Below are positions 1-64,000 of a stretch of DNA of 64,000 nucleotides, in pieces (positions within the stretch are counted from its first letter, which is position 1; each line of letters begins with the position of its first letter). The position numbers and the translations under genes were made by a program. The stretch is from sequence record OR413585.1. The stretch is one strand, 5' to 3'. The notes beneath the pieces are model-generated. The model saw nothing but the letters and a program-made list of their open reading frames with translations. It ran no database searches and was not told the origin of the DNA.

Positions 1-25
1 CTCAAATTAATTTGAGGTGTGGTAT

Positions 26-613
26 ATGACAGAACGTATTTTACGACTGCAAGAGAACAAGTTAGAAGACCTGCACGTAATGCGTAGTCGTGGCTTGTTT
101 CCGGTGGGGCTTGATGTGAGTGGATTATTAACTGCCGCAGAGCACGGGGATAGGGTCATTACAATGCATTCGCGTGGGAGCGAAGTGGTCTCTGCGATTT
201 TCATCGATAAGGTTATTCCAGACTCGGAAAGCGGTAGGGAGGCAGGACACATCATTTACGAATACTTTCGCAGCATTCTATACGAGGAAAAGATAAATGT
301 CAAAACTTTTATGGAGTACGCTAAGCGAAATAACTACATCGATGCGCGACTGATGGTCACGGAAGGCACCCCAACTATAAACGGTAAAGTCCATCATCGT
401 TTACTTGGGGCGCAGTTGCCGAGACTGGGTGAGTTACCGACGACGATAGAGCTGCACCAAAAAACAGATTGGCGACACAAAATCGAAGTGCTTCACAAGC
501 TTTACGATTTATCGATCGTTCAAATCAAACTGGTGGACTTCACGCCTGCAAATATGCAAATCGCTAAGCGAGCATTGGGTTTTCGTATTCTTAACACAAC
601 CTTCACATTGTAA
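26..613 (+). CDS. hypothetical protein
   Basis: ORF 17..613; ATG at 26 has SD GAGGT 7 nt upstream; no recognised motif. Confidence 0.7.
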   Translation: MTERILRLQENKLEDLHVMRSRGLFPVGLDVSGLLTAAEHGDRVITMHSRGSEVVSAIFIDKVIPDSESGREAGHIIYEYFRSILYEEKINVKTFMEYAKRNNYIDARLMVTEGTPTINGKVHHRLLGAQLPRLGELPTTIELHQKTDWRHKIEVLHKLYDLSIVQIKLVDFTPANMQIAKRALGFRILNTTFTL

Positions 614-618
614 AATAT

Positions 619-643
619 CTCAGATATATATTACCTAGGTGAG
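619..643 (+). promoter_or_regulatory. phage early-type promoter motif
   Basis: CTCAGATATATATTACCTAGGTGAG contains TATATTAC (phiKZ early promoter consensus); near-identical copy at 58030-58054. Confidence 0.7.
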
Positions 644-664
644 AGTTAAGAGATTAACTCAACT

Positions 665-693
665 GGCTACCCTCGGGTAGCCTATTCTTTTTT
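665..693 (+). terminator. intrinsic terminator-like hairpin
   Basis: GGCTACCC-TC-GGGTAGCC followed by TATTCTTTTTT. Confidence 0.65.
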
Positions 694-718
694 AAACCAA
701 TCGACTATAGAGTAAAAC

Positions 719-1120
719 ATGACTATCAAGAAGTTCTTACAAGCAGTAGTAGTTCTGGCCGCATGTGGTATTGCAGCAACTTATGCTTTCGATAAGCCAG
801 ACGTGACTGAATACACATCAGCTGATTCGGATTATGGCATTGCACCGAATGAAAAACCGGAACTGATGCGTGAGGTCGAACAGTTACAAATCTACAGACT
901 GACGGACGGTAAGAACTGCACAGGGCTGGTTATCGCTGATAAGAAACTGAAAATGTATCAGCGGTTAATCGACATATCGTGCGATCAACCAAAAGTCACT
1001 TCGGTCAGCGTATCGCCGTTGGAATTACCGAATTTGGTTGCTGTGAGCTTTTATCACAACGATGTGCTCGTTGGTCGCATCACCCTCATTCGTGGAGATA
1101 TCAAAAATGAAATGCAATAA
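719..1120 (+). CDS. secreted/periplasmic protein
   Basis: N-terminal signal peptide (MTIKKFLQAVVVLAACGIAATYA); two Cys in the mature part. Confidence 0.7.
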   Translation: MTIKKFLQAVVVLAACGIAATYAFDKPDVTEYTSADSDYGIAPNEKPELMREVEQLQIYRLTDGKNCTGLVIADKKLKMYQRLIDISCDQPKVTSVSVSPLELPNLVAVSFYHNDVLVGRITLIRGDIKNEMQ

Positions 1121-1598
1121 CGTTAATCGCCACTTGGCCAAAGTGGTGCTTTTTACTGTGCTGCTGATGGCAGTTGTTGTTGGGCTACGGATTTCTAAGG
1201 CACGCGCTGACGAATTCAGCGGGTTCCAGGGCAGTATTAACGGCAGCATTCCAGCATATACCCGCACCATCAATCTTAATGATAAGCCGTTCTGGTGCAA
1301 TGCGCGTAAGCTGCTTAAGAAACAGTGTCGTGTAGTTGACATATCCTTCAACGGTCGTGTCGCTATCGTACACCGTCCGGGCGATAAAGATTGCCCAGGT
1401 GGTTGGTGGGGTGCAGTCGACCGTCACAATGGTGACGCGTTATGGCTTATCCCTAATCGTGATGAACTATCAGTGGAGAAAATTTGCAGCAAAGATTTCA
1501 GGGCCGGTTTTGTACAGCGACCGGATACCAAAACTCTGGCCTCCATCGCTATGTACTACGGTATGGAAACCATCAAAACAATCGACTATTCAGAATAA
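1107..1598 (+). CDS. secreted Cys-paired protein, paralog family A
   Basis: ATG 1107 with SD GGAG; signal peptide ending ARA; PFWC..C..C..C pattern shared with the next two ORFs. Confidence 0.7.
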   Translation: MKCNNVNRHLAKVVLFTVLLMAVVVGLRISKARADEFSGFQGSINGSIPAYTRTINLNDKPFWCNARKLLKKQCRVVDISFNGRVAIVHRPGDKDCPGGWWGAVDRHNGDALWLIPNRDELSVEKICSKDFRAGFVQRPDTKTLASIAMYYGMETIKTIDYSE

Positions 1599-1620
1599 CT
1601 CAAAAAATTGAGGTACTATT

Positions 1621-2031
1621 ATGAAACATTTTTTATTACCAGTTTTACTTGCTACTCTGGCCATTAGCTTCTTCGCTCGCGCTGGAAGTATCGAGTTACC
1701 AAAAGTTGTTAACGATCACGAATACGGCGGGCCGTTCTGGTGCCAGAACTCTGACGTACAAGGCGGTAGCTGTCAGATCGTTGCGATGTCCGATAACAAC
1801 CGTTACCTGTTAGTGAAAACGATGGGCGGTGTCGCATGTGGCGACCCTGAATATGGGGTTATTAACATGGCAACAGGTCAGGCCGAATCCATGAACTACA
1901 ATGATAACCAAGCCTGTAGCGGTGAAGCCGTTGCTGAGTTTACTCGCGACCCAGGTGATAATGCCCTGACGGTTATCATGTACGACCCTACGATTAAGAA
2001 AAACGTGGGCATCAATAAACTCGACTTTTAA
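1621..2031 (+). CDS. secreted Cys-paired protein, paralog family A
   Basis: SD GAGGT; signal peptide MKHFLLPVLLATLAISFFARA; PFWC..C..C..C. Confidence 0.75.
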   Translation: MKHFLLPVLLATLAISFFARAGSIELPKVVNDHEYGGPFWCQNSDVQGGSCQIVAMSDNNRYLLVKTMGGVACGDPEYGVINMATGQAESMNYNDNQACSGEAVAEFTRDPGDNALTVIMYDPTIKKNVGINKLDF

Positions 2032-2044
2032 GTAAGGAAACAAC

Positions 2045-2428
2045 ATGCGTGGACTTATGGGTATTATCGCGGCGGTGTTCTTGACCGCTTCTGCTTCAGC
2101 TACAACCAGCGTAGAAGATTTACTGCCAGGCACACTGTATCAGTACAACCCGCCTTCATTCGAAGTCTGTACTGGCGACGATGGCAGATGTGAAGAAGTC
2201 AGCCGTCACGACGAGTATATCCTGGTCCACGCAAAGGGCGAGGAAACTTGTCCGGCTGGTTACTACTTCTTGTTGAACTCAAAGGCACAAGAGATTGTGC
2301 CGGTAGAGACAATAACGTGCGACCCGACGCTTCGCGCGTCGCTCGCTTACAATACGAAAACCAAACAACGCCTCCTGGTTATTGAACAGCAAGGGGTGGT
2401 GCGTGGTTCAGTAGCGCTCGACCAGTAA
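2045..2428 (+). CDS. secreted Cys-paired protein, paralog family A
   Basis: SD AAGGA; signal peptide ending ASA; four Cys with similar spacing. Confidence 0.75.
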   Translation: MRGLMGIIAAVFLTASASATTSVEDLLPGTLYQYNPPSFEVCTGDDGRCEEVSRHDEYILVHAKGEETCPAGYYFLLNSKAQEIVPVETITCDPTLRASLAYNTKTKQRLLVIEQQGVVRGSVALDQ

Positions 2429-2438
2429 CCGAAAAGTT

Positions 2439-2462
2439 TTCAGACAGATGTTATAACGTGAG
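2439..2462 (+). promoter_or_regulatory. phage promoter motif variant
   Basis: TTCAGACAGATGTTATAACGTGAG resembles the 619 and 26032 copies; intergenic. Confidence 0.5.
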
Positions 2463-2557
2463 ATGACGACCCATCTCACTTTGGCCCTGCGGTGATTTCC
2501 CCAACACTTAGCCGCAGGGTCCTTTTTAATCGACTATTACTCGTAAGGATTAAGCAA

Positions 2558-3058
2558 ATGAACATGAACATTCTCGACGATACCCGTTCTTCTTTCTTTA
2601 CTCAGATGAACGTCAATCCCGAACGTACCCGTGCCATTCTTTCCACTGGCTGGAAGTTAAAGCTGTTAGGCGAGTTAACCCTAAACCGCACCGACTGGCC
2701 AGAAGAAGCGACCGTATTGATTAACAGCATTCACAGCGAGTGGCTAGATGCTGCGTTGAATGCCCCACAACTACGTCCGTACTATCGGATGCTTCATGCG
2801 GGTTATGAAGTATACCGCAAAGGTTGGTACGCTGCAGCCACTTATTGCAAAACCCCTGAAGGTCGTGAAGACAACACTGTCGACCACGTATTAGTAAACA
2901 ATTTCTGGGGCGACCAAATCGAAGTCTTACAACTTTCCACCGGTGACCGTATTCCGGCCTGTGAGTTATTCGAAACTAATGCACAAATGTACGAACCATA
3001 TGCAATGATTCGTGGCCGTAAGGTCCCAATCATTTCCCTTATGCATATGGGGCTGTAA
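2558..3058 (+). CDS. hypothetical protein
   Basis: ATG 2558 with SD AAGGA is more plausible than track start 2492, which lies inside a hairpin. Confidence 0.7.
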   Translation: MNMNILDDTRSSFFTQMNVNPERTRAILSTGWKLKLLGELTLNRTDWPEEATVLINSIHSEWLDAALNAPQLRPYYRMLHAGYEVYRKGWYAAATYCKTPEGREDNTVDHVLVNNFWGDQIEVLQLSTGDRIPACELFETNAQMYEPYAMIRGRKVPIISLMHMGL

Positions 3059-3065
3059 ATACGAG

Positions 3066-3094
3066 AGGTAGCCTACGGGCTACCTTCTTTTTTT
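3066..3094 (+). terminator. intrinsic terminator
   Basis: AGGTAGCC-TACG-GGCTACCT plus T-tract. Confidence 0.8.
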
Positions 3095-3112
3095 GTTGAA
3101 GAAGGATTAAAC

Positions 3113-3739
3113 ATGAACGAGATTACCCTGATTCGTTTCATCGACGACATGGTGACGTGTCAGAAAGCGAATCGTCAGGATACCAAACTGCGTATCAATC
3201 TGATGGAAGAAGAGGTAGAAGGGTTTCTGGAATACCCGCGGCTAGTAAAGTGGTTTAAAGAAGCATTACCACGTAGCTGGGAACAGCTCGAAGCGTGGTT
3301 TGCTCTACCTATTGCAGAACGTAATCCCAATAATACGATCTTCACCGGAACAACTGCATTAGATTTGGCTGGTTCGGTGGAGCAACCTAAACGTTTAGTT
3401 TTCTTCTACGTCAATGGCGATTCAATAATGGCTGATACAGTTAACTGGATTTCCGATGAGTTAACTGTAAACACCACTTTGGTCGGTAGCGCTGCTGATG
3501 CCTGGGTTGTTGGCCAGCACCAATCGCAACCGTACGAAGAAATCAAAACCGGTTATTTAATCCCGATATATCTCGACGGCGTGGCACCGGGTCGTAGCGC
3601 AGAACTGTTCAAATTCCTGCTTACTGAAACGTTAAAGGTTGTCGATTCTGATGCCGGACGTGCGTGGTACGAATTAACCAAAGAGCGCACCGATAGTTTT
3701 TGGGAATCACTCGGGCACCGTAAGTTTATTCCGCAATAA
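3113..3739 (+). CDS. hypothetical protein
   Basis: 208-aa ORF with SD AAGGA. Confidence 0.75.
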   Translation: MNEITLIRFIDDMVTCQKANRQDTKLRINLMEEEVEGFLEYPRLVKWFKEALPRSWEQLEAWFALPIAERNPNNTIFTGTTALDLAGSVEQPKRLVFFYVNGDSIMADTVNWISDELTVNTTLVGSAADAWVVGQHQSQPYEEIKTGYLIPIYLDGVAPGRSAELFKFLLTETLKVVDSDAGRAWYELTKERTDSFWESLGHRKFIPQ

Positions 3740-3750
3740 CTCTCCTCTCT

Positions 3751-3782
3751 GGAACCCTTCGGGGTTCCATTTCTTCTTTTTT
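3751..3782 (+). terminator. intrinsic terminator
   Basis: GGAACCC-TTCG-GGGTTCC plus T-rich tail. Confidence 0.75.
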
Positions 3783-3835
3783 ACGCATGACCTTTTGGAT
3801 ATGAACGACTAATACTTTCTCATTAGAAGGCAAAC

Positions 3836-6346
3836 ATGCTCAAGGTCGAACGTATCATTTTGAAAGGATTTACCGGCATGGGGTTACATGAAATCGAAAC
3901 GTTTGATTTCACCCTTAAGTCAACCGTTACCATCATCCTCGGTGGCAACGGCTGCGGTAAAACAAGCCTCCTATCTGTTTTTCTCCCCTTAGCTCCAGCA
4001 AAATCTGAATTCCGTGAAGGTGGTTCTTACACTAACTACGCGTTAGTCGGGGACGACCGTCTTAAGTTTGAAGTCCTGCGACGTGGGTCTTCTTTGTCTT
4101 GTAGTATTTTCAATATCACTAAAGGTGTCTCCATCGTAGACTCGGTAAACGCCAAAGTTTACAACTCCATGGTGGAGCAATTAACCGGAATCACCAAAGA
4201 AATCAAAGAGTTAATTAATGGTGAGACCTTATTAACTGACGCCACTACCGAAGTTCGTCGTAAATGGTTTACGTTAATGTCAGAATCTGATCTGACGTAC
4301 GTTGTTGGTTGCTATCGACGTTTGCGTAAACTCGCTTCCAGTTTAAGTGGGGCCATTGAGCACACCGGCCGTAAAATCGGTGAGGCAAAAATGCGCGTGG
4401 TGGACGATGAAGAAGATCGTGCACGTTTAGAAGTTCGTTTGAAAGAACTCGATGCTGAGCTTCAGGAATTAAACCGCACAATTGAAGCGAGACCCGGTTT
4501 AGATAACGCCGTTTCGGTTGATAGTATCCGGAAACGCATTGCTTCGTTGCAACCGGCTGTAAAACTCATTATGGAACGTTATGGCGTTCTGCCTTCTGAC
4601 GAACTGATTAACGAGTTTCAAAGTCGTGTGGTTGCCTGGCGTGAGCAAGCTGCCTCTGCTGAAACTGAATGCAACATGTACAATAAAGAGTTGTCACAGC
4701 TACTGGATGAGGAGTCGCGTCAAGCGTATCTGATGCGCAACCATACCGGTCTAAAACAAACAATCGACAGCTTAAAACAGGAACTGGCAACGTTCCAACA
4801 GAACTGGATGTTCCCGGCTCTGTTTGAAGGTACCCGCATTGATGTGGATAGCATTCAGAACGCGTTAAACGATGCCTGTAACTGGAATTTACCGTTGTCC
4901 ATGCATTTGGACCAGTTAAAGACAACAGATCGCCTGGGAGCGTTAGAGAAGCGTTTACAGGGTATGGATTTAACCTCTGCGGGTCTATCTGAAAAGCTGC
5001 AACGTTGTGAGAATGTGCTACACGGTTTATACCACGACCGTCAACACTTCTTAGAAACTGCAGAAGTTGATTGTCCACAGTGTAACCACCGTTTCCGTCC
5101 TGGGATTCGTAAGTCGTTACCTGAAATTGAAAAGGCCATCAACGATAATGAAGGTTGGAAGAAGCAGCTGAAAGACGAAATGGATAGTCTTTTGCGTGAC
5201 CGCAAAGAGATTGAAGAGGACGTCCGTAGCTTACGTACGATTCGCGAAATTGTCATGTCGTATTCCAATCATCCCGTTGTCGGTTTGTTTTTCCGTAAAC
5301 TGCAGGAGCTGGATATCTTCACCACGTCGCGGGATCGTTATGGTGCCATTGCACGTGCCTTTACCGAAGAGCTAGATTCGGCCATGATGTATCTGCGTCA
5401 ATCGGCGAAGCTTGCAACAGCGGAACGGGAATGGCAAGAGGCTGTTGCCGCAGTAGGTAATGTTGATGGTGCGCTGAGTCAGAAAATTGAACACATCCGT
5501 TCACAACTAGACGGGGCTAACCGTCGACTGATAGAATACCGCAGACAAGCCAATGAGCTGGAACGCGAAACCACCCAACTGCAACAAACCAAAGAAGCAA
5601 TCGAACGTTTCCAAAAAGGCTACGAACATCTGGTATCGGAAATGAACATCTCCGTTAACAACGTCGTGGTTCGCGAGTTGTTAAACCGACGCGAAGCGAA
5701 GCTCGATGCGTACACTTCCGCTCGTGAGCGGTTTCGTCAAATGGAAGGGGCTATTGCACGTTTAGCGGAATTAGAAAAAGAGCAAGCTGAGTTGCTCAAA
5801 GAACACCATCATGCCAGATTGATTATCAATGCCGTCTCACCCGAAAAAGGATTATTGCGTCGTTACTTTTATGCTGCGATTACCCGCATCATGGATTTAA
5901 TGAATCGGTATATCGAAATGGTGTGGGCATATCCGATGCAGGTTATTCCATGCGATCTAACCGACGGGGATTTGGATTATACTTTCCCGGTGCGATTAAA
6001 AGACCATGAAGAACTGGTGCCGGATGTGAAGAAAGGTTCGAAGGCACAGCGTATTATCTTTAACATGATGTTTCGTTTAACGGCGTATAAAGCGCTTGGT
6101 TTACAAAACTATCCTTTGTTATTGGATGAACCCTCTGAAGGCATGGATGAAGAACACAAAAATCGACTGGTCAACTTCATTAAATCGTTGGCGTTGTCGG
6201 GAGAGTTTTCTCAATTGCTGGTCGTTTCGCATGAAGCGGAAGTTCATTCTAAACTTAACGAAGCCACCTACTGTGTCGTAGAACCAGAAGGTGTAACGCT
6301 TCCACCGGTGTATAACGAAGGGGTAATAATCAAATATGCATCATAA
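3836..6346 (+). CDS. sbcC: SbcC/Rad50-like SMC ATPase
   Basis: Walker A GGNGCGKTS, long coiled coils, CPQC zinc hook, Walker B LLLDEP, H-loop VVSHE. Confidence 0.9.
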   Translation: MLKVERIILKGFTGMGLHEIETFDFTLKSTVTIILGGNGCGKTSLLSVFLPLAPAKSEFREGGSYTNYALVGDDRLKFEVLRRGSSLSCSIFNITKGVSIVDSVNAKVYNSMVEQLTGITKEIKELINGETLLTDATTEVRRKWFTLMSESDLTYVVGCYRRLRKLASSLSGAIEHTGRKIGEAKMRVVDDEEDRARLEVRLKELDAELQELNRTIEARPGLDNAVSVDSIRKRIASLQPAVKLIMERYGVLPSDELINEFQSRVVAWREQAASAETECNMYNKELSQLLDEESRQAYLMRNHTGLKQTIDSLKQELATFQQNWMFPALFEGTRIDVDSIQNALNDACNWNLPLSMHLDQLKTTDRLGALEKRLQGMDLTSAGLSEKLQRCENVLHGLYHDRQHFLETAEVDCPQCNHRFRPGIRKSLPEIEKAINDNEGWKKQLKDEMDSLLRDRKEIEEDVRSLRTIREIVMSYSNHPVVGLFFRKLQELDIFTTSRDRYGAIARAFTEELDSAMMYLRQSAKLATAEREWQEAVAAVGNVDGALSQKIEHIRSQLDGANRRLIEYRRQANELERETTQLQQTKEAIERFQKGYEHLVSEMNISVNNVVVRELLNRREAKLDAYTSARERFRQMEGAIARLAELEKEQAELLKEHHHARLIINAVSPEKGLLRRYFYAAITRIMDLMNRYIEMVWAYPMQVIPCDLTDGDLDYTFPVRLKDHEELVPDVKKGSKAQRIIFNMMFRLTAYKALGLQNYPLLLDEPSEGMDEEHKNRLVNFIKSLALSGEFSQLLVVSHEAEVHSKLNEATYCVVEPEGVTLPPVYNEGVIIKYAS

Positions 6347-6527
6347 AGGTTGGCGCTTATGGGCTTGGTGGGGTTTTCAGTTCCTTCAGTTTGTTGTGAT
6401 GGTACTGTACCTCTCCTTTTGTGCAGCCGTGGTGGTTATCGCTGCGGTTGTCTATTTAGCCTCTGCTCTTAAAGAACGCCTTTTTGACACGCGTTGTGAG
6501 TGGCGAGATATAGGAGAACGGACATGA
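6336..6527 (+). CDS. small membrane protein
   Basis: 63 aa, long hydrophobic stretch, overlaps the sbcC stop. Confidence 0.6.
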   Translation: MHHKGWRLWAWWGFQFLQFVVMVLYLSFCAAVVVIAAVVYLASALKERLFDTRCEWRDIGERT

Positions 6528-6628
6528 TTGAAGGTATCGTATTAACCGGTATTGCACTGTGGTTGATTCGTGGTGCCTGGGGTTGGATTATCCGCACGAA
6601 AGGATGGGCATTCCATGGCAAGACGTAA
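6524..6628 (+). CDS. 34-aa membrane peptide (absent from ORF track)
   Basis: SD AGGAG, ATGA overlap with upstream stop; MIEGIVLTGIALWLIRGAWGWIIRTKGWAFHGKT. Confidence 0.55.
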   Translation: MIEGIVLTGIALWLIRGAWGWIIRTKGWAFHGKT

Positions 6629-6818
6629 ACCTGGTCGTTTAAAGTTTTGGGCAGTTGTGGTAATGCACACTGTGGTGCTACTCGGTATTTTCATGTCTCG
6701 CGCTACGCCTGCCTTTTGGGGCTTAGTTGTTTTGGTGTTCTTAGAAGGGGTTTACTTCGGTAATCTGTGGAGCAAGCCCCCGCGTTTAAGGGACCCGGCT
6801 TATGACAGTCGTGAATAG
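6615..6818 (+). CDS. small two-TM membrane protein
   Basis: ATG 6615 with SD AAGGA; basic N-terminus and two hydrophobic segments. Confidence 0.6.
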   Translation: MARRKPGRLKFWAVVVMHTVVLLGIFMSRATPAFWGLVVLVFLEGVYFGNLWSKPPRLRDPAYDSRE

Positions 6819-6933
6819 TGTCAACGCAGCCATGATTGCAACAGGTGCGTATGATGGTGCCACCTGGACAGACCTTGGCATTACGATTATCATCTGTGCA
6901 ATCGGAGCATTTCTGGCATCATGGTTATTTTAG
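6802..6933 (+). CDS. 43-aa membrane peptide (absent from ORF track)
   Basis: ATG 6802 overlaps the upstream ORF; C-terminal LGITIIICAIGAFLASWLF. Confidence 0.45.
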   Translation: MTVVNSVNAAMIATGAYDGATWTDLGITIIICAIGAFLASWLF

Positions 6934-7028
6934 TGAAGTGGGTTGGGTGTATCATCTGTAGCCTGGTACTAGGAGCAGGCGCATACGCCCTAGGCGCAAT
7001 CCTTGCATTGACGCAAGGTTGGTTTTAA
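6921..7028 (+). CDS. 35-aa membrane peptide (absent from ORF track)
   Basis: overlaps upstream stop; MVILVKWVGCIICSLVLGAGAYALGAILALTQGWF. Confidence 0.4.
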   Translation: MVILVKWVGCIICSLVLGAGAYALGAILALTQGWF

Positions 7029-7148
7029 CAGGAGGGTAATTACGAAGTGGGAGAAGTATCATGTGACAGTGAAACAGTCTCTGATCCCGTGGTCGTGGGT
7101 TCAGGGGCGGCCGAGCCAACCCGGCGTATCGTTCTTTCGAGCGTGGGG

Positions 7149-7325
7149 ATGGCTATAGGGTCTTCAAAGAACCTTCTAGCAGACATCGCGGAAGTCTGCG
7201 GGCCGGATGATTTTGCAGTTTCACGCACAGTCGGGGAAGACTGGCGTGGTAATCAGAAGCGCCATGAGCGAATGTGGCGACGGAAGGTTACCTCAGCATC
7301 GCGACGTTTTCAACGACGTTGCTGA
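7149..7325 (+). CDS. small protein with Arg-rich C-terminus; start uncertain (7047 or 7149)
   Basis: track ORF 7047..7325; ends RHERMWRRKVTSASRRFQRRC. Confidence 0.4.
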   Translation: MAIGSSKNLLADIAEVCGPDDFAVSRTVGEDWRGNQKRHERMWRRKVTSASRRFQRRC

Positions 7326-7471
7326 TTAAAGACACGGTTCCGATAGAGAACTGGTCTTTACCTGCAGCGGTATACACCGCTAAGCTTTACCGGTAAACTT
7401 AAGAAAACACAAACGCAATTCTTCGTTACTCGCTTTCATCGCAGGTGAAAGCTCACTTAGGAATTCAGCTC

Positions 7472-7960
7472 ATGGCCGAAATTGTCATTCTTTCCTCATC
7501 CTCAGATTTAACGGAAGCACAAAATAAACAGCTGTTGGGGCTGCATTATAAATTTCTGAACCACCAACGTACCATACTCCATATCGAAAAAGGTGAGATT
7601 CCGAACCTCACTCTGGAGAAACTGTTGGCGGGGAACCGTGCCTGCGTTGCTCTGGAAGGGGGTACCCCTGTTGGTTACTGTTTGTATCGCGTAATCGCTG
7701 GGGTTCTGAAGATTCGTACGATGTTCGTGTCTGAAATGGCACGCCGCCGTAAAACGATGACGCAGATTTTTGATGCGCTTGATGTGAATGAACAGTTCAC
7801 CAGTGCGCATGGGGGAATATACGCTTGCCAGGAAGCTGGTATTGCGTTCTTTACCGCTCGCGGTTTTGACAAGACCGTCTCTACAGACGGACAATGGCTT
7901 GAATTTAAGAAGCAGGTTCCTGCGGAAGCAGATGAACCTTTAAGGACTGCGGTAGCATAG
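7472..7960 (+). CDS. GNAT-fold acetyltransferase-like protein
   Basis: VALEGGTPVGYCLY, IRTMFVSEMARRR (motif A-like, Gly lost), AGIAFFTARGF (motif B-like); ATG 7472 with SD AGGA. Confidence 0.6.
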   Translation: MAEIVILSSSSDLTEAQNKQLLGLHYKFLNHQRTILHIEKGEIPNLTLEKLLAGNRACVALEGGTPVGYCLYRVIAGVLKIRTMFVSEMARRRKTMTQIFDALDVNEQFTSAHGGIYACQEAGIAFFTARGFDKTVSTDGQWLEFKKQVPAEADEPLRTAVA

Positions 7961-7986
7961 TCCTGTTTTAGCACTCCTTACGATTA

Positions 7987-8012
7987 TACCTCACTATGAG
8001 TGGGGTATTTTT
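7987..8012 (+). terminator. intrinsic terminator nested in a larger stem
   Basis: ATACCTCACT-ATG-AGTGGGGTAT followed by TTTT. Confidence 0.6.
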
Positions 8013-8030
8013 ACGCGAGGAGTGCTATTT

Positions 8031-8249
8031 ATGTTTCACCGTCCTGGGTTTTCAGCTTTAAACACCGATGTCTGTTGGGCTGAGTACGAGCGGGTGAAGG
8101 AGTTCTTACCCGTAAATCCTAAACACATCAACGTGGGTACTATCGGGCGTGTTGCGTTCGATGATACTCCGCTGAGTACGTGTATTAAAGCAGCGCTTGG
8201 TACGCCGCCTGAGCCTCACCACCACGACTGGGAGGCAACTTTACCCTAA
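8031..8249 (+). CDS. 72-aa protein carrying an EF-Tu N-terminus-like segment
   Basis: SD AGGAG 8 nt before ATG 8031; YERVK..[11 protein letters not shown] versus EF-Tu [16 protein letters not shown]. Confidence 0.65.
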   Translation: [72 protein letters not shown]

Positions 8250-8260
8250 GGAGCATTAAA

Positions 8261-8683
8261 ATGGTTACCGCTATTCGCGAAACAAAATCACTATACGATC
8301 ATTTATCAGAAGAAGAAACAGCCTTATTCTACGACCTGTTACCTGAAACCAAAGCAAATGTTCAGTGGTGGTTACGTTTAGCGCTACGTGATAAAGTTGG
8401 GGAAACGCCGGTTAGTATTCTCGCACACACGTTGGACATGACACCCATGATTGAAATCGCGATTACCCGCCCTAAATTCTGGCGGCCTGGTATGGTGCGT
8501 GAGGCGTATCTACTCCAACGCTTAGGTGTTGCCCCGGAGAAGTGTTGGCGTAAGATGGACGACCATCGCTACCGTGAAGAAATTACGAATAGCCTCAACA
8601 CTATGTTGGCAATGAAACGACTCGGTATCGAACACGAAGGTTTCGAGTCAGCGGTACAAGCCTGGGTGAAAAGGAATAGCTAA
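8261..8683 (+). CDS. hypothetical protein
   Basis: SD AAGGAG; 140 aa. Confidence 0.75.
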   Translation: MVTAIRETKSLYDHLSEEETALFYDLLPETKANVQWWLRLALRDKVGETPVSILAHTLDMTPMIEIAITRPKFWRPGMVREAYLLQRLGVAPEKCWRKMDDHRYREEITNSLNTMLAMKRLGIEHEGFESAVQAWVKRNS

Positions 8684-8932
8684 ATGCAAAAAACAATCAT
8701 CGGAATAATGGTTAGTTCTTTCTGTGGTTTCCCTACCCCACAAACAGAACCCCAATATTTAGGCGCAGGTAAACCCGATCCGGAAGTCCGTAAGTTGCGC
8801 GAAGAAGCAAAAGCCAGAGTTCTTACTGAGCTGGAATCGTTGCTTCAGTCTCCGGTTATTTCACAATGGGGTATGGCAATAGATGTCACTAGAACTGATC
8901 GACGAGGCTATTATCTCCCACGACTTGTTTAA
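8684..8932 (+). CDS. hypothetical protein
   Basis: TAA-ATG abutment, SD AAGGA; 82 aa. Confidence 0.6.
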   Translation: MQKTIIGIMVSSFCGFPTPQTEPQYLGAGKPDPEVRKLREEAKARVLTELESLLQSPVISQWGMAIDVTRTDRRGYYLPRLV

Positions 8933-9383
8933 CGCGCCTGAGCGCTTCAAGGTCGTTACAGTTAACTGCGTTGGTGCAATGGGAAGGGGCATTGCCTTGG
9001 CGTGCCGAGAACGCTTCCCGTCGCTTTATAATGACTATCGCCAGAAATGCCGTAAAGAGCAAATCGTTATCGGTGAGGTCTATTGTTATCCTGAGGAAGG
9101 GGTAATACTCCTTCCTACTAAAACCCATTTTCGCTATAAATCGCAGATTTACTATGTCACGTCCGGCATTGATGCGCTGGCGCGACTAGGGGAAGACTTA
9201 GAAGGAGGGATTGCGATACCACCCCTAGGGATGGCTAACGGTTGGTTACGTTACCATGAGCGATTGGAAATCTTTATACACTTACAGAAACGACTACAGC
9301 ACACGGAGCAGACTTATCGATTCTATTTACCGGACACCCTGCTGAGGGAAGCAGAGAAAATCATCCCAAATAGTTTCAAATAG
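8883..9383 (+). CDS. macrodomain ADP-ribosylhydrolase (DarG-like)
   Basis: TVNCVGAMGRGIAL..FP, LPTKTHFRYKS, IAIPPLGMANGWL match macrodomain signature loops. Confidence 0.85.
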   Translation: MSLELIDEAIISHDLFNAPERFKVVTVNCVGAMGRGIALACRERFPSLYNDYRQKCRKEQIVIGEVYCYPEEGVILLPTKTHFRYKSQIYYVTSGIDALARLGEDLEGGIAIPPLGMANGWLRYHERLEIFIHLQKRLQHTEQTYRFYLPDTLLREAEKIIPNSFK

Positions 9384-9398
9384 ATATTATCATCAGGG
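9376..9398 (+). promoter_or_regulatory. phage promoter motif variant
   Basis: TCAAATAGATATTATCATCAGGG resembles the 18468 and 26032 copies. Confidence 0.45.
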
Positions 9399-9482
9399 CA
9401 CATTACAAAGGAGCACAATGCCGTCCGCGCCGTCTTCCCGGATTGGGAACGGAAAAGTATAAATCCGTTTGGAGATACATCC

Positions 9483-10205
9483 ATGTTTCGCACCATTTTA
9501 TTTCTTCTGGTAGCAATGACTACGTTCAACAGCAACGCTTCTTACCAGACCACCAGTAACAAACACCAAAAAGAATTCGTCCTTATCCAGGACCAGTTCA
9601 ATGAGATTAAACCTCTCATCGTCACCGCATCTCGAAAACAAGGCGTACATGCCGGGATGCTCGCGACCACCATTTATCGTGAATCCCGTTTTAATAAAAA
9701 CGTGGGTAAGAATAAATCGAGCAGTGCTAGTAGTGTTGTCCAAATGACGACAGGCACTAAACGCTCCATGATACGTCTGTATGGGAAACAACTTAACATC
9801 CCAAAGAATGCGGACCTTAATAAACCGAAGTATGCTGTACAGCTTGCTGCCGTTTACATGAAACACATCGAGGATCATCTGACAAAACAACTCAAACGCA
9901 AGCCGAGCACAGCCGAAATCGCTTTAGGCTACCGCTTCGGTGAGGGTGCTGCTGTTGCGATGATTAAAAAGAAATCACCGGTCGGGAAACGCTGGATGGC
10001 CAGCTACCGAAAAGACGCAGCATTCTACGGTGCGAAAATGACACCACCGAAAGCTGAAACACGTCAGCTTGCTTTTGCGAAGGAAGACCACGACCAACGC
10101 GTCGCCGAACTTCAGAAAATCTGGGATACGCTGTACACCAAAATATCACCTGCGGCCGGTACATTACTGGCAAATAACACTATCATGAAAGGAGCATTGC
10201 TTTGA
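9483..10205 (+). CDS. SLT-type lytic transglycosylase with signal peptide
   Basis: TIYRESRFN (catalytic Glu), SSAS..Q..TGT, GYRFGEG; hydrophobic N-terminus ending SNA; similar to the TMP SLT domain. Confidence 0.75.
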   Translation: MFRTILFLLVAMTTFNSNASYQTTSNKHQKEFVLIQDQFNEIKPLIVTASRKQGVHAGMLATTIYRESRFNKNVGKNKSSSASSVVQMTTGTKRSMIRLYGKQLNIPKNADLNKPKYAVQLAAVYMKHIEDHLTKQLKRKPSTAEIALGYRFGEGAAVAMIKKKSPVGKRWMASYRKDAAFYGAKMTPPKAETRQLAFAKEDHDQRVAELQKIWDTLYTKISPAAGTLLANNTIMKGALL

Positions 10206-10795
10206 CACTCGTAACACGCCCCTGGTATCCAGGTCTTAAAACAGCCGCACAAATCACCGCCAAAGACGTTTACGAACTGATTCGCGCGGGTGCGGAACAC
10301 GTTCAAACCAATCCGAACTACGTTGAGCGTCCTATCGGTGAAGTCGATGGGGAAGCTGTCGAAGCACCTGTCTACGTTGAGTACGGCGAATGGTTCGCAG
10401 AGAACCACGGTTTCTACGACGCGTTAAACGCGGCGTTTGGTGATGACGAGGACGAAGGTATCGAATTCGACTGGAACGTTAATCTGGCGCTGATGTGGAT
10501 TTGTGGTTTACGTCCAGCAATTAACGAAACCGAAGCAGGCTTCGTGCTGACGTGGCGACAGTCGGCGGGTTACGATAAAGAACTCGACTTCAAACAGGCG
10601 TATATGGATGTGTCGATTGCACTGCAGAAACTGTTCTTCGGCGATCGTGCTTTCTGCCAGCTCAGCTGGTTGACCATCCTGGAAAAACTGGCAACGTGCC
10701 ACAAACTGTGGCGAGCAGAAGATGCCCCAGAACATCTTTTCGTGCTCGAATATGCAGTGGTACCGAACCAGCCGTTCTTTGAGGCCGAAGCGTAA
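10202..10795 (+). CDS. acidic hypothetical protein
   Basis: TTG start with SD AAGGAG, overlaps upstream stop. Confidence 0.7.
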   Translation: MTLVTRPWYPGLKTAAQITAKDVYELIRAGAEHVQTNPNYVERPIGEVDGEAVEAPVYVEYGEWFAENHGFYDALNAAFGDDEDEGIEFDWNVNLALMWICGLRPAINETEAGFVLTWRQSAGYDKELDFKQAYMDVSIALQKLFFGDRAFCQLSWLTILEKLATCHKLWRAEDAPEHLFVLEYAVVPNQPFFEAEA

Positions 10796-10800
10796 TTAAC

Positions 10801-10831
10801 GGTCAGACCTTCGGGTCTGACCACCTTTTAT
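10801..10831 (+). terminator. intrinsic terminator
   Basis: GGTCAGACC-TTCG-GGTCTGACC then ACCTTTTTA. Confidence 0.75.
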
Positions 10832-10846
10832 TTAATTCTTGGGTGT

Positions 10847-11113
10847 GTGTTCGTGAAACGTTTAATAAATTTTCTCTACTGGATGGAGAAACGCTATAGC
10901 CACAACATTCCGATGATGTATAGTTTGTTATTCTCCACGGTAATGTTGGTAATCGGTGCGATTGTCGCGCATCTGATGGAACTCACGTCTCCATGGGCGC
11001 AACTCTTTCTTACCATCTGGATGTTGTTCTCAGGCTACCACATACGTGGTTTCATAACCCGATTCTTCCGCTGGCGTAGTACCTGGCACGTCTTTAATTC
11101 CGACCGTAACTAG
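10847..11113 (+). CDS. two-TM membrane protein
   Basis: two hydrophobic segments in 88 aa; GTG start. Confidence 0.55.
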   Translation: MFVKRLINFLYWMEKRYSHNIPMMYSLLFSTVMLVIGAIVAHLMELTSPWAQLFLTIWMLFSGYHIRGFITRFFRWRSTWHVFNSDRN

Positions 11114-11173
11114 TTTTTTACAGCAGTCACTAATCATCTGAAAATACCATTGACTTTTATAAGGACTATTAAC

Positions 11174-12307
11174 ATGCAATTTCCAATTTCCGTAATCGAA
11201 GATATGGCTCGTGTAGTACGTGACCGTGCGTATGTGCTTAGCTACGAAGGTATTCGTGCATATTCAGAAGCTCTGATTGCACAACACGTCACTGGCACCG
11301 GTGTTATCAACCCGGATCTTTACAATGCGCTGGTCGATAACAATGTGGAGGCTTATCTGCCGCTGCCGCACCTGCGTAATAAGTTGTGCCTTTCTTCTCA
11401 AACTCTTCAGTTTGATAACCTGCCACCACTGAAATATTCGCCAGATGACCGTTGGGGAAGTATGCTGGGTGTAGCTTTCCAAAATTGCCACGCGCCTTAT
11501 AACTGGTCTATTCTCGTTGAAGGTGTTGATGGTGTCTGGTATGCCATTGCACATTCTGACGGATTCTTCTTCGAACCAGGTGAGTTGATTAAACCAGTAA
11601 GTGCCCCACAAGGCCGTGCTAAGGTTGGGCATTGTTACATTGAATTGACTCATGTCCAGTGGACTATCGAAGACTGGCGTGCTGCCTCCGTTATCTTCGG
11701 CGACGGTAAACCACACTCAGTTACTTTCGAGCGTTGTGAAGCAGAGCATGTTGAAGAGACTGACAATGACGAAGTGGGAGATCGTTACGCGCCACTGGAA
11801 GAGTGTCGTAACATCGCGAACATCGACTGGGTGAAAGTCTTTACGGCCAACCCCGGTTTCCGTGGTCAGACTATCAACCCCGGCGAAGTAACCTGGGAAG
11901 GTTTCGTACAACTCGCAGATAAACTCGGTTATGACGTGTGGGATTACACCTACAAACGTCCATACCCGAATGCGTCGGAAGATGAAGACCACGATGAAAT
12001 CATTCTGGAAAACCTGGCTGATATCGAAAACGTGTTCATCGATGATGAAATCTTCATCACCCTCGGCATTGAGCGTCCGAAATCAACCGCATATCCGGTA
12101 TCGGTTGCCAGCGTTATTCAGGAACTGGGCAAGATGCAGGAGCAGACCGTCGAAGTGAAAATCGACGAAGAGCAAATGCATATCGTTGCACAGGTACAGA
12201 AAACTCTGAACCTGGATAAACTGTACGCAGAAATCCGCAAGCTGCCGAAAAAGAAACGTACTGTTGCCACAATCAAAGCAATGGTCCGTGATATCATCGG
12301 TAAATAA
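11174..12307 (+). CDS. hypothetical protein
   Basis: ATG 11174 with SD AAGGA; acidic body with basic C-terminus. Confidence 0.8.
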   Translation: MQFPISVIEDMARVVRDRAYVLSYEGIRAYSEALIAQHVTGTGVINPDLYNALVDNNVEAYLPLPHLRNKLCLSSQTLQFDNLPPLKYSPDDRWGSMLGVAFQNCHAPYNWSILVEGVDGVWYAIAHSDGFFFEPGELIKPVSAPQGRAKVGHCYIELTHVQWTIEDWRAASVIFGDGKPHSVTFERCEAEHVEETDNDEVGDRYAPLEECRNIANIDWVKVFTANPGFRGQTINPGEVTWEGFVQLADKLGYDVWDYTYKRPYPNASEDEDHDEIILENLADIENVFIDDEIFITLGIERPKSTAYPVSVASVIQELGKMQEQTVEVKIDEEQMHIVAQVQKTLNLDKLYAEIRKLPKKKRTVATIKAMVRDIIGK

Positions 12308-12314
12308 TGCGATA

Positions 12315-12365
12315 AAAAATAAAAGCCTACCTACTCCCAAGGGAGTAGGTAGTTCTTTTTTTTCT
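12315..12365. terminator. bidirectional terminator
   Basis: CTACCTACTCCC-AA-GGGAGTAGGTAG flanked by A-run and T-run between convergent genes. Confidence 0.85.
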
Positions 12366-12989
12366 TTAATTTGTTAACCCGTTATCTTTCAGGATTTTCA
12401 ACATCGCATCATTCAACGCCTGCAGTTCTTGATTCTGCTTAGTGAGTGTTGCAACTTGTTCTGTCAGAGGAACCTGCTCACGGATTTTGGCTTTACGCAC
12501 CGCTTCCATTTGCAAGTGTTCTTCTTCCGTCACCGTCCCTTCGTAATCCATCGATGTGATGTCCACATGTGCATCGATTCCTAAACCGCGTTCTAAGATG
12601 CTTTTCAGGTCGTTCGTTAGCAGTGTGACATCGACGTATTCGGGTATTAATGCCAGGTCAATAACCACCACATTGCGTCTATAATTTAACCCGTTCAGTC
12701 CAGGATACGTCTCAATGTACGTATCAGGCAACTCGTAGACTTGACCGTCCCTCGACTTTAATGTTACAATCGAGGCTTCGACATTAGCGTCGCTGATATA
12801 GTCGTCACGAGTTAGGCCGACAGGTTTATAATACTTGTTATAAACGTCAATATTATTACGTTGGAGTTTCGGAAAGTTCTGTACCGCGTCAACACGGTAA
12901 ATCACTTTATCTGGCAACGTATAAGGTGCCTTAACCTTGAACAACCCCTCAAGGTTAACCTGAGGCGTGTTAGGCAACAGTTGTGCCAT
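12366..12989 (-). CDS. putative virion-associated protein
   Basis: co-oriented and 10 nt from the next structural-type gene; C-terminal coiled coil; function inferred from synteny. Confidence 0.6.
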   Translation of the reverse strand: MAQLLPNTPQVNLEGLFKVKAPYTLPDKVIYRVDAVQNFPKLQRNNIDVYNKYYKPVGLTRDDYISDANVEASIVTLKSRDGQVYELPDTYIETYPGLNGLNYRRNVVVIDLALIPEYVDVTLLTNDLKSILERGLGIDAHVDITSMDYEGTVTEEEHLQMEAVRKAKIREQVPLTEQVATLTKQNQELQALNDAMLKILKDNGLTN

Positions 12990-12999
12990 TTAACCCTCC

Positions 13000-14379
13000 T
13001 TAGGCTTCTGGCTCTGCCGCAGGGACATCCCAAACAGCTTTGCGGGCCAAGACACGATACTCCACGTTATCGAATTCGAAGACGTAGAAGTAAACGTTAG
13101 GATCGACGTCGTCTACGAGCTTCACGATATCCAGCGGGGTGGAATGTGGGTGATACTCTTCCGCTGCGATTAACGCCTGGAAGAACAAGTCCAGCCACTC
13201 GGTGGTTTTCTTCGACATTCTCGCAATATCTGCATTGTTAGTGCCGATTAATGCGTAGTCGGGAATCGTATCGTGCAGGGTCGTTTTGCGTGAATCGTTT
13301 TCAGGGCCTGCGATAACTACAGCGTTTAGTGATTTATAGATGGACGGTAAATCCGTTACATCGGTAGTTGGAGTTGAGATTGCTCCACTATTTTTTTCCG
13401 TAATGGTTTGAACACTCCACTCCCCAAATCGGGAGATTGCTTTGACCCAGAAATCATATGGGAGAATCGGCGAGTATAATGCCGCAACATCTTCCTCATT
13501 TGGAATCCCACGAATTGACCAACCGGGAACAATTGTGAACTTGGTGGTCGTAAAGATTTCTGGGAACACCTTGACACCCAACGCCACAGTAAAACTGGAG
13601 TTTGCCAAAATGTAATCACGCAACGCTTGTTTAATCCTGCTCGGGTTACGACCCGCGCGTCCGTAGATGATAGCCGACATCGGTATCGGTAAGGTGGAAT
13701 CAAAGTCTTCCTGGTCGTGCCAAGTATAGATGTTAGTAATCAGGCTAGTGTACGGATAACCGTCAGCTAATTCGTTAATCTTATTATGGTGATCCGGAAG
13801 GTTGAACCCTTCCATTGCCTTTTCGACTACAGATTTCACAGCCAAGAAAGTATCAACCGGTAATATCGGCATTTGGACTTCAATTTCAAATCCGGTATAG
13901 TCCTGATTGAAATCTTCATCAGCAAACCAGAGAATAATCTGGTTATTCACATCAGATGGGTCTTCGACTTTATCTGCTGTGGTTTCAAGTTTCCAACTGA
14001 CCCAACGTGGGAACCAGTTACTGTTAGTCTGAATCATCGCGCCAGACTGAACACCGCTGATGACACTATTAAATTGCCCCAACAGCAAACGCTGGAATTC
14101 AACTTCGTCGTTTCTTAAGTTGCCCAGGATAGACTGTTGGTAGATCCATTGGGAAACAGTAAGAACGTGGTCGCTAAAGACGGCCGGGGTCTTAATAGGC
14201 AACTCGTCACGTTTAGAAGTAAAAGCAACCAGTTCCACCTGCAGATTTTCTTTAGTAAAATACTGCTTGCTTTTAGCGAACGAATATGACAGCTCAGACA
14301 ACTCACCTACCGGAGCGGTGTTGCCAGGGCCATTATCAATCAGAGCCGCTATTTGAATAAAGCCTTGTAAATCATACAT
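13000..14379 (-). CDS. putative virion structural protein
   Basis: 459 aa; position and size fit a conserved phiKZ-like virion gene (recalled, not searched). Confidence 0.6.
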   Translation of the reverse strand: MYDLQGFIQIAALIDNGPGNTAPVGELSELSYSFAKSKQYFTKENLQVELVAFTSKRDELPIKTPAVFSDHVLTVSQWIYQQSILGNLRNDEVEFQRLLLGQFNSVISGVQSGAMIQTNSNWFPRWVSWKLETTADKVEDPSDVNNQIILWFADEDFNQDYTGFEIEVQMPILPVDTFLAVKSVVEKAMEGFNLPDHHNKINELADGYPYTSLITNIYTWHDQEDFDSTLPIPMSAIIYGRAGRNPSRIKQALRDYILANSSFTVALGVKVFPEIFTTTKFTIVPGWSIRGIPNEEDVAALYSPILPYDFWVKAISRFGEWSVQTITEKNSGAISTPTTDVTDLPSIYKSLNAVVIAGPENDSRKTTLHDTIPDYALIGTNNADIARMSKKTTEWLDLFFQALIAAEEYHPHSTPLDIVKLVDDVDPNVYFYVFEFDNVEYRVLARKAVWDVPAAEPEA

Positions 14380-14403
14380 AATTAAAAACTCTCCGAGGTG
14401 AGC

Positions 14404-14913
14404 ATGATAGCATCAGTTTTCAAACTGCTTCCATTCTTACAGATGCTGTGGGAAGCATTTAAACCGGGCGAGGGGGAGAAAGTAACACGAGCCGGGAAAA
14501 TAGTGACACTAGTGATAGTGGCACTGATCGCGTTCTCTGCATTTGTCTCATATGCCTATATTGTTCAATACCACACACTGGTTAGCGTTCAATCGCGTAC
14601 TCAGTATCTGGAGATATCCTATAAGGAGCTAAAAGAGAAGTCCGATCATAGCGAAGTGGAGAACAATAAGTTGTACGATCGTCTCTTCACGTGCCTGGGT
14701 TCTCGACCGCCATATGATGGTACCAAATCTCCAACAGGAACAGGCACTGGGGCCGCGGTTCCGCCTGTAGAACTCAAGCCGGTAACACCGCCGGCACCGT
14801 TAAATCCGTCTAGCCCGCCTGCCAAGAAATACCAGGCCGCTTCTCGCCCGGTAGGGTCGCAGGAGGCAAATGATTTCCGACAGGAGATTATCAGTACGCT
14901 TAATAATCCATGA
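14404..14913 (+). CDS. candidate inner-membrane spanin (i-spanin)
   Basis: single TM (KIVTLVIVALIAFSAFVSYAYIV), coiled coil, one Cys, Pro-rich linker; directly upstream of a lipoprotein. Confidence 0.5.
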   Translation: MIASVFKLLPFLQMLWEAFKPGEGEKVTRAGKIVTLVIVALIAFSAFVSYAYIVQYHTLVSVQSRTQYLEISYKELKEKSDHSEVENNKLYDRLFTCLGSRPPYDGTKSPTGTGTGAAVPPVELKPVTPPAPLNPSSPPAKKYQAASRPVGSQEANDFRQEIISTLNNP

Positions 14914-14922
14914 GGAGCATAC

Positions 14923-15402
14923 ATGAAGTTATTTTTGGTGGCGATACTGGTGCTATTGTTGACAGGATGTCCTGGGGTCATCCGTCACGTAGACCCAGAT
15001 TACTCCTCAACCGGAGATTGGCCTTTTCGTCCTTTAGAACACCCACCAGTATATAACGGTGGGAACAGTCCTGAGGCGAAAAAGCTGGCAGGGAAAATGT
15101 TTGTTGCGGATGTGAACGCTTATGCTTATTACGTTTATCTGTACGCTAAGTCAGTAAACAACTATGCAGAAGCTAAAGGGTGGCACACCCCGATGACCGC
15201 ACCGCTTTGTGAAGAGTTTATTCGCCCCACTCTTCATGGTATACCCTCCGGGATATATCTCGACCCTGGTTCTCGTAGCCCTCAAGACATTAGTCGTGAT
15301 TTGTCACGACAGATTAAGTCTCTCATTCGCAGCTATCGCGAAGACAGAGAGTCTTTTAATCGTGCCTACGAACGGCACAAAAGTAGTTGCCTTGTGCAAT
15401 GA
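14923..15402 (+). CDS. lipoprotein, candidate o-spanin
   Basis: lipobox MKLFLVAILVLLLTG-C; Pro-rich after Cys; two further Cys; SD GAGGAG. Confidence 0.55.
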   Translation: MKLFLVAILVLLLTGCPGVIRHVDPDYSSTGDWPFRPLEHPPVYNGGNSPEAKKLAGKMFVADVNAYAYYVYLYAKSVNNYAEAKGWHTPMTAPLCEEFIRPTLHGIPSGIYLDPGSRSPQDISRDLSRQIKSLIRSYREDRESFNRAYERHKSSCLVQ

Positions 15403-15407
15403 AAACT

Positions 15408-15444
15408 CCCTCTTACCTTCGGGTAAGAGGGGATTTCCTTTTTT
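15408..15444 (+). terminator. intrinsic terminator
   Basis: CCCTCTTACC-TTCG-GGTAAGAGGG plus T-tract. Confidence 0.8.
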
Positions 15445-15490
15445 ACGTTAATAGTCAATAGTGTGATATATAATCTCGTGGAGAGTTGAA

Positions 15491-16210
15491 ATGACCTATC
15501 CTAAAATTCTGCCTGTTTTAACGCCCACCGTTGTTGTTGGGACGGACTTAGAGACCCTGGCTTTACGTCCAGATGCCTACATCTTAACGTTGGCAAACGT
15601 GGCATTCGATGTTCCGACAATGAAAATGATCGGTTCATGTTACCACAAAATCGACCCCAATGATGCAAAAGCAAAAGAAATCTTCTACATCGACCCACAA
15701 ACGGTCGGCTATTGGGAAGGTAAAGGCGACCCCGAATACGCACCGAGCGAGAAAGCACGTATTGAAGCGTTTTCTGGGACCACTCCACTGCCAGAGGCAC
15801 TGTGGGCGGCCAAAAAATGGTTGGATGATCTGGGCAACGTGAAAATGGTTATCACCATGCGCGGTCCCGATTTTGATGCTCCAATTCTGATGAACGCGTT
15901 CGCGCAGTGCGATATCCCGCCGGGCAAGTACCGCAAGTTTTCTATATTGGACTCTGACCGGACCGCAGAACGTATTGCATATGCGTTTGGCCTGGAACCG
16001 AACTGGCACGCAGAAGCGCACCACTGGACCCGTGGCAAAGAAGCGTACGAGCATAACGCTAACTTTGATGCTGCGAAGGAAGCGTATTCTACGGCACGCA
16101 TCTATCATTTGGCCCTGGTCGCACGCACGTACGGTTTCGAACGTATGTTAGAAGCGCATCGTGAAATGTGTACAGGTGAATACATTCCACCGCAGTTGCG
16201 AGGAGAATAA
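15491..16210 (+). CDS. DEDDh 3'-5' exonuclease
   Basis: ExoI TDLET, ExoII RGPDFD, ExoIII HNANFD. Confidence 0.8.
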   Translation: MTYPKILPVLTPTVVVGTDLETLALRPDAYILTLANVAFDVPTMKMIGSCYHKIDPNDAKAKEIFYIDPQTVGYWEGKGDPEYAPSEKARIEAFSGTTPLPEALWAAKKWLDDLGNVKMVITMRGPDFDAPILMNAFAQCDIPPGKYRKFSILDSDRTAERIAYAFGLEPNWHAEAHHWTRGKEAYEHNANFDAAKEAYSTARIYHLALVARTYGFERMLEAHREMCTGEYIPPQLRGE

Positions 16211-17724
16211 TGAAAGACGTCGACGTAGCGGTTATTTATACCGATGGTAGTCATACTGAGTCCCCGAAAGGTTCGGGGGCTGGTATTCATGGTTATTTAT
16301 TCAACAACGGAGATTTGGAAGACAGTCAGGCTTATAGCCATCCGGGTGTTTCAGAACGGATTACCACTGTTGGATACAAAAAAGTGCCGCAGGATGTGAA
16401 GTGTCCGGAGTTGCCGGACACCGTTCAATTTGTCGACGCCGTTATTCCCGTTCCGAAAGAGTTCTACTCAGATGTGGGCGAGTTAATCGCCTTCATCACG
16501 TTGTTTGAGAACGCGCCCTTCCGCGCGAAGAACTATATCATCTACGTGGATGCCAGTTACGTTGTAAACACTTTTAACGAGTGGATAGACGGCTGGCATA
16601 AACGTGGTTGGGTTCGTGCTGACGGTACTCCGCTGGCGAACAAAGAACTTATTGTTCGTATCTGGGAAATCAAACAGCAGATGAAAAAAGAAGGACGGGG
16701 TGTTAAGGTTATCAAAATCAAAGGACACTCCGGCCACTACGGTAACGACCGGGCGGACGAATTGGCTAGAAAAGGTTCAGCCATCACAGCGACCAACGAC
16801 GGCGTTCCATATCAGCCGTACTGGTCGAAGGATGAGTTGCCTGCATCCGCGGAACCCGAGCCCATCGCCGCTGGGATGAACCTTGCGGCATATCCGCCGA
16901 TTTGTACGGTTAAATATTGCTATCCGTTGGTGAACGAGGACCATCCTACTGTAAAAGTGAAAGATGAAACTTTCTATTACATGTTTGGTGGCAACCATGC
17001 AAAGAACAAGGACGACTTGGTGTTTATTGGGAAAATGATTCCTGATGCACACTTTTCCGTAATGTTCACTAAACAACCGTGGGATAACATCTACACGATT
17101 GTAAACAACCACGCCGCCCTGGCATGGAAAGATACACCGAAGATGCGGCAGTATGATCCAATCGGTGTTGTTAACAATGAGTTCGTTAAACGTAAGAAGT
17201 TCGTTGACGTGGCAGGTGATGGATTACCGGCAGACAAGATGCATTTCAGTGGAGAAGATTCCAATGTCTGGTTCTTTGAAGACCTGGCCATCTCCAGAAT
17301 GCTTCGCCCGCCCTTATTGTCGTACCGTGCGCTGGATATTCGTGACGAACTCGCTACAACGTTGAGAGATGTTCTGCATCAGGAAAAGGGTTATGTCTTA
17401 AATGATATTACTGACTTGTTGTTCGATGACAAAGGTAAGCCTGTTAAGGAATACTACCGTAGCGTCGATAAGTCAATAACGTTAAAGATTGACTTTCCGA
17501 TGGGTAAACGACCTGTCTCGGTTATTTTGACGCGTGGTATCGATATTCCATCGCGTACGGAAATCAACCGTATTAAAGAACCCGAAGGCCGTTATTACAT
17601 CGCGGTGTGTCGTCCTGAAAAATACTACATCCGTTACTTCTTAATCTATATCGGTAAAGAGTATCATGGGCTGTGGTGTGCGTATTACGCAAACCGTCGC
17701 ATACTGCGAGAAGAAGAGGTGTAA
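16210..17724 (+). CDS. rnhA: RNase HI with long C-terminal extension
   Basis: IYTDGS, DVGEL, YVDASYV, WHKRGW..ADG.PLANKEL, KGHSGHYGNDRADELA. Confidence 0.9.
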   Translation: MKDVDVAVIYTDGSHTESPKGSGAGIHGYLFNNGDLEDSQAYSHPGVSERITTVGYKKVPQDVKCPELPDTVQFVDAVIPVPKEFYSDVGELIAFITLFENAPFRAKNYIIYVDASYVVNTFNEWIDGWHKRGWVRADGTPLANKELIVRIWEIKQQMKKEGRGVKVIKIKGHSGHYGNDRADELARKGSAITATNDGVPYQPYWSKDELPASAEPEPIAAGMNLAAYPPICTVKYCYPLVNEDHPTVKVKDETFYYMFGGNHAKNKDDLVFIGKMIPDAHFSVMFTKQPWDNIYTIVNNHAALAWKDTPKMRQYDPIGVVNNEFVKRKKFVDVAGDGLPADKMHFSGEDSNVWFFEDLAISRMLRPPLLSYRALDIRDELATTLRDVLHQEKGYVLNDITDLLFDDKGKPVKEYYRSVDKSITLKIDFPMGKRPVSVILTRGIDIPSRTEINRIKEPEGRYYIAVCRPEKYYIRYFLIYIGKEYHGLWCAYYANRRILREEEV

Positions 17725-17725
17725 C

Positions 17726-18466
17726 ATGTTGCGAGTCGTGAGTGAATCGCTCACGCTCCACACACAAAGTCTGATTAACTGTGTGGAGCAATACGGATGG
17801 ATGTCGTGGATGGCAACGAACCGTGAGTTTGGTGCTGCGCCCATGGAAGATTACGACGTGTTGTACAAGTGGGGATTTGAAGCGGCTTGTGATGTTGTGG
17901 CAGAGCTGGTTACCGAAACAATTGCGCGTTACAACGCAAGATGTGATGAACCGATGCCTAAACAAGTCCCGCCGCAAATACCTCCGCTACCGACAATCGA
18001 TCGTGAGCATTGTCGAATCTGGACAATGGAAGAGTTGTACGACGAACACGTTAGAATGCTGAAACCGAACGAGCTAATAACCGGTGCGTTGAACTGGTTC
18101 TTACATCGTTTCTGGACAGAGTTGGTCGATGTGGCGGGTGACGAAGATAATTGTTCTCAGGTTATTTGGTACGATCGAGCGATGTTTCATCGCAGTCTTA
18201 AAGATCGTAGTCTCTGCAACCTGTATATTGTTGACCCGTGTGAAGACATTGTAAAGGTTGCAGAAGGTAACTCTTATTCCGACTTGGTGATGCCCGTGGT
18301 AGAAAAACCGATGGGTATTTTCCTGCAGGGAGACGCTTGGGTTTTAACGGATGATATCTCGGGCTACCTGCTGGACCCGGATGACATTCACTCGGACGAA
18401 CCTGATACCATCGAGTATTTTCACTTTACAGAACAGGCAGCACGCTTCTTGCATCTCTTAAAGTAA
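17726..18466 (+). CDS. acidic hypothetical protein
   Basis: ATG 17726 one nt after the rnhA stop, SD GAGG. Confidence 0.7.
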   Translation: MLRVVSESLTLHTQSLINCVEQYGWMSWMATNREFGAAPMEDYDVLYKWGFEAACDVVAELVTETIARYNARCDEPMPKQVPPQIPPLPTIDREHCRIWTMEELYDEHVRMLKPNELITGALNWFLHRFWTELVDVAGDEDNCSQVIWYDRAMFHRSLKDRSLCNLYIVDPCEDIVKVAEGNSYSDLVMPVVEKPMGIFLQGDAWVLTDDISGYLLDPDDIHSDEPDTIEYFHFTEQAARFLHLLK

Positions 18467-18467
18467 T

Positions 18468-18491
18468 CTGAGATAGATATTATCTACAGGG
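18468..18491 (+). promoter_or_regulatory. phage promoter motif
   Basis: CTGAGATAGATATTATCTACAGGG; intergenic. Confidence 0.6.
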
Positions 18492-18519
18492 ACGTAACCT
18501 TAAGGAGAATTTATTCACG

Positions 18520-19254
18520 ATGCTTAAAGTCGAAGTGCCAGTGCTTTTAAACCTCACGCCCCAGTTCTTTGAAGCGTTGTTCGAAAAGCATTGGCCCGCG
18601 TTCGCGAAGAACGAACTAAAGGATAACCCACAGTGGTATCCACTGCGCGATGAATTCAAGTACACAGCCATCAACGTCTGTATAGAAGTCTTCACTGCGT
18701 GGTTACAAGAGATGTACGACTGCATCAACACCGAACGGTTGTTCACGCTAGAACATGTAGAGATTAATGTTGTTGACGTCTACGAAGGTTACACCTACGA
18801 AGAAGGCATTACTGCCACGGGGTTAAGCCAACAAGACGTTGAAGAACAAATCTTTGCGTGGATCGAGTGGTTCACGGAAAAGTTGATGCTGGCTGATTTT
18901 GTCACGCAGGTGGAAGATGTATTCATCCCAATGTACGAGCGGTTAGCTGAGATACGTCGTAACCATCGTCTGCTCGGTTACTGGTATGACACTTATACCA
19001 CCTCCTCAACACTGTGGTCTTCCGCTACTGCCGCATTTGGCATAACTGATGGCGATTACGATGTCGTTCATTCCGGCCCTTGGCAGTATGGTTTCGGCAC
19101 CCTGTGGCACGAGCTGACCGATGCCATGTGTCTGGACTTTTATCTGTGTGGAGGTAAGTTTTACACGGATAACTGCGTGAGCCAAATTCCGAATGGTGCG
19201 ATGGTGGTGATGTGTCGCATCCGTAAAGAAGTCGCTGAGAAACTAAACTACTGA
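18520..19254 (+). CDS. acidic hypothetical protein
   Basis: SD AAGGAG; 244 aa. Confidence 0.8.
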   Translation: MLKVEVPVLLNLTPQFFEALFEKHWPAFAKNELKDNPQWYPLRDEFKYTAINVCIEVFTAWLQEMYDCINTERLFTLEHVEINVVDVYEGYTYEEGITATGLSQQDVEEQIFAWIEWFTEKLMLADFVTQVEDVFIPMYERLAEIRRNHRLLGYWYDTYTTSSTLWSSATAAFGITDGDYDVVHSGPWQYGFGTLWHELTDAMCLDFYLCGGKFYTDNCVSQIPNGAMVVMCRIRKEVAEKLNY

Positions 19255-19267
19255 AGGAGTATTTAAA

Positions 19268-19645
19268 ATGACGCAAGACGAATTTGAAACGATGGTAAAA
19301 CAGTATTACAAAGAAGGTGTGATTCTCTATATTGTCGAACCGGGACAAGAAGCCTGGTTAAATAAAGCAACGCTGAGTGTCGCTATTCGTGGAGAAGTGA
19401 CAGTAGAGATGCGCAATATGGCACGTCTTATTCGCGATACTGCGATTACTGGCGGTAAACTGGTGTCTCTTGCGCATTTCAGAACACAGGGTCGCGATCA
19501 GGTATCGCTGGATGCCGAAGTTGATGTCGTTGCTACTGTCGGTTTTGATTTAGATGGTCTTCCAGGCTCGAACCTTGTCGTGATTAAGAAATGGCGTGGA
19601 TACGATGCAATCCCATCGCCAGGGGTGTGGCCGGCAACCAACTAG
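19268..19645 (+). CDS. hypothetical protein
   Basis: SD AAGGAG; 125 aa. Confidence 0.75.
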   Translation: MTQDEFETMVKQYYKEGVILYIVEPGQEAWLNKATLSVAIRGEVTVEMRNMARLIRDTAITGGKLVSLAHFRTQGRDQVSLDAEVDVVATVGFDLDGLPGSNLVVIKKWRGYDAIPSPGVWPATN

Positions 19646-19656
19646 AGGTGGTCGCT

Positions 19657-20064
19657 ATGTTAAAGGTGTATAGCGAGTCATTGATGGACTTGCAAGAGTA
19701 TCTAAAGCATGTGGAAATTAACGGCAACCGTGGAATGATATACTCCATGGTTGTCGAGATTTTAATTAAAATCGTGCTTGTTTCATTCCACGTAGCAGAA
19801 AACGGCACTGCTGTACCAGGAGATGTTTATAAAGGCGTTATTAAGCATCTTAGCGAGCGCTACAGTTGTTTACGTGAACCGGATATCTTTAATGAGGTGC
19901 AGCGTGTTGTGTTGCTTATCCTCGACAACCGTGAAGACCTGGCGTACAAGCTTGCGCATGAGCTGGCAGACACGTCACAGCACGGTGGACAACTGAAATA
20001 TAACGTTGTGGATCTCGTAGCGTGCAGATACTGGTATACGCAGCCCGAGGTAAGTAACTTTTAA
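19657..20064 (+). CDS. hypothetical protein
   Basis: ATG 19657 with SD GAGGT preferred over track start 19591. Confidence 0.65.
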   Translation: MLKVYSESLMDLQEYLKHVEINGNRGMIYSMVVEILIKIVLVSFHVAENGTAVPGDVYKGVIKHLSERYSCLREPDIFNEVQRVVLLILDNREDLAYKLAHELADTSQHGGQLKYNVVDLVACRYWYTQPEVSNF

Positions 20065-20074
20065 GGAGCATTAG

Positions 20075-20614
20075 ATGCAAATCGTAATTGACTTCGCTCT
20101 GTCGGAGTCGAGACGTCAGCTAGATGAAATTCTGTTAGGATTAAAACGAGACGTGGAATTTGAACTTCACGATGCGTTGGCCGTCCATGAAAATCGTTTG
20201 TCTGACGAAATGGGTTCAGGCGTAGATGTGGCTATCTGTGACACTGGGGATATGGTAAATCAGCTTATTGAACGTATGTTCACGCGGCTGCGTAACATTC
20301 TGAACTATCCCCATCGTTTTGAACTGGTAGAAGGGACGGACCAAATCACCGACTTATTGAGTGAAGCCTTTGATAAGGTTGGTGAATCTCTGGCGGGGTT
20401 ACATCAAGAGAACCTGGGCGAGACATATGTTGCTGTGGTCATTAACGGGCAAACGTCGAACGTTACGGACACGGTAACATGGTCCGATATCGTTGACCAG
20501 CCAATCATTGACAAAATCACCAAATTGTATCGTGAAGCAGAAATGAAAGTGCTGGCTATCTGTCGCCGTGAGTTGTTATACCTCGGTGAGAAATACGGGA
20601 AACCTATTGAATGA
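20075..20614 (+). CDS. acidic hypothetical protein
   Basis: SD AAGGAG; 179 aa. Confidence 0.75.
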   Translation: MQIVIDFALSESRRQLDEILLGLKRDVEFELHDALAVHENRLSDEMGSGVDVAICDTGDMVNQLIERMFTRLRNILNYPHRFELVEGTDQITDLLSEAFDKVGESLAGLHQENLGETYVAVVINGQTSNVTDTVTWSDIVDQPIIDKITKLYREAEMKVLAICRRELLYLGEKYGKPIE

Positions 20615-21153
20615 AAATATTCATTGATTTACTCGATGACGAATTTCGTGAAATATTTCCAGCGGCGTTGTTCGAGTTTAAGCGTAAGTGTGAAGACTAT
20701 CTGATACCGAAGAATATCGATCGTCAACACCTCGCTGGGCTTATCTCTGCAGCGTATGTCAATATCGCGGTAAATGAAGTTCATCAACTCGCGCAACGTA
20801 TTGCGTGTTTCGAATACAACGACGAAGACATTGAAGACGGCTTCCTGCAGTCTAAGATGGGTCGCTTCTCACTCGAACTCAAGACCGATGAGGTTATTGA
20901 TAAGGTCGGTAAAGCCTTTGATGAAATGAAGGACATCGAAATGATGATTAAGATGTCTGGACCGGAAGCAGGCCCATTGAAAGAAGCGTGGGAACATCTC
21001 AACCGCGACGAGTATAAAGAGATGTACATGGGTGAGTTCACCACCATGCTACGTCACCTCGAAGCACAGGTCTGGGAGCATATCGTTTCACGTCTGAAAG
21101 AAATACTGATTGTGATTGAGCCAATGCAGCCACTCGCTATTAGTAAATTCTAA
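20611..21153 (+). CDS. acidic hypothetical protein
   Basis: ATGA overlap with upstream gene; 180 aa. Confidence 0.75.
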   Translation: MKIFIDLLDDEFREIFPAALFEFKRKCEDYLIPKNIDRQHLAGLISAAYVNIAVNEVHQLAQRIACFEYNDEDIEDGFLQSKMGRFSLELKTDEVIDKVGKAFDEMKDIEMMIKMSGPEAGPLKEAWEHLNRDEYKEMYMGEFTTMLRHLEAQVWEHIVSRLKEILIVIEPMQPLAISKF

Positions 21154-21162
21154 ATCGGTCCG

Positions 21163-21217
21163 AAATAAAATAAAGCCTACCCACTCCCGTAGGGGGAGTG
21201 GGTACTGCTTACTTTTT
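21163..21217. terminator. bidirectional terminator
   Basis: TACCCACTCCC-GTAGG-GGGAGTGGGTA with A-rich 5' and T-rich 3' flanks between convergent genes. Confidence 0.8.
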
Positions 21218-21971
21218 ATTTTTTGTTTGCTTTCAGGGTCTTGAGGCGATCACCGGTTACGTTCAAGCATTCTGTCAGTTCATTAATCTGTTTCATAAAC
21301 AGTCCGAACAGCTCAACCCAGTCAGCACCCATGTCAGCCATTTTCACTAACTCTGCCGCCACGTTAGGATGGACTTGTGAATTAGAGATAATGTCTACAG
21401 AGACGTTGATGCTTTCAACTGTACGGTCAATACCTTTCTGGAGTTTCTTAGTCACTTCCAGGTTCAGCGCTTTGGCACGATTAAACGCAACGTCAATCTC
21501 ACCTGCACTGTGGTAGGTCTTTTCAATCGCACGCTGGTCGATCACATTGTTGGTGTACGACTTCGCCAGTTTTTCAACCAGGTCTTTCGGATTGATGTTT
21601 TTCAGTGGATAGTTCAGGTCTTTGAACTTAAATCCGATAGGCAGTGTCAGCATACCCAGGTCGTGTGTCATCGCGCCGAAACGTTTGTCGATGGGACTTA
21701 AAACCCCTTCCTGAATCTTCTGGAGCACAGCCCATACAGATTCCAACCGTTCTATGTGGTCCATCACATACGTGTTGAAGCCCGGAGGTACGGGTACAAG
21801 CATTCCGGTAAAGTTTAAAAACTTCTCTTGCTGCATCCACTTGGACACATCAGACATGTCGTCATAGGTGGTCAGCGCGAGTTCCTGTTGAGAGCCGCTA
21901 AAGGCTTTAGGCAGAATCGTGGATGCTTTGGCAACAAAGCCCGACAACGCTGCAAGTGGATTAACATTCAT
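21216..21971 (-). CDS. putative virion (head) protein
   Basis: 251 aa, helical; assignment from recalled SPN3US-like synteny only. Confidence 0.5.
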   Translation of the reverse strand: MNVNPLAALSGFVAKASTILPKAFSGSQQELALTTYDDMSDVSKWMQQEKFLNFTGMLVPVPPGFNTYVMDHIERLESVWAVLQKIQEGVLSPIDKRFGAMTHDLGMLTLPIGFKFKDLNYPLKNINPKDLVEKLAKSYTNNVIDQRAIEKTYHSAGEIDVAFNRAKALNLEVTKKLQKGIDRTVESINVSVDIISNSQVHPNVAAELVKMADMGADWVELFGLFMKQINELTECLNVTGDRLKTLKANKK

Positions 21972-22069
21972 TCTATCAACCTCGAATATATAAGGGATTG
22001 GGCTACATAGTAAGTCTTTTACGTATCACCCAAACCTTATGTACGAGAACTGCATAAAGGTAACATCTG

Positions 22070-22369
22070 ATGAGAATCAAATTACTGACTCGCGCTTTAA
22101 CCTCTCGTATCGAACCTGAGATTTACACCACCCCGACGAAGAAGAATACCGATGGTAGTCCGATCGTGGTTGGTAAAATCCTGAACGTGACCACTCGTGC
22201 TGATGGTCAGCGCGTTCTGGAAATCGAAATCGACGAACGTAACCGTAACCGCTTCAAGGGCATTTCTAATATCAACCCTAAAGATGACAGTCAAGTCACC
22301 GAGTGGGCAGAAATGCATTTCGAAGTTTGGCATAAACGTCGTCTGTTACTCCCACTGAAAAAACGCTAA
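22070..22369 (+). CDS. hypothetical protein
   Basis: 99 aa, SD AAGG, upstream of the recombinase. Confidence 0.7.
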   Translation: MRIKLLTRALTSRIEPEIYTTPTKKNTDGSPIVVGKILNVTTRADGQRVLEIEIDERNRNRFKGISNINPKDDSQVTEWAEMHFEVWHKRRLLLPLKKR

Positions 22370-22384
22370 TTGACGGAGCGCTAA

Positions 22385-23878
22385 ATGGCAGGTCCAGCTA
22401 AACAAGTCATGGGTGAAGTGATTCGCCCTCGTTTTAACGTATATACCATCATGGACCACGCTCTCGGTAACTACGAGCGCGGGGAAGATGGCTTGTACTA
22501 CCTCAACGGTGGTTTTGCCCACATCATGGGCTTCGCAGGTCGTGGGAACACTTTTAAGTCTACCTTATTAGACTTCTGCATTTTCATGATTCTGCAACGT
22601 TATAATGCAGCCTGGGGATCGAAATACGATACCGAAGTTACGGCAGCATTAAGTCGTCTGGAAACAGGGTACATTTCCGCAGCGAAAGCAAACGGATTAG
22701 AAGTATCACCAACGGGCGGCGTGCTGGACCTGATCCACGAAGGTCGTTACAACATGGTTGGCTCGGATATCATGGCAGGTGAAGAATATTACTCTGCCTA
22801 TATCCGTGACGAAGTCGAAAAACGTTTCAAAGAGTATATGGCTGGTAAGGCACGCGAAACACCATTCCCTGACCCAATCCGTCGCTCTGCGAAAAAGATT
22901 CTCGACCCGTGGTTGTACTCGATTGACTCCCTGTCCGAATGGCACACTTCTTCCCTGGAAGAGAAACATGCCAAATCAGAAGTCGGTGATTCTGAACAGA
23001 ACATCCTGAACGCCCACGATGCCCTGCAGAAATCGAATATGATGAGCCGTTGGCCGTCTGCGTTTGCGCGTGGTGGTTTCTATATGGGCTTCGTTGCTCA
23101 GTTGGCCGACGATGCGGGTAAAGCAATGGCGGCAGGTGGCCGTGGTGGACCGAAGGCGAACGGTAAACTGTTGGACGATGCAGGCGATGATCTGAAGTTT
23201 GCGGGTATCCCGCGCCGTCAGTTGTCGTTCTTAACTAACTCCCTGCTGGTTGCAACCAAGTCTGGTGAGTTGAAGCAGGATCAGACTTACAACGCGAAGA
23301 CCGGTGTAAACGAAGAGAAATACCCGACTGCGCGTTCGAAAGCAATGAATGCTTCGGTGAACGACCTGAAAGAAATTGTTTTCACGCAGTACCGTGCGAA
23401 GGGTGGTCACACAGGCGTTAAGTTCAAAATGGTCTTCTCGCAGGAGATGGGTCTGCTTTATCACCTCTCTCTGTGGCATTACCTGAGCGACACACTGAAA
23501 GATGAATGGGGCTACAAACGTAGTGGTGCTAACTATACCCTCGATTTGCTACCTGGTACATCTTTCATGCGTACCACGATTCGCGACATGTGTGACAGCA
23601 ACCCGCGTTTGCGCCGGGCGTTGGAAATCACCGCCGCACTAGCGTACATGCAGAATAACTACCACCGACTGGAAATGAAGTACCATCTCTCACCGGCGGA
23701 GCTTTATAAAGTTATCGACGAAAAGTGGGACTGGAATGAAATTCTGGACAATACAGTGGAATACTGGATGTTCAAGGATCAGGAAGTCAAAGGTGGTAAG
23801 CGTTGCTTAACAGCAATGTCATTACTGGCGATGGCCGTGGATGGTCTGGAACCTAAGTTCTTGACTAAGAAGAAATAA
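22385..23878 (+). CDS. uvsX: UvsX/RecA-like recombinase
   Basis: Walker A GRGNTFKST, YDTE, Walker B YSIDSL, FVAQL; size typical of the phiKZ-like RecA homologue. Confidence 0.8.
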   Translation: MAGPAKQVMGEVIRPRFNVYTIMDHALGNYERGEDGLYYLNGGFAHIMGFAGRGNTFKSTLLDFCIFMILQRYNAAWGSKYDTEVTAALSRLETGYISAAKANGLEVSPTGGVLDLIHEGRYNMVGSDIMAGEEYYSAYIRDEVEKRFKEYMAGKARETPFPDPIRRSAKKILDPWLYSIDSLSEWHTSSLEEKHAKSEVGDSEQNILNAHDALQKSNMMSRWPSAFARGGFYMGFVAQLADDAGKAMAAGGRGGPKANGKLLDDAGDDLKFAGIPRRQLSFLTNSLLVATKSGELKQDQTYNAKTGVNEEKYPTARSKAMNASVNDLKEIVFTQYRAKGGHTGVKFKMVFSQEMGLLYHLSLWHYLSDTLKDEWGYKRSGANYTLDLLPGTSFMRTTIRDMCDSNPRLRRALEITAALAYMQNNYHRLEMKYHLSPAELYKVIDEKWDWNEILDNTVEYWMFKDQEVKGGKRCLTAMSLLAMAVDGLEPKFLTKKK

Positions 23879-23882
23879 GCAT

Positions 23883-23907
23883 GGGCGGGGCAACCCGCCT
23901 GTTTTTT
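23883..23907 (+). terminator. intrinsic terminator
   Basis: GGCGGG-GCAA-CCCGCC plus TGTTTTTT. Confidence 0.75.
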
Positions 23908-23923
23908 CCCCTGAGGATTAGCG

Positions 23924-24199
23924 ATGCGTTATCAGAAAGATATTGTAGAGCGTCTGTGTCTGGGTCTCGCTGGTATTAGCCAGGAACTTAGCACCGCGTT
24001 CCATAACGAGTTCTCAGCACCGCGACATGCACTGTCTGAATTTAGTCATCAGGTAAATGCCCATTACGGCAACCTGATTAATGATAAACCGAAGGTTGAT
24101 GCGGTCGGTGTGCCTGAACACAATGAAGATATCCCGTACTGGATTGAAGACCTGGAACGTGTGGTTCTTCCAGTGCTCCGTGAGAGGATGAAAAAATGA
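23924..24199 (+). CDS. hypothetical protein
   Basis: SD GAGGA; coupled to the next gene. Confidence 0.7.
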   Translation: MRYQKDIVERLCLGLAGISQELSTAFHNEFSAPRHALSEFSHQVNAHYGNLINDKPKVDAVGVPEHNEDIPYWIEDLERVVLPVLRERMKK

Positions 24200-24864
24200 G
24201 ATTAGACCCGGCACGGCGAAAAAAAGCAGAAGCTTATGCTTTACAGTTACTGAACTTAGTTGACCCGACCGGGATTAACGCGGAAGCTGCCAAGCGCGCT
24301 TTCTCACGAATGTCTGACGAAGAGTTCAATCGTCTGCGCGAAGGGTTGCCTGTTTACAACCCAACTGGTGGCAAGGTCAAAATTGACCATATGCGCAATA
24401 TTAAAATTTGCGAAGCGATGGGACTGAACTTGTGTCAGCGCCTGTGGCTCACGGAACCGAAAACCGGTATCCTACAGCGTACCCGTTACCCCCATTTAGT
24501 CTTCCGGCTACCTGCACGTCGCCAGACGCAGATGCAAGAGAAGAAAATGGCGGTGGCGAAGAACGATAAAGTCCGCGATAAACTCTCGGGTCAGGTAGTA
24601 GGGCCTTCCAAAGCTTCGGGTGTTTCGTTTCCAGAAGCGTACATCATGTACTCGGATGGACACGACTCAACGCTCCAGGAGTTCCTGTGGGCGCGTGGTG
24701 GTAACGATACGTTACAACGTGCGTTCTATCAATCGCTACGGCAAACCGGTAAAGGTCGCATCAACCTGGAAGGGGCTGAGCGTACCAGTTCAAAAGCGCC
24801 GCGTACATGGTCTTCGTACTTTAAAGCAATGCACATCGGTAACAACTTAGGACGCCCGGAATGA
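24196..24864 (+). CDS. rpoB: virion RNA polymerase beta subunit, C-terminal part (phiKZ gp149-like)
   Basis: YPHLVFRLP..QEKKMA..DKLSGQVVGPSKASGVSFPEA..TLQEFLWARGG..FYQSL aligns with the beta C-terminus (QQP.GKA..GG.R.GEME..LQE.LT.KSDD). Confidence 0.75.
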   Translation: MRLDPARRKKAEAYALQLLNLVDPTGINAEAAKRAFSRMSDEEFNRLREGLPVYNPTGGKVKIDHMRNIKICEAMGLNLCQRLWLTEPKTGILQRTRYPHLVFRLPARRQTQMQEKKMAVAKNDKVRDKLSGQVVGPSKASGVSFPEAYIMYSDGHDSTLQEFLWARGGNDTLQRAFYQSLRQTGKGRINLEGAERTSSKAPRTWSSYFKAMHIGNNLGRPE

Positions 24865-25589
24865 GATTAGGACGCCGTTTCTTAGTCGATATCGACACAA
24901 TCTTCGATACACGAATTGGTTGGGCGAAAGTGCTGCAGCCTGATGTATTAGAGAAGCTTGATTTAGAAGTGTATCGGATGCGGTTCACGGATGCGTGGGC
25001 CGAAGTGGTAGGAATTCAGGACTGGAATAAAAAGTTCGCGGAGCGTGATAAACGCGCGTTGCAGAACGCGCAGCCAACAGAAATGTTGCTTACGCTAAAG
25101 AACGAAGTACAGGCAATGTTAATGACGATACAGATGCACGCTCCTATCGAGCGACCTGTCTTAACGTTTAACCTGTGGCCATACGCTGATCTCGATGATG
25201 AAGAACGTCATGCGTTTTTGGAAGAACTGCGTTACTACTATAACGAAGTGCAAGTAGACGTCGTTGTTATTCCTCACAGCGATCTTACACCAGGACGACT
25301 TGCTTCTGCATGGGATGGTTGGATAATGTACGATTGGTATCCGTGGATAGAACAACACGCGGGCCATTTCCAGAAACCGATTCCGGATTTTACGATCACC
25401 CGACCGAGTATGCTGACCAGCGAATTAACGGAAGAAGCCATCGCGCAAATAAAAAGAGATAAGGTGAACCCCTTTAAGGAGTCCACCCGTTTTCTTGCTC
25501 AATACGTCGGTACTGACGTAAAGGACACTGCGCTGTTTAGTCTTCGTCGTCATCAGCAGGACGACGACTCGCAAACGCAGACGCCATGA
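24861..25589 (+). CDS. conserved hypothetical protein, possible HAD-like fold
   Basis: N-terminal FLVDIDT (DxD) and later IMYDW; ATGA overlap. Confidence 0.6.
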   Translation: MRLGRRFLVDIDTIFDTRIGWAKVLQPDVLEKLDLEVYRMRFTDAWAEVVGIQDWNKKFAERDKRALQNAQPTEMLLTLKNEVQAMLMTIQMHAPIERPVLTFNLWPYADLDDEERHAFLEELRYYYNEVQVDVVVIPHSDLTPGRLASAWDGWIMYDWYPWIEQHAGHFQKPIPDFTITRPSMLTSELTEEAIAQIKRDKVNPFKESTRFLAQYVGTDVKDTALFSLRRHQQDDDSQTQTP

Positions 25590-26007
25590 TCTGGTCAACG
25601 TCAATCTTTTCGCCTACTGGTGCCAACTCACCTTCTTTCGGAGGCCGTACTGCGGCAATCTGTGGGACGGTGGGTTGGTATCCGTTATTTAAATCTTCTT
25701 CATCGTCGTGACGTTTGATACCAACGCCAGCACGGGTCATTAAGAAGCCGTTTAAACTGTTGGCCAAATCTTGAGTCGCCTCAGCGCCTTTCTCAGCAGC
25801 TTTAATTTTCCGCTTCGTCATGACCTGTTTGTCGATGCCGTTGATTAGGCGTTCGATTCGGTCGACGGCTTTTAAGTCTTTGTGTACTTCACCGTCGTTC
25901 ACCATATCCGTGACGAGCTTAACGCGTAGCTGTTGTGTTTGGCGGAGAAGCGAATCTTCGTTGTCCACATCTCCGTCGAACGCTTGGTATTTCACTTCTT
26001 CGCTCAT
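25537..26007 (-). CDS. hypothetical protein
   Basis: SD GAGGT; coiled coil; its 3' end overlaps the convergent gene by 53 nt. Confidence 0.7.
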   Translation of the reverse strand: MSEEVKYQAFDGDVDNEDSLLRQTQQLRVKLVTDMVNDGEVHKDLKAVDRIERLINGIDKQVMTKRKIKAAEKGAEATQDLANSLNGFLMTRAGVGIKRHDDEEDLNNGYQPTVPQIAAVRPPKEGELAPVGEKIDVDQIMASAFASRRPADDDED

Positions 26008-26022
26008 GGGATAACCTCATCT

Positions 26023-26056
26023 CAAAAAGAACTCAGACAGATATTATCTATCCGAG
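26023..26056 (+). promoter_or_regulatory. phage promoter motif
   Basis: CAAAAAGAACTCAGACAGATATTA is 21/24 identical to 58021-58044. Confidence 0.65.
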
Positions 26057-26083
26057 ACAACATCTCATAATAGGATAACACCT

Positions 26084-26614
26084 ATGCTTTTTAAATGGCT
26101 TTCAACACTCCTGCGTCGTAAGGCTGTAGAAGCTCGCAGACGCTCTTTGGAGGCTGAGTTTCATAAGAATACCCATAACACCCTGCACAGAGTGATGGTG
26201 GGCTTAGAACTCATTACAGAGCCTCTGGAATATAATGGGAAAGAATACCTTCCTTTTTCATTGCGTGGACAACTCGAATTACGTATTCGAGATTTTGACA
26301 CGTTGGTGGAGCGATTGGAATTCTTCATTTCTGAGTATAACCGTGTATCCAGTAGCAACATTCCCAATCAACGTTGGTTAGAGTTGCCTGAGGCAATCGA
26401 TAGAAAAGGAGAGAGTTCAGAACCACGATGGCTTGATCATTATTTCGGTGCATCCGATCCTGAAGTCGCGCGCGATAAACTGCGCACAGTCTTCTCTATG
26501 TTAGAACTGTATCAGCGTGCATTTGATAAACAAACACCCGAACAGGATACGCTGTTTAATCAAACCGCACATATCTTCCGCGAGTTAGAAGTGATAGTGG
26601 AACACTATCTCTAA
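26084..26614 (+). CDS. hypothetical protein
   Basis: SD AGGA; 176 aa. Confidence 0.75.
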   Translation: MLFKWLSTLLRRKAVEARRRSLEAEFHKNTHNTLHRVMVGLELITEPLEYNGKEYLPFSLRGQLELRIRDFDTLVERLEFFISEYNRVSSSNIPNQRWLELPEAIDRKGESSEPRWLDHYFGASDPEVARDKLRTVFSMLELYQRAFDKQTPEQDTLFNQTAHIFRELEVIVEHYL

Positions 26615-26647
26615 CTTTTAATCTATTCCCTTGTAACAAGGTGATGT

Positions 26648-27526
26648 ATGGATGATGAGAAAAAGCCGCCGCTGAATAGCACACGCGAGCAAATTTGGCA
26701 CGGTACGCCACCGGCGTCAGATTCCAGCTACCCGTTAAGGAAAGCTTATTGGAATCTGGTTAAGTTGATGGGTATTAGCGACGGGATATGGAAAGACCTT
26801 ATCCGTCAACATGTCAACGACCCGGAGTATCTGAAACAGTTTCGCGACAGCAAACTGACCACGATGACCGACCGCGTTAACCGGCTGAACACCTCACTTA
26901 CGGGTGGTTCGGTACGTAACCTGACAGTCGATTTTACGTGGAAACGTTTCATCGAGGGATTAGTTATCCTGGAGATGCAAACGCTAACAGTCACCCTGCT
27001 GACTAAGCGGGGAAGCTTTGACACGAAGTGTTTTGTATTCGACAGTACGTTTGTGCGTGAGGACTTCATTAAGAACTTACGTAATGAGAACAGGAAGAAA
27101 CGTAAAGAGCGTTTCGAGCATCCTGCATCTTACGACGTTAACGAGTATGTCGCGAACATCGACCACACTATCGAACATGTGATGAAGCACATTCTCCTGC
27201 GTTTAATCTACAAAGTTATTCGTGGGTATAAAATCGATGGTGATAAACTGGAACGGTGGACGACGAACTACGTCAACAACCCTAAGTTGTGCCCAGGCAC
27301 ATCATCCAAACGTGGGGACAGACGAAACAACATGAAACAGGCGATGCGTCACACCGAGGCAATCACCTGGCGTTGGTTTCTAATAATCTTACAAGCGCTG
27401 GACGTACGCGAGTTCGAAATCACTTTCAAAGTTCGTCATCGTAGTGGTAGAGAATATGAGGTCAGCGACGACGTTCCGTTAGCGACGTATAGATTCTGGA
27501 GTTCCAATGAAACTGAACAACCTTGA
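26648..27526 (+). CDS. protein with an internally duplicated domain
   Basis: two halves share L..L.......I....W/L......YVNDP/YVNNP...DR.N.....FTWKRF/ITWRWF...L..L. Confidence 0.75.
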   Translation: MDDEKKPPLNSTREQIWHGTPPASDSSYPLRKAYWNLVKLMGISDGIWKDLIRQHVNDPEYLKQFRDSKLTTMTDRVNRLNTSLTGGSVRNLTVDFTWKRFIEGLVILEMQTLTVTLLTKRGSFDTKCFVFDSTFVREDFIKNLRNENRKKRKERFEHPASYDVNEYVANIDHTIEHVMKHILLRLIYKVIRGYKIDGDKLERWTTNYVNNPKLCPGTSSKRGDRRNNMKQAMRHTEAITWRWFLIILQALDVREFEITFKVRHRSGREYEVSDDVPLATYRFWSSNETEQP

Positions 27527-28781
27527 TGGGATTACCAACCAGATAAGCAGCACAACGGGCGCAATAGAGAACAAAGTTAACGATGTTCAAAACCGTGTCC
27601 AGTCAACGATTGGTAATGCCGAGCGCGGTATTGAAAGTGCTCAAAATTTGTACAATAACGTAACCGCCAAAGCAGGGGAAACTTTCGACAAGATCTCCAA
27701 CATTGGCAACACGATAAGTGAAAAATTTGGTAACGTGTTCGGGGGTGGCGACCAAGTCACGGTAGGTGGTAAAAAGGCAGCAGGTTCAGCGGCTTCCGGA
27801 GTATCGCCGCCTCAACGTGTGCCTACTTTTGCTTCCAACACGAAAGAAGCGCTGCCAGTTATCGATCCACAGAAGCGCGATGTGTCCGAACCCTTTCAGA
27901 AGGTAAACCAGGAAGGGAAAACTGCACTGAGCTATCTCTCACCGGGCGGCGCAGGTAGTCTGTTAAGTAAGGGATGGGATACACTGACTGATCTTCGCGA
28001 TAGCGCTTTAAGCGCGGTCGGGACAGATTATGCGTCAGTGAAAGCTCGCCTGGAGTCCACGATGAACATCGCGGGACAGCTTGCCAAACTGCCTGGTGAG
28101 GTACAGCGTGAAATCGGTAACTACGTCGATATGGCCAATAGCGCCAAGTGGCAAGTCACCGCACTGATTGATGATGTTACGCACACGTTTGATAGCTTTA
28201 AGGACCTGGACGACTTCTTGTCTATCGACGGGATCATTGATAGCTTTACGGGCGGGAGTGGGAATTTCTCCTCGCTGGATATCAACACCTCGTCCGCGTT
28301 GATATACGGTATGTCCACAAAGCTCAATCAATACGGTCTGCCGAATCGCATCGATCCGATGATTCAGGCTATCACCGATCCTATTGCACAACAAGCGTTG
28401 TACGGCGAACTGATGATACAGGCTGCGGCTGCGGGCAATCTCAATTCTGTTGAGTATTACTTGCCTAAACTACAGCCAGGTCAAGGTGCTGAGATTGCAG
28501 ATACTGTTATTCAGAATCTTCTGATGAACCTTAACGTTGAGCCGGGTGTGGGTTACAGCACCTACGGTCAGCGACTGTTAACGTTGTTTAATGCGCTTAA
28601 TCCTAACTGGGATATCTCTAAAACGAATCCTGGAATGGTTGAGCTTAAGCTTTATACGTACGCCAACAGTAATGCGATTCAAGCGCTCCTGACCACCGAG
28701 AAACGTCCGTACGTTATCGCCGGTGGTAGTGTCCAATATCAGTCTGCCAGTACGCTGGTGCAGAGCTATTTCGCCTTGTAA
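27507..28781 (+). CDS. putative virion structural protein
   Basis: 424 aa, N/Q/S/T-rich helical N-terminus; synteny five genes after beta-C as recalled for SPN3US. Confidence 0.6.
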   Translation: MKLNNLDGITNQISSTTGAIENKVNDVQNRVQSTIGNAERGIESAQNLYNNVTAKAGETFDKISNIGNTISEKFGNVFGGGDQVTVGGKKAAGSAASGVSPPQRVPTFASNTKEALPVIDPQKRDVSEPFQKVNQEGKTALSYLSPGGAGSLLSKGWDTLTDLRDSALSAVGTDYASVKARLESTMNIAGQLAKLPGEVQREIGNYVDMANSAKWQVTALIDDVTHTFDSFKDLDDFLSIDGIIDSFTGGSGNFSSLDINTSSALIYGMSTKLNQYGLPNRIDPMIQAITDPIAQQALYGELMIQAAAAGNLNSVEYYLPKLQPGQGAEIADTVIQNLLMNLNVEPGVGYSTYGQRLLTLFNALNPNWDISKTNPGMVELKLYTYANSNAIQALLTTEKRPYVIAGGSVQYQSASTLVQSYFAL

Positions 28782-28790
28782 GGTACCTCT

Positions 28791-29642
28791 ATGTCGAAAG
28801 ATGAAGGTAAGTTTTTGCGTAGTGCGTTGGAACGTCTACGTGTCGATGGTGCATCGGTGGATGCTTTGGCGGCTGCTTTTGGGTTTACGTTGCCCGCCTC
28901 GGCAGAAACCACATATCCTGTTTTACGTCCCATCCTCCCACCAGAAGAAAAGGAAGCCTTTGTACGCTATTTACTGCGTATGGGTTACCAGAGTACCTTG
29001 GTGGATATCACGCCGTCTACAGACGGTCTGAATCACTTCAACATCTATTCGCAGGGGCGAACTGAGATAGGTCGAATGGCGAGCAACTTTTATGCTCGCC
29101 CTGGTGAGTATTTTGTTACCCCCCACGGACCTTTCCGGACGCTCGAAGGTTATTATCATTACCTGCGTATTCTGGATTACTTAATGCGTGAAATTGATAA
29201 CCGCACTTTGGTGATGGAATTTGATATCATGCGACAAGCGGTGAACACCTGGCCAGATATTGAGAAGTTACGTGCGCTAGATGGCACCGACTGTATCCGG
29301 TTAGGCCGTAATCTGAAAGCGGAAATCTACGGAGGAACCAGTTATAAGCCCGGTTCATTTACCCCGGTTACAGAAAGCCGTTTTATCCATGCGCTGGTAA
29401 ATAAGCTCTTTATACTGTCGGTCGACGGGACTTCGTTAGGTAATGTGTTTGCGGAGATTCTGCGGGCACGTATCCCGCTTAAGCATTATTACATGATGCA
29501 AGGGCGTAAGATATTCCCGGCACACTGGGACTGGCTACCAAATCTGATTGAGATGATAGCCGAACATATCGATCCTGAGGACAGTACGTTTGATCGAACC
29601 GAACTTTTGAAGAAACTAGGAATCGACGATGGGACTATTTGA
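28791..29642 (+). CDS. NADAR-like protein
   Basis: FNIYSQGRTEIGRMASNFY..FVTPHGPFRTLEGYYHYL resembles NADAR/YbiA SNF..PF..G..F..EG/EH. Confidence 0.5.
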   Translation: MSKDEGKFLRSALERLRVDGASVDALAAAFGFTLPASAETTYPVLRPILPPEEKEAFVRYLLRMGYQSTLVDITPSTDGLNHFNIYSQGRTEIGRMASNFYARPGEYFVTPHGPFRTLEGYYHYLRILDYLMREIDNRTLVMEFDIMRQAVNTWPDIEKLRALDGTDCIRLGRNLKAEIYGGTSYKPGSFTPVTESRFIHALVNKLFILSVDGTSLGNVFAEILRARIPLKHYYMMQGRKIFPAHWDWLPNLIEMIAEHIDPEDSTFDRTELLKKLGIDDGTI

Positions 29643-30288
29643 TATTCTCAAAAACCTCGACGAGCAGCAGGAAAAAGAAGTCATTACTGTTGCGCGTGAG
29701 TCCATCTCTACGGAGAAGGAACGTGAGTATTGCATGTGGGTTAAACCCACTGAAGAAGGTTGGCAATGGCTGTTTGGTCAAACAGGTGAAACGTTCCTGG
29801 ATGTCATCATGCCGGTCGTTAACGGCAAACGTCGTGTGCGGTTGTCCACCGATAAAACCGCAGTCTTAACGTTAAAACAACAAGCATCTGATGGTCGTAT
29901 CGAAGAGAACTCGGATATCGGGTTTGCTTCCGGTCTGACCTTCTACGAAGATGGCAATCTTGCACATCTCGTGCGTCGTATCAAACTCGAGCCAGGCGAG
30001 CTGGCAGAGCAAGGTGCGAAGCATTGGGATATCGACTTGTTCTTTAAACTGGCAGGTCACCCAGTTATCGAATCGCAGGCAGGGTTTGAAGACCTTGTCA
30101 ACGAACTGCGCGACTCCACTACATTCGGCGAGTGGGTAAAAGTCGAACTGGAAGTTGAGCGATTTGAGCTGACGTCTATCAAGGATGTATTGCCGTTTGC
30201 GGTAGAAGACGCTATTCCAGGCAATCCTTCTAACCCTGATGACCAAGAAGTCATTCGGAACTACTGGGATAATGAAACTCGCATCTAA
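29629..30288 (+). CDS. putative virion protein, CYTH-like
   Basis: N-terminal EKEREY (ExE), R.R and LKQ, EENS, later K.R/D.D/E.E pattern recalls a CYTH tunnel fold; virion role from synteny. Confidence 0.45.
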   Translation: MGLFDILKNLDEQQEKEVITVARESISTEKEREYCMWVKPTEEGWQWLFGQTGETFLDVIMPVVNGKRRVRLSTDKTAVLTLKQQASDGRIEENSDIGFASGLTFYEDGNLAHLVRRIKLEPGELAEQGAKHWDIDLFFKLAGHPVIESQAGFEDLVNELRDSTTFGEWVKVELEVERFELTSIKDVLPFAVEDAIPGNPSNPDDQEVIRNYWDNETRI

Positions 30289-30292
30289 GTCG

Positions 30293-30328
30293 TACCCTCT
30301 CCTTCGGGAGAGGGTATCTTCATTTTTT
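30293..30328 (+). terminator. intrinsic terminator
   Basis: TACCCTCTCC-TTCG-GGAGAGGGTA plus T-tract. Confidence 0.8.
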
Positions 30329-30346
30329 ATCTTAAGGAGTATGTAA

Positions 30347-30709
30347 ATGCAAATCGGCTTCTTCTTTAATCGTCACGGAATCGTGTTTGTTTGTGGTGTT
30401 CCGGATAGTGACGGGAGACGTGTACGCACGCTGGAACTAGACGAAACATCTATGGTCGAGTGGAAAGAGAAACTTGCTCCCTTCGCAGAAGGTAAGTTTC
30501 AACTATTGCGACTCTACACGCAAGCTGCGTCGCCACGCGTTGCTTTCTCCCGACATGGAGACGGCGAAGACACCACACATCTGGTTATCTTCAGTGGGCA
30601 GCCTGGTCGTGTATTGTGCGAATTATTGATGGGATTCAACCCGCCTAGCAAGCCCAGGATGAATACGTACAATGTGCATGACAGTAGTCAAATTCTTATT
30701 CTTCGATAA
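30347..30709 (+). CDS. hypothetical protein
   Basis: SD AAGGAG. Confidence 0.75.
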   Translation: MQIGFFFNRHGIVFVCGVPDSDGRRVRTLELDETSMVEWKEKLAPFAEGKFQLLRLYTQAASPRVAFSRHGDGEDTTHLVIFSGQPGRVLCELLMGFNPPSKPRMNTYNVHDSSQILILR

Positions 30710-30759
30710 TTTACGGCCGCGGCTGTACGTATGTGAATCACCCACAAGGAGTATATATC

Positions 30760-31056
30760 ATGCAGACCAACGATCCCGTTAACGATTACATCGACCAATG
30801 CATCGATGCTGCAATCGTTTTAAAGAAACATTTTCCTGAGCAGAAAGAGCGTAATTTCTGGATGCCGTTTAAAACGCTGTACCCGAAACGTCAGCGTATC
30901 ACCGAAAAGATGTGCAACGACATCATCTCTGTTCTATCGGCCCGAAAAATCGATTACAAAAGACCTGAAATTGCCGATGGTTTTATTATTACCATAAACC
31001 TAGTAAAAAACGCGTTAACCGTAAAACAGGCAACTAGTGCGCTGAAAGAGGATTAA
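30760..31056 (+). CDS. hypothetical protein
   Basis: ATG 30760 with SD AAGGAG. Confidence 0.7.
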   Translation: MQTNDPVNDYIDQCIDAAIVLKKHFPEQKERNFWMPFKTLYPKRQRITEKMCNDIISVLSARKIDYKRPEIADGFIITINLVKNALTVKQATSALKED

Positions 31057-31062
31057 ACAACA

Positions 31063-31485
31063 ATGAACAATATAGCATTTACGAAAGACGTTGGCTTACT
31101 TCTGAACAACACCATCATCGCTGGCACTAATAACGCTAACTGGGAAGCGTTAGCAGAGCGGCTCAAAGACAAACCAGTGAAGATTGTGGTAACGAGCGAG
31201 CTGCCGTTAAACGGCACGATGGCCGACTGTGGTCCAATGTTTGCGGCGTTTAACATCGACTATGATTGCGGCTCCGCTTTCTTACAAAACGCAGCGTTAC
31301 GTAGCCGTCTGTACAGCTGGCGTTTGCTGGGTCCGGTAAGTAAGGCCGCTGGCCAGATGGTTAACCAGGGCACACCGATGTCAGGTGTAGAAGACCAGAC
31401 TATCGCCGTTGTGGTTTCTCGTGCAGGAGGACAACTTAACTTCGCAATCTGCTACGCGTATCAGGAGGAGGAAGCCTGTGTTTAG
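31063..31485 (+). CDS. hypothetical protein
   Basis: SD GAGGA; 140 aa. Confidence 0.75.
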   Translation: MNNIAFTKDVGLLLNNTIIAGTNNANWEALAERLKDKPVKIVVTSELPLNGTMADCGPMFAAFNIDYDCGSAFLQNAALRSRLYSWRLLGPVSKAAGQMVNQGTPMSGVEDQTIAVVVSRAGGQLNFAICYAYQEEEACV

Positions 31486-32347
31486 TATCATTCAGCAAGT
31501 TCAAGCGGTCGAAGAGTGGTTTCGCAAGACGGATATCTACCAACAGAAAGCGACTGAGCGTCAGTTGGTAAAGTATTACGTCACACTCGGCAAGATCTCG
31601 GCAGGTGTCGATGAACTGGATAACCTAAAGGTGGCTGCCGGTATCGGCGAATCGATTTGGACATTTGCTGCGCTTCTACACCTCGGCCCACATTCTAACC
31701 TCGGCGATATTATCGTTCCGCTGAGTGATGCGGTGTCTGTTCGTACTACAACTGGCACGAAAGAAGGACAACTGCAGCAGCTCATGTTAATTGCAGTCGA
31801 GACCGTTAGTGTTGTTTTGCGTGAACCAGAACCTGACCCTAAGAGTTATAGCGCGCTGCTTCGTAAGTTGATGAGACAGTATCAATTGTTGGCGTGTCGT
31901 TGCGGGCTGGAGTTTGACCGTGTTGTTTTTAATGGCCATCGTAAGCTCGTTAAGACGCCTGAAACGACAAGCACGCTCGGCGAACTGCTTAAAGCAACGT
32001 TGCCGTTACCCGACGACGATTTGGCGAAACAAACCTATCAGGCGGTGTACAAAACCAACGAGTCAGTTCACGACATTATTGTAAATTGCCTTTTGGCCAC
32101 ATCGAATGATTTACAAGCCGAACATAACGGTGAAGTCGCCATGCCGCAGCTATTGCTGCGGATGGAGGACATTATGAACGAAAAGCTGCAAGAGCTTCTC
32201 AAGGCGCACTTTGAACCGTGGATAGTAAGAAAACAAATGTTGTTCAATCGTAACCCTCGCGTTGATGTTAAGTTCGATGGTAACGCCGTAAACATTTGCG
32301 CGAACGACGATTTAAGAGACATTTTGAATTTATTGAAAGGAAAATAA
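31478..32347 (+). CDS. protein with a degenerate MazG-like N-terminal domain
   Basis: GTG 31478 with SD AGGAGG; [26 protein letters not shown] mimics MazG but lacks the EE.GE acidic residues. Confidence 0.5.
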
Positions 32348-32349
32348 TT

Positions 32350-33387
32350 GTGAAACAATATCTTGAGACGATGCAGAATATTCTGGATGAAGGGCATGTT
32401 AAAGGCGATCGTACTGGGACAGGGACGCTCTCCGTCTTTGGTCGCCAAATGCGTTTTGATTTGCGCAAAGGTTTCCCGCTAGTCACGACTAAGAAACTCC
32501 ACCTGCGTTCTATTATTCACGAACTGCTGTGGTTCCTTAGTGGCGATACCAACACCAAATATCTGGAAGATAACGGCGTTACCATTTGGCGGGAGTGGCA
32601 AGATGAAAATGGGAACCTTGGCCCCCTGTATGGGGAACAGTGGAGACGTTGGAAAGATGTGAAACTGGTGCCTAAGAAAAATGCAGCTTTACTCGAGAAA
32701 CTGCAAGATGCAGGATACGTGGATTATGGCGACGCGGACGACGGTTCACAAATGTTCGATGCGCGTGTACTTCTGAAACTGCACGACCAAATCTCTAAGG
32801 TGATTGACCAACTGCGTAACGATCCTGACAGTCGCCGTATTATTGTCAGCGCATGGAACGTGGGTGAGTTGGATCAAATGGCGTTAGCTCCGTGTCATGC
32901 GTTCTTTCAGTTCTACACTCGTGAGCTGTCTATCGACGAGCGTCTTGATTGGTTTGAAAAGAACCTTCCAGATCAATTTAACGATTCCCGCTTTAGTAAT
33001 GAAGCTGTAGCAGATGACGCAGTGTTCCACGTTGAGATGGACGCACTTGAAATACCTCGCCGCATTCTTTCATGTCAGCTGTATGCACGTTCCCAAGACT
33101 TCTTCCTGGGAACACCGTTCAACATCGCGTCTTACGCATTACTCGTACACATGGTAGCTCAGCAAGTTAACATGGTTCCAGGCGATTTCGTTTGGAGTGG
33201 TGGTGACGTACATCTGTACTCCAACCATCTGGAGCAGGCCAAGCTGCAGCTGACGCGTGAGCCGTTACCTTTACCGAAACTGATCATCAAGCGTAAACCG
33301 GAATCTATCTTCGATTATAAATTCGAAGATTTTGAGATCGTTGGGTATCAGTCTCATGAAAAAATATCTGCGCCTGTCGCTATCTAA
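32350..33387 (+). CDS. thyA: thymidylate synthase
   Basis: [62 protein letters not shown]; GTG start 32350. Confidence 0.97.
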
Positions 33388-33399
33388 TTAGGAGCGTTT

Positions 33400-33936
33400 A
33401 TGGTTGACAACGTCGTTCCATTCAAACCTAAAGTGGTGGTTGCTACGGACGAACCGCCGTTTATTCCTGTCAATGGACAGAAGATCATCGAGTTTCCAGA
33501 CGAGCATCGTGGGCAATTGCACGTTCCACAACCGGACGGGACGATGAAAGCTATCGGTTTCCCGATAGCTGAACAAGAATGGTGGACGCTTCTGGCCATC
33601 CAGATGATGTCGCGTGGTCTGGGTGTGTCTACGGAACCTGTCGTTCGCATTAATACCGACCCGTATATCCACGAACAAGGCAGTTGGATGGAACGACGTC
33701 GGACAATGGAGATGCAGATTAGCAAAGAAACGCTTTTGCAAATCGCAGAATCCACACCTTTCATCCTGACCTCATCTTTTAACGGGGATATGGATGAAGA
33801 CCTCTACATGCACCTTTCAGGCTTAGCAGCTGAGCACCGTATTGCAGAAGAAGAGCCTATCTATACCGAAGCGATGATTATCCATCCGACCGGCTTAGAA
33901 GGTAATACCTTTAAACTGATTTGGGTGGAGCTATGA
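33400..33936 (+). CDS. hypothetical protein
   Basis: SD AGGAG; 178 aa. Confidence 0.75.
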   Translation: MVDNVVPFKPKVVVATDEPPFIPVNGQKIIEFPDEHRGQLHVPQPDGTMKAIGFPIAEQEWWTLLAIQMMSRGLGVSTEPVVRINTDPYIHEQGSWMERRRTMEMQISKETLLQIAESTPFILTSSFNGDMDEDLYMHLSGLAAEHRIAEEEPIYTEAMIIHPTGLEGNTFKLIWVEL

Positions 33937-34184
33937 CTGACCGACTCAGTAAAACAATTCGACTACCACAACAGCGTAATGTTCGCAAAGGCGATGTTTT
34001 CACGGCGGAAGAATGGGTTGCATTAAAGGCCCTGTTTCCGGACGAAACCGATTCGCATGTCGTCCAAATGGCATTGAAAGAGTTTGCAAAGAACGCTCCT
34101 GAAATGCTGCTGCGTAAGAAAGAAGAAGAACTGAATATGCTCCGTAACAGCGTAGACGTTCTCTTTAAAACAATGGAGAAATAA
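33933..34184 (+). CDS. small protein, possible ribbon-helix-helix
   Basis: ATGA overlap; KTIRLP..EEWVALKAL..SHVVQMALKEF followed by a coiled coil. Confidence 0.55.
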   Translation: MTDRLSKTIRLPQQRNVRKGDVFTAEEWVALKALFPDETDSHVVQMALKEFAKNAPEMLLRKKEEELNMLRNSVDVLFKTMEK

Positions 34185-34185
34185 G

Positions 34186-34953
34186 ATGATGAAACTCTTT
34201 GCGTTCTCCGATGAATTCTACACGGTGGAATTCGACGACTACGAATACGGGTTATTAGGGGCCGTCGACATGGAGGACGCTAAACGGCAGCTTCCCACTA
34301 GCGAAATAGAAATCATTGAGATTGGGGAAACTAATCTCAGTGGGATTTTGATGCTGGGGCGGCGACCACGACCTGCGGAACCTGAGCAGGAAAGAGAGCA
34401 AGCGCAAGCGATTTGTCTGGTTTATGAGCCGATAGACCCTGCAGCGATAGCGAAGGTGGTCGATACACTACGGCCACAGATTGGCGTCGCGATTGAAAAT
34501 TATCGCTGGGCTCGTTTCTCAGGCGATACGCCGATATTTTCGAATAAGCACTGGTTGCTGTGTATCAACAACGACACGATAATGGTACCGTTAACAGGGG
34601 AGAAGAATTTTGAAGATAACTTCGTCCCTGGCGAAGAGTCTGTTATCTTCGAGTATACCCATGTTATCGGAAAGCCGAGCTTCTACCAAGTTCTGATTGA
34701 TGTCTTGACTCACGTCGGTCGAACCATCGAATACCACTACTGGGCACGCCAGGCGCGTTCTAAATGGTTCTCGTTGACGTACGTCGAAGGTTGGGAACGT
34801 GTTGTTGAAAAGATTGACGGGCGCTATGAGCAGATTTGGTTCCTGAACCCGGCATTCCGTGAAGAATTACCCGCATGGGTAAAAGAAGAGGCGAGCAAGC
34901 TGACGGTTGGCTTTACTAAGCAGGGCGCGCCGTATATGGTTAACTACAAATAA
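34186..34953 (+). CDS. hypothetical protein
   Basis: SD GGAG; 255 aa. Confidence 0.75.
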   Translation: MMKLFAFSDEFYTVEFDDYEYGLLGAVDMEDAKRQLPTSEIEIIEIGETNLSGILMLGRRPRPAEPEQEREQAQAICLVYEPIDPAAIAKVVDTLRPQIGVAIENYRWARFSGDTPIFSNKHWLLCINNDTIMVPLTGEKNFEDNFVPGEESVIFEYTHVIGKPSFYQVLIDVLTHVGRTIEYHYWARQARSKWFSLTYVEGWERVVEKIDGRYEQIWFLNPAFREELPAWVKEEASKLTVGFTKQGAPYMVNYK

Positions 34954-34964
34954 GGTGAAAACAG

Positions 34965-35444
34965 ATGTCTATAACTCGGATCGATTATCGTGCCGTAGTA
35001 AAAGAACTGTCCAAAGGTCTTATCGAACTGGACTCCGATGAAGCCCGCAACTGTGGCTTCCTGCCACACATTGCACTGAGTGAGTTCCGTACCATCCGTT
35101 ATGGTGCCGGTCGTCAGAAGGGCGTTACAACACACGCCGTTGATATGTCAGCAAAGTTCCACGGCAGCGTTCTGTATCTGGTCCACAATGAATCGTTACG
35201 AAACGAAGTAGTGGAGAAGTTCCATGAAAAGGCTGCCGGGAACGGTTGGTTGACCGTGCACTGTAACTACTTGCCTGAGGGTTGGAAACACGCGACGGGT
35301 GCTGGTATATCCGGCTACGAGAAATTCGGCTTGGTTATTGTCGACGAAGCGGGTTTCTTCTTCAACAAGTTCAGTTACGATAAAATCTATCGCAGTCTGG
35401 TCGACGTAGTAACGCCAGACGTTGTGATTCACCTGATTAATTAA
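34965..35444 (+). CDS. stand-alone single P-loop ATPase-like domain
   Basis: GAGRQKGVTT (Walker A with Lys to Val), VLYLVHN (motif Ia), LVIVDEA (Walker B). Confidence 0.6.
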   Translation: MSITRIDYRAVVKELSKGLIELDSDEARNCGFLPHIALSEFRTIRYGAGRQKGVTTHAVDMSAKFHGSVLYLVHNESLRNEVVEKFHEKAAGNGWLTVHCNYLPEGWKHATGAGISGYEKFGLVIVDEAGFFFNKFSYDKIYRSLVDVVTPDVVIHLIN

Positions 35445-35456
35445 GTAGAGGAAAGT

Positions 35457-35645
35457 ATGGCTGGAGAACTCGGTCGTGGGCAAGCCACAACGTTCATGTA
35501 TCGTGATGGGTTAGGTGCGGATGTAAACATGTCTCCGGATGACGAGATGGTTATCCCTGGACTTGACCCGGACGCAGGTGTGGAAGGTGGCGTTGACCCG
35601 TCGAAAGACGACGACAACTGCACCGGTGGTGCGTGCAAGATTTAA
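35457..35645 (+). CDS. 62-aa acidic peptide resembling the NrdA C-terminal redox tail
   Basis: SD GAGGA; ends PSKDDDNCTGGACKI; followed by a terminator. Confidence 0.75.
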   Translation: MAGELGRGQATTFMYRDGLGADVNMSPDDEMVIPGLDPDAGVEGGVDPSKDDDNCTGGACKI

Positions 35646-35654
35646 AATACGTAT

Positions 35655-35689
35655 TAGGGTGTCCATATGGACACCCTACTTATTTTTTT
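35655..35689 (+). terminator. intrinsic terminator
   Basis: TAGGGTGTCC-ATAT-GGACACCCTA plus T-tract. Confidence 0.8.
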
Positions 35690-35707
35690 GTTTAAGGAGC
35701 TATCAAA

Positions 35708-36664
35708 ATGGGCGAACGTTTCATTATCCAGATTCCGTATAACGTTATTGTTGAACCTAATCAGTACCTGGCACAGATTAATGAGCTTCTGGCTGGATTC
35801 TGCCAACGTCAGTTTGTTAAACCGTGGTCCTTTGAGAAACTGTACACCCTGTGCGTGAACAGTGAAACCGGTCACACTTACGTCGAAGGTAAAGTCTTCA
35901 CAGGCGACCAGCGTTTGGAAATAAATGATTTCGAAATGCCGTGGACGTTGGAAGGTGTCGAGTATCGTGGTACGGTTGATCGCCCGCGTTACGTGCCTTT
36001 GTACACCATCCCACAATGTATTACTAACGTTATGGGTTGGTCTAAAGCGCGTGGTATTCTGGATAACGGCGTCTGGTATAGCCAAGCCACCAAACTCTAC
36101 GAAGAAGACGGTGAAGCAGCAACCGGCATCAGCAAAACCAAAGAACGTCTTATCATGGACGGCCTAGGCGATGCAATGGTGGTACTGGTTAACGTCAACG
36201 CCTTGGTAGGTATGCCATCCAAGTTGGTTTCTGTCATGCTGTCCCGTGGGCGCGCACGTCTCGAAAAGAACGTTCCATTTGGCGATGCCCATCGCTTGTT
36301 CCACAAAATGCGATTGGCCTTCACGTTGATGCACGACATTGTCTATCAAGGGGCCGATCGTCGTAACCAGCACCAGGGCACTTATCGTTTTACCGAGAGT
36401 GACGACGATCTGATTATCGAATACGAAGAGCAGATGACCGTGGCACTCTATTACATGGAAGCACTGGCGCGAGCGTACAACATTACCCTGGAACAGTGCT
36501 TCTCACTGGCTTGGGATGAAATCAAAGACCGTAAGGGTTTCCTGAACGCGGACGGTATCTTCGTTAAAGAAGCAGACATGACCGCTGCTGAAATCGAAGT
36601 AAACGGTTCCCTTACTGTAAAAGATGAGGCGCTTACCGATGGCGAAGAAACTGTTCACGGTTGA
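35708..36664 (+). CDS. mazG: MazG-like NTP pyrophosphohydrolase with N-terminal extra domain
   Basis: WSKARGI..SQATKLYEEDGE..DGLGDAMVVL..LEQCFSLAWDEIKDRKG..GIFVKE. Confidence 0.8.
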   Translation: MGERFIIQIPYNVIVEPNQYLAQINELLAGFCQRQFVKPWSFEKLYTLCVNSETGHTYVEGKVFTGDQRLEINDFEMPWTLEGVEYRGTVDRPRYVPLYTIPQCITNVMGWSKARGILDNGVWYSQATKLYEEDGEAATGISKTKERLIMDGLGDAMVVLVNVNALVGMPSKLVSVMLSRGRARLEKNVPFGDAHRLFHKMRLAFTLMHDIVYQGADRRNQHQGTYRFTESDDDLIIEYEEQMTVALYYMEALARAYNITLEQCFSLAWDEIKDRKGFLNADGIFVKEADMTAAEIEVNGSLTVKDEALTDGEETVHG

Positions 36665-37061
36665 TTACGATGAATACGTTGATCGTTTACTGGTCAACAA
36701 TATCGTCTGGGAAGACCACGGTCTAATGCCATGGCATCTGAAACTCCTAGCGGAGCGTTCAGAACAATGCGGTGGTTTGGAGTTCGTACTCACCGACACA
36801 CCAATTCCGGTACCTCATATTGCGCCGGTAGAAAATCTGTACTTCTTCGATGCTAATGTGAAGTTATTACAGCAGGTACTCTATACGCATGACTGGCGTG
36901 GTGGTTGTCAGTTCCCAGAGAACGTTCTAAAGCTCTCTGAGCGCTTCGGCACCGACATTGCATACTGTCAAACGTTCCCAAAAGACTTGGGACGAAACAG
37001 CGTGGTACTGTGGTATTACCCTCCGGTAAAAGACATCGTGAAAGTGATTATCGAACGCTAA
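36639..37061 (+). CDS. hypothetical protein
   Basis: ATG 36639 with SD GAGG. Confidence 0.7.
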   Translation: MAKKLFTVDYDEYVDRLLVNNIVWEDHGLMPWHLKLLAERSEQCGGLEFVLTDTPIPVPHIAPVENLYFFDANVKLLQQVLYTHDWRGGCQFPENVLKLSERFGTDIAYCQTFPKDLGRNSVVLWYYPPVKDIVKVIIER

Positions 37062-37116
37062 AAATAAAAGCAAACGAGTACCCCTAACGGGGTACTCGCG
37101 TTACTTATTTTTTTTT
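37060..37116. terminator. bidirectional terminator
   Basis: CGAGTACCCC-TAAC-GGGGTACTCG with A-run and T-run between convergent genes. Confidence 0.85.
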
Positions 37117-37117
37117 G

Positions 37118-37669
37118 TTACGCTTGAGTCATGTCGGAGATGTCATAAACCAGACCGTTCAACTCAGTAACGGTGATCAGTTTACTGATATCGACACCAT
37201 CGCTCGGAACTTCGGTCAAATAAACTTCAACCGTACCCGTCCACGCCAGTGACTTTCCATTGAAACGCAAATTGTGTTTCGTGGAAGACGTCATTGACTC
37301 GTTTGCGTAGATCTCCGATACGTCAATCATCCAGTTATACTTAGCCTGCAATAACGGGACAAGATCAGCAGCAGTAGATGCGCTACTACCGTCCACAGAC
37401 AGCACCACGTTTTCAAACAGGTGGGCTACGTCCAATCGACGGTAAGTAAGACCCATCTTACCAAACGTACCTTTCTCAACGATACCAGAAACATCGAGAC
37501 TGGTGTTCAGTCTGGTGTACTGTTCTGGGTCAGGATCGGCTGCGGTGATGTGCGACGGGTTACCGAACGACAATTTATCGATGGTCACGCCCTTACCAGT
37601 CAGTCCGGGATTCTGGGACACGATAAGATCGTAAACCAACTCTTTTGCGGTCTTTCCAAATAAACTCAT
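37118..37669 (-). CDS. virion structural protein (tail/baseplate-associated)
   Basis: downstream of the TMP operon; LVYDLI..NP..LTYRRLDV type N-terminal domain seen in jumbo phage tail proteins. Confidence 0.6.
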   Translation of the reverse strand: MSLFGKTAKELVYDLIVSQNPGLTGKGVTIDKLSFGNPSHITAADPDPEQYTRLNTSLDVSGIVEKGTFGKMGLTYRRLDVAHLFENVVLSVDGSSASTAADLVPLLQAKYNWMIDVSEIYANESMTSSTKHNLRFNGKSLAWTGTVEVYLTEVPSDGVDISKLITVTELNGLVYDISDMTQA

Positions 37670-37691
37670 AATGCGCTACCTCTGTGGTGTA

Positions 37692-39953
37692 CTATCGCGC
37701 TTGTGGTAGGAAAATGTTCGCGATTTGTCGTGCCGGTATGATATCTAACGCGGCGTTGACGATGCTGCCCTGTGACCAGGCACTTGCCCAGTTCTGCGCC
37801 CAGATAGACGCGTTGATTTTAGCCTGCGCGATACCGTTGGTACGCTCGTAAAGCGTGGCAGCACCCAACACAGACATAAATTCACTGAACTTGTTATCAT
37901 CATCAAACACACCAATATCAGTTACAATCGGCATGTACATAACACGCGACAGGTCACGAATAGTTACCTGTATATCACACGACAACGGCAGACCGTCAGC
38001 ACGCCACCCTAACCCACCTGTACCAAACTGGAGACTCAAGTTAGTTACCATGGCATTACGCATGGAATAACGACCACGAGAATAACACTCCAGATAGAAC
38101 GGGTGCGTAAACGATTGTTTACCGGTTGCTAACGGGCAAACTGCCGCTAACCAGAACGACAACGGGACAATCAGATCCTGGAACACATCTAAGTCGTTAC
38201 CCGACCAACAGCGAAGGGGAATGCTTAGCGAGATATCGTCACCTGAGGTGTCTGAGGAGTCCCACACTTCCGGGAAGTCAATCACTGACGAGTTGTACAG
38301 CGACATAATCCCTGATAAATGCAAGAAATCGAGCGCGCCTGTAAAGGCGGACTTCAACCCAGTAATGAGACCATCGACTGCGTCGAAACCAGTCTTACCA
38401 CCAGAGAGGTTTACTTCCAAAGAACGTGCTTTCTGTGTGGCGGAGTTAACCGTGCCAGAGATTTCAGGTTCTTTGGTGGTGTTGGAGAACGAACGCCCTA
38501 CGGTATCACGTCCATCAACACGCCAAGTAATCCACTGCGAACCATTGCGTATCTCCGAAGCGATGTTCGAAGTTAACCCATCCATAGCGCCTTCTAAAAT
38601 ATCGATATAGTCTTTGAAGACGCTACCGACAGATTCTTTCTGGCCTTGGTCCATCCAGTTTTCAATCTTCCCAATGTCGAGATTATTCTCATCCATTGAG
38701 TTTGCTTCGGTCTGACTTTTAGCAACCTGAGCCTGGTTCTTTTCAACCTGTGCCATACGCTCGGCAAGCTCTTTACGTTGCGCATCACCTTCGTTTTCGA
38801 AGTTTTCAGCTTTACCTCCTTGTGACTGAGCATCCTGAATGCTTCCGTTCATCCCTGCTACCAGTTCGTCTTCTTTGTTATCGACGTTTTCAAAACCGGC
38901 ATCGTACCCTTTACCGGCTTTGGCTACGTATTCAAGGTTACGTAAAGAAACCTCGTACTGCGCAGCTTTCTCCAAATGGGTTGTTGAGTACGTCGCTTCC
39001 AGATAGAAGTTTCGCAAACGTCGAGCCATGTCCTCTTCGTTACTCGACTCTTTACGAATTTTATCGATGGTTTTCGCCTGGTAGTTGGCTAATGTTTGGT
39101 AGCGGTTAATCATTCGATAGATATCGAACTCACCATCAGCTGTCCAGATTTCTGGCAGCATGGAGTACCACTCTTTGCGGTCGCCGTTGTACTTATTAGC
39201 AGTACCGCCTTTCTCAGACCCATCTACAGCATTAGCAAGCTGGAAAGTCCCTAACACACCCGTTGGTACCAATCGGCGATAAACTAACTGGGTGTTGACC
39301 ATATTCTGCACAGCGCGCAGATACAAGTGCATTGTCGGTTTCACGTAGTAGTAGCGAGAAGTCTGCTTGTTCAGCACCATCTTCAACATACGTGGTGTAA
39401 TTAGAATAACCGCAAAGGCGACCGTACCTACCGCGGCCCATATTGCTGCGGCGGCAACATACGTCCCCATCGCACGTAACATACCTGGGTAGTCACCTGT
39501 GCGCGCCAGATACGCTAGGTTGGAATCGTACATATTCGCGAAGAATGCAGCGACCCCGATATATCGAGGTTTACCGAAACGACAATGAAGATAAAAACTG
39601 TTTTGGTTAATAGCTTCGTAATAGAAAGTCCCTAGACGATAGGAACCACGTTGGTCTTGACCTTTAACGTACTTTGAGTACGAGCCACGACCTGCATCAG
39701 GTTGTGCAAAAGCACCTGTTGAACTCGGATCAGCAAACATCGTAAACTGCGGCGGCGCATTTAACGCTTGCGAACCACCCATCGTGGTATCTTCAAACGA
39801 GAGCATCGCGTTAGAGTAACGACGCAAACCCAGGAAACGCTCATCGCGTTGTGCGGTTGTACCGCCAAACAGGCCGGTTACCCATCCTGAATCTTTTAGT
39901 TGTCTTGCTTCCACGTAAAACCTCTCTGTAAGATGATTAGGGGGTGTTGCCAC
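37692..39953 (-). CDS. virion baseplate/tail hub-type protein (phiKZ gp182-like by synteny)
   Basis: 753 aa, directly downstream of the TMP; start uncertain. Confidence 0.65.
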   Translation of the reverse strand: MATPPNHLTERFYVEARQLKDSGWVTGLFGGTTAQRDERFLGLRRYSNAMLSFEDTTMGGSQALNAPPQFTMFADPSSTGAFAQPDAGRGSYSKYVKGQDQRGSYRLGTFYYEAINQNSFYLHCRFGKPRYIGVAAFFANMYDSNLAYLARTGDYPGMLRAMGTYVAAAAIWAAVGTVAFAVILITPRMLKMVLNKQTSRYYYVKPTMHLYLRAVQNMVNTQLVYRRLVPTGVLGTFQLANAVDGSEKGGTANKYNGDRKEWYSMLPEIWTADGEFDIYRMINRYQTLANYQAKTIDKIRKESSNEEDMARRLRNFYLEATYSTTHLEKAAQYEVSLRNLEYVAKAGKGYDAGFENVDNKEDELVAGMNGSIQDAQSQGGKAENFENEGDAQRKELAERMAQVEKNQAQVAKSQTEANSMDENNLDIGKIENWMDQGQKESVGSVFKDYIDILEGAMDGLTSNIASEIRNGSQWITWRVDGRDTVGRSFSNTTKEPEISGTVNSATQKARSLEVNLSGGKTGFDAVDGLITGLKSAFTGALDFLHLSGIMSLYNSSVIDFPEVWDSSDTSGDDISLSIPLRCWSGNDLDVFQDLIVPLSFWLAAVCPLATGKQSFTHPFYLECYSRGRYSMRNAMVTNLSLQFGTGGLGWRADGLPLSCDIQVTIRDLSRVMYMPIVTDIGVFDDDNKFSEFMSVLGAATLYERTNGIAQAKINASIWAQNWASAWSQGSIVNAALDIIPARQIANIFLPQAR

Positions 39954-39962
39954 CCCCTACGA

Positions 39963-42900
39963 TTAGCTTGCTTTCCGACTTACGTTTAACGACGGTGTCG
40001 GTTGGGTTATTTCCTGCCTACGTGCAGCTGAGCCCGGAGGAGGCACATTTGCCGCTTGCTGGATACTACCACCCCGTGTGTCGTTTGCCGCTCTTGGATT
40101 TGATTTCAAAATATCACGAATCTCTTTCAAGTAATCGCGAGACTGAATCAGTACCTTGAGCTGCTGAACATCTATCGGGTCACCATTCAGCGTTGGCGTC
40201 GATGCTGTAGCATCAGAAGTTGGGGCGGCAATTGGACGAGCTGCTGCGTTAACCTGCGCTTCCGCGCCTGCTTTCACTTTAGCAACATCCGTCGCAGACA
40301 ATCCTTCTGCTGCAGCTTGCGACGCTACGGTTTCGGCCGTTGTTGAGGCATCGGATGTTCCGGTACCGCCTGTGGTTGGTGTAGGTGCTGCTGGTCCTAC
40401 ATTACCTGCGGCGGTAGCCATTGCATCTTGTGCCGCCATGGCCCCTTTCTGCGTCAATGCGTCATCACGACGATTAGCATTATCTGCTGGCAGGTTATCT
40501 GCCGGTGACAGACTCGGGTCATTAGCGGCCGGTGCACCCATTGCTGCTGCCGGGTTGGTTGGTGAATTAGGCGACAAGCCTGCAACCATATCCTTCGTCT
40601 TGCTCGGATCGGCAGCGACTTCGTTGGCGGAAATTGCGCCCATGCGGCGGTTCAGTTCCTGAATAACCCCGTCTACGCTACGTATACGACCGTTGCTGTA
40701 GAAGACGTTGGCATTCCCTCTCAATATTGCGGATGTAATCCCAGGAGCACTCGATGCCGCCATATTCGGATTACGCTTCCATGCTTCCAGGAATTTCTTA
40801 CCGCCGCCTGCACCCAGGAAGTGGTACAGATAAGCCACGGCTGGAGGTGGTGCTTTACCACCCAGGTCACGTTGTGCTTTTTGGATGTTGTCACGAATGA
40901 ACTGTACACCCAAAATAGCATTCGCCCACGGGTCCATTTGGTTAACACGCGGAATACCAAACTTCCGCGAATACCCCTTCATCATCCCGTCCCACGTGCC
41001 GTTAACGAACTGGAACAACCCAGACGCCGAAGCATACGGGTTTTTAGCGGTGTAGTTAAATCCGGACTCCGCCTTAGCCATTGCTAACGCCACTGCAGGT
41101 GGCACGCCCATCATGTTCGCCGCATCGGTAATCAATGCTTTGATATTCGGAACGTTCAACGCACCCTTTCTACCCAACATTTCTATCGGGTATTTTTCAG
41201 CCAGTGACTTATAATCACCGTCTTTCACATCACTCAGGTTAATCGAAGACGAACCAGTGGTCATTGCAGCGTAGTTCCGCACACCACCAACCGCATCGAC
41301 GACTTGACCCAAGTTACCCGGCACACCACCACTCGTACCCGATGGAATGTAGCCTGAGGCGCGAGCACCGTCAGATGACAAAGAATCTCCCGAACTGATG
41401 TTCGAGTCTTCTTCATCTTCACCGGTAACTTCCAGAGAACTGCGGTTCTTGTTACGATCCTTCCAGCGTGCACGCTTGCCATTATTTTTAATGGCTTTAA
41501 TCATGTTACGCACGGCAAGGTCAGCTTCTTTTGACAACAGCTTCAGCGTTTCCAGCTCGGCTTTGATAGACGATGGGTTCGTGTTAGCATCGCCCCCTAA
41601 TGGGTTGATATTCACTTCCCACACCGACTGTCTTATACCGCCTTTCAAGCTGTAGGCAGTTGACATCATCAAACTGATTTCGTACAGGTAGCCGCCGGTC
41701 AGTTTCAAGTTCAGCGGATCGGCTGTTGGCAGGTAACGCTTCACCCCAACCAAATACGTCATGAATACCGGTAAGAAACGGTCAAAGAACCACCGTTTCA
41801 AACGATCTTCTTTCGGTGTACCGATGGCGTCTGGAACCATCGAGGCGATTGCTTTCTTCCAGTCGCCTTTGTAGCTTGCGGTTTTCACGTCAATGTCTTT
41901 GATGACGTTCTTCTCGAATACCGTAATCAACGTGCGTGTGGCGTTGTCGATGGTGGTAAAACCATAAGTCTTCCAACGCACCGACTCCATCGCATTCATG
42001 TCTTTCTGGTCGAGCACCGCGTTCCAGTCTACCTGAATCTGAACCTGCTCTGTTCCGTCTTCCCAACCTTCTACCTTCGCCAGATTTTTATTACGTTCGT
42101 TATCCAACTGTCCAAGTTTGTTGATAGCTTCATCAACACCCGCGGACTTAATCCCCTCCACGGCCGGTGCCATTCCGTACTTACGTGCTTTCTTATCGTC
42201 CATTCTGAACTTGATTGCACGCTCGACTTCATTCTGCACTTCCATAACCTCTTCACCGCTCAAAAACTCCTTCGGTGTAAAGGTTACGACGTCCCAGGCC
42301 TTCGAGAAGAAACCTTGGTTGACTTTGCGTGGGTCAGTTAACGAAGAGAACGCTTTCGCATCCTTAGTCATCTTCATTTTGTTGAAGAGTGTCTGCATGT
42401 CCTCTTTCGATACTTTCTTAGCATCGCCGACGTCAGCCAACTGGATACTATTCGGCATTGATTTCAGTGCCGTAATCCAGCGGAGATAAATCGGAATAAA
42501 GCGCTGAAGCATAAACGCTTGGAAGGCCAACATCTCGCCTTTTTCCTCGACGTTAATACCGAACCCTTCAGCTAACTTCTGAACGTCTTTTCCACCTAGC
42601 CCACGGAGACTGGCTTGGCCATCTTCCGCGTAAGACACATACTCACGCAATGCGTCTTCTAAGTAACGCGCTTTCGCCCCGTCATCCGACGACCACTTAT
42701 CGTAATCACGGAAACCGTACTGAGCTAAACGCATCTTATCCAGGTACTGGGTATAGGTAGTCGTTGCGATCTTGTACGCGGCGTAACCTGCCGCGGCGAT
42801 CGCACCACCGATAAGAATTGCCGGCCAGCCCACTGCTGTCACGACGGCAGATGCCGCAGTTGCCACAGCGGACACCGCGGGTGCCGCCAAACGGGTTACT

Positions 42901-45900
42901 GCGAACTTACCAACATTCCACGCAGCCTTACCTAAAAGACCTACGGGTTTTAACACACCCCATTTCGTGATAGAACCGAGTATATTACCCACAGTTCCCA
43001 AGATACTGACGATGGGACCGATGATAGGTAAGCCTTTCACCATATCCCACAGACCGCCAGATTTCCCTTTGGAGCCCTGCGCTTTCTCTTTCTTCTCCTT
43101 ACGTTTCTCACGCCAACGTTTGAAGAAGTTAAAGTAGTCGCGTTTTTCATCACTTTCAGGTGGCTTGTTACGTTTACCGAACTTCGCAAACATGGTACGG
43201 ATGATGCCATCGTCACCGCCTGCACGGGATACTGATTCGCGCATGGTGTTAAACCATGACATCTCTTGCAAGCCAATCATTCGGTCCAAGCGTTCAAACA
43301 ATCTTGCACCTGCAGATTTGGCAGCGTTCTTCCCTTTGTTGATAACCCGACCTGCTGCATCGCGCGCGGTCTCAAGGTCGTCCTTCGCGTCACCGTAGAC
43401 TTTACGGCCAGAAAGACCACCTTTCGCGTTCAGATGACTGCGATAGAATTCAGCGACATCATCATCGCGTCCTGCCAATCGACGTTCAACTTCGTAGCGT
43501 GTAGCAATGTCGTGTCGTGCTCCACGATATCCGTCGAGCATATCCCCAGCCCGGCCTCGGAAACCACTGAACCAACCACGCAGGCGGTCACGTCCACGAC
43601 CAAAGAACGCTTTTGTTCTTGACCAACGCCCACCAAAACGTTCAGACAACGACGATTTCGCACGATCATACGCCCCGCGTACTGCACGACCGATCGTACT
43701 ACCGCCACCCCCGACGCCCTTCTCCATTTCCTCTGTCCAACTTTCGTCTTCCGGATCTCCCGGTAAACGTTGGTTCAACAGTTTATAGATACGGATAAGG
43801 ATGTGGTTGGTTTTCTTGCCGGTTGATGAGAAGAGACTGAAACCACCACCCCCACCATCTTTACGGCCTTTCCACCAACGTGTTAGTGGGTTGTCGGTAA
43901 TCATGTCTTTCAGACGATCGACACCACGTTTCGCAAAACCGAGCACTTTACCCGGTAAGCTCGTTACACGGTTGAACGCTTTCTGGAGACGTGTCTTTTC
44001 TTCGCCTTCCGGAATCTCGTTCAGCCAGTCCTTAATCTTACCAACGATGCTGCCTGCTTTCGGTGACAGGAAATCCAGGAACCTTTTCGGTAGCTTAGCC
44101 ACCTTATTAAAGCCTAAGCCGATCTTACTGGCCAGACCTTGGGTCAGTGCTTGGATTTTCCCGCCTTTATAGTAGCGGAGTTTACCCGCAGCGGCTAAGT
44201 CAGCGGCTGCTAATATCAGATTACCTGCGGAGTCAACAATATCACTCCCCAGCTTGATGTCGTCCAGCGTTTTCAGCTGAACCATTTTACCATCAATGAC
44301 CTGATAGTATTCTCCAGCTTCCAGACGTGCACCTTGCAGAACAACATTACCATGGTCATCGTAAACGTCACGGATACCCAGTAGTCCTTTACCGAAAGAG
44401 CTTACCGCTTCAAAGCCACCACGGACACTACCGCTGATAAGGCCACGCATCCGGGTTAAGAAACCAGGACCTTCTCCGCCACCCATTCCTGCGACTTTAC
44501 CGCGTGCCCAGCCACCGAACTGGTTCAGTTTATTCCAGGCACCCTTAACACCACGTTTCGCAAAGCCACCGATTCCTGCTGCGGTGTCGAACAACACACC
44601 ACCCCAACGACGAATAAGCCCATCCTCACCGATGATAATACGACGGCGTCTACCGCCACCGCTACCACCGCCAGGGCGAGGCGGACCCATTTCTTCATCA
44701 CCAGAACCAGCACCCCCTGCTAACGAAGCCAGGAGAACCCCTTCTTCGTCCATACTTCTGACGTGTTCCAGAATTTTCTGGAGGGTGGCACTGTTGTTGT
44801 TACCACGAATCGCTTCGATGATACCGTCAAAGTTATTCCGTGGTGCTTCTTCGCCACGGTTACGTTGACTCAACAATTCAACAAAGTTAGTCGAAGTTTC
44901 ACCGTAGAGAACCGCGGCTAGCTGCCGAGGCGACATTCCGCGGCCTTTACCACCGCCACGTAAAGCCGGCGGTAACGACGTGTCATCGGCACCACCACTT
45001 GCCCCTTGGTTCATTCGGCGCAGATAGTCGCCTAACGCCGAACCATTTTGCAGCTTACGTTGAATCTCCTGGTCACGAGTCAATGCGCGCCCGCTGCGTG
45101 TCTTACCCATTGCCAAGTCATTAAACAAGGTATAGGGATCGGACAGGTCTTTATCCACGCCGAAGGTGTCACTCTTCGCGTCGTAGTTAAAGATACCCGC
45201 ATCACGCAACGCTCGCTCGCCGTAAATATTCACCGCCTCGTCGATAATTGCCTGACGTTGGGTGATAGATGACTGCACTGTGGAGATTTTGCGAGCCAGT
45301 TCGTTACTTAATTCGTTGCTACCACCAGTAAGACTGTCTGAATGCCCCTGTAACGCTTCCTTAATGCGTTCTGCGGCGTTTCCTGGCATATACCGATGAA
45401 GATGCATCGGGTCTTTCAGAATCGCTTCTACGTCGAATGCGCGGCCCTGCGAGGCACGTGACTCGATATAGTCGGCAAGATGCTGTCGATCCTTCTGCGA
45501 GAGCGTTTTGCCACGGTCAACAAAATCCACAGTGCTGTTAATGGAATTTTGGAGACGCAGGCGCTGCTCATCGTTTGCAACCGCTTTGCGTACACGGTTA
45601 CCGACCACTTTGCGGTCTACGAAACCACGACTGGTGATGTCGTATTCCAGATCGGCATGTTCGCCATAGCCACGACGAACAGATTTGTTAATCTCTGCCA
45701 GCCAGGCAGGAATAACTTCAACCAGGCTAAGATACGCTTTACGGTCAAACTTCGCCGAACGACTTAACGTTTCGCCATTACGCTCATCGAGGAAGGCTTT
45801 CTCACGGTTTAACGGTTGGACAATACCGAGTTCATTCAGTACCCGGAACAAATCCGCCAAAGGTCCTTGCGTTTCGCCTGCGATAGCTGAGTTCGAGATA

Positions 45901-47084
45901 GAGGAAAGATTACCAAAGGTGAACGCGCCCTTCTGCAAGCGTTTCATGACCTCTGGATTTTTCTCCATCTCCTCACGAGTCCATTTCTGGAGTTTCTCGA
46001 TTTGTGGGCCGAGTAGTTTCTTCGCAAGGAATCCGCTACCCCATGCAGTTGCTTTATCGCGAGCATTTGTTTTGCGACGTTCGGCAGTCAACGAAGAGCT
46101 GTCGCTCATGCCGAAATCGTCTTCAACGCCCATGCCGAGAACAGACTCTAACAAACCACGACCTTCGCCAAATATACCAGAAATTTTCTTCTTGGTATTT
46201 TCGCGAATCATGTCCATAAACCCGTCAGCATAACGCAATGGGTTCATCCATTCCGCAGCCTGGCGTTTAACGTTTGCCCAACGGACTTCTGAGAAATCTT
46301 CCTTCGCGTAGTCTGGCAGCGCCGTGTTCTTCACGATGGCTTCTAAAGCAGGCGTGTTACGATCGAACTCCGACTGCTTCATCTTCACGATGTCTTGAAT
46401 GGCGAACAGGGTACGGTATTGCAATTCGAGTTTCTTACGCTCGATGTTTAAGAATACCCCACGGCTTAACCCGGTTAGCAGGTTAATGTCTTTCGCCATC
46501 CCAATCATGGTTTGGTGCATTGCATCCGCGCGCATCTCTTTGATGCTGTCGCGGAGCTTATCCTCTACCATGCGGTCCTGCAGCTGACGTTGTTCGTCGG
46601 CGTCCTTTGGCACGCCTGAGAAAACGTCGCCCAGTTCACGATCCATCAATGCCTGATTAGGATCGTAATTTTGGTAATCCAACTGGTCAGATTTTGACCA
46701 CTTGTCGATGCGCTTAGTAACTGCATCCGGCAAGTATTTCTTCATCGTCGGACCGAGTTGGCGCGCTTGCATCTTCAGCGTGCGCTCGGTCTTCTCAAGC
46801 TCCCCTTTCGTATGGGCGTAAATGTCCTTTGCTGCAGCTGCCGCTGACTGATAACCCTCGTATGCATCAGCTGCCGGCTTAGGCATCCCCTTGAGGATAA
46901 CTTGGTCGCGTTTCCCTTCTGGCCAGATAGTTGACAACGCCGACTTCCTGGCAACATTCAGGGTACTGAGTATCGGGCTTCGTTTTTTCTCGTCTTTGGG
47001 ACGGGGTGGTTCACCGAAATCATCCCAGTCGTCGAGTCTATCTAAATCGATATCATCGAAACCGTCTTTGCCTCTTTTTGCCAT
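39963..47084 (-). CDS. tape measure protein with lytic transglycosylase domain (phiKZ gp181-like)
   Basis: 2373 aa; helical and Gly/Arg-rich; hydrophobic segment; SLT motif MAKAESGFN..SASGLFQF..TW..YLYHFLG. Confidence 0.9.
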   Translation of the reverse strand: MAKRGKDGFDDIDLDRLDDWDDFGEPPRPKDEKKRSPILSTLNVARKSALSTIWPEGKRDQVILKGMPKPAADAYEGYQSAAAAAKDIYAHTKGELEKTERTLKMQARQLGPTMKKYLPDAVTKRIDKWSKSDQLDYQNYDPNQALMDRELGDVFSGVPKDADEQRQLQDRMVEDKLRDSIKEMRADAMHQTMIGMAKDINLLTGLSRGVFLNIERKKLELQYRTLFAIQDIVKMKQSEFDRNTPALEAIVKNTALPDYAKEDFSEVRWANVKRQAAEWMNPLRYADGFMDMIRENTKKKISGIFGEGRGLLESVLGMGVEDDFGMSDSSSLTAERRKTNARDKATAWGSGFLAKKLLGPQIEKLQKWTREEMEKNPEVMKRLQKGAFTFGNLSSISNSAIAGETQGPLADLFRVLNELGIVQPLNREKAFLDERNGETLSRSAKFDRKAYLSLVEVIPAWLAEINKSVRRGYGEHADLEYDITSRGFVDRKVVGNRVRKAVANDEQRLRLQNSINSTVDFVDRGKTLSQKDRQHLADYIESRASQGRAFDVEAILKDPMHLHRYMPGNAAERIKEALQGHSDSLTGGSNELSNELARKISTVQSSITQRQAIIDEAVNIYGERALRDAGIFNYDAKSDTFGVDKDLSDPYTLFNDLAMGKTRSGRALTRDQEIQRKLQNGSALGDYLRRMNQGASGGADDTSLPPALRGGGKGRGMSPRQLAAVLYGETSTNFVELLSQRNRGEEAPRNNFDGIIEAIRGNNNSATLQKILEHVRSMDEEGVLLASLAGGAGSGDEEMGPPRPGGGSGGGRRRRIIIGEDGLIRRWGGVLFDTAAGIGGFAKRGVKGAWNKLNQFGGWARGKVAGMGGGEGPGFLTRMRGLISGSVRGGFEAVSSFGKGLLGIRDVYDDHGNVVLQGARLEAGEYYQVIDGKMVQLKTLDDIKLGSDIVDSAGNLILAAADLAAAGKLRYYKGGKIQALTQGLASKIGLGFNKVAKLPKRFLDFLSPKAGSIVGKIKDWLNEIPEGEEKTRLQKAFNRVTSLPGKVLGFAKRGVDRLKDMITDNPLTRWWKGRKDGGGGGFSLFSSTGKKTNHILIRIYKLLNQRLPGDPEDESWTEEMEKGVGGGGSTIGRAVRGAYDRAKSSLSERFGGRWSRTKAFFGRGRDRLRGWFSGFRGRAGDMLDGYRGARHDIATRYEVERRLAGRDDDVAEFYRSHLNAKGGLSGRKVYGDAKDDLETARDAAGRVINKGKNAAKSAGARLFERLDRMIGLQEMSWFNTMRESVSRAGGDDGIIRTMFAKFGKRNKPPESDEKRDYFNFFKRWREKRKEKKEKAQGSKGKSGGLWDMVKGLPIIGPIVSILGTVGNILGSITKWGVLKPVGLLGKAAWNVGKFAVTRLAAPAVSAVATAASAVVTAVGWPAILIGGAIAAAGYAAYKIATTTYTQYLDKMRLAQYGFRDYDKWSSDDGAKARYLEDALREYVSYAEDGQASLRGLGGKDVQKLAEGFGINVEEKGEMLAFQAFMLQRFIPIYLRWITALKSMPNSIQLADVGDAKKVSKEDMQTLFNKMKMTKDAKAFSSLTDPRKVNQGFFSKAWDVVTFTPKEFLSGEEVMEVQNEVERAIKFRMDDKKARKYGMAPAVEGIKSAGVDEAINKLGQLDNERNKNLAKVEGWEDGTEQVQIQVDWNAVLDQKDMNAMESVRWKTYGFTTIDNATRTLITVFEKNVIKDIDVKTASYKGDWKKAIASMVPDAIGTPKEDRLKRWFFDRFLPVFMTYLVGVKRYLPTADPLNLKLTGGYLYEISLMMSTAYSLKGGIRQSVWEVNINPLGGDANTNPSSIKAELETLKLLSKEADLAVRNMIKAIKNNGKRARWKDRNKNRSSLEVTGEDEEDSNISSGDSLSSDGARASGYIPSGTSGGVPGNLGQVVDAVGGVRNYAAMTTGSSSINLSDVKDGDYKSLAEKYPIEMLGRKGALNVPNIKALITDAANMMGVPPAVALAMAKAESGFNYTAKNPYASASGLFQFVNGTWDGMMKGYSRKFGIPRVNQMDPWANAILGVQFIRDNIQKAQRDLGGKAPPPAVAYLYHFLGAGGGKKFLEAWKRNPNMAASSAPGITSAILRGNANVFYSNGRIRSVDGVIQELNRRMGAISANEVAADPSKTKDMVAGLSPNSPTNPAAAMGAPAANDPSLSPADNLPADNANRRDDALTQKGAMAAQDAMATAAGNVGPAAPTPTTGGTGTSDASTTAETVASQAAAEGLSATDVAKVKAGAEAQVNAAARPIAAPTSDATASTPTLNGDPIDVQQLKVLIQSRDYLKEIRDILKSNPRAANDTRGGSIQQAANVPPPGSAARRQEITQPTPSLNVSRKAS

Positions 47085-47113
47085 AATGTTTCTTCCAATT
47101 CAGGAGCTTAAAA

Positions 47114-48727
47114 GTGAGAAAGCTAAACTGGGTTGACTTTTACTTGTTAAACGTCAACAAGTCCCTGGTGTCGCATTTAAAACCAGTTACAACAACAGAC
47201 ACCTTTCAGGGACTGACGAAAAACTTTCACCCTGAAGGACTGTATTCAACCGAAATTTTTGGCCTCACAGGGAGCGAAGCACGAGACTCAACGTTCTCGT
47301 ACATTGATATCAAACTGGATATCATTTCGCCGACCGTTTGTTTGGCATTGTTCCAGCTGAAACAGCTGTACGAAGAAATCTGTTCCGGGAAGCGATTCGC
47401 TATCTGGAATGAGAAAGAAAAAGATTTCGAGCCGGCTCTGCCCAGTGATAAAGGTGCAGACACCGGCTTCAACTTCTTCCTACGCTACTACGAACAACTG
47501 ACACCGGGACGCAACGAATCGATGCGTCGCGACGAGACAGTCGATTTCTTCAATAAGTTCCGTCCGGTCAGTCTCAGCCGCTATGTGCTGGTTCTGCCTG
47601 CGGGATTACGTGATTTGGTCATTCGTCAGGATGGCCGCGACCAAGAAGAAGAGATTGGCGGACTCTACCGCCGTCTGATTTCTCTGGCACGTGCAATCCC
47701 CGACCGCAGTACGCGAACGGAACTGACTGACCCGGTTCGCTGGAAGCTCCAACAAACCTTTAATGATATCTGGATGTACTTCTTCAACATCCAGGATGGT
47801 AAAGGTGGTTTTGCACGTCGTAAAGTGACGTCACGTAAGTTAATGAACGGTACGCGTAACGTACTGTCTTCATTCTCAACCGGTTCCAAGGTCATGGGTC
47901 GCGAAGATGCGATTCGTCCAACGGATACCCGTATCGGTTTGTACCAAACCCTGAAGGCATTACTGCCTGTGGCACAATACCACATCCGCGAACGTTACCT
48001 CAGTAACATCCGGGCAGGGGACGGCAACTTATACGGCGTTAACACCAAAACACTCAAGCGTGAGTTCCTGGAAGTCTCCGGGCGGGTGTATGACCTTTTC
48101 ACTACCGACGATGGCATCGAAACACTCATCAACAGAATGGAAGCGCGCGAGCTTCGACATAAACCGCTGATGATTGATCCGGACCATTACGTGGCATTAA
48201 TCTACCAGGACAAACGCAGCTTCAAAATCTTTTACGATATTGAAGACCTGCCGGAAGGACGTGACCGTAAGCTTGTCCGCGGACTGAGCTTAGCGGAACT
48301 CCTCTATTTGTCAGGTTACGATATTTGGAATGACTACTTCTCGTTCATCACGCGTTATCCGGTTACGGGACGCGGTTCGACTTACTCCTCGACCATAAGA
48401 TTGGAGACCACCACCTCTTCCCTCTATTTGCATGAACTGGAAGACGATTGGGTCACGTTAAAAGAGAAGGGAGCAATTAGCTTCCCTGACCGTACCGTGA
48501 AAACCTTTGTGGAATCCATGGCACCACATCCATCCCGATTAGGTGGGTTGGGTGGTGACTACGATGGTGACACCGGCTCAGCAAACAGCCCGATGTCAAC
48601 CGAAGCGCTCGAGGAAAATCGGAAGTGGGTCAGTTCGAAAAACTACTGGTTTGCAACAGACGGCAGTTTCAAAATCAATCCGGTTAACAACGTGATTAAA
48701 AGAACGACTGCTGCGCTGTTGAAATGA
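47114..48727 (+). CDS. rpoC: virion RNA polymerase beta' subunit, N-terminal/catalytic part (phiKZ gp180-like)
   Basis: EGLYSTEIFG, VLVLPAGLRD, RKLMNGTRNV, TRYPV, catalytic GGDYDGD. Confidence 0.9.
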   Translation: MRKLNWVDFYLLNVNKSLVSHLKPVTTTDTFQGLTKNFHPEGLYSTEIFGLTGSEARDSTFSYIDIKLDIISPTVCLALFQLKQLYEEICSGKRFAIWNEKEKDFEPALPSDKGADTGFNFFLRYYEQLTPGRNESMRRDETVDFFNKFRPVSLSRYVLVLPAGLRDLVIRQDGRDQEEEIGGLYRRLISLARAIPDRSTRTELTDPVRWKLQQTFNDIWMYFFNIQDGKGGFARRKVTSRKLMNGTRNVLSSFSTGSKVMGREDAIRPTDTRIGLYQTLKALLPVAQYHIRERYLSNIRAGDGNLYGVNTKTLKREFLEVSGRVYDLFTTDDGIETLINRMEARELRHKPLMIDPDHYVALIYQDKRSFKIFYDIEDLPEGRDRKLVRGLSLAELLYLSGYDIWNDYFSFITRYPVTGRGSTYSSTIRLETTTSSLYLHELEDDWVTLKEKGAISFPDRTVKTFVESMAPHPSRLGGLGGDYDGDTGSANSPMSTEALEENRKWVSSKNYWFATDGSFKINPVNNVIKRTTAALLK

Positions 48728-48745
48728 TACCCATAAGGCACATGT

Positions 48746-51700
48746 ATGATTTTTCTGAAACAGTTTAACCAGCGCTTTACCGTGCGCAAGACCGATGAGT
48801 TCGGTCGTCCGCGTATTATCCCGCTGGAGAAGCTCCAGCTCCCACGTGGTTCTATCTACCACACCATCGATTTAGACCAGGTGGTTTTAGCGCCACCGTT
48901 AACTACACCGTGTTTTGGCCAGCTGGAAAAACCGGCGATGATTCGCCACCACTTCCAGCTGCCTGAAGACGGCATTATTGGCCATCCGCGTAAGAAACCG
49001 GTTGTTGGCCAAGAACGTCAAATCTTCCAGTACCATCGTAACAATCGTCGTATTCGTCGCATGATTGAAGACGGCGTGGTACGTTCCGATCCGAAAGTGC
49101 TGCTCATCGAAAACTACACCCCGATGCTGCCGCATTATTTCTACCCTGATACTCTGATGTCCTGGTACGAACGTCTGCACAACATTCAGCTGCTGATAAC
49201 TAACCAGATGAAAACTGACTCACGTGAGTACATGCGTCAGAACTACTACATCATCGAACTGGGTAACGTACTGCCTTCTTTCGATCGTTTTAAAATGACG
49301 TATAACGATCGTGTTAAAACCAAACTGGAGCGCTTTAAAGACTTTAACCTGTTGTGGTTACTGGAGTTGTTCGGTTGGGTGTACGGCGATCAGCAAGCAA
49401 CACTGTTTGACGGCATGGACATGAACCAGCTGTCACGTGTGAACTTTATCTTCACACACAACGGTGGTTTTACATCCATGAACATGGGTGTAATTGAAAG
49501 AATGCGTAAGTCTGCCGGCGGTCGTTTAACTGACGTGCAGATGGGCAGAATGTTCTACCGTACACTGACTACTGTGATGACCACACCGCCGTCTACCGAC
49601 TACGAAGATGACGAGTTCGTTACACCGGAAGGGGACGAACGCGTACATCTGGGAGAGGACGACGATGCCGTTGAAACCGTTGCCAGTAAACCGGAAGAAA
49701 GCCTCGATATCGTCGACGATGAAGCAACACAAAGCGACAACGTCGACGATACATTGAACGATCATGAGTTCGATGAGAAAGAAGATCTGGTCATCGAAGC
49801 GCCGAAAGAAGATGTCAAACCAACCACCATCGTCGTAGAACGCACCATCCCACACGATGCTGTGATTAAACAGGAAGTTGAGCGCCTGGCAGAAGCGGGC
49901 CGCGTCACCGCCAAAGCGTATCAGTTCCTGAACGAATCTTCTAAACGTTTCGTAAACTTACCCAACCCGTACAATCCTAAAGAGACGTACGGCGAAGGTC
50001 TGACCATCGATCCGAAGAAACTCGAAGTTAAAGCCGAGCCTAAGAAGATTGAACGCTTAGTTACGGATGAAGCCTGGGCGGAAAATACCACCGACCAAAT
50101 CATTCGTCAGTACAACCAGGAAATCTTCCCGAAAGATATTCTGGGGGCAGTAGCGTCATCCCAACGTCTTGGTTTAGCGATTCACAATCACACTGTCGAG
50201 AAAGAGATTTCCGTTACCGGGAATATCGAACACCACACGTTGCGTATTCAGCCGATTGGCGGAGAACCAACCACGGTACGTTTCTCAATTCCTGCATTAA
50301 CCGAAGACGGTACTTGGGTTGCAAATGGTGTGGAATATACAATGCGCCGTCAGCGTGTTGATCTTCCTATCCGTAAAGTGTCCCACGATACTGTAGCGTT
50401 AACCACTGCCTACGGGAAGAACTTTGTCCGTCGCAGTGATAAAGTCGTCAATGATTACGGACGTTGGCTCACTAACGCGATTATTACTCGCGCGGTCGAT
50501 CCAAAGAACACCGAAATCACTGATGCAAAACTGGCGAATGTGTTCGATCCGCTGTCTAAACTGCCGCGTCAATATACCGAAGTGGCGCGTCGTGTAGCAG
50601 CGTTCAACGCAATTGGGTACCAATGGAGCTTTGACATTAAACAGAAAGCGGCATTCTTTAACGAAGGGCAACTGGCAGACGCGGACCGTGTCGAGCTGGT
50701 ACCTGTGGCGAAGAAACCGCGGAGTCATGTCATCGTCGGTATGGATAAAAACTCCCAGCTTTATCGAGTGGATAAGGATAAGACCGAACCACTGGGTACA
50801 CTCGCCGAGGTCTTTGGCGTGGACACCTCTAAGGCTCCACGAGAAATGACCGAACTGTCACTGATGGGCAAATCAATCTCGCTGGGCTTTGTGTTTGCGT
50901 ACTATCTCGGATTAACCGGGATGTTGAAACACTTTGGTATCAGTTACGAGGTTCTCTCTGTCGGACAACGTATCGATAAAGGTCAGTTCGACTCCATTAT
51001 TCGTCTCCAGGATGCGAAAATTGCAATTGTCTGCGAGAACGATCAACAGAGGATGATTGTCAACGGCTTAGACCGTTACATTAAACATTTTACCACGTAT
51101 ACCGAGTCGGAAGTTGACCGGGAAGACATTTATCTGAACCTGTTACGCGATGCAGATGGGCTAACACCACGCTACATCAAAGAGCTGAAACTGATGCGGA
51201 CCGCATTTGTTGACGACATGCACGCGCGTATCCTCAGGAAAATGGGCGAGCCGGAAACCTTTATCGGCTTACTGGAGCGTTCTAACGAACTGCTGCAGAC
51301 GGACCACACGTTACCGGAAATTAACGGTGACGAAATGATGTTCATCGGGAACCAACGTATTTCGTATCACATCTACACCGCGATGGTGCGGGCGATGCGT
51401 AACTACAACAACGCGCCTAACTCGAATCGTAAGTTTGAGTTGACGCAGGACATGGTGTGGGGTGCAATTAACTCCGACCCGTCTGTTCTGCTGGCACCTG
51501 GCGCAAACCCGGTACAGAACATCAAAGAAAAGGATGTCGTTACCATGGGCGGTACAGGCGGTCGTAACCGCAAAACCATGGTATACAGTACCCGTGAATT
51601 CCAACCGAGCGACCTGGGGATTGTCTCCGGTAACACGGTCGATAACGGCGACGTAGGTATCACCGCCTTTGCAACAAACAATCCGCGTTACGACACCGTG

Positions 51701-52951
51701 GACGGCACGACCTTTAAAAAGGACCTCGATAAACTGAAGCCAGGTGAGGCACTGTCATTTATTGATGGCTTGGTGCCGGATACCCTGATGGACGATGCTA
51801 AGCGTCAGAACTTCGTTGGGATTCAATTCGGTTCTGCGACCAGTTGTGTTGGCGCAACCACCACACCGTATCGTACCGAGCAAGAAAAGTTCGTGGCACA
51901 CCGTACTTCTGTGAAGCACGCACGCGTAATCGATAAACCTGGCAAGATTGTGGAGGTTCTTAACGACCACGTTAAAATCAAATACGACGACGGAGAGGAA
52001 GAAGCTTTCCCACTGGGCCGTTGGTTCGGTCCGCACGAAGGGACTTACTACCCACACACCCTGGTAACGAAATGGAAGCGCGGAGATAAACTCCCTGCCG
52101 GTGCCGTTATCACGTACAACGAACAACACTTTGAACCAGACATCTACGATCCAACGCAGGTCAGCTTTAAAAACGGGATACTGGCAACTGTCGCTTTGAT
52201 TGAAGGGGAAGAAGTAATTGAGGACTCCAACGCCATTAGTGAGCGGTTCGCTGCTAAGGCTGAAGCCGATGTTACCAAACTCAAAGAAGTCACAATGACG
52301 TTTACCCAGAACCTGTTGGAGATGGTAAAAGAAGGGGACCACGTAGACGTGGATTCAATTCTATGCACCTTCACCGACAACCTGACCGGCGATATGAGCG
52401 GGTTCAGTAAAGAAGCAGCGGAAACGCTGCGTGAGTTAAGCTCCTTTGCACCACGCTCTGGTGTTCGTGGGTTTATCGACAAAATCGAAGTGGTTTACCA
52501 CGGCGAGGTGGAAGATATGACCCCGTCTTTGGCGGAGATGGTTCGTAAATACGACCGTATACGTCGGAAGACTGCGCTGGCTCTCAAACGTGACGAGCCG
52601 AAGGACGGTCGAGTCAACGGTGATTTTCGTGTTGAGGGGGTGCCGTTAGCGTACAATAGCCTGTGTGTCCGATTCTACATCACACACCGGGTAGAGATGG
52701 CAGCAGCGGATAAGATGGTTATTGCTAACCAGCTGAAAACGACGGTTCAGGAAGTGATGTATGGAACCAACAAAACGGAAGACGGGCAGGAACTCGACAT
52801 TATCTTTGGTCGTGATTCCGTCGACGCGCGTATCGTAGGTTCTATCATGCGCATCGGAACCACCAACGCTGTCGGGTATCGTGGTGGGGAAAATATCGGA
52901 CGCATCTTAGATGGTGAAGACGTCCCAGCCTTGCCGGCTAAAATCAACTAA
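48746..52951 (+). CDS. rpoB: virion RNA polymerase beta subunit, N-terminal/middle part (phiKZ gp178-like)
   Basis: 1401 aa; NGVEY..RQRVD, GGTGG, GNTVDNGDVG, DDAKRQNF, EDSNAIS, ADKMVIANQLKTT, DIIF. Confidence 0.9.
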   Translation: MIFLKQFNQRFTVRKTDEFGRPRIIPLEKLQLPRGSIYHTIDLDQVVLAPPLTTPCFGQLEKPAMIRHHFQLPEDGIIGHPRKKPVVGQERQIFQYHRNNRRIRRMIEDGVVRSDPKVLLIENYTPMLPHYFYPDTLMSWYERLHNIQLLITNQMKTDSREYMRQNYYIIELGNVLPSFDRFKMTYNDRVKTKLERFKDFNLLWLLELFGWVYGDQQATLFDGMDMNQLSRVNFIFTHNGGFTSMNMGVIERMRKSAGGRLTDVQMGRMFYRTLTTVMTTPPSTDYEDDEFVTPEGDERVHLGEDDDAVETVASKPEESLDIVDDEATQSDNVDDTLNDHEFDEKEDLVIEAPKEDVKPTTIVVERTIPHDAVIKQEVERLAEAGRVTAKAYQFLNESSKRFVNLPNPYNPKETYGEGLTIDPKKLEVKAEPKKIERLVTDEAWAENTTDQIIRQYNQEIFPKDILGAVASSQRLGLAIHNHTVEKEISVTGNIEHHTLRIQPIGGEPTTVRFSIPALTEDGTWVANGVEYTMRRQRVDLPIRKVSHDTVALTTAYGKNFVRRSDKVVNDYGRWLTNAIITRAVDPKNTEITDAKLANVFDPLSKLPRQYTEVARRVAAFNAIGYQWSFDIKQKAAFFNEGQLADADRVELVPVAKKPRSHVIVGMDKNSQLYRVDKDKTEPLGTLAEVFGVDTSKAPREMTELSLMGKSISLGFVFAYYLGLTGMLKHFGISYEVLSVGQRIDKGQFDSIIRLQDAKIAIVCENDQQRMIVNGLDRYIKHFTTYTESEVDREDIYLNLLRDADGLTPRYIKELKLMRTAFVDDMHARILRKMGEPETFIGLLERSNELLQTDHTLPEINGDEMMFIGNQRISYHIYTAMVRAMRNYNNAPNSNRKFELTQDMVWGAINSDPSVLLAPGANPVQNIKEKDVVTMGGTGGRNRKTMVYSTREFQPSDLGIVSGNTVDNGDVGITAFATNNPRYDTVDGTTFKKDLDKLKPGEALSFIDGLVPDTLMDDAKRQNFVGIQFGSATSCVGATTTPYRTEQEKFVAHRTSVKHARVIDKPGKIVEVLNDHVKIKYDDGEEEAFPLGRWFGPHEGTYYPHTLVTKWKRGDKLPAGAVITYNEQHFEPDIYDPTQVSFKNGILATVALIEGEEVIEDSNAISERFAAKAEADVTKLKEVTMTFTQNLLEMVKEGDHVDVDSILCTFTDNLTGDMSGFSKEAAETLRELSSFAPRSGVRGFIDKIEVVYHGEVEDMTPSLAEMVRKYDRIRRKTALALKRDEPKDGRVNGDFRVEGVPLAYNSLCVRFYITHRVEMAAADKMVIANQLKTTVQEVMYGTNKTEDGQELDIIFGRDSVDARIVGSIMRIGTTNAVGYRGGENIGRILDGEDVPALPAKIN

Positions 52952-52998
52952 TGTAGGGCGGGTCGCTCCCGCCCGGTAAATAAACTCCGGAGTTAATA

Positions 52999-53292
52999 AT
53001 GGGAATTTTAGATACGCTCAAGCAGCAGCATGGGATTCCGGTGGGCCGTAATAGCACGAATCCGGAAACGGAAGGTTATTCCCCACAGCAACGCATGAAC
53101 TTTGTTGTTCTGGGCAATGCGGTTGAATTGGCCACCGAAATTATTCACGGACTGCTGAAGGGCAGCAATGGCCTGTCTGACCGCATGGGCGATCAGCGTT
53201 TGCTGAAACGAGACATCGCTGATATGGTGGGTGCGCGTATTACTGGTCGCATCCAGGATTCCATCAGCACCAAAAACGGGGGTCAGGCATGA
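52999..53292 (+). CDS. small putative virion protein
   Basis: SD GGAG; lies in the virion operon. Confidence 0.65.
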   Translation: MGILDTLKQQHGIPVGRNSTNPETEGYSPQQRMNFVVLGNAVELATEIIHGLLKGSNGLSDRMGDQRLLKRDIADMVGARITGRIQDSISTKNGGQA

Positions 53293-54764
53293 TCAACTTA
53301 TATTCACTTAATGCTGTCACCAACGCAATGAAACTGGCGAAACAACACCAGGTTCGTTTGGAAGCTGACGTTGACAGTCCTGTTGGTCTACTGACAAAAG
53401 CGACTACGCAGCAGAGCGTTTTCGATACACAGATAACTGACGAAGAGTTCTTCCAGTCTCTGCCGGATATCACTGCACTGAAAACGCCGCAGGCCGGTAC
53501 AGGCGAAGCGTCTGTAATCGCAGATACTGCAGCGGGTCCAGAAACGCTGAACGTCGAAGACCACGAACCGACACTGTTCGAACTGAAACGTATGGCTATC
53601 CAACGTTGTCAGGGTATGCTTGACTTTGCCCGTAACGTTATTCAGCCGTTTGTTCAACTGGTTATCCAAAACAACCAGGGTATTGAAAACCAGGCAGTTA
53701 GCGAAGAATGGGCACTTGTGCCTGCAGGTATGGACCCGGCGTTGAACTCCCCGGTGGTACAGGCGTTAATTGATTCGGTAGAAAACCCGCTGGGTAATGG
53801 TACTACACACCCTGCAGTTAAAGCCAACGTCCCTGCCGATATCGAACTGCCAGAAACCGGCAGCAAAGCATACGACGATCTGGTTAAAGAACTGTTGAAT
53901 GCGCTGGGTTGGAATATCAACGAAGCCGTTCGCAACATGCTCGAAGGGAACATGCTCTCTCCGGTAAGCGACCAGGCACCACACAACCTGAAACGCAACA
54001 TTCTGTTTATGCTGCTTTCTGGCTACTACCTGGAAATGCCGTGGAAAGACTCTGGTCTGAATAGCGGGCAGTGGAAAGCACAGATGCTGCCATTGCATTA
54101 CAGCTATATCGGTTGGGTTTACGCCTACACCCAGAACATCGTTACCCGCATCAAGACCGGTAACATTGTCTTCGGATACGACAACGTTGAGAAGAAAGTG
54201 TATATCTGTCAGGAAGTGATGGACGACTATCTGGAAAAAGGTGGTAGCGTTGAAGCGTTACTGGGCGCTATCTACCAGCTGGACGAAGGTGACACCAATG
54301 TCTCCACGCGTGTAGCTTCACTGTTGGAAAAACAGAAAGACTACATCGCTGCCTGGGGCCACCGTTCTGCGATTCAGCGTGCTAAGCTCGACAGCAGTTG
54401 GGTAACACGCAATCGCCAGTCACTGAAACAAGCGTTTAACGTGGCTATCGATGCGACCGATCCTGAACTGTTCTGGCGTGGACAGGACGGTCAGGTAGCA
54501 ACGCCGGAGTTCGTTAAGAAATCAACGGCAAGCTTCATCGATTCGTTCTTCACAACCGACACCACAGACATCACTGAGTTCGTTATCAAGGTCTCCGCGA
54601 CTGAGGTCTTCGGTGAATACGAACTGTCCAAGCTGATGCTGGATATTCATCGTGGTATGATTGCTAACCGTCAACCTGACGAGGTGGCAACCGACTGGAT
54701 GATTAACTACGTCCTGGATTGGATTTGTGGCGGTGTGGTTATTTCTGTACCGAGCAAAGTTTAA
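53289..54764 (+). CDS. virion head protein
   Basis: 491 aa; ATGA overlap; between vRNAP beta and the protease as in phiKZ-like phages. Confidence 0.7.
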   Translation: MINLYSLNAVTNAMKLAKQHQVRLEADVDSPVGLLTKATTQQSVFDTQITDEEFFQSLPDITALKTPQAGTGEASVIADTAAGPETLNVEDHEPTLFELKRMAIQRCQGMLDFARNVIQPFVQLVIQNNQGIENQAVSEEWALVPAGMDPALNSPVVQALIDSVENPLGNGTTHPAVKANVPADIELPETGSKAYDDLVKELLNALGWNINEAVRNMLEGNMLSPVSDQAPHNLKRNILFMLLSGYYLEMPWKDSGLNSGQWKAQMLPLHYSYIGWVYAYTQNIVTRIKTGNIVFGYDNVEKKVYICQEVMDDYLEKGGSVEALLGAIYQLDEGDTNVSTRVASLLEKQKDYIAAWGHRSAIQRAKLDSSWVTRNRQSLKQAFNVAIDATDPELFWRGQDGQVATPEFVKKSTASFIDSFFTTDTTDITEFVIKVSATEVFGEYELSKLMLDIHRGMIANRQPDEVATDWMINYVLDWICGGVVISVPSKV

Positions 54765-54773
54765 TAAAGAGAG

Positions 54774-55502
54774 GTGGTCGTGAGCGCCATTGAAACAGCA
54801 CGTCGTGACGCGACGAAAATTCATGCAGATTTAGTGGACCAAGGCACGGCCACCATCACCAAAGGGGGATGTTACATTTACATCCCTGTTGGCTTCGTGG
54901 CTAAAGAGCTGGCGGTAATTTCTTCGCAAGTAGAAATCGTCGGTATTTTCGCTATCTCCACTGACCGCAAAACCTACGGGGTATCGAACGTCACGACGTT
55001 CATTGAAATTACCCCGTCGGCGTTTGAGGAAATTGACGTTCAGGGTGTGCCGTATTACGAGTTCCGTTTTGACCCCGGCACGGTGGTGTTCCCCAACCGA
55101 ATGCTGCAAGTGCTATCCTCGCCAGTCTACAACATCGCTTCGTACATCTACGACTTCGGAAACCGGCCTTTCTGGTACACCGCAGTAGATGACGCTGAGC
55201 TATTGTCTGACACTAAGACGTGGAACGGCTTTACGGTCTTTAACGACCAGATCACCGCTGACTGTTATGCTGCCCACACACAGCGTAAGGTTGGCGACCC
55301 GCGGACGTATTTCCGCTACACCCTGAAAAAAGACAGCGATTTGATGAATCGGGTGCAGTTTATTCCGCTGCGTTCAGGTTCATTGAACAAAACTTCCCGG
55401 TTGGCCAAGATTGCAGATGTGGAACTGAAACAGGGTATCCGTTCTGCACTCCAGGTCGATCCGGTACGTGCAGAGCCACTCGAGGATTTGTATATGAGGT
55501 AA
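54774..55502 (+). CDS. probable fifth virion RNAP subunit (phiKZ gp176-like)
   Basis: 242 aa immediately upstream of the prohead protease; assignment by synteny. Confidence 0.55.
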   Translation: MVVSAIETARRDATKIHADLVDQGTATITKGGCYIYIPVGFVAKELAVISSQVEIVGIFAISTDRKTYGVSNVTTFIEITPSAFEEIDVQGVPYYEFRFDPGTVVFPNRMLQVLSSPVYNIASYIYDFGNRPFWYTAVDDAELLSDTKTWNGFTVFNDQITADCYAAHTQRKVGDPRTYFRYTLKKDSDLMNRVQFIPLRSGSLNKTSRLAKIADVELKQGIRSALQVDPVRAEPLEDLYMR

Positions 55503-55564
55503 CTGAGGTAGGGTTATTGTACGTCCCCAATAACCCGCTTCGGTAATAACAACTGGGGAAACCA

Positions 55565-56368
55565 ATGGAAAACTTGTCACTACGTTATAACTGCGTGGCA
55601 CTCGCTGGGGTCAATAAAGGGGCAACGCTAAAGAAAGATGCGGACGGATATTACTACGTCCTGTTAGGTGCACTGAATATTTTCAACTCTGAGAATATTT
55701 ACTACGCCTATAACGAGTCAAAACATGTCTTCGAGCGCTCTAACGTTTTCATGCGTAAAGTTTTGGCGGGGAATCTCTTCGGTGAAGAAGACCATCCGCA
55801 ATACGAACAAGGCATGAGCGAAGCCCAGTGGATCGAACGTAACGAATGGATCGAAACGCGTAACGTGTGTATGCACATTCGCGAAGTAGAAGTGAAGCCG
55901 ACCGACCAGATGTGTAACGGTCTGCCGGTGATGGAAATCTGGGGTTGGATTAAACCTAACCGTGAACGTGGTCCGCTTCTGGCGGAAGCACTAGAGAACC
56001 CACATCAGAACGTGTGTTTCTCGCTGCGTGCTATCGTTCGTGAAGGTCGTCTGGGTACGACTATCGTGCGCCGCATCGATAAACTGGTCACCTTTGACTG
56101 GGTTATTGAAGATGGCCTGCAAATCTGTAACAAATACTCTGCGATTCAACGCGGTAGTAAAGTGGCACAGGAATCTACTCGCACTTACGTCGACCGCCCT
56201 ATCAGTCGTCAAGTGTTGGAAGACATTCTGTACAATCCGACAACGACCAGCGCTGTTGCCACTGAGTCCCGTCGTGGTGCTCTCCAGCAACTCGCGCAGG
56301 AATACCTGCAGCTGGCTCCGAAAGTGTCCAATCTGCGGGTAATGGGCATGGGTGTAAGGAGCTGGTAA
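55565..56368 (+). CDS. prohead protease (phiKZ gp175-like)
   Basis: GEEDHP (His), CFSLRA (Ser), TFDWV (Asp); C-terminal AQE/ATE/AQE motifs fit A-x-E self-cleavage. Confidence 0.85.
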   Translation: MENLSLRYNCVALAGVNKGATLKKDADGYYYVLLGALNIFNSENIYYAYNESKHVFERSNVFMRKVLAGNLFGEEDHPQYEQGMSEAQWIERNEWIETRNVCMHIREVEVKPTDQMCNGLPVMEIWGWIKPNRERGPLLAEALENPHQNVCFSLRAIVREGRLGTTIVRRIDKLVTFDWVIEDGLQICNKYSAIQRGSKVAQESTRTYVDRPISRQVLEDILYNPTTTSAVATESRRGALQQLAQEYLQLAPKVSNLRVMGMGVRSW

Positions 56369-56371
56369 AAA

Positions 56372-57001
56372 ATGGCAGAACATGTCGACCCGTCATTAGA
56401 GCGGTGGTGTGAACGCCAGATGCCGCACGTCGCCAAAAAGTTGACGTTACGTAAACTGACTGAACAGCCGCTGCATTTAAGCAAGTGTAAGATACCGACG
56501 TTTTCGCCGCGTATCCCACTTTCGTGCGCGCCAGATGAAGACAAGACCGTGCCCAGGATTTGCTGCTCGGTAGATTTAGAGCGAGCGATTAAGGGTGCAC
56601 GTCACAACTTCTCTGCAATCGAAATACCCACACGATTGTATCTTTACGGTTTTGATGAACGTGATGTAGCGCAGCCTTCGGTCAACCTGACGCAGGAACC
56701 GAATCGGGCGGGTGAAGTATGGATTGTACCACACCGCATGTCGAACTGGGATATCAAACCGATTTACCTGGGCGAGATGCGGTTGTCAGAACTTCGCAAC
56801 GGTGGCCATGTTTTTGTCTATCACTTAAGTTTCGGACAAGATGTGCGCCTGTCTACCAGTCAACTGTTGAAAGCCGGCGAATTTTATCGACTGATTATCA
56901 GCGTCAACTGGGAGCGCGGTGAAGTTAAGGTCTCAGAGGCGGTCGCCACTGCGCGTACTGCTTTTGATAACGCACTGAACGAATACGTCGTTTCACCGTA
57001 G
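56372..57001 (+). CDS. putative virion protein, possible ADP-ribosyltransferase-like fold
   Basis: PLHLS, FSPRIP, EDKTVPRICCS, AGEVWIV. Confidence 0.55.
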   Translation: MAEHVDPSLERWCERQMPHVAKKLTLRKLTEQPLHLSKCKIPTFSPRIPLSCAPDEDKTVPRICCSVDLERAIKGARHNFSAIEIPTRLYLYGFDERDVAQPSVNLTQEPNRAGEVWIVPHRMSNWDIKPIYLGEMRLSELRNGGHVFVYHLSFGQDVRLSTSQLLKAGEFYRLIISVNWERGEVKVSEAVATARTAFDNALNEYVVSP

Positions 57002-57056
57002 TGCCTAGTTCGTGGTCTGCAAATCACAACTAAAAACCACTACAGTAGGGGGACGC

Positions 57057-57356
57057 ATGAAGGTCGTTAACATCGCAATACCTCCGACCCTTCGTTGTTT
57101 GACGCCGGAAGAACTGAAAGCGTTAGCGATCTACGCCATCCAAGGAAAGGCTGGTAAGGAAGTGCTTGCCGAAATCTTATCGGAACGATTTGATACAAAA
57201 CGCAAGGTTAATAACATTATCTCCGGAATCGCGTCGCTAGATATCATGGCGCTCTATTGCGACATTAAAGAGGCCGGAGTGACAATCGACTATCGCCGTA
57301 CTTACTTTCTACTCACTGAGCCGTATCGTTCGAATATGGCAATAAAGCAGATGTAA
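57057..57356 (+). CDS. hypothetical protein
   Basis: ATG 57057 with SD AGGGGGA. Confidence 0.6.
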   Translation: MKVVNIAIPPTLRCLTPEELKALAIYAIQGKAGKEVLAEILSERFDTKRKVNNIISGIASLDIMALYCDIKEAGVTIDYRRTYFLLTEPYRSNMAIKQM

Positions 57357-57364
57357 TTTTTTAC

Positions 57365-57958
57365 ATGACGTTGGTTTCATGTGTTGGGGAACAAAATAAG
57401 GACAAGAAAATGTTTTATCTGGATAGCGATGGCGTTTTTGCACGCTGGCGTAAATACGTTTTATCCACACATTTTCCCGGAATGACGATTAAAGAGTTTA
57501 ACGCATTACCTGAACTCCGTCGTCGTAGTTTGGTTCGTTCGATGTATCAGAACGATCCTGACTTGTTTTACAAACTCGAACCAATTGAGGGTGTAGAGCG
57601 AATCCTGGAAACGGTAGATAGACTTTGCGACAGTTGGGCAATACTCACCTCTGGGTCAGAAGATCACTACGACCACCAATTGGTTGTGGATTCAAAACAA
57701 CGGTGGTTCATGAAGCACTTTGGGGTACCAGCTGACAAAGTCATCGTCACCGAAAGTTCAGGGCAGAAGAAAGCTTACGCCTCGCGAGGTAATTTGCTTG
57801 TCGACGATTATGGTCGTAACTGTCGAGAATGGATTTTGCAAGGTGGCGCGGCGATATGGTCGCGAACTGAAGAACCGAACATTGATGGCATTTGCCTCCA
57901 GTGTGAAGCGTTCTACAATGACCCGATTACTTACTCGGGGACACTACTGCAAGTCTAA
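57365..57958 (+). CDS. HAD-family 5'(3')-deoxyribonucleotidase-like phosphatase
   Basis: YLDSDGVF (motif I), ILTS (II), KK (III), LLVDDY (IV). Confidence 0.8.
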   Translation: MTLVSCVGEQNKDKKMFYLDSDGVFARWRKYVLSTHFPGMTIKEFNALPELRRRSLVRSMYQNDPDLFYKLEPIEGVERILETVDRLCDSWAILTSGSEDHYDHQLVVDSKQRWFMKHFGVPADKVIVTESSGQKKAYASRGNLLVDDYGRNCREWILQGGAAIWSRTEEPNIDGICLQCEAFYNDPITYSGTLLQV

Positions 57959-57966
57959 GCTCCACT

Positions 57967-58003
57967 AGGCTCATCCTATCTTCGGATACGGGTGAGCCTT
58001 TTT
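57967..58003 (+). terminator. intrinsic terminator
   Basis: AGGCTCATCC-TATC-TTCG-GATA-C-GGGTGAGCCT plus TTTT. Confidence 0.75.
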
Positions 58004-58020
58004 ATTTTATTAATTGCATT

Positions 58021-58054
58021 CAAAAAGAACTGAGATATATATTACTTAGGTGAG
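58021..58054 (+). promoter_or_regulatory. phage early-type promoter
   Basis: CAAAAAGAACTGAGATATATATTACTTAGGTGAG with TATATTAC, immediately after a terminator. Confidence 0.75.
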
Positions 58055-58104
58055 CGTTACACGTTAACGCTTTAATCGACTATTACCCAGAAGGAGTATT
58101 TACA

Positions 58105-58503
58105 ATGACTAACCAACTACGCCAAGACCCGTTTGTTGCCATGATGCTTTGTGCTAAAGCCGAGAGCAACGAAGCCGATTTAATTCGTCTGTTGACTGAT
58201 GACGAATACCTTATCTCCGAGCGCGATAAACGTTTAAAAGAACTCTACAAGCCAGAAACCGGTGAATCGCTCGGTAATCAAAACGCCTGGAAATTTCTTA
58301 TTCTCGTAGCTGATGAAAAATGGCGAGCAGAAAATCCCATCGTCTGCGATATTACAGACTTACCGTACAAATACGGCGGACTCATCACTAGCGACCTGCA
58401 TCTTAAAGCGTTCTTTACTGGTGAAGCAATTCAAGAACTGCAAGATGTTCTTGTTACAGCAACAAACACTTTGAGACGTTTGCGCGCTGAGCAGCTAATC
58501 TGA
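58105..58503 (+). CDS. hypothetical early protein, paralog pair B
   Basis: SD AAGGAG; DPF....LC..KRLKE N-terminus shared with the next ORF. Confidence 0.75.
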   Translation: MTNQLRQDPFVAMMLCAKAESNEADLIRLLTDDEYLISERDKRLKELYKPETGESLGNQNAWKFLILVADEKWRAENPIVCDITDLPYKYGGLITSDLHLKAFFTGEAIQELQDVLVTATNTLRRLRAEQLI

Positions 58504-58557
58504 TCTCTCAAAAATCACGAATCGTACAAATCCTTTGACTGTGTAGGAAGGAATAAA

Positions 58558-58947
58558 ATGAAAATCGCAGAGGGGTTAGTAGATGCGTGCAGAGACCCAT
58601 TCACGCTATGGGTTCTTTGTGGCTTGCGCCGAGACGATCGTTTCGGTGAGTTTGTTCGAAATCCAGATGCTTTACTAAGCTTCGTAGAAAGCGAGGAGAA
58701 GCGTTTAGAGGAGATTAAAGAGGAAAGTAGTACCCTTACACCAGATATGGTGGTTTATAGCCGTATGACGTCACACAGGTGGCGTACGACCCATCGGCTG
58801 AAGGGAACCACAATGAAGGAATTGATTGAAGGGTTATCAAAGGCGCTTTCGTCTGATAACATTATCTGGCCGGTGGTGTATACCAACGAAGACCATTCTG
58901 ATAACGTGAAGGTTACACTGACACGTTGTTATCACACATTCTCGTAG
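58558..58947 (+). CDS. hypothetical early protein, paralog pair B
   Basis: SD AAGGA; DPF....LC..KRLEE. Confidence 0.75.
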   Translation: MKIAEGLVDACRDPFTLWVLCGLRRDDRFGEFVRNPDALLSFVESEEKRLEEIKEESSTLTPDMVVYSRMTSHRWRTTHRLKGTTMKELIEGLSKALSSDNIIWPVVYTNEDHSDNVKVTLTRCYHTFS

Positions 58948-58981
58948 TAGTTAATCGACCATTATCGTAAGGAATATTTAC

Positions 58982-59653
58982 ATGCAGGGCACTGAACTCA
59001 ACAAACTTTGGGAAAAACTGGTTCGTCAATTCCGCGACTTCTATCGTTATACCGATAGTGCGCATCGCATGGATCACATCAACTCAGTTAAATCAAATGC
59101 GATTCGTATCGCGTATATGCTTGGGCAAACCGAACACCTGAAGCTGATACTGATTGCGGTGGCAGCTCACGATATCTTCTCTACCAAAGAAGACCGTGCG
59201 TCGCACCACATCAAAGGGTATAGCTGGATACTGGATAACAAGCCAGTGCTCAAACGTAAGTATAAACTTACCGATGATGAATGTTTGACGATTGCCCATG
59301 CAGTCTTAGAACACCGCAGTTCTCACAAAGGGAACTACAACGGGATTGTCTCTGAGATAGTTGCCGCAGCTGACCGTGGCATACCGTCTGTAGATGACGT
59401 GAGTAATTACATGCACCGTTCTTATCTGTTTGCCCGTGAACAGGGTAAAAGTAAAGGCGATGCAAAATTCCATGCCGTTGGTCACGTCCAACAGAAGTTC
59501 GGACGCAACGGTATTAGTAATGTCCCTAATTGGTACGGTACGCTCTTCGCAGAGCGCATTCTGGAACGCAGGGATTTCGTGGAGCAGCTAGATATTAGCT
59601 ATTTCACAGATACCATTATCGACGACCTCGAAGCTCGTCTTTCACACGATTAA
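58982..59653 (+). CDS. HD-domain metal-dependent phosphohydrolase
   Basis: HRMDH..AAHDI..LEHR..AAD. Confidence 0.85.
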   Translation: MQGTELNKLWEKLVRQFRDFYRYTDSAHRMDHINSVKSNAIRIAYMLGQTEHLKLILIAVAAHDIFSTKEDRASHHIKGYSWILDNKPVLKRKYKLTDDECLTIAHAVLEHRSSHKGNYNGIVSEIVAAADRGIPSVDDVSNYMHRSYLFAREQGKSKGDAKFHAVGHVQQKFGRNGISNVPNWYGTLFAERILERRDFVEQLDISYFTDTIIDDLEARLSHD

Positions 59654-59679
59654 TCACACTGACCTTAAGGAATATTAAG

Positions 59680-60168
59680 ATGGCTGAAGTAACTTCAATG
59701 AAAGCACTGCACAAACTGATCGCTGAACTGGACACGCCGGCAGCAACCCTGTCCGAAGACCTGGCGCTGAACGCCGACCCGCTGGTTAAGATTTACGAAG
59801 AAACACTCCCCGTAACACGCGTTGGGGATGTGGACTATCGTTTCACGCTGGAAGACGCGGACGCTCTGCGTCAGCACGACGCAAACTTCACTGAACTGTT
59901 CGGTGGCGTTGCCGGTGGTCTGATTGCTGACCGTGCAAAAGCGGATAGCGATATCGGTGCACTGGACTTAACGCTGGATATCGGTAACGCAGCATTCTCT
60001 ACCGTGTTCTCTCGCCCGGTTACTGAAAACCCAACTCAGAAAGAATGGGCAGCGTCCATCTCTTACGGTTTCGGTTCTCCGAAGTCTAAAGCGTTGGAAG
60101 GCAAGCTGCGTAAAGAGTTTGCCAAGTCCATGATGGCAACTGATGAAGAAGACGAAGACGACGAATAA
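59680..60168 (+). CDS. acidic protein with acidic C-terminal tail
   Basis: SD AAGGA; ends TDEEDEDDE; codons biased as for high expression. Confidence 0.8.
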   Translation: MAEVTSMKALHKLIAELDTPAATLSEDLALNADPLVKIYEETLPVTRVGDVDYRFTLEDADALRQHDANFTELFGGVAGGLIADRAKADSDIGALDLTLDIGNAAFSTVFSRPVTENPTQKEWAASISYGFGSPKSKALEGKLRKEFAKSMMATDEEDEDDE

Positions 60169-60371
60169 TGATTCCGTCCAGCCCAAAGGAACTCGCTGAG
60201 CTACTCGGGGCTAAAGTGGAATGCCATCCTAATGTGAATCCTGCTACTGGGTTACGTTGGGATGGCACCATTGCGTCACACGAGGAAATCGGTCTCACCG
60301 TCACCTTCCCTAAACCCATGCCGAAGCCGCTGCAGTTAGAAGGGCTTGCTTCGCTATACGGTCGGAAGTAG
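60168..60371 (+). CDS. small hypothetical protein
   Basis: TAATG overlap; followed by a terminator. Confidence 0.6.
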   Translation: MIPSSPKELAELLGAKVECHPNVNPATGLRWDGTIASHEEIGLTVTFPKPMPKPLQLEGLASLYGRK

Positions 60372-60380
60372 TAAACAATG

Positions 60381-60411
60381 GGGTGGTCTTATGACTGCCC
60401 TATTTTTTTTT
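60381..60411 (+). terminator. intrinsic terminator
   Basis: GGGTGGTC-TTAT-GACTGCCC (two G-U pairs) plus nine T. Confidence 0.7.
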
Positions 60412-60426
60412 GATTTTGGAGCTACA

Positions 60427-60969
60427 ATGAAGCAACTTAATACTCTCGGTCAGGATGATATCAAACCGATTCCATCTGATATGAAACGTGAAGACATTAT
60501 TCGCCACATCAATCAGATCGGTGACGTGTTTACGTTGTCCATGAAAGCTATACTGGAAGATGCTTTCGAAACCATTGCCGAATATCCGGTTGAAATCATC
60601 CCGCACACCATCAACGGCTACCAACGTTTCCTCGACACCATTACCAAAGGTAGTAGCGGGCGTATTATCGCGGGCTTTATCATCCGCTTTAAGTGCCTGT
60701 TGCAAGTAGAGCTGGGTGACGAGGTACTCCGTCGGCTGGAACACGAACTCATTAGCATGACCACCAACGACATTCTCGCGGCAGAATCAGGACAAGGTTA
60801 TAAAGACGGGATGTCTCTCTGGAAGATTGCCCACCCTGACTTGGGCGATGTTCAACCACCGTCTGAATTCGATGTGCTCGTAACCTATCTGTTACTGCTG
60901 CAAATTAAGAACCTATTAATTCGCGCTAATGCGCAGCGTGAAATTGATGCTAGCCAACCGAAAAAATAA
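60427..60969 (+). CDS. hypothetical protein
   Basis: ATG 60427 with SD GGAG, downstream of the terminator; track start 60346 unlikely. Confidence 0.7.
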   Translation: MKQLNTLGQDDIKPIPSDMKREDIIRHINQIGDVFTLSMKAILEDAFETIAEYPVEIIPHTINGYQRFLDTITKGSSGRIIAGFIIRFKCLLQVELGDEVLRRLEHELISMTTNDILAAESGQGYKDGMSLWKIAHPDLGDVQPPSEFDVLVTYLLLLQIKNLLIRANAQREIDASQPKK

Positions 60970-61015
60970 AACGTACCTCTCTCCAGACGGAGAGAGGTAA
61001 CGCTTGTTTTTTTTT
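60961..61015. terminator. bidirectional terminator
   Basis: TACCTCTCTCC-AGAC-GGAGAGAGGTA with A-run and T-run between convergent genes. Confidence 0.85.
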
Positions 61016-61018
61016 GTC

Positions 61019-61894
61019 TTAGCGCATCTGGTTGGCCATCTGCTCGTCGGAGACAGAGTTGTAGCCACCTGGGGTTGCGTTGACGTCCGGGTTGATACCA
61101 TCGGTCTGCTGAGACGGTGTGAGCCACAGTTTGCGTTCGTAAGGACGCAGACCGTACAGCTTCATACGGTCCAGCTCTTTCGCAGCGGCCTGCATCGGAC
61201 CCCAACCTGTCCATTGCTGGGAGGTAAAGGCGATTGACAGTTCGTTAATCTGCGGACCGGTGTTGGTTTCACGCTCACCGATATCCTGGCCGGCGGTTTC
61301 CGGAATCATGTTCGTTAACCACCACGCGTTCTGCGGTTTACGCTGATACGCATCTGGCTCGATGAACAGCACGGTCATGCTGTACATATCCGGCAGGTGG
61401 TCAGGAACGTTCGGGTTGATTGCGGCCAGGCCTGGGTGACCAGTCTGGGGATCACAAACACCGTAAACCAGCCACGCCCACAGCATGTTTTGGTACACCT
61501 TCCCGAGTTTATCCGGGGTGGTGAAGGTAACAGAGGACAGTGCTTCCGTTACCAGACCAGCTTCATACTGGGTACGGTTGTTACGACCCTGCTGAGTTTC
61601 AACAGCCGCATGGCTCAGGGTTTTATCCAGGCCAGTAATCTCGGAGTGAACCTCGATAAAGGACTTGATAGCCTGACGCCACATCTGCGGGTTCGGCATG
61701 TAGTCCACCCAACGAGGGAATTCCATGACGCGCGCAATGACGTTACGACGCAGACGAGAGGCGTTAGTAACGAACTTGCCAACCTGTCCAACCGGGCCGT
61801 TTTGGCCCGAGGAGAACGCGTTGACCATATCGTACTGGCCGCCGTCGACGTGCAGACCCTGATCAGGCAAAATGAGACGATCTTTGATTGCCAT
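61019..61894 (-). CDS. tail tube protein (phiKZ gp30-like)
   Basis: 291 aa, directly downstream of the sheath; highly expressed codon bias. Confidence 0.8.
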   Translation of the reverse strand: MAIKDRLILPDQGLHVDGGQYDMVNAFSSGQNGPVGQVGKFVTNASRLRRNVIARVMEFPRWVDYMPNPQMWRQAIKSFIEVHSEITGLDKTLSHAAVETQQGRNNRTQYEAGLVTEALSSVTFTTPDKLGKVYQNMLWAWLVYGVCDPQTGHPGLAAINPNVPDHLPDMYSMTVLFIEPDAYQRKPQNAWWLTNMIPETAGQDIGERETNTGPQINELSIAFTSQQWTGWGPMQAAAKELDRMKLYGLRPYERKLWLTPSQQTDGINPDVNATPGGYNSVSDEQMANQMR

Positions 61895-61897
61895 CTA

Positions 61898-63943
61898 TTA
61901 GCTCTCCCGACGGTAAACTTTGATAGTGGTGTTGAACTGGGTGAGCAGCACACCGCCTTCAGCGATCAGGTCCAGCGTCACAGAGTAACCATTGGATTTA
62001 TCGTCTGCAGTGAAGTACGCCTTCGGAGTGACGACAGCAACGTTATCGAGACGACCTTCCAGACGTTCGATAATTTTGTTCTCAATCATCTTCGCACGTT
62101 CATCATCCGTCATGGCCGCTTCGCCGGACATGTCCGCCCATACACGGTCGGAAACACGATAGACGTAGGTCATCATGAAGTTGAACAGGGCGTTGTTCAG
62201 TACAGAACGATCTTCGCTGTAGATTGACTGAATCGCCGGAATGAACAAGCGATAGTAGTCGTAGGAACGGGCAGTGATCAGCGACACATCCCAGTCAGAC
62301 GCATACACTTCGTTGCCTTTCCACGGCATACTCAGGTCAGTCAGATCTTCGATAATCGTCAGTTCGCCACGACTGAAACGATAAGCCGGTTTTGCACGAC
62401 CGTCGCCTGCACCCAGGTACTTCGAGAAGAAGTTCGCCAGGGAGTAGTTCATCGGAACGGGCTTCTTGTAGGAAGAGTTCTTGATGAACGCCGATTGGCC
62501 GGTGACCATACCACGTGCAGCCGGAGTGCCGTAATAGGCAGATTCCGGTACCGCTGTGATCAATTCGATCAGGGCGATTTTTGCACTTTCTTCTGTCTGC
62601 TCATCGTTACGACCTTGGTTGTAAACGTGAGTTGCCAGCGTCAAGAAGGTGTTACGTGAACGACCGATGAAGTTCACGAGCGCAGCTTTAGTATCGAAGC
62701 TAAAGCCGGAGTCCCAGAAACAACCCAGCGAGTATTTCAGCTCGTTGTCGTAACGGACTTTACCGCCATCCGGGAACAGCAACATTTCACGGCGAACGAG
62801 TTCGTCGTAAACATCGTTGTTCATGGTGCCATCGCTACCACCTTGCAGGTAGTGGATGTTGGATGCGGAGAACACAACTTTACCGGTTTCAGTAGCCGGG
62901 TTTACCTGAAGACCATCGTAAGGCTGGCCCAGTAAATCGTAGCCGCCAAAGATGTCAACCATATACGGGTCAGTAGGCGCTTCAGTCGTGATAGCGGCCT
63001 GAGCCAATCCCAGTACAGTTTCCAGGTTCTCGCGATACAGATAGAACTGCTCGAAAGGACCATAATCTGGCAGCTCGCCAATGTCAGGCATCGTCTGACG
63101 ATATGCGTCCGCAACAACAACTTCGAAGTCGAGTTGCGTTCTCATCGGCTGATAGTATGCATCGGGCTTAAAGCTAAAATTGATGCTACTCATGCCAGTG
63201 AGAGTTTTCCACACTACCGGAGAAGTCACACCTGCCAGGGTTTCGAACCATTGCAGGGTGTAGACACGACCACCGACTTCATTTTGATAGGAGGAGGTCA
63301 GAGCCGGGCTGGATTTCTCGCTGAGTGGGATCAGTTTGAAACCGAAACCGTTGACGTCAGCACCCGCATACGGGCCTGCGATATCGAACAACGGATACAG
63401 CTTCGATTTCGTGCCGCCTTCGCCAGTCATCGTCCCCTCGATAACCACACCTGCGCCGATGGCCGGGGTAGTTTCGTCGATTACGACAGAACGGAAGACG
63501 ATTACCAAACCGTCAACTTGTTCTTTGATCTTGGGCTTGCCCGAGTTGTCGTACTGAACGATCCCGTTGCTGTCGCGTTCGTAGGACGGAACTTTCGTTT
63601 CGAGTACGTCGGCGAATACGCGAACACTTGCGGTTTTCGCATCTTCAGGGATCAAGCGCTGATACATACACTCGTTTGCGTTAGCGTTGAACATCGCCTG
63701 ATAGGGCGTGTTGAACGTCGCGTAGGGGCCTCGCAAGTCAAAGACATTGCGACCAAGCAGAGACAGTGCATTATCCCCGGTTAACGGGAACGCCTCGTTG
63801 TCTACCCCGCGCGCGGCAAAGGTGAAGATCAGCGGCTTATGAATTGCGTCACCCGTAGGGGTACGCACAAGCTCGGGGACAGAGTTATCCTGCCAACCTT
63901 GCTTGTTATTCAACGGCGCGCCGTTTCGTGGAATAAAAGTCAT
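61898..63943 (-). CDS. contractile tail sheath protein (phiKZ gp29-like)
   Basis: 681 aa; YLQGGSDG, FWDSGFS, C-terminal sheath-type domain; sheath-tube order. Confidence 0.85.
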   Translation of the reverse strand: MTFIPRNGAPLNNKQGWQDNSVPELVRTPTGDAIHKPLIFTFAARGVDNEAFPLTGDNALSLLGRNVFDLRGPYATFNTPYQAMFNANANECMYQRLIPEDAKTASVRVFADVLETKVPSYERDSNGIVQYDNSGKPKIKEQVDGLVIVFRSVVIDETTPAIGAGVVIEGTMTGEGGTKSKLYPLFDIAGPYAGADVNGFGFKLIPLSEKSSPALTSSYQNEVGGRVYTLQWFETLAGVTSPVVWKTLTGMSSINFSFKPDAYYQPMRTQLDFEVVVADAYRQTMPDIGELPDYGPFEQFYLYRENLETVLGLAQAAITTEAPTDPYMVDIFGGYDLLGQPYDGLQVNPATETGKVVFSASNIHYLQGGSDGTMNNDVYDELVRREMLLFPDGGKVRYDNELKYSLGCFWDSGFSFDTKAALVNFIGRSRNTFLTLATHVYNQGRNDEQTEESAKIALIELITAVPESAYYGTPAARGMVTGQSAFIKNSSYKKPVPMNYSLANFFSKYLGAGDGRAKPAYRFSRGELTIIEDLTDLSMPWKGNEVYASDWDVSLITARSYDYYRLFIPAIQSIYSEDRSVLNNALFNFMMTYVYRVSDRVWADMSGEAAMTDDERAKMIENKIIERLEGRLDNVAVVTPKAYFTADDKSNGYSVTLDLIAEGGVLLTQFNTTIKVYRRES

Positions 63944-64000
63944 GGAACGTCTCCATATATTCGTCTTAAAGACCTGATGGTCATACTAAGGATCATACTC

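Follow-up and report, generated by a model that had tools for sequence, protein, structure and literature searches.

What does the stretch between positions 2429 and 2560 do for the genes on either side of it, and which of its parts do the work? The DNA analyzed here (the window, 64,000 nucleotides) comes from the Salmonella jumbo phage SPLA5c, an SPN3US-like phage of the genus Seoulvirus; its sequence is identical to record OR413585.1, with window position 1 corresponding to record position 175100. The stretch separates a cluster of four small genes (719-2428) from a gene for a 166-aa protein (2558-3058), and all of these genes belong to PHROG families without known function. The original prediction regarded it as the second copy of a leader composed of a promoter variant, two hairpins, a CTTTTT tract, a box, a Shine-Dalgarno sequence and an ATG, and proposed 5'-end protection, attenuation or an export signal as its function. 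Each of these features was found in place, and the control region can be described as follows (all on the + strand):

2429..2454, + strand: early-promoter motif (virion RNA polymerase type), composed of the A/T-rich upstream part GAAAAGTTTT and a core
2441-2454, + strand: promoter-like core CAGACAGATGTTAT, with 2 mismatches to the family consensus CAGATAKATATTAY
2458..2479, + strand: hairpin 1, GTGAGATG/ACGACC/CATCTCAC, an 8-bp stem with the loop ACGACC, lying where the transcript is predicted to begin
2483..2521, + strand: stem 2, GGCCCTGCGG(T)/(G)CCGCAGGGTC, an 11-bp GC-rich stem pairing 2483-2493 with 2511-2521
2494-2510, + strand: loop of stem 2, 17 nt
2497..2507, + strand: conserved C-rich loop block TTCCCCAACAC, a candidate seed, kept in orthologues and complementary to window positions 57381-57391
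2522..2527, + strand: C + U5 tract, immediately 3' of stem 2
2528..2540, + strand: box AATCGACTATTAC, an exact copy of the box of early-gene translation start regions
2546-2550, + strand: Shine-Dalgarno sequence AAGGA, ribosome site of the 166-aa gene
2558-3058, + strand: 166-aa protein of unknown function, ATG at 2558, PHROG 8115

Both hairpins have low predicted folding energies, -10.5 kcal/mol for hairpin 1 (z -5.0) and -21 kcal/mol for stem 2 (z -4.0), which none of 200 shuffles equaled in either case, and the complete 106-nt leader reaches a fold z of -5.7. Stem 2 had been predicted as a 10-bp stem; it is present, but its actual length is 11 bp once the U.G pair is counted, with 8 G-C pairs. 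Two further candidate features were rejected. A third helix between the box and the ribosome site, predicted for SPLA5c, was absent from the relatives on inspection, and an N-terminal extension of the 2558 gene from the in-frame GTG at 2492 is not conserved, since STsAS and pEa_SNUABM_29 have an in-frame TAA right before the ATG. Against Rfam covariance models, the whole window had no hit at gathering score, and 2380-2620 had none at E values up to 10.

The promoter-like core was assessed against its family. Allowing at most 1 mismatch to the consensus core CAGATAKATATTAY, SPLA5c contains 19 forward and 0 reverse sites, and phiEaH2, Asesino, ChrisDB, Parshik and pEa_SNUABM_29 contain 14-20 forward and 0 reverse sites each; the control for this strand bias across the six genomes (14-20 forward, 0 reverse per genome) gave 0-1. 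With a PWM built from 70 sites, 23 SPLA5c sites scored 27-51 bits with a clear gap below them, and at a threshold of at least 25 bits the family amounts to ~23 sites per genome. Downstream of cores ending in TTAC come TAGGTGAG, a hairpin and the box; cores ending in TTAT mostly lack hairpin and box. Just 3' of the TTAC promoters, a hairpin of -6 kcal/mol or lower was found at 82% of 22 sites from four genomes versus 7% of shuffles; for the 48 TTAT sites the corresponding values were 23% and 14%. The promoter catalogue of SPN3US-like phages is refined accordingly: its ~23 sites fall into two subclasses, and hairpin and box belong to just one of these. The TTAC result bears out the proposal of a structured 5' leader class for early mRNAs.

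The hairpins of this class occupy a narrow register. Across 25 leaders the 5' arm begins within positions 1-5 of the GTGAG block, mostly at position 3, and hairpin 1 agrees in register with the hairpins of the 24 other early leaders. In the same 25 leaders the stem has a conserved base, GAGA/UCUY, and apical pairs that vary in sequence yet stay complementary (pairs among paralogues were counted by script; MAFFT left the 3' arms of paralogous hairpins out of register). The earlier statement that stem sequences differ while position and order are kept is accurate for the apical pairs, but not for the base, which is conserved family-wide. Published work on phiKZ-like phages positions such motifs around -10 relative to the early starts that were mapped, and in the hairpin-less members of the present family the ATG follows ~32-36 nt past the core; the transcript start must therefore closely follow the core, at the GTGAG block. 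Our search of the searchable literature retrieved no mapped transcript start sites for SPN3US-like phages.

Within this family the site at 2429..2454, on the same strand as the other members and in front of a gene cluster, is an outlier. With the full PWM it reaches 7.0 bits and takes rank 24 among + strand sites, behind the 23 clear sites with at least 27 bits, and two reverse-strand sites outscore its full promoter model. The core and upstream part alone score 28.3 bits, and both core mismatches occur singly in good promoters. The low full-model score arises because a 1-nt deletion between the core and GTGAG shifts the downstream block out of register. The orthologues with normal spacing score 37.5 bits (pEa_SNUABM_29) and 32.8 bits (STsAS), which is the range of full promoters, and across Seoulvirus the promoter-like stretch is conserved better than the flanking genes. 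From these sequence features, copy 2 is read as a real but weakened member of the promoter family. The designation as a promoter variant is thus apt as far as the core and the orthologous full promoters are concerned, but needs the qualification that at 7 bits the SPLA5c site is weakened. No sigma-70-like site was found at the element. Virion-polymerase early promoters of phiKZ-like phages are AT-rich, highly conserved motifs of ~10-14 nt, strand-specific and located before early operons, with ~20-35 per genome (PMC7598289, PMC8244752); the SPLA5c family is likewise AT-rich and strand-specific, and copy 2 would be a weakened variant of such a promoter with a spacer 1 nt shorter.

The two other leaders of the same kind have the following layout:

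621..708, + strand: copy 1, with a canonical core (621-634), a hairpin (643-660), a tetraloop terminator (665-682) followed by a T-run, and a box (700-708); the ATG is at 719
58032..58107, + strand: copy 3, with a core (58032-58045), a hairpin (58053-58071), an exact box (58074-58086) and the ATG at 58105

The promoter of copy 1 has the top PWM score in the genome (50.8 bits) and that of copy 3 scores 44.5 bits; the third copy with promoter, hairpin and box, predicted at 58030-58107, was thereby recovered. The elements of copy 1 stand in the same order as those of copy 2, but with an ordinary tetraloop terminator, and another leader 3.1 kb upstream of the window has the same order of promoter and terminator. 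A cassette of ~90 bp with promoter, hairpin and box is repeated 7 times per genome, adjoining small genes without known function. Between the terminator and the box of copy 1, relatives carry a small reading frame that is missing from SPLA5c.

Comparison with relatives gave copy 2 a history of its own. The element lies at the same syntenic place in SPN3US, two metagenome contigs, STsAS, SPAsTU, pEa_SNUABM_29, phiEaH2, Stratton, Asesino and seven Machinavirus genomes. Stem 2 was compared in 13 distinct sequences from three genera (Seoul-, Erskine- and Machinavirus): 97.9% of cells are paired, and 6 of the 11 pairs have changed on both sides (27 cells), a result that 0 of 500 shuffles equaled; slid controls were paired in only 34-52% of cells. 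Hairpin 1 could be compared among Seoul- and Erskinevirus orthologues, where 96.9% of cells are paired and 2 of 8 pairs are compensatory; 16 of 500 shuffles were as good, the power of this comparison being limited by its four distinct sequences. A covariation analysis, which had been suggested as a check of the original prediction, was therefore positive for both stems, and since compensatory changes retain the pairing in both, selection appears to act on the single-stranded fold. What had been taken for merely a second copy of the same leader contains, in stem 2, an orthologous syntenic element of Seoul-, Erskine- and Machinavirus.

Three stretches of this element are conserved in sequence: ACGAC in the loop of hairpin 1, which is invariant across the Seoul- and Erskinevirus orthologues; U(U)UCCC(C)AAC in the loop of stem 2, whose U(U)UCCC part is present in every orthologue; and the tail GGTCCTTTTT. 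CCTTTTT is invariant in 13 of 13 stem 2 orthologues. The promoter motif of copy 2 is confined to Seoulvirus. In Erskinevirus both hairpin 1 and stem 2 persist, preceded by unrelated sequence, whereas Machinavirus has retained only stem 2; neither genus has the early-promoter motif at this place. The persistence of hairpin 1 and stem 2 where the motif is absent argues for a function independent of local initiation. Pattern scans of IMG/VR and metagenome contigs returned only SPN3US-like and Asesino-like contigs along with chance matches, and protein-based searches for the locus added no further lineages.

What stem 2 does is suggested by its shape. Followed by C and U5, it has the GC-rich stem and U-tract of an intrinsic (Rho-independent) terminator, from which it differs by a loop of 17 nt here and 17-25 nt in orthologues, longer than the usual short loop (about 3-8 nt) and carrying an invariant C-rich motif. 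A consensus terminator scan, which considered loops of 3-8 nt only, did not call it. Among 41 terminator-like hairpins on the + strand, 24 of them with loops of 3-5 nt, stem 2 is the strongest of those with a large loop. Terminators lie between many gene clusters of this genome. From the predicted start at ~2458 to the end of the U-tract at 2527 is ~70 nt; the gap between promoter and terminator is less than 250 nt, and both lie upstream of the first gene. The predicted ~70-nt RNA (2458-2527) folds with -32.7 kcal/mol.

RNA-seq depth was available as depth of assembled contigs from three runs of one study (X11, X12 and X14), a poor measure that cannot show transcript ends. On this measure, depth fell 1.6- to 5.6-fold from bin 2201-2400 (about 104,000 in X11, about 102,000 in X12 and about 101,000 in X14) to bin 2401-2600 (18,500, 20,800 and 62,800, respectively). 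With the same caveat, it was down a further more than 10-fold beyond the tetraloop terminator at 3065-3086 (about 3,000, about 2,800 and about 2,000) and went up past the copy 1 promoter. The drop at the element is consistent with partial termination at stem 2.

Taken together, we lean towards copy 2 working as a terminator or attenuator close to its promoter, serving at the same time as punctuation for the upstream operon and releasing a predicted RNA of ~70 nt, a reading that we hold to be probable by a modest degree. Under this proposal, a virion-RNA-polymerase early promoter weakened by the 1-nt deletion would start a transcript at ~2458, which would open with hairpin 1 of the GAGA/UCUC family. 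Approximately 25 nt further on, stem 2 and U5 would act as an attenuator of the intrinsic-terminator type, the outcome being a putative ~70-nt RNA (2458-2527) and a reduced amount of read-through message, on which the box and the ribosome site would then serve the next gene (ATG 2558). Stem 2 may also stop or damp transcription arriving from the strong promoter at 621. Against the terminator/attenuator reading stand the score of the full promoter (only 7 bits), the atypical 17-nt loop and the retention of the elements without a promoter in the sister genera. Of the three functions that had been proposed for the leader, attenuation is the best fit, because downstream of the promoter comes an element of the terminator type, stem 2 and its U-tract; protection of the 5' end alone is insufficient, as elements are kept without the promoter in Erskine- and Machinavirus, and an export signal drew no support from any of the results.

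Units of this type are known from experiment in Pseudomonas phages. In phiKZ and 201phi2-1, transcription meets a terminator in the 5'UTR soon after it starts, and abundant short RNAs result (PMC10914365, PMC11512511). The phiKZ study counted 42 terminators inside 5'UTRs across six phages by transcript mapping and northern blots, with 17 short-RNA candidates in phiKZ and a 71-nt species with more than 90% aborted transcription, and eight short RNAs from 5'UTRs were described for 201phi2-1 (PMC10914365, PMC11512511). The SPLA5c element resembles these units in having a putative phage promoter, a predicted hairpin/U-tract terminator within about 50-150 nt in the 5'UTR and conservation within the genus. 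Unlike them, for which transcripts were mapped, it is known from sequence and comparison; it also differs in persisting promoterless in sister genera and in having a conserved loop with a candidate target.

The box that follows the U-tract has a distribution of its own. TCGACYAT occurs in about 12 copies, each on the + strand and preceding a ribosome site, either within a leader or in the gap between early genes, and in canonical leaders TCGACYAT(TA) stands ~27-29 nt before the ATG. Between early genes the box also occurs without a promoter (window position 58953 and record position 70767), and at window position 1580 it lies where a coding sequence ends, ahead of the next gene. It is present in the Erskinevirus orthologues of the element and, in degenerate form, beside the ribosome site in Machinavirus. 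The box tracks the translation starts of early genes, not promoters, and it may act as an enhancer, as an operator or as a processing site. As a window-wide motif it was discarded: with 3 mismatches allowed, the 13-mer was found 20 times versus 17.9 expected in the window, which is not an enrichment. Only its exact or near-exact copies are meaningful, because these are all on the + strand and adjoin ribosome sites.

We then asked what the conserved loop of stem 2 might pair with. Compared with the whole SPLA5c genome (~80,000 windows), the loop forms its best duplex, with 11 pairs and -20 kcal/mol, with the following site:

57381..57391, + strand: candidate target GTGTTGGGGAA, spanning -29 to -19 relative to the ATG at 57410 and 6 nt upstream of AAGGA

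The downstream gene encodes a 182-aa NT5C-like nucleotidase (Pfam PF06941, E 3e-8). Only 2 of 2000 shuffled loops reached the observed energy on the nucleotidase 5'UTR. In SPLA5c the predicted probability of the seed being unpaired is 0.98, and the target site is predicted to be only about half accessible. Within a spacer that otherwise varies, the target block is conserved; it is kept in SPAsTU, pEa_SNUABM_29, phiEaH2 and Asesino. The local loop and target share 11 Watson-Crick pairs in SPLA5c, 12 pairs in both SPAsTU and pEa_SNUABM_29, 10 pairs and a G.U in phiEaH2, and 11 pairs in a shifted register in Asesino; the pairing was found in every case tested within the two genera Seoul- and Erskinevirus. 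In Parshik, pSal-SNUABM-04 and pEa_SNUABM_6 it is the other half of the loop (GATGTTATCCT) that matches the ribosome site and spacer of the nucleotidase gene over 9-10 nt, and the three longest matches of the Parshik loop in its genome all fall in translation start regions. Altogether, complementarity of 9-12 Watson-Crick nt was seen in eight phages of three clades, mostly as joint conservation of two motifs. The clade of ChrisDB, Caitlin, pEa_SNUABM_9 and pEa_SNUABM_4 has no pairing of the loop with the nucleotidase gene.

Other matches of the loop were set aside. The 12-nt match in ChrisDB lies within the coding sequence of gp230, is not kept in pEa_SNUABM_9, pEa_SNUABM_4 or Caitlin, and was attributed to chance. 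The other 10-nt matches in SPLA5c are far from leaders and gene starts (the two that were checked by annotation lie inside genes), do not recur at the matching places of pEa_SNUABM_29 and barely exceed the 2.3 expected by chance.

These observations allow a tentative suggestion, which we regard as possible without favoring it, of a conserved phage base-pairing small RNA whose C-rich loop is predicted to bind the 5'UTR of an NT5C-like deoxynucleotidase gene of the same phage. In Seoulvirus the RNA would come from the promoter-proximal terminator and in the sister genera from an operon's 3' end, and in the Parshik clade the loop may have drifted to the ribosome sites of the same and neighboring early genes. 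C-rich loop seeds are a feature of Staphylococcus RNAs of the RNAIII/Rsa class, and some 3'UTR small RNAs share the terminator of their message. The present element is similar to such RNAs in its unpaired C-rich loop, its terminator-proximal hairpin and its complementarity to G-rich ribosome-site sequence, and unlike them in that its pairing is predicted only and its host entity is a lytic jumbo phage.

How do the competing explanations compare with a promoter-proximal terminator? That a short RNA or an operon 3' end acts in trans, with the loop seed adjusting the translation or stability of the nucleotidase message, is doubtful on the present evidence. The genome-wide rank of the duplex, its rarity among shuffles, its retention in four relatives, the use of a different loop half on the same gene in the Parshik clade and the almost fully unpaired seed argue for it. 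On the other side, an 11-mer match is expected by chance ~0.5 times per strand (~0.03 within 5'UTRs), the support in Seoul- and Erskinevirus is mostly joint motif conservation and not compensatory change, the clade of ChrisDB lacks the pairing (its sole 12-mer match is not conserved), and the target site is predicted to be no more than about half accessible. We consider it unlikely that stem 2 is an ordinary intercistronic terminator behind a decayed, silent promoter, with hairpin 1 as a leftover or general stabilizer and neither a short RNA nor regulation. Such an arrangement would agree with the low full promoter score in SPLA5c, the occurrence of stem 2 without a promoter in two other genera, the fall of RNA-seq contig depth across the element and the many gene clusters of this genome that are separated by terminators. 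However, the promoter-like stretch is more conserved than the flanking genes in Seoulvirus and is a full promoter in relatives, compensatory changes maintain hairpin 1, and a terminator has no need of a 17-25 nt loop with a motif invariant in three genera, the others of this phage mostly using tetraloops.

The idea that the 5' leader hairpins shield early messages against decay that depends on the 5' end, or act as tags for export out of the early infection vesicle or phage nucleus, takes its strength from the hairpins in fixed register directly past the promoter in the 22 TTAC leaders (82% versus 7% of shuffles). 5'-Terminal stem-loops stabilize E. coli messages, and those of the ompA type are known as stabilizers of bacterial messages; hairpin 1 is comparable in lying a few nt from the predicted 5' end and in showing compensatory change, and differs in being kept inside a transcript in Erskinevirus, where it sits in the middle of an operon transcript without a promoter. 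As this explanation also leaves stem 2, its U-tract and its conserved loop unaccounted for, and the 48 promoters of the TTAT subclass mostly have no hairpin, we judge it quite improbable. Least of all do we expect a feature of the DNA itself, with the cassettes serving as recombination points (PeSL-like) or protein-binding sites and the RNA folds being incidental: the sevenfold repetition of the ~90-bp cassette beside small genes without known function and the missing small reading frame at copy 1 would suit it, but compensatory changes keep both stems paired, and stem 2 is a single-copy orthologous element and no repeat. The PeSL of T4-type phages combine a host sigma-70 promoter with a stem-loop within or before the promoter that terminates upstream transcription (PMC2839356, PMC4122927). 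Both are repeated intergenic cassettes of ~100 bp with an early promoter, a stem-loop, a ribosome site and small genes without known function, but the SPLA5c hairpins lie downstream of a phage-type core and would be transcribed from their own promoter, which places them outside the PeSL definition.

A literature search found no paper on these leaders in SPN3US-like phages. New here are the orthologous history of copy 2, the covariation of stem 2 in three genera, its unusual conserved loop and the candidate target. What is known about how nucleus-forming jumbo phages control early gene expression comes almost entirely from Pseudomonas phages, in which dozens of short 5'UTR RNAs have been seen, none with a known function or target. 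Copy 2 is an enterobacterial counterpart with strong comparative support from compensatory changes in three genera; its clear anatomy lends itself to mutation in a Salmonella phage with tractable genetics, and it comes with a concrete candidate target. If the predicted pairing is true, a small RNA of a lytic, nucleus-forming jumbo phage would connect early transcription with the regulation of nucleotide metabolism.

Features related to the early leaders and to the stem 2 loop were noted at several sites beyond the window:

SPLA5c record 171951-172080 (L005:21951-22080), about 3.1 kb before the window: early leader in which a terminator-like hairpin comes after the promoter
SPLA5c, whole-record piece L002:16497-16590: early leader carrying TTCCCCCAAC
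phiEaH2 record 223774 (L120:3774-3860): early leader carrying TTCCCCCAAC
Parshik record 162427-162450 and 163085-163110 (L160): start regions of gp191 and gp192, complementary to the Parshik stem 2 loop

In the first of these leaders, the hairpin loop CTTTAGT is invariant among SPLA5c, pEa_SNUABM_29 and phiEaH2, and the stem covaries (stem sequences AACTGTT, GCGTC, and CTGTG). This leader appears to be a second attenuator of the promoter-proximal kind whose loop is conserved.

The Parshik counterpart of stem 2 (in SPLA5c, the hairpin with a C-rich loop at window 2483-2521) has a loop with 11- and 12-nt complementarity to AGGATAACATC, the ribosome site with its spacer, at gp191 and gp192; both genes lie immediately upstream, in the same early region. 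We also observed that the unpaired C-rich motif TTCCCCCAAC, which resembles the stem 2 loop, lies after the 5' hairpin and before the ribosome site in both leaders that carry it; it is absent from the pEa_SNUABM_29 orthologue of the SPLA5c leader. Separately, a small hairpin (ACATGA/TCATGT, window 57363-57380) occupies the 5' spacer of the nucleotidase gene, immediately 5' of the block proposed as a target of the stem 2 loop. Its stem is retained in pEa_SNUABM_29 with a different loop, but is not evident in Erskinevirus.

Within the window, one further terminator and three copies of the early-gene box without a promoter were recorded:

3065-3096: tetraloop terminator, GAGGTAGCC-TACG-GGCTACCTT plus T-run
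58953-58965: box AATCGACCATTAT, intergenic, with a ribosome site
1580-1592: box AATCGACTATTCA, at the 3' end of a coding sequence, ahead of the next gene
57284-57296: box AATCGACTATCGC, within a coding sequence

RNA-seq contig depth falls more than 10-fold at this terminator in all three runs, and the element is conserved in Erskinevirus, where its loop reads UUCG or UACG.

At copy 1, the early leader at 621-708, a reading frame of ~80 aa separates the terminator from the box in pEa_SNUABM_29, phiEaH2, Asesino, and Stratton, whereas SPLA5c lacks this frame, so that the box now directly follows the terminator (window 665-718 versus L009:200-500). By sequence comparison, the loss is a putative deletion at the repeated cassette, recalling cassette-mediated shuffling.

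Two subclasses can be distinguished among the early promoters of the whole SPLA5c record (L002-L006), one with TATATATTAC and TAGGTGAG, accompanied by the hairpin and box, and the other with GATATTATCT, in which hairpin and box are mostly absent. These subclasses may reflect differing strength or timing.

Follow-up and report, generated by a model that had tools for sequence, protein, structure and literature searches.

We analysed a window of 64,000 nucleotides from sequence record OR413585.1 (positions below refer to this window), with the focus on a 72-aa ORF on the plus strand, the orthologue of SPN3US ACQ60_gp074. Over positions 7400–8700 the window is 100% identical to Salmonella phage SPLA5c and 97–99% identical to SPN3US and its relatives, which identifies it as an SPN3US-like Salmonella jumbo phage; its relatives are 240-kb jumbo phages of the genus Seoulvirus. 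The gene order runs from an SMC-like protein through several small ORFs to a GNAT acetyltransferase and the 72-aa ORF, and continues with a 140-aa protein (phrog_11720), an 82-aa ORF, a macrodomain protein and a transglycosylase (Table 1). The order recurs in Machinavirus and Erskinevirus, two genera of Erwinia jumbo phages, and in broad terms in Wellingtonvirus. Specifically, the GNAT gene lies immediately 5′ of the small gene in Seoulvirus, Machinavirus and Erskinevirus, while in Wellingtonvirus one gene intervenes. The GNAT of the window has no NCBIfam or PDB match, and that of Erwinia phage ChrisDB is annotated as RimI-like. For the downstream 140-aa protein, phrog_11720 is the sole family match in Pfam, PHROG and NCBIfam searches. 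Further along the window, intergenic inverted repeats flanked by an A-run and a T-run (12316–12363, 21167–21215, 35644–35689, 37060–37113 and 60961–61012) look like bidirectional terminators, several of them with a similar stem (CCTAC..CTCCC).

Table 1. Features of the locus around the 72-aa ORF; residue numbers refer to the 72-aa protein unless EF-Tu is named.
Feature	Positions	Strand	Remarks
GNAT acetyltransferase, phrog_3810	7472–7960	+	weak Pfam matches
Conserved leader hairpin	7969–8027	+	fold energy −32.2 kcal/mol, z −6.9
72-aa ORF, ATG 8031 to TAA 8249	8031–8249	+	AGGAG Shine-Dalgarno (SD) at 8018–8022
N-terminal conserved helix, residues 12–25	8064–8105	+	AF2 helix 12–25, best-scored part of the model
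EF-Tu strand β1 copy, residues 32–39, HINVGTIG = EF-Tu H11–G18	8124–8147	+	
Degenerate P-loop, residues 39–46, GRVAFDDT vs EF-Tu GHVDHGKT	8145–8168	+	
Helix A equivalent, residues 46–57	8166–8201	+	AF2 helix at 47–55
Variable C-terminal tail, residues 61–72	8210–8246	+	
Stand-alone macrodomain protein	8883–9383	+	DarG antitoxin macrodomain match: NCBIfam E 1e-30, PADLOC E 4e-32

The 72-aa ORF is a real gene that is selected at the protein level. Its product gives full-length profile matches to two families of jumbo-phage small proteins, phrog_28329 and phrog_12626 (E 1.1e-44 and 7.4e-17, respectively), and pairwise dN/dS within the family is 0.08–0.25, with dS near or beyond saturation. The family recovered by protein searches is small and confined to jumbo phages. 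The gene is also carried by contigs of public 'RNA' runs, which, being assembled contigs, speak for its presence only. Insertion at the 3′ end of the ORF is polymorphic: an SPN3US-type insert of 551–557 nt replaces 8204/8210–8247, the last 12 codons, and carries an extra 172-aa gene (phrog_14325; L012:2707–3225). In several SPFM phages (LR535901–LR535912) the region matches in 21–22 short pieces, and the predicted proteins (P0008–P0011) are block-permuted versions of the 72-aa protein that look like scrambled assemblies or records.

The preliminary description of this DNA held that the small protein carries a copy of the EF-Tu N-terminus, and the family-level comparisons bear this out. With E. 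coli tufA (NC_000913.3) as the reference EF-Tu, BLASTP aligns residues 23–57 with EF-Tu residues 3–37 without gaps (14/35 identical, pairwise E 4e-5), and it confirms the 8/10 identity to EF-Tu that had been claimed for a 10-residue stretch; the gapped pairing of EYERVK with KFERTK, proposed alongside it, is supported by no aligner and is unproven. The single sequence does not reach significance in database searches. Against 177,635 PDB sequences, all six of its matches (E up to 10) are EF-Tu, at a non-significant E of 0.11–1.6; Pfam GTP_EFTU (PF00009) gives no match; the NCBIfam EF-Tu models give E 0.013, with TIGR00485 at 14.2 bits, below its family cut-off of 522.4. Significance arises because relatives are added to the profile. 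A profile of 6 close orthologues matches EF-Tu in the PDB at E 0.002–0.04, and a profile of 17 family members does so at E 7e-9 to 3e-6, the top 59 matches all being EF-Tu, followed by eIF2-gamma. Consistently, hhalign aligns residues 31–58 with EF-Tu residues 11–38 at a probability of 95.9% (E 5e-9). Significance in profile searches and conservation in orthologues, both set as tests beforehand, were thus found.

The likeness to EF-Tu rises with distance from the window phage. The ChrisDB homologue by itself matches the EF-Tu NCBIfam models at E 6e-7, the pEa_SNUABM_29 protein has an EF-Tu-like 10-residue stretch, and in Machinavirus and Erskinevirus proteins 12 residues equal EF-Tu H11–H22 exactly. 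The best PDB matches are EF-Tu N-terminal fragments (chains 5i4r_C and 2hcj_A) and full-length EF-Tu. The likeness spans about 30 residues and ends near the start of switch I. The copied segment is close to the tryptic N-terminal fragment of EF-Tu that stays bound. As judged from these alignments, residues about 29–58 descend from β1, the P-loop and helix A of bacterial EF-Tu (residues about 9–40). The codons of the invariant motif differ synonymously among the phages and from tufA, with only 3 of 15 codons the same at identical residues in Huxley, and this variation rules out a recent DNA capture of tuf as well as mimicry or conservation of tuf at the RNA level. An accidental resemblance, or a captured tuf fragment left over without function, would agree with a single sequence that is not significant against the PDB (E 0.11–1.6) and misses Pfam, but it conflicts with the family profile (E to 7e-9), with the dN/dS of 0.08–0.25, with synonymous variation inside an invariant motif, and with the conservation of start, SD and leader structure. 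We consider it highly improbable and, as far as computation allows, already refuted.

Beyond the EF-Tu part, the 72-aa protein has a family-specific N-terminal helix of 30 residues and a tail that varies. In a 22-sequence family alignment, M1, C15, E18, Y19, R21, H32, N34, G36, I38 and G39 are invariant, while W16, F25, L26, V35, V41, C51, and A55–T58 together with P60 of the ALGTLP motif are nearly so. The helix formed by residues 12–25 is not EF-Tu-like, and its family-specific residues C15, W16, E18, Y19 and R21 are invariant or nearly invariant. No part of the family sequence is more conserved than the β1 copy, and this holds at overall identities of 31–45% too; H, N, G, I and G are invariant there, and V is present in 21/22 sequences. 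Some jumbo-family members read HPNVG or NMGKIG at this place, indicating that strict identity to EF-Tu is not obligatory. The P-loop drifts across the family, most in the Salmonella phages. In the 72-aa protein, D21 (EF-Tu numbering) is replaced by A and G23-K24 by D-D, confirming the change of the P-loop GK to DD that had been read from the window phage. In the helix A equivalent, the hydrophobic counterparts of EF-Tu L27, I31 and L35 are retained and other positions change; conserved Cys51 occupies the position of EF-Tu A30.

The earlier statement that a fragment of 72 aa cannot be a GTPase likewise stands, given a protein that ends after helix A and a P-loop that is not a Walker A motif. 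GRVAFDDT does not satisfy GxxxxGK[ST], and in Seoulvirus and Erwinia members the position of the Walker Lys is occupied by D, S, G, R, Q or M, with G23 usually lost too in the jumbo-phage family. A metagenomic clade keeps GK, followed by Pro, and no jumbo-family member has a complete GK[ST]. Furthermore, every alignment stops at EF-Tu residues about 38–41, and the protein ends 15 residues past the helix A equivalent, so that, unlike EF-Tu, it has none of the G2–G5 motifs (RGITI, DxxG, NKxD, SAx) and neither domain 2 nor domain 3. With neither the lysine of Walker A nor any of the subsequent G-domain motifs, it is no GTPase and is unable to bind or hydrolyse GTP in the manner of EF-Tu. A split GTPase was considered and rejected, as a search of low sensitivity found no second EF-Tu-like piece in the nearest complete phage record.

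Named relatives of the protein are encoded by Erwinia phages, in which they are annotated as 'putative elongation factor Tu' or 'putative translation elongation factor' (ChrisDB gp215, Huxley gp203, Parshik, Machina and pEa_SNUABM_8). They belong to the same family (phrog_12626), have 41–51% identity and occupy the same place after the GNAT gene. At 107–110 aa, they are longer by a C-terminal extra part of about 40 residues that has no similarity to EF-Tu. They keep HVDH in the loop and an Arg at the Lys position. The GenBank label 'elongation factor Tu' overstates these proteins. By eye, a short stretch of their C-terminal extension can be compared with β3/switch II of EF-Tu ('YVAHVHP' versus 'YAHVDCP'); this assignment was rejected, since an HMM of the extension missed EF-Tu among 2000 shuffled decoys.

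Over the 60 nt upstream of the start codon, the leader forms a hairpin in which the SD is sequestered. The outer stem pairs 7969–7979 with 8017–8027 and brings an anti-SD CUCCU against the SD AGGAG. The inner hairpin, at about 7986–8008, is terminator-like, with a U-run behind it and TATG (7995–7998) in its apical loop. The SD is sequestered alike, at the same distance, in 15 of 16 family members, which comprise four genera and metagenomic relatives, and both arms of both stems show changes across these members. Within the 64-kb window the architecture occurs once. RNAalifold predicts nothing on the raw MAFFT alignment of the leaders, in which indels shift the 5′ arm, and the structure appears when each sequence is folded separately. 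The phiKZ non-virion RNA polymerase has TATG as its motif for late promoters and start sites (PMC4666361); Erskinevirus members lack the TATG. By analogy with phiKZ, we speculate that a transcript starting in the loop, and hence without the anti-SD arm, would be translatable, and that read-through from the GNAT gene would not. The leader hairpin may gate translation, for example by permitting it only when transcription begins within the hairpin or once the hairpin has been cleaved.

To look for the EF-Tu piece in other phages, we used tblastn and a back-translated pattern scan of IMG/VR. In T4-like phages of the genus Muldoonvirus (Serratia, Cronobacter), proteins of 68–141 aa carry the module at the C-terminus, and their profile matches EF-Tu alone (E 5e-6 to 2e-4; EF-Tu residues 9–41). 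In a marine family (the P0022 family, labelled 'EF-Tu-like GTPase'), proteins of 60–100 aa carry the module at the extreme N-terminus, and the genes adjoin replication genes of temperate-looking phages. The profile of this family also matches EF-Tu alone (E 8e-7 to 5e-5); D21 does not vary, and at K24 the residue is in most cases I, F, L or V. The motif is present as well in a 119-aa protein of Shewanella phage 1/4 and in a protein on an 85-kb contig, which we regard as candidate cases. For the marine, Shewanella and L041 cases the pattern required HVNVGTIG, so the conservation of their motif is partly ascertainment. By a hand estimate, about 10–20 chance matches to HVNVGTIG are expected in a collection of that size, and what counts for the pattern-found cases is similarity reaching beyond the pattern.

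The Muldoonvirus gp023-like and marine mini-proteins resemble the 72-aa protein in being short (60–140 aa) and in carrying the same EF-Tu residues, but their flanks, the position of the module and the genomic context are unrelated to those of the jumbo-phage family, and some of them, unlike that family, keep GK[ST]. Outside the module, the proteins and neighbour genes of the phage groups share nothing. Unrelated flanks together with the lack of common neighbour genes indicate a host rather than a phage partner. In addition, only a few members of these families have a complete Walker GK[ST] while the strand is kept, implying that selection is not for nucleotide binding. We found no paper in the literature on these phage EF-Tu-like mini-proteins or their function.

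Several further observations concern the same phages and contigs. The N-terminus of Muldoon gp023 (L004:2195–2300) weakly resembles the phage's own major capsid protein Gp23 (E 0.001 genome-wise, BLASTP 0.17). The resemblance falls in residues 252–280 of gp23 and not in the Gol region, neither PS2 nor VP8 shows it, and chance is its probable source. On IMG/VR contigs of 200–530 kb (L028, L029, L043, L055, L063, L069, L071, L072 and others) there are full-length EF-Tu-like genes, whose products of about 390–430 aa have an intact GHxDHGKTT and are in many cases of an unusual '...DIAKGGTV' type; besides the host tuf, such genes are a possible source of the piece. Elsewhere, on several viral contigs, the 5′ end of tuf (18 residues) runs straight into unrelated sequence (L031:414–776; L040:5814–6314, minus strand; L049; L081), and these joins may mark the junction of an element integrated in a tuf gene.

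Structure prediction with AF2 gives no confident fold, with a pLDDT of 55.8 for the 72-aa form and 45.7 for the 109-aa Erwinia form. In both models, helices flank an unstructured strand/loop with a pLDDT below 50. Such models agree with a protein that folds on a partner or within an oligomer, and the low confidence may also reflect nothing other than shallow alignments (11 and 22 sequences). Look-alikes from the ESM Atlas are uninformative.

One explanation that we regard as a serious possibility, though one on which we would not settle, is that the β-loop-α unit is an exapted relic which serves as a folding or oligomerisation core in a protein whose function is unrelated to EF-Tu. The conserved positions of helix A are hydrophobic (the equivalents of L27, I31 and L35), and presumed surface positions have been replaced. 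Going by the general fold of the G domain and not by coordinates, we take the L27, I31 and L35 positions to be buried and inward-facing in EF-Tu. Conserved residues that are presumably buried would not normally be available for mimicking native EF-Tu, which argues against simple surface mimicry. A lone strand, moreover, cannot form a sheet, in keeping with oligomerisation and with the poor monomer models, and the family-specific C15, W16, E18, Y19, R21, C51 and ALGTLP lie outside the EF-Tu part. In one variant of this explanation that may be entertained, a homo-oligomer would bind nucleic acid or a ligand bearing phosphate, like engineered P-loop β-α prototypes; the Arg kept at the Lys position in the Erwinia forms would suit a relic, but the loop of the Salmonella phages is acidic (DD) and unfavourable for phosphate binding. 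A structural relic also leaves unexplained why the strand should match EF-Tu letter for letter in several protein contexts that have nothing else in common.

No bacterial protein is more abundant than EF-Tu, and it is targeted repeatedly in conflicts between phage and host and between bacteria (Lit, Doc, CdiA, Tse6 and TreTu). The T4 Gol peptide with the Lit protease, and the Doc kinase, link phage infection to EF-Tu; Lit cleaves EF-Tu at G59-I60, Doc phosphorylates T382, and Gol binding involves EF-Tu domains II–III. The preliminary description had named Lit and Doc as examples of the toxins that a mimic or decoy might be directed against. Their sites, like the domains involved in Gol binding, lie outside the copied residues (about 9–40), and the 72-aa protein therefore cannot be a substrate decoy for either. 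The two named examples are thus unsupported, and the more general proposal, that of a role in non-enzymatic mimicry or interaction, is a reasonable reading of a conserved, EF-Tu-derived and GTP-dead protein.

The only described toxin with its target residue inside the copied segment is TreTu, which comes from the same host genus as the window phage. TreTu, a Salmonella T6SS Rhs ADP-ribosyltransferase (TreTu/TriTu), ADP-ribosylates D21 of EF-Tu; it needs the GTP-bound form, and its modelled contacts involve helix D and switch I (PMC9825190). The 72-aa gene also lies a few genes 5′ of an AdfM/DarG-like anti-defence macrodomain. AdfM is reported to be a chimallivirus anti-DarT factor (DNA ADP-ribosylation), with homologues that include Asesino gp217 (PMC13309987). 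The macrodomain protein of the window is the counterpart of AdfM, and the region of the 72-aa gene thus contains a validated counter-defence gene. Among the PADLOC profiles this neighbouring macrodomain alone finds a match (DarG), and neither the 72-aa protein nor its ChrisDB homologue does.

In favour of a protein that acts as a decoy or inhibitor of TreTu-like toxins modifying the EF-Tu P-loop, alongside a macrodomain that removes ADP-ribose, are the location of D21, the TreTu target, within the segment of EF-Tu that is copied, its invariance in the marine family and its occurrence as Asp or Glu in the Erwinia forms, and the DarG/AdfM-like macrodomain nearby. The window protein, however, lacks D21, having Ala there, and the position is A, T or G in the window phage and its close relatives. 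In addition, TreTu is an interbacterial toxin rather than a known phage defence and is specific for GTP-bound EF-Tu, whose helix D and switch I are absent in the 72-aa protein, and AdfM is reported to counter DarT, that is, ADP-ribosylation of DNA. Adjacency to the macrodomain is weak evidence too, given that the gene order is conserved across the whole phage group. We consider a toxin decoy unlikely; the role is weakly supported for the window protein and more plausible for homologues that keep D21.

The other neighbour to be weighed is the GNAT. RimI acetylates the N-terminus of EF-Tu (PMC9079301), and by analogy the 72-aa protein could be a partner, regulator or substrate mimic of the upstream GNAT, whose gene sits directly 5′ in Seoulvirus, Machinavirus and Erskinevirus (one gene apart in Wellingtonvirus) and is annotated as RimI-like in ChrisDB. 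Yet the copied part corresponds to EF-Tu from about residue 9 onwards and is internal to the phage protein, whereas RimI acts at an N-terminus; the GNAT has weak Pfam matches and none in NCBIfam or the PDB; and no GNAT gene adjoins the homologues in Muldoonvirus and the marine family. A GNAT partnership is, in our estimate, very unlikely.

Our best guess, offered tentatively, is that the 72-aa protein serves as an EF-Tu-specific module for mimicry or interference and is not an enzyme. In true translational GTPase paralogues the β1 strand is known to vary freely, so that the fold alone does not account for a strand that stays identical to EF-Tu. The recurrence of the EF-Tu piece in unrelated phage proteins likewise favours a role that is tied to EF-Tu itself, and the anti-defence macrodomain gene a short way 3′ also speaks for such a module. 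The piece would then be kept as an EF-Tu-specific recognition or assembly element, in a protein that is probably largely unfolded when alone. Such a mimic would offer the N-terminal strand and helix of EF-Tu to a host component common to all Gammaproteobacteria. Candidates for this component are EF-Tu itself while it folds or assembles, a factor handling its N-terminus, or a defence protein aimed at the N-terminus, and the effect would be to compete with that component or to divert it.

A wider generalisation is conceivable, and we put it forward with considerable doubt. Phages of Gammaproteobacteria may repeatedly have captured or shuffled the first ~30–40 residues of EF-Tu into small GTP-dead proteins. 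These would make up a class of EF-Tu-specific interference modules with no earlier description, which would poison or redirect EF-Tu biogenesis or ribosome engagement, or would disarm host factors directed at the P-loop region, with the SD leader gating translation of the module in the jumbo phages.

The labels on these mini-proteins in GenBank and JGI, as elongation factors and GTPases, are corrected by this analysis. A conserved phage protein, putatively gated in translation, that has only the first strand, loop and helix of EF-Tu has no described precedent, and it is less easily set aside as a relic given that other lineages of phages possess this piece too. Should the protein act on EF-Tu or on a reader of its N-terminus, it would reveal either a point at which translation is attacked in a new way or a counter-defence of a new kind, and would also provide a minimal peptide tool for probing that point.

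Follow-up and report, generated by a model that had tools for sequence, protein, structure and literature searches.

A free-standing gene for a peptide resembling the NrdA redox tail in the Seoulvirus phage SPLA5c and its relatives

The Salmonella jumbo phage SPLA5c carries a free-standing gene whose product ends like the redox tail of the ribonucleotide reductase (RNR) protein NrdA. This is a real gene under purifying selection, and its likeness to the NrdA tail exceeds, as judged by sequence comparison, what is expected by chance. A class I RNR is missing from all three complete genomes of tail-bearing phages that were checked. In NrdA, the residues Cys754 and Cys759 take electrons from thioredoxin or glutaredoxin and re-reduce the active-site disulfide in each turnover. 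We propose, with confidence slightly short of even, that the phage peptide acts in trans as an analogue of the NrdA tail in the thiol relay between thioredoxin or glutaredoxin and the RNR of the host, and that it sustains the host enzyme. The gene lies in a stretch of 64,000 nucleotides, referred to here as the window, which is 100% identical to positions 175100–239099 of the SPLA5c record (OR413585.1; Seoulvirus, SPN3US-like jumbo phage). No description of the tail gene, of its homologue SPN3US gp234 or of the function of N4 gp48 was found in the literature, which agrees with an earlier sequence-only reading of the window that knew of no described equivalent.

The features of the gene are collected in Table 1. 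Direct reading of the sequence bore out the small ORF with a strong Shine-Dalgarno site and a terminator of its own that had been noticed in the sequence-only reading. The encoded peptide is acidic (pI 4.05; 13 Asp and Glu against 4 Lys and Arg), contains 11 Gly and has no Cys other than residues 55 and 60. Its Gly- and Asp-rich composition indicates that it is probably disordered. The conserved module starts with the motif IPGLD, which is followed by VEGGVD, an acidic run and the Cys-x4-Cys-Lys-Ile end. The Pfam search with the 62-aa ORF gave no family at E ≤ 10. The ORF matches the PHROG profiles 38753 (E = 3.8e-46), 14561 (6.2e-16) and 24014 (6.6e-14), all of which are without functional annotation. 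Membership of the peptide in the thioredoxin/glutaredoxin superfamily was considered and discarded, as no Pfam match was obtained, the Cys spacing is four residues instead of CxxC, and folding is unlikely. The string MYRDG, which had also been pointed out in that reading, is present in the ORF but is not conserved in the alignments of the relatives; it is probably a chance likeness and is given no weight.

Table 1. Position of the tail gene, its signals and its neighbours in the window
Feature	Position	Strand	Basis
Thymidylate synthase gene thyA, start of the conserved block	32371..33387	+	annotation; synteny
p255, gp232 homologue, phrog_10453 of unknown function	34186..34953	+	neighbour
p159, gp233 homologue, phrog_2586 of unknown function	34965..35444	+	upstream neighbour
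Shine-Dalgarno-like site AGAGGAAAG	35447..35455	+	5 nt ahead of ATG; read from sequence
62-codon tail gene, homologue of SPN3US gp234 / SPN3US_0234	35457..35645	+	annotated hypothetical; PHROG matches
Variable N-terminal half, residues 1–32	35457..35552	+	alignments of relatives
Conserved C-terminal module, residues 33–62	35553..35642	+	alignments, codon comparison
NrdA-like tail, residues 48–62	35598..35642	+	10/15 identical to E. coli NrdA 747–761, end to end
Cys55 codon, aligned with NrdA Cys754	35619..35621	+	family-invariant
Cys60 codon, aligned with NrdA Cys759	35634..35636	+	family-invariant
Intrinsic-terminator-like hairpin, 10 pairs (6 GC), then T-run	35655..35688	+	
MazG-like nucleotide pyrophosphohydrolase	35708..36664	+	directly downstream of the tail gene

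In the BLASTP comparison, residues 48–62 of the ORF aligned with residues 747–761 of E. coli K-12 NrdA with 10 identities in 15 positions (pairwise E = 5e-5). The match is short, 15 residues and 19 bits. The alignment is anchored at the end, both proteins finishing at their last residue (62 and 761, respectively), and the second Cys of the phage peptide is located at the same distance from the free C-terminus as Cys759 of NrdA (60/62 and 759/761). When a profile of 25 family members was compared with 177,635 distinct PDB sequences, all 14 hits were C-termini of the alpha subunit of class Ia RNR and were likewise end-anchored, the best of them with E = 0.017. The hits include 1qfn_B, a 25-residue chain of the R1 peptide; the entry 1qfn is the mixed-disulfide complex of glutaredoxin-1 with the R1 peptide. 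A profile of 8 members reached only E = 2.1 against the PDB, which is not significant, and the single-sequence phmmer search of the PDB gave no NrdA match, only a chance ankyrin hit. The likeness to E. coli NrdA claimed in the sequence-only reading, 10 of 15 residues including both Cys, is thus reproduced with the actual K-12 nrdA product, and the PDB profile supports it.

All 120 Enterobacterales NrdA proteins that were read end in C-x-[SG]-G-A-C-K-I, and the residues that are invariant in the phage family are those common to the NrdA tails. Some family members match the NrdA ending of Pectobacterium and Brenneria over the last 11 residues. The phage peptide and the NrdA tail have in common the Cys-x4-Cys followed by Lys-Ile at a free C-terminus and the acidic run that precedes it. 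They differ in that the phage peptide is not attached to an RNR body and is encoded by phages without RNR, and in that the phage family carries the additional IPGLD, VEGGVD and acidic-Phe motifs; nothing in NrdA corresponds to the two conserved motifs that precede the tail. At the DNA level, no similarity of the ORF to any of 5,426 E. coli genomes was detected, and recent capture of host nrdA DNA is therefore ruled out. The tail residues were either captured from the 3′ end of an nrdA gene or evolved as a mimic of NrdA.

Matches to the ORF were found by tblastn in 72 phage records, among them 34 from Erwinia and 31 from Salmonella phages, besides phages of Escherichia, Cronobacter and Proteus; one microvirus record among the matches is a chance hit. 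Large protein searches returned 14 and 26 family members, every one of them 39–157 aa in length. Only small proteins were likewise obtained in a profile search over 1.84 billion representatives; in a library of this size, tails as short as those of NrdA do not attain E ≤ 0.001. The N-terminal half of the peptide varies freely among the relatives, whereas the last 30 residues or so are strongly kept. Across 25 diverse members, no substitution is seen at G45, D47, C55, G58, C60 or K61, and hardly any at the Ala and the terminal Ile/Leu of the C-x-x-G-A-C-K-I end. The Cys pair, on whose conservation the idea of a redox peptide had been made to depend, is accordingly intact in the alignment of these members. 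Within the last 20 codons, 12 of the 13 codons that differ from those of Cronobacter phage CR5 are synonymous. The same 20 codons are 47% identical to those of Alexandravirus at the DNA level, yet 11 of the 20 residues are retained. A separate observation concerns the SPFM phage records LR535901, LR535903–LR535908 and LR535911–LR535913, which match the window between 34900 and 36700 in about 30 shuffled pieces. This region of the SPFM records yields odd chimeric proteins, which suggests that the genomes were misassembled here as deposited.

The sequence-only reading had seen no nrdA body upstream of the ORF and had asked whether nrdAB genes are encoded elsewhere in the genome. With E. coli NrdA and NrdB as queries, tblastn of the whole 239-kb SPLA5c genome detected the tail itself only. 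The PF02867 barrel is likewise missing, with no Pfam domain in the tail ORF and no NrdA or NrdB body in the 239-kb genome. None of the 258 annotated SPLA5c features is an RNR, a thioredoxin or a glutaredoxin, class II and class III RNRs being excluded by annotation only. The tail gene is thus not the end of a phage nrdA. The nucleotide-metabolism genes of SPLA5c are thyA and those encoding DHFR, thymidylate kinase and MazG. NrdA and NrdB bodies are also missing from the Erwinia phage pEa_SNUABM_1 (Alexandravirus, 267 kb), in which no RNR is annotated, and from the N4-like phage Jura. Searches with NrdA gave the tail as the best hit in each of the three genomes, in Jura with E = 0.017 over 33 residues. 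Phage N4 is described as lacking both rnr and trx, unlike the N4-like roseophages (PMC2784036).

These searches bear on the view that the tail gene is a non-functional remnant or the terminal exon of a lost, split or frameshifted phage nrdA. Such an origin could be expected in so far as phage nrdA is often split, with C-terminal fragments of 166–554 aa standing alone in viral contigs, and phiKZ-type relatives have an RNR of their own; in the chimallivirus phiKZ its knockdown impairs the phage (PMC12571901). However, no similarity to NrdA or NrdB apart from the tail was found in any frame of the genome, and the missing partner ORF in SPLA5c, pEa_SNUABM_1 and Jura contradicts the view. The gene is moreover free-standing in 72 phage records, is under strong purifying selection across genera and has its own Shine-Dalgarno site and terminator. 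We give a remnant a very slight chance. Many phage nrdA genes in IMG/VR are split, and their separate C-terminal ORFs of 166–554 residues have the same tail ending; tail-only genes may plausibly have evolved from such fragments, as far as can be read from the sequences. Split RNRs, such as intron- or endonuclease-split phage nrdA and the class II enzyme NrdJa/NrdJb of Pseudomonas aeruginosa, resemble the present case in that the redox tail and most of the catalytic subunit are located on different polypeptides. They differ in that their fragments retain part of the catalytic barrel and have the partner ORF in the same genome. As neither barrel sequence nor partner ORF is present in SPLA5c, any partner of the peptide must be the host enzyme.

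The block that leads from thyA through p255, p159 and the tail gene to mazG is kept in Seoulvirus, in the Erwinia jumbo phages and in CR5. The location of the gene in a thyA–mazG nucleotide cluster, which had been pointed out before, is therefore supported by the annotation and by synteny across lineages. Nucleotide genes are also found near more distant members of the family. One of these has a dUTPase-like ORF just upstream of the tail gene, and others have dNMP-kinase-like, ThyX-like and dUTPase-like ORFs downstream, all of them named from their N-terminal sequences; an annotated dCMP deaminase and a thyA-like gene detected by tblastn are located near the tail gene of further members. The context of one distant member is uncharacterised phage sequence.

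Neither p159 nor p255 has a Pfam family, their PDB profile searches give chance hits only, and their AlphaFold2 models (pLDDT 33 and 42) are unusable. The assignment of p159 as an NTPase was dropped, as its Walker-B-like hhhhDEAG is not conserved in the relatives. The ORF of p159, starting at 34965, shares its reading frame with the tail ORF, one TAA and four codons lying between them. Readthrough from p159 into the tail was rejected, as this arrangement is not conserved: the gene order in CR5 and the frame in Alexandravirus are different. In the IMG/VR contig 3300011862_000001, no stop separates the p255 homologue from the tail peptide, and the two form a single ORF of about 313–355 codons; p159 is absent from this contig, and tblastn detects the thyA homologue in three separate pieces. 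At the level of sequence, this natural fusion links p255 functionally to the tail. Further downstream, the window contains a 2373-residue ORF (39963–47084, minus strand) that is annotated as a tail fiber protein and has long Gly/Ala-rich and charged low-complexity stretches.

The gene neighbourhood also speaks to the idea that the peptide is a RiPP precursor processed by radical SAM enzymes. The SPLA5c genome encodes two adjacent radical SAM proteins of 441 and 303 aa (OR413585.1, 150057–152292), in which no SPASM domain was detected. Their presence and the small, Cys-containing peptide would suit a RiPP, but the radical SAM genes are located about 58 kb away, are without SPASM and adjoin the tail gene in no relative; the neighbours of the tail gene are thyA, MazG and proteins of unknown function. 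The pattern of conservation is also the reverse of that expected, with a conserved, NrdA-matching C-terminus and a variable N-terminus. The candidate failed for lack of an adjacent maturation enzyme, a conserved leader and a variable core, and it is the least probable of the readings considered here.

The occurrence of the tail outside the family was examined by scanning IMG/VR with a DNA pattern for D-x-C-x-x-G-A-C-K-I-stop, which gave 98 stretches, 80 of them listed. Similarity to the NrdA body was present in 41 of the 80 listed stretches, which represent full-length nrdA genes or split fragments. The other 39 of these 80 are without an NrdA body and consist of 38 small ORFs of 47–129 codons and the p255 fusion. 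The small ORFs comprise the gp234 family and at least five other types that differ in the sequence before the tail, several of which are located near thyA-like genes. One such second type (45–69 aa), found on jumbo contigs of 262–268 kb, ends in RDGGGEVV...C-E-[SG]-G-[AG]-C-K-I. It is situated 1.5–4 kb from a thyA-like gene, and the phages that carry it are close to Alexandravirus in genome size.

The tail is also found on a folded scaffold. The N4 gp48 homologue of N4-like coliphages consists of a PF13876 (Phage_gp49_66) domain and an acidic-C-x-G-G-G-C-K-I tail, which is kept in six N4-like contigs at 52–58% overall identity. The gene that follows the gp48 homologue in Jura encodes a Tad2-like (Thoeris anti-defence 2) domain. 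N4 gp48 shares with the phage peptide the acidic-Cys-x4-Cys-Lys-Ile end and is conserved in enterobacterial N4-like phages, which are also without RNR. It differs in that the tail is fused to a folded domain of about 100 residues instead of belonging to a disordered acidic peptide, and in that the gene is located at the end of the replication module and not in a thyA–mazG cluster. These comparisons suggest that unrelated scaffolds have acquired the tail module on several occasions.

A member of the tail family is also encoded by cells. In Neisseria, an ORF of 42–69 residues, with VEGGVD and the tail ending, is located between iscS and iscU, the flanking genes being confirmed by NCBIfam. It is found at this position in hundreds of Neisseria contigs and corresponds to NMO_1220 of Neisseria meningitidis alpha14 and to a cluster of 43–45-residue proteins; a PDB search with the Neisseria member alone gave nothing useful. 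Its presence in the isc operon hints that the phage peptide has a counterpart in cells. The description of the ORF as a free-standing copy of the NrdA tail was thus confirmed for the phage gene, but it had missed the other scaffolds, namely N4 gp48 and the further small ORFs, as well as Neisseria.

Since the Neisseria member is situated in the isc operon, away from the nrd genes, it could have a more general thiol or metal function. Applied to the whole family, this would make the peptide a general thiol/metal peptide, such as a persulfide or Fe-S/Zn ligand or a redox buffer, that merely shares an end recognised by glutaredoxin or thioredoxin. A dimer could bind a metal through the two Cys of each peptide, and the conserved motifs upstream of the tail are not NrdA-like. 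On the other hand, the phage genes are found in the context of nucleotide metabolism and not of Fe-S assembly, and the G-A-C-K-I at the free C-terminus matches NrdA with a precision that a generic metal site does not need. We consider a general thiol/metal peptide distinctly unlikely.

For the action of the peptide as an NrdA-tail analogue we propose the following route. A phage without RNR would have to draw its dNDPs from the host enzyme. Host glutaredoxin-1 or thioredoxin would reduce the free peptide, as with the isolated R1 tail peptide, and the reduced peptide would hand its electrons either to the active site of NrdA or to the tail that NrdA itself carries. Additional binding may come from the conserved motifs ahead of the peptide's tail. 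The host RNR would in this way be kept turning over during phage DNA synthesis. We infer that the peptide binds NrdA, glutaredoxin or thioredoxin, that it transfers electrons and that it activates the enzyme rather than inhibits it. The exit of the tail, its re-reduction and its re-entry have been discussed as limiting RNR turnover, and a second route for the reductant raises RNR activity (PMC4078304). Phage redoxins, such as the T4 thioredoxin NrdC, NrdH and the trx that accompanies rnr in roseophages, are comparable in that they too are phage auxiliary genes for the electron supply of ribonucleotide reduction (PMC2784036). They are, however, folded CxxC proteins that serve a phage RNR, whereas the phage peptide copies the acceptor tail of the enzyme.

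The native tail owes its high local concentration to its tether. A free peptide has no such tether, and competition is therefore as plausible a priori as help. The peptide might thus be a competitive decoy that, like Sml1, inhibits the regeneration of host RNR and lowers or re-times host dNDP synthesis. It would do so at the site of the native tail on NrdA, at the groove for the beta tail through its acidic-Phe motif, or by titration of glutaredoxin-1 or thioredoxin. The likeness to the tail serves this view equally well, and an untethered mimic competes naturally. Of 57 distinct small proteins, 41 have an acidic-Phe motif of the DDxF or LDFDDF type ahead of the tail, where 15.9 would be expected from shuffled sequences. 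The motif bears a loose resemblance to the acidic-hydrophobic end of E. coli NrdB; in the ORF of the window itself, the acidic-hydrophobic motif of the family is degenerate, in the N-terminal half. The yeast proteins Sml1 and Spd1 offer what may be a functional analogy, being likewise small, acidic and disordered. Such small acidic RNR inhibitors of yeast compete with the C-terminus of R1, as Sml1 does with the R1 C-terminal domain, according to Zhang et al. 2007 as cited in PMC4078304. The two are unrelated to the phage ORF in sequence, for which no Pfam hit was obtained at E ≤ 10; they inhibit RNR, have no redox Cys pair and are part of the checkpoint control of eukaryotes.

Several points weigh against a decoy. 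Blocking the sole source of dNDPs looks self-defeating for phages that have genomes of 70–270 kb and no class I RNR of their own in the three checked, and the gene is embedded among enzymes of dNTP supply. The lack of a class I RNR in the three genomes, together with the dNTP-gene neighbours, therefore makes a decoy less favoured. In addition, the cellular homologue is stably retained in Neisseria. We consider inhibition of the host RNR rather unlikely, and the genomic distribution leans towards support of the enzyme over its inhibition.

The third way to use such a tail would be as a bait with which a different process of the phage obtains host thioredoxin or glutaredoxin, comparable to the association of T7 DNA polymerase with thioredoxin. 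Glutaredoxin is known to bind the isolated R1 tail peptide, which is represented among the profile hits by 1qfn_B, and neither N4 (PMC2784036) nor SPLA5c (by its annotation) encodes a thioredoxin or glutaredoxin. In the jumbo phages, however, the gene shows no link to replisome genes, its context being dNTP metabolism, and beyond the tail, Pfam and PHROG searches suggest no enzyme-docking surface of a known type. Redoxin capture for another process has in our view a small chance only. A shuttle, a recruiter of thioredoxin or glutaredoxin and a decoy are inseparable by sequence, and the choice of a shuttle among them is to be understood accordingly.

Taking the phage and Neisseria genes together, we consider it a serious but tentative possibility that they represent a widespread and so far undescribed group of bipartite "enzyme-tail" peptides. 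These would consist of an acidic-hydrophobic anchor and a Cys-x4-Cys-Lys-Ile shuttle, would be either free or fused to a domain, and would act in trans on cellular RNR in Enterobacterales phages without RNR and in Neisseria.

Ribonucleotide reduction limits DNA synthesis, and the known strategies of phages are to encode their own RNR together with redoxins or to rely silently on those of the host. If the proposed role is true, a peptide consisting of the tail only would be a third strategy of phage dNTP supply and a rare natural case of an element of a catalytic cycle supplied in trans across species. It would explain the dNTP supply of phages that have a high demand and no RNR, such as the 240-kb jumbo phages and N4, which has a very large burst. 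The peptide would also offer a natural means of probing how the tail docks in class Ia RNR, a step that is poorly resolved, and N4 gp48 and several "hypothetical" phage families would gain a function. A virus could then drive, or a cell tune, ribonucleotide reduction without encoding the enzyme.
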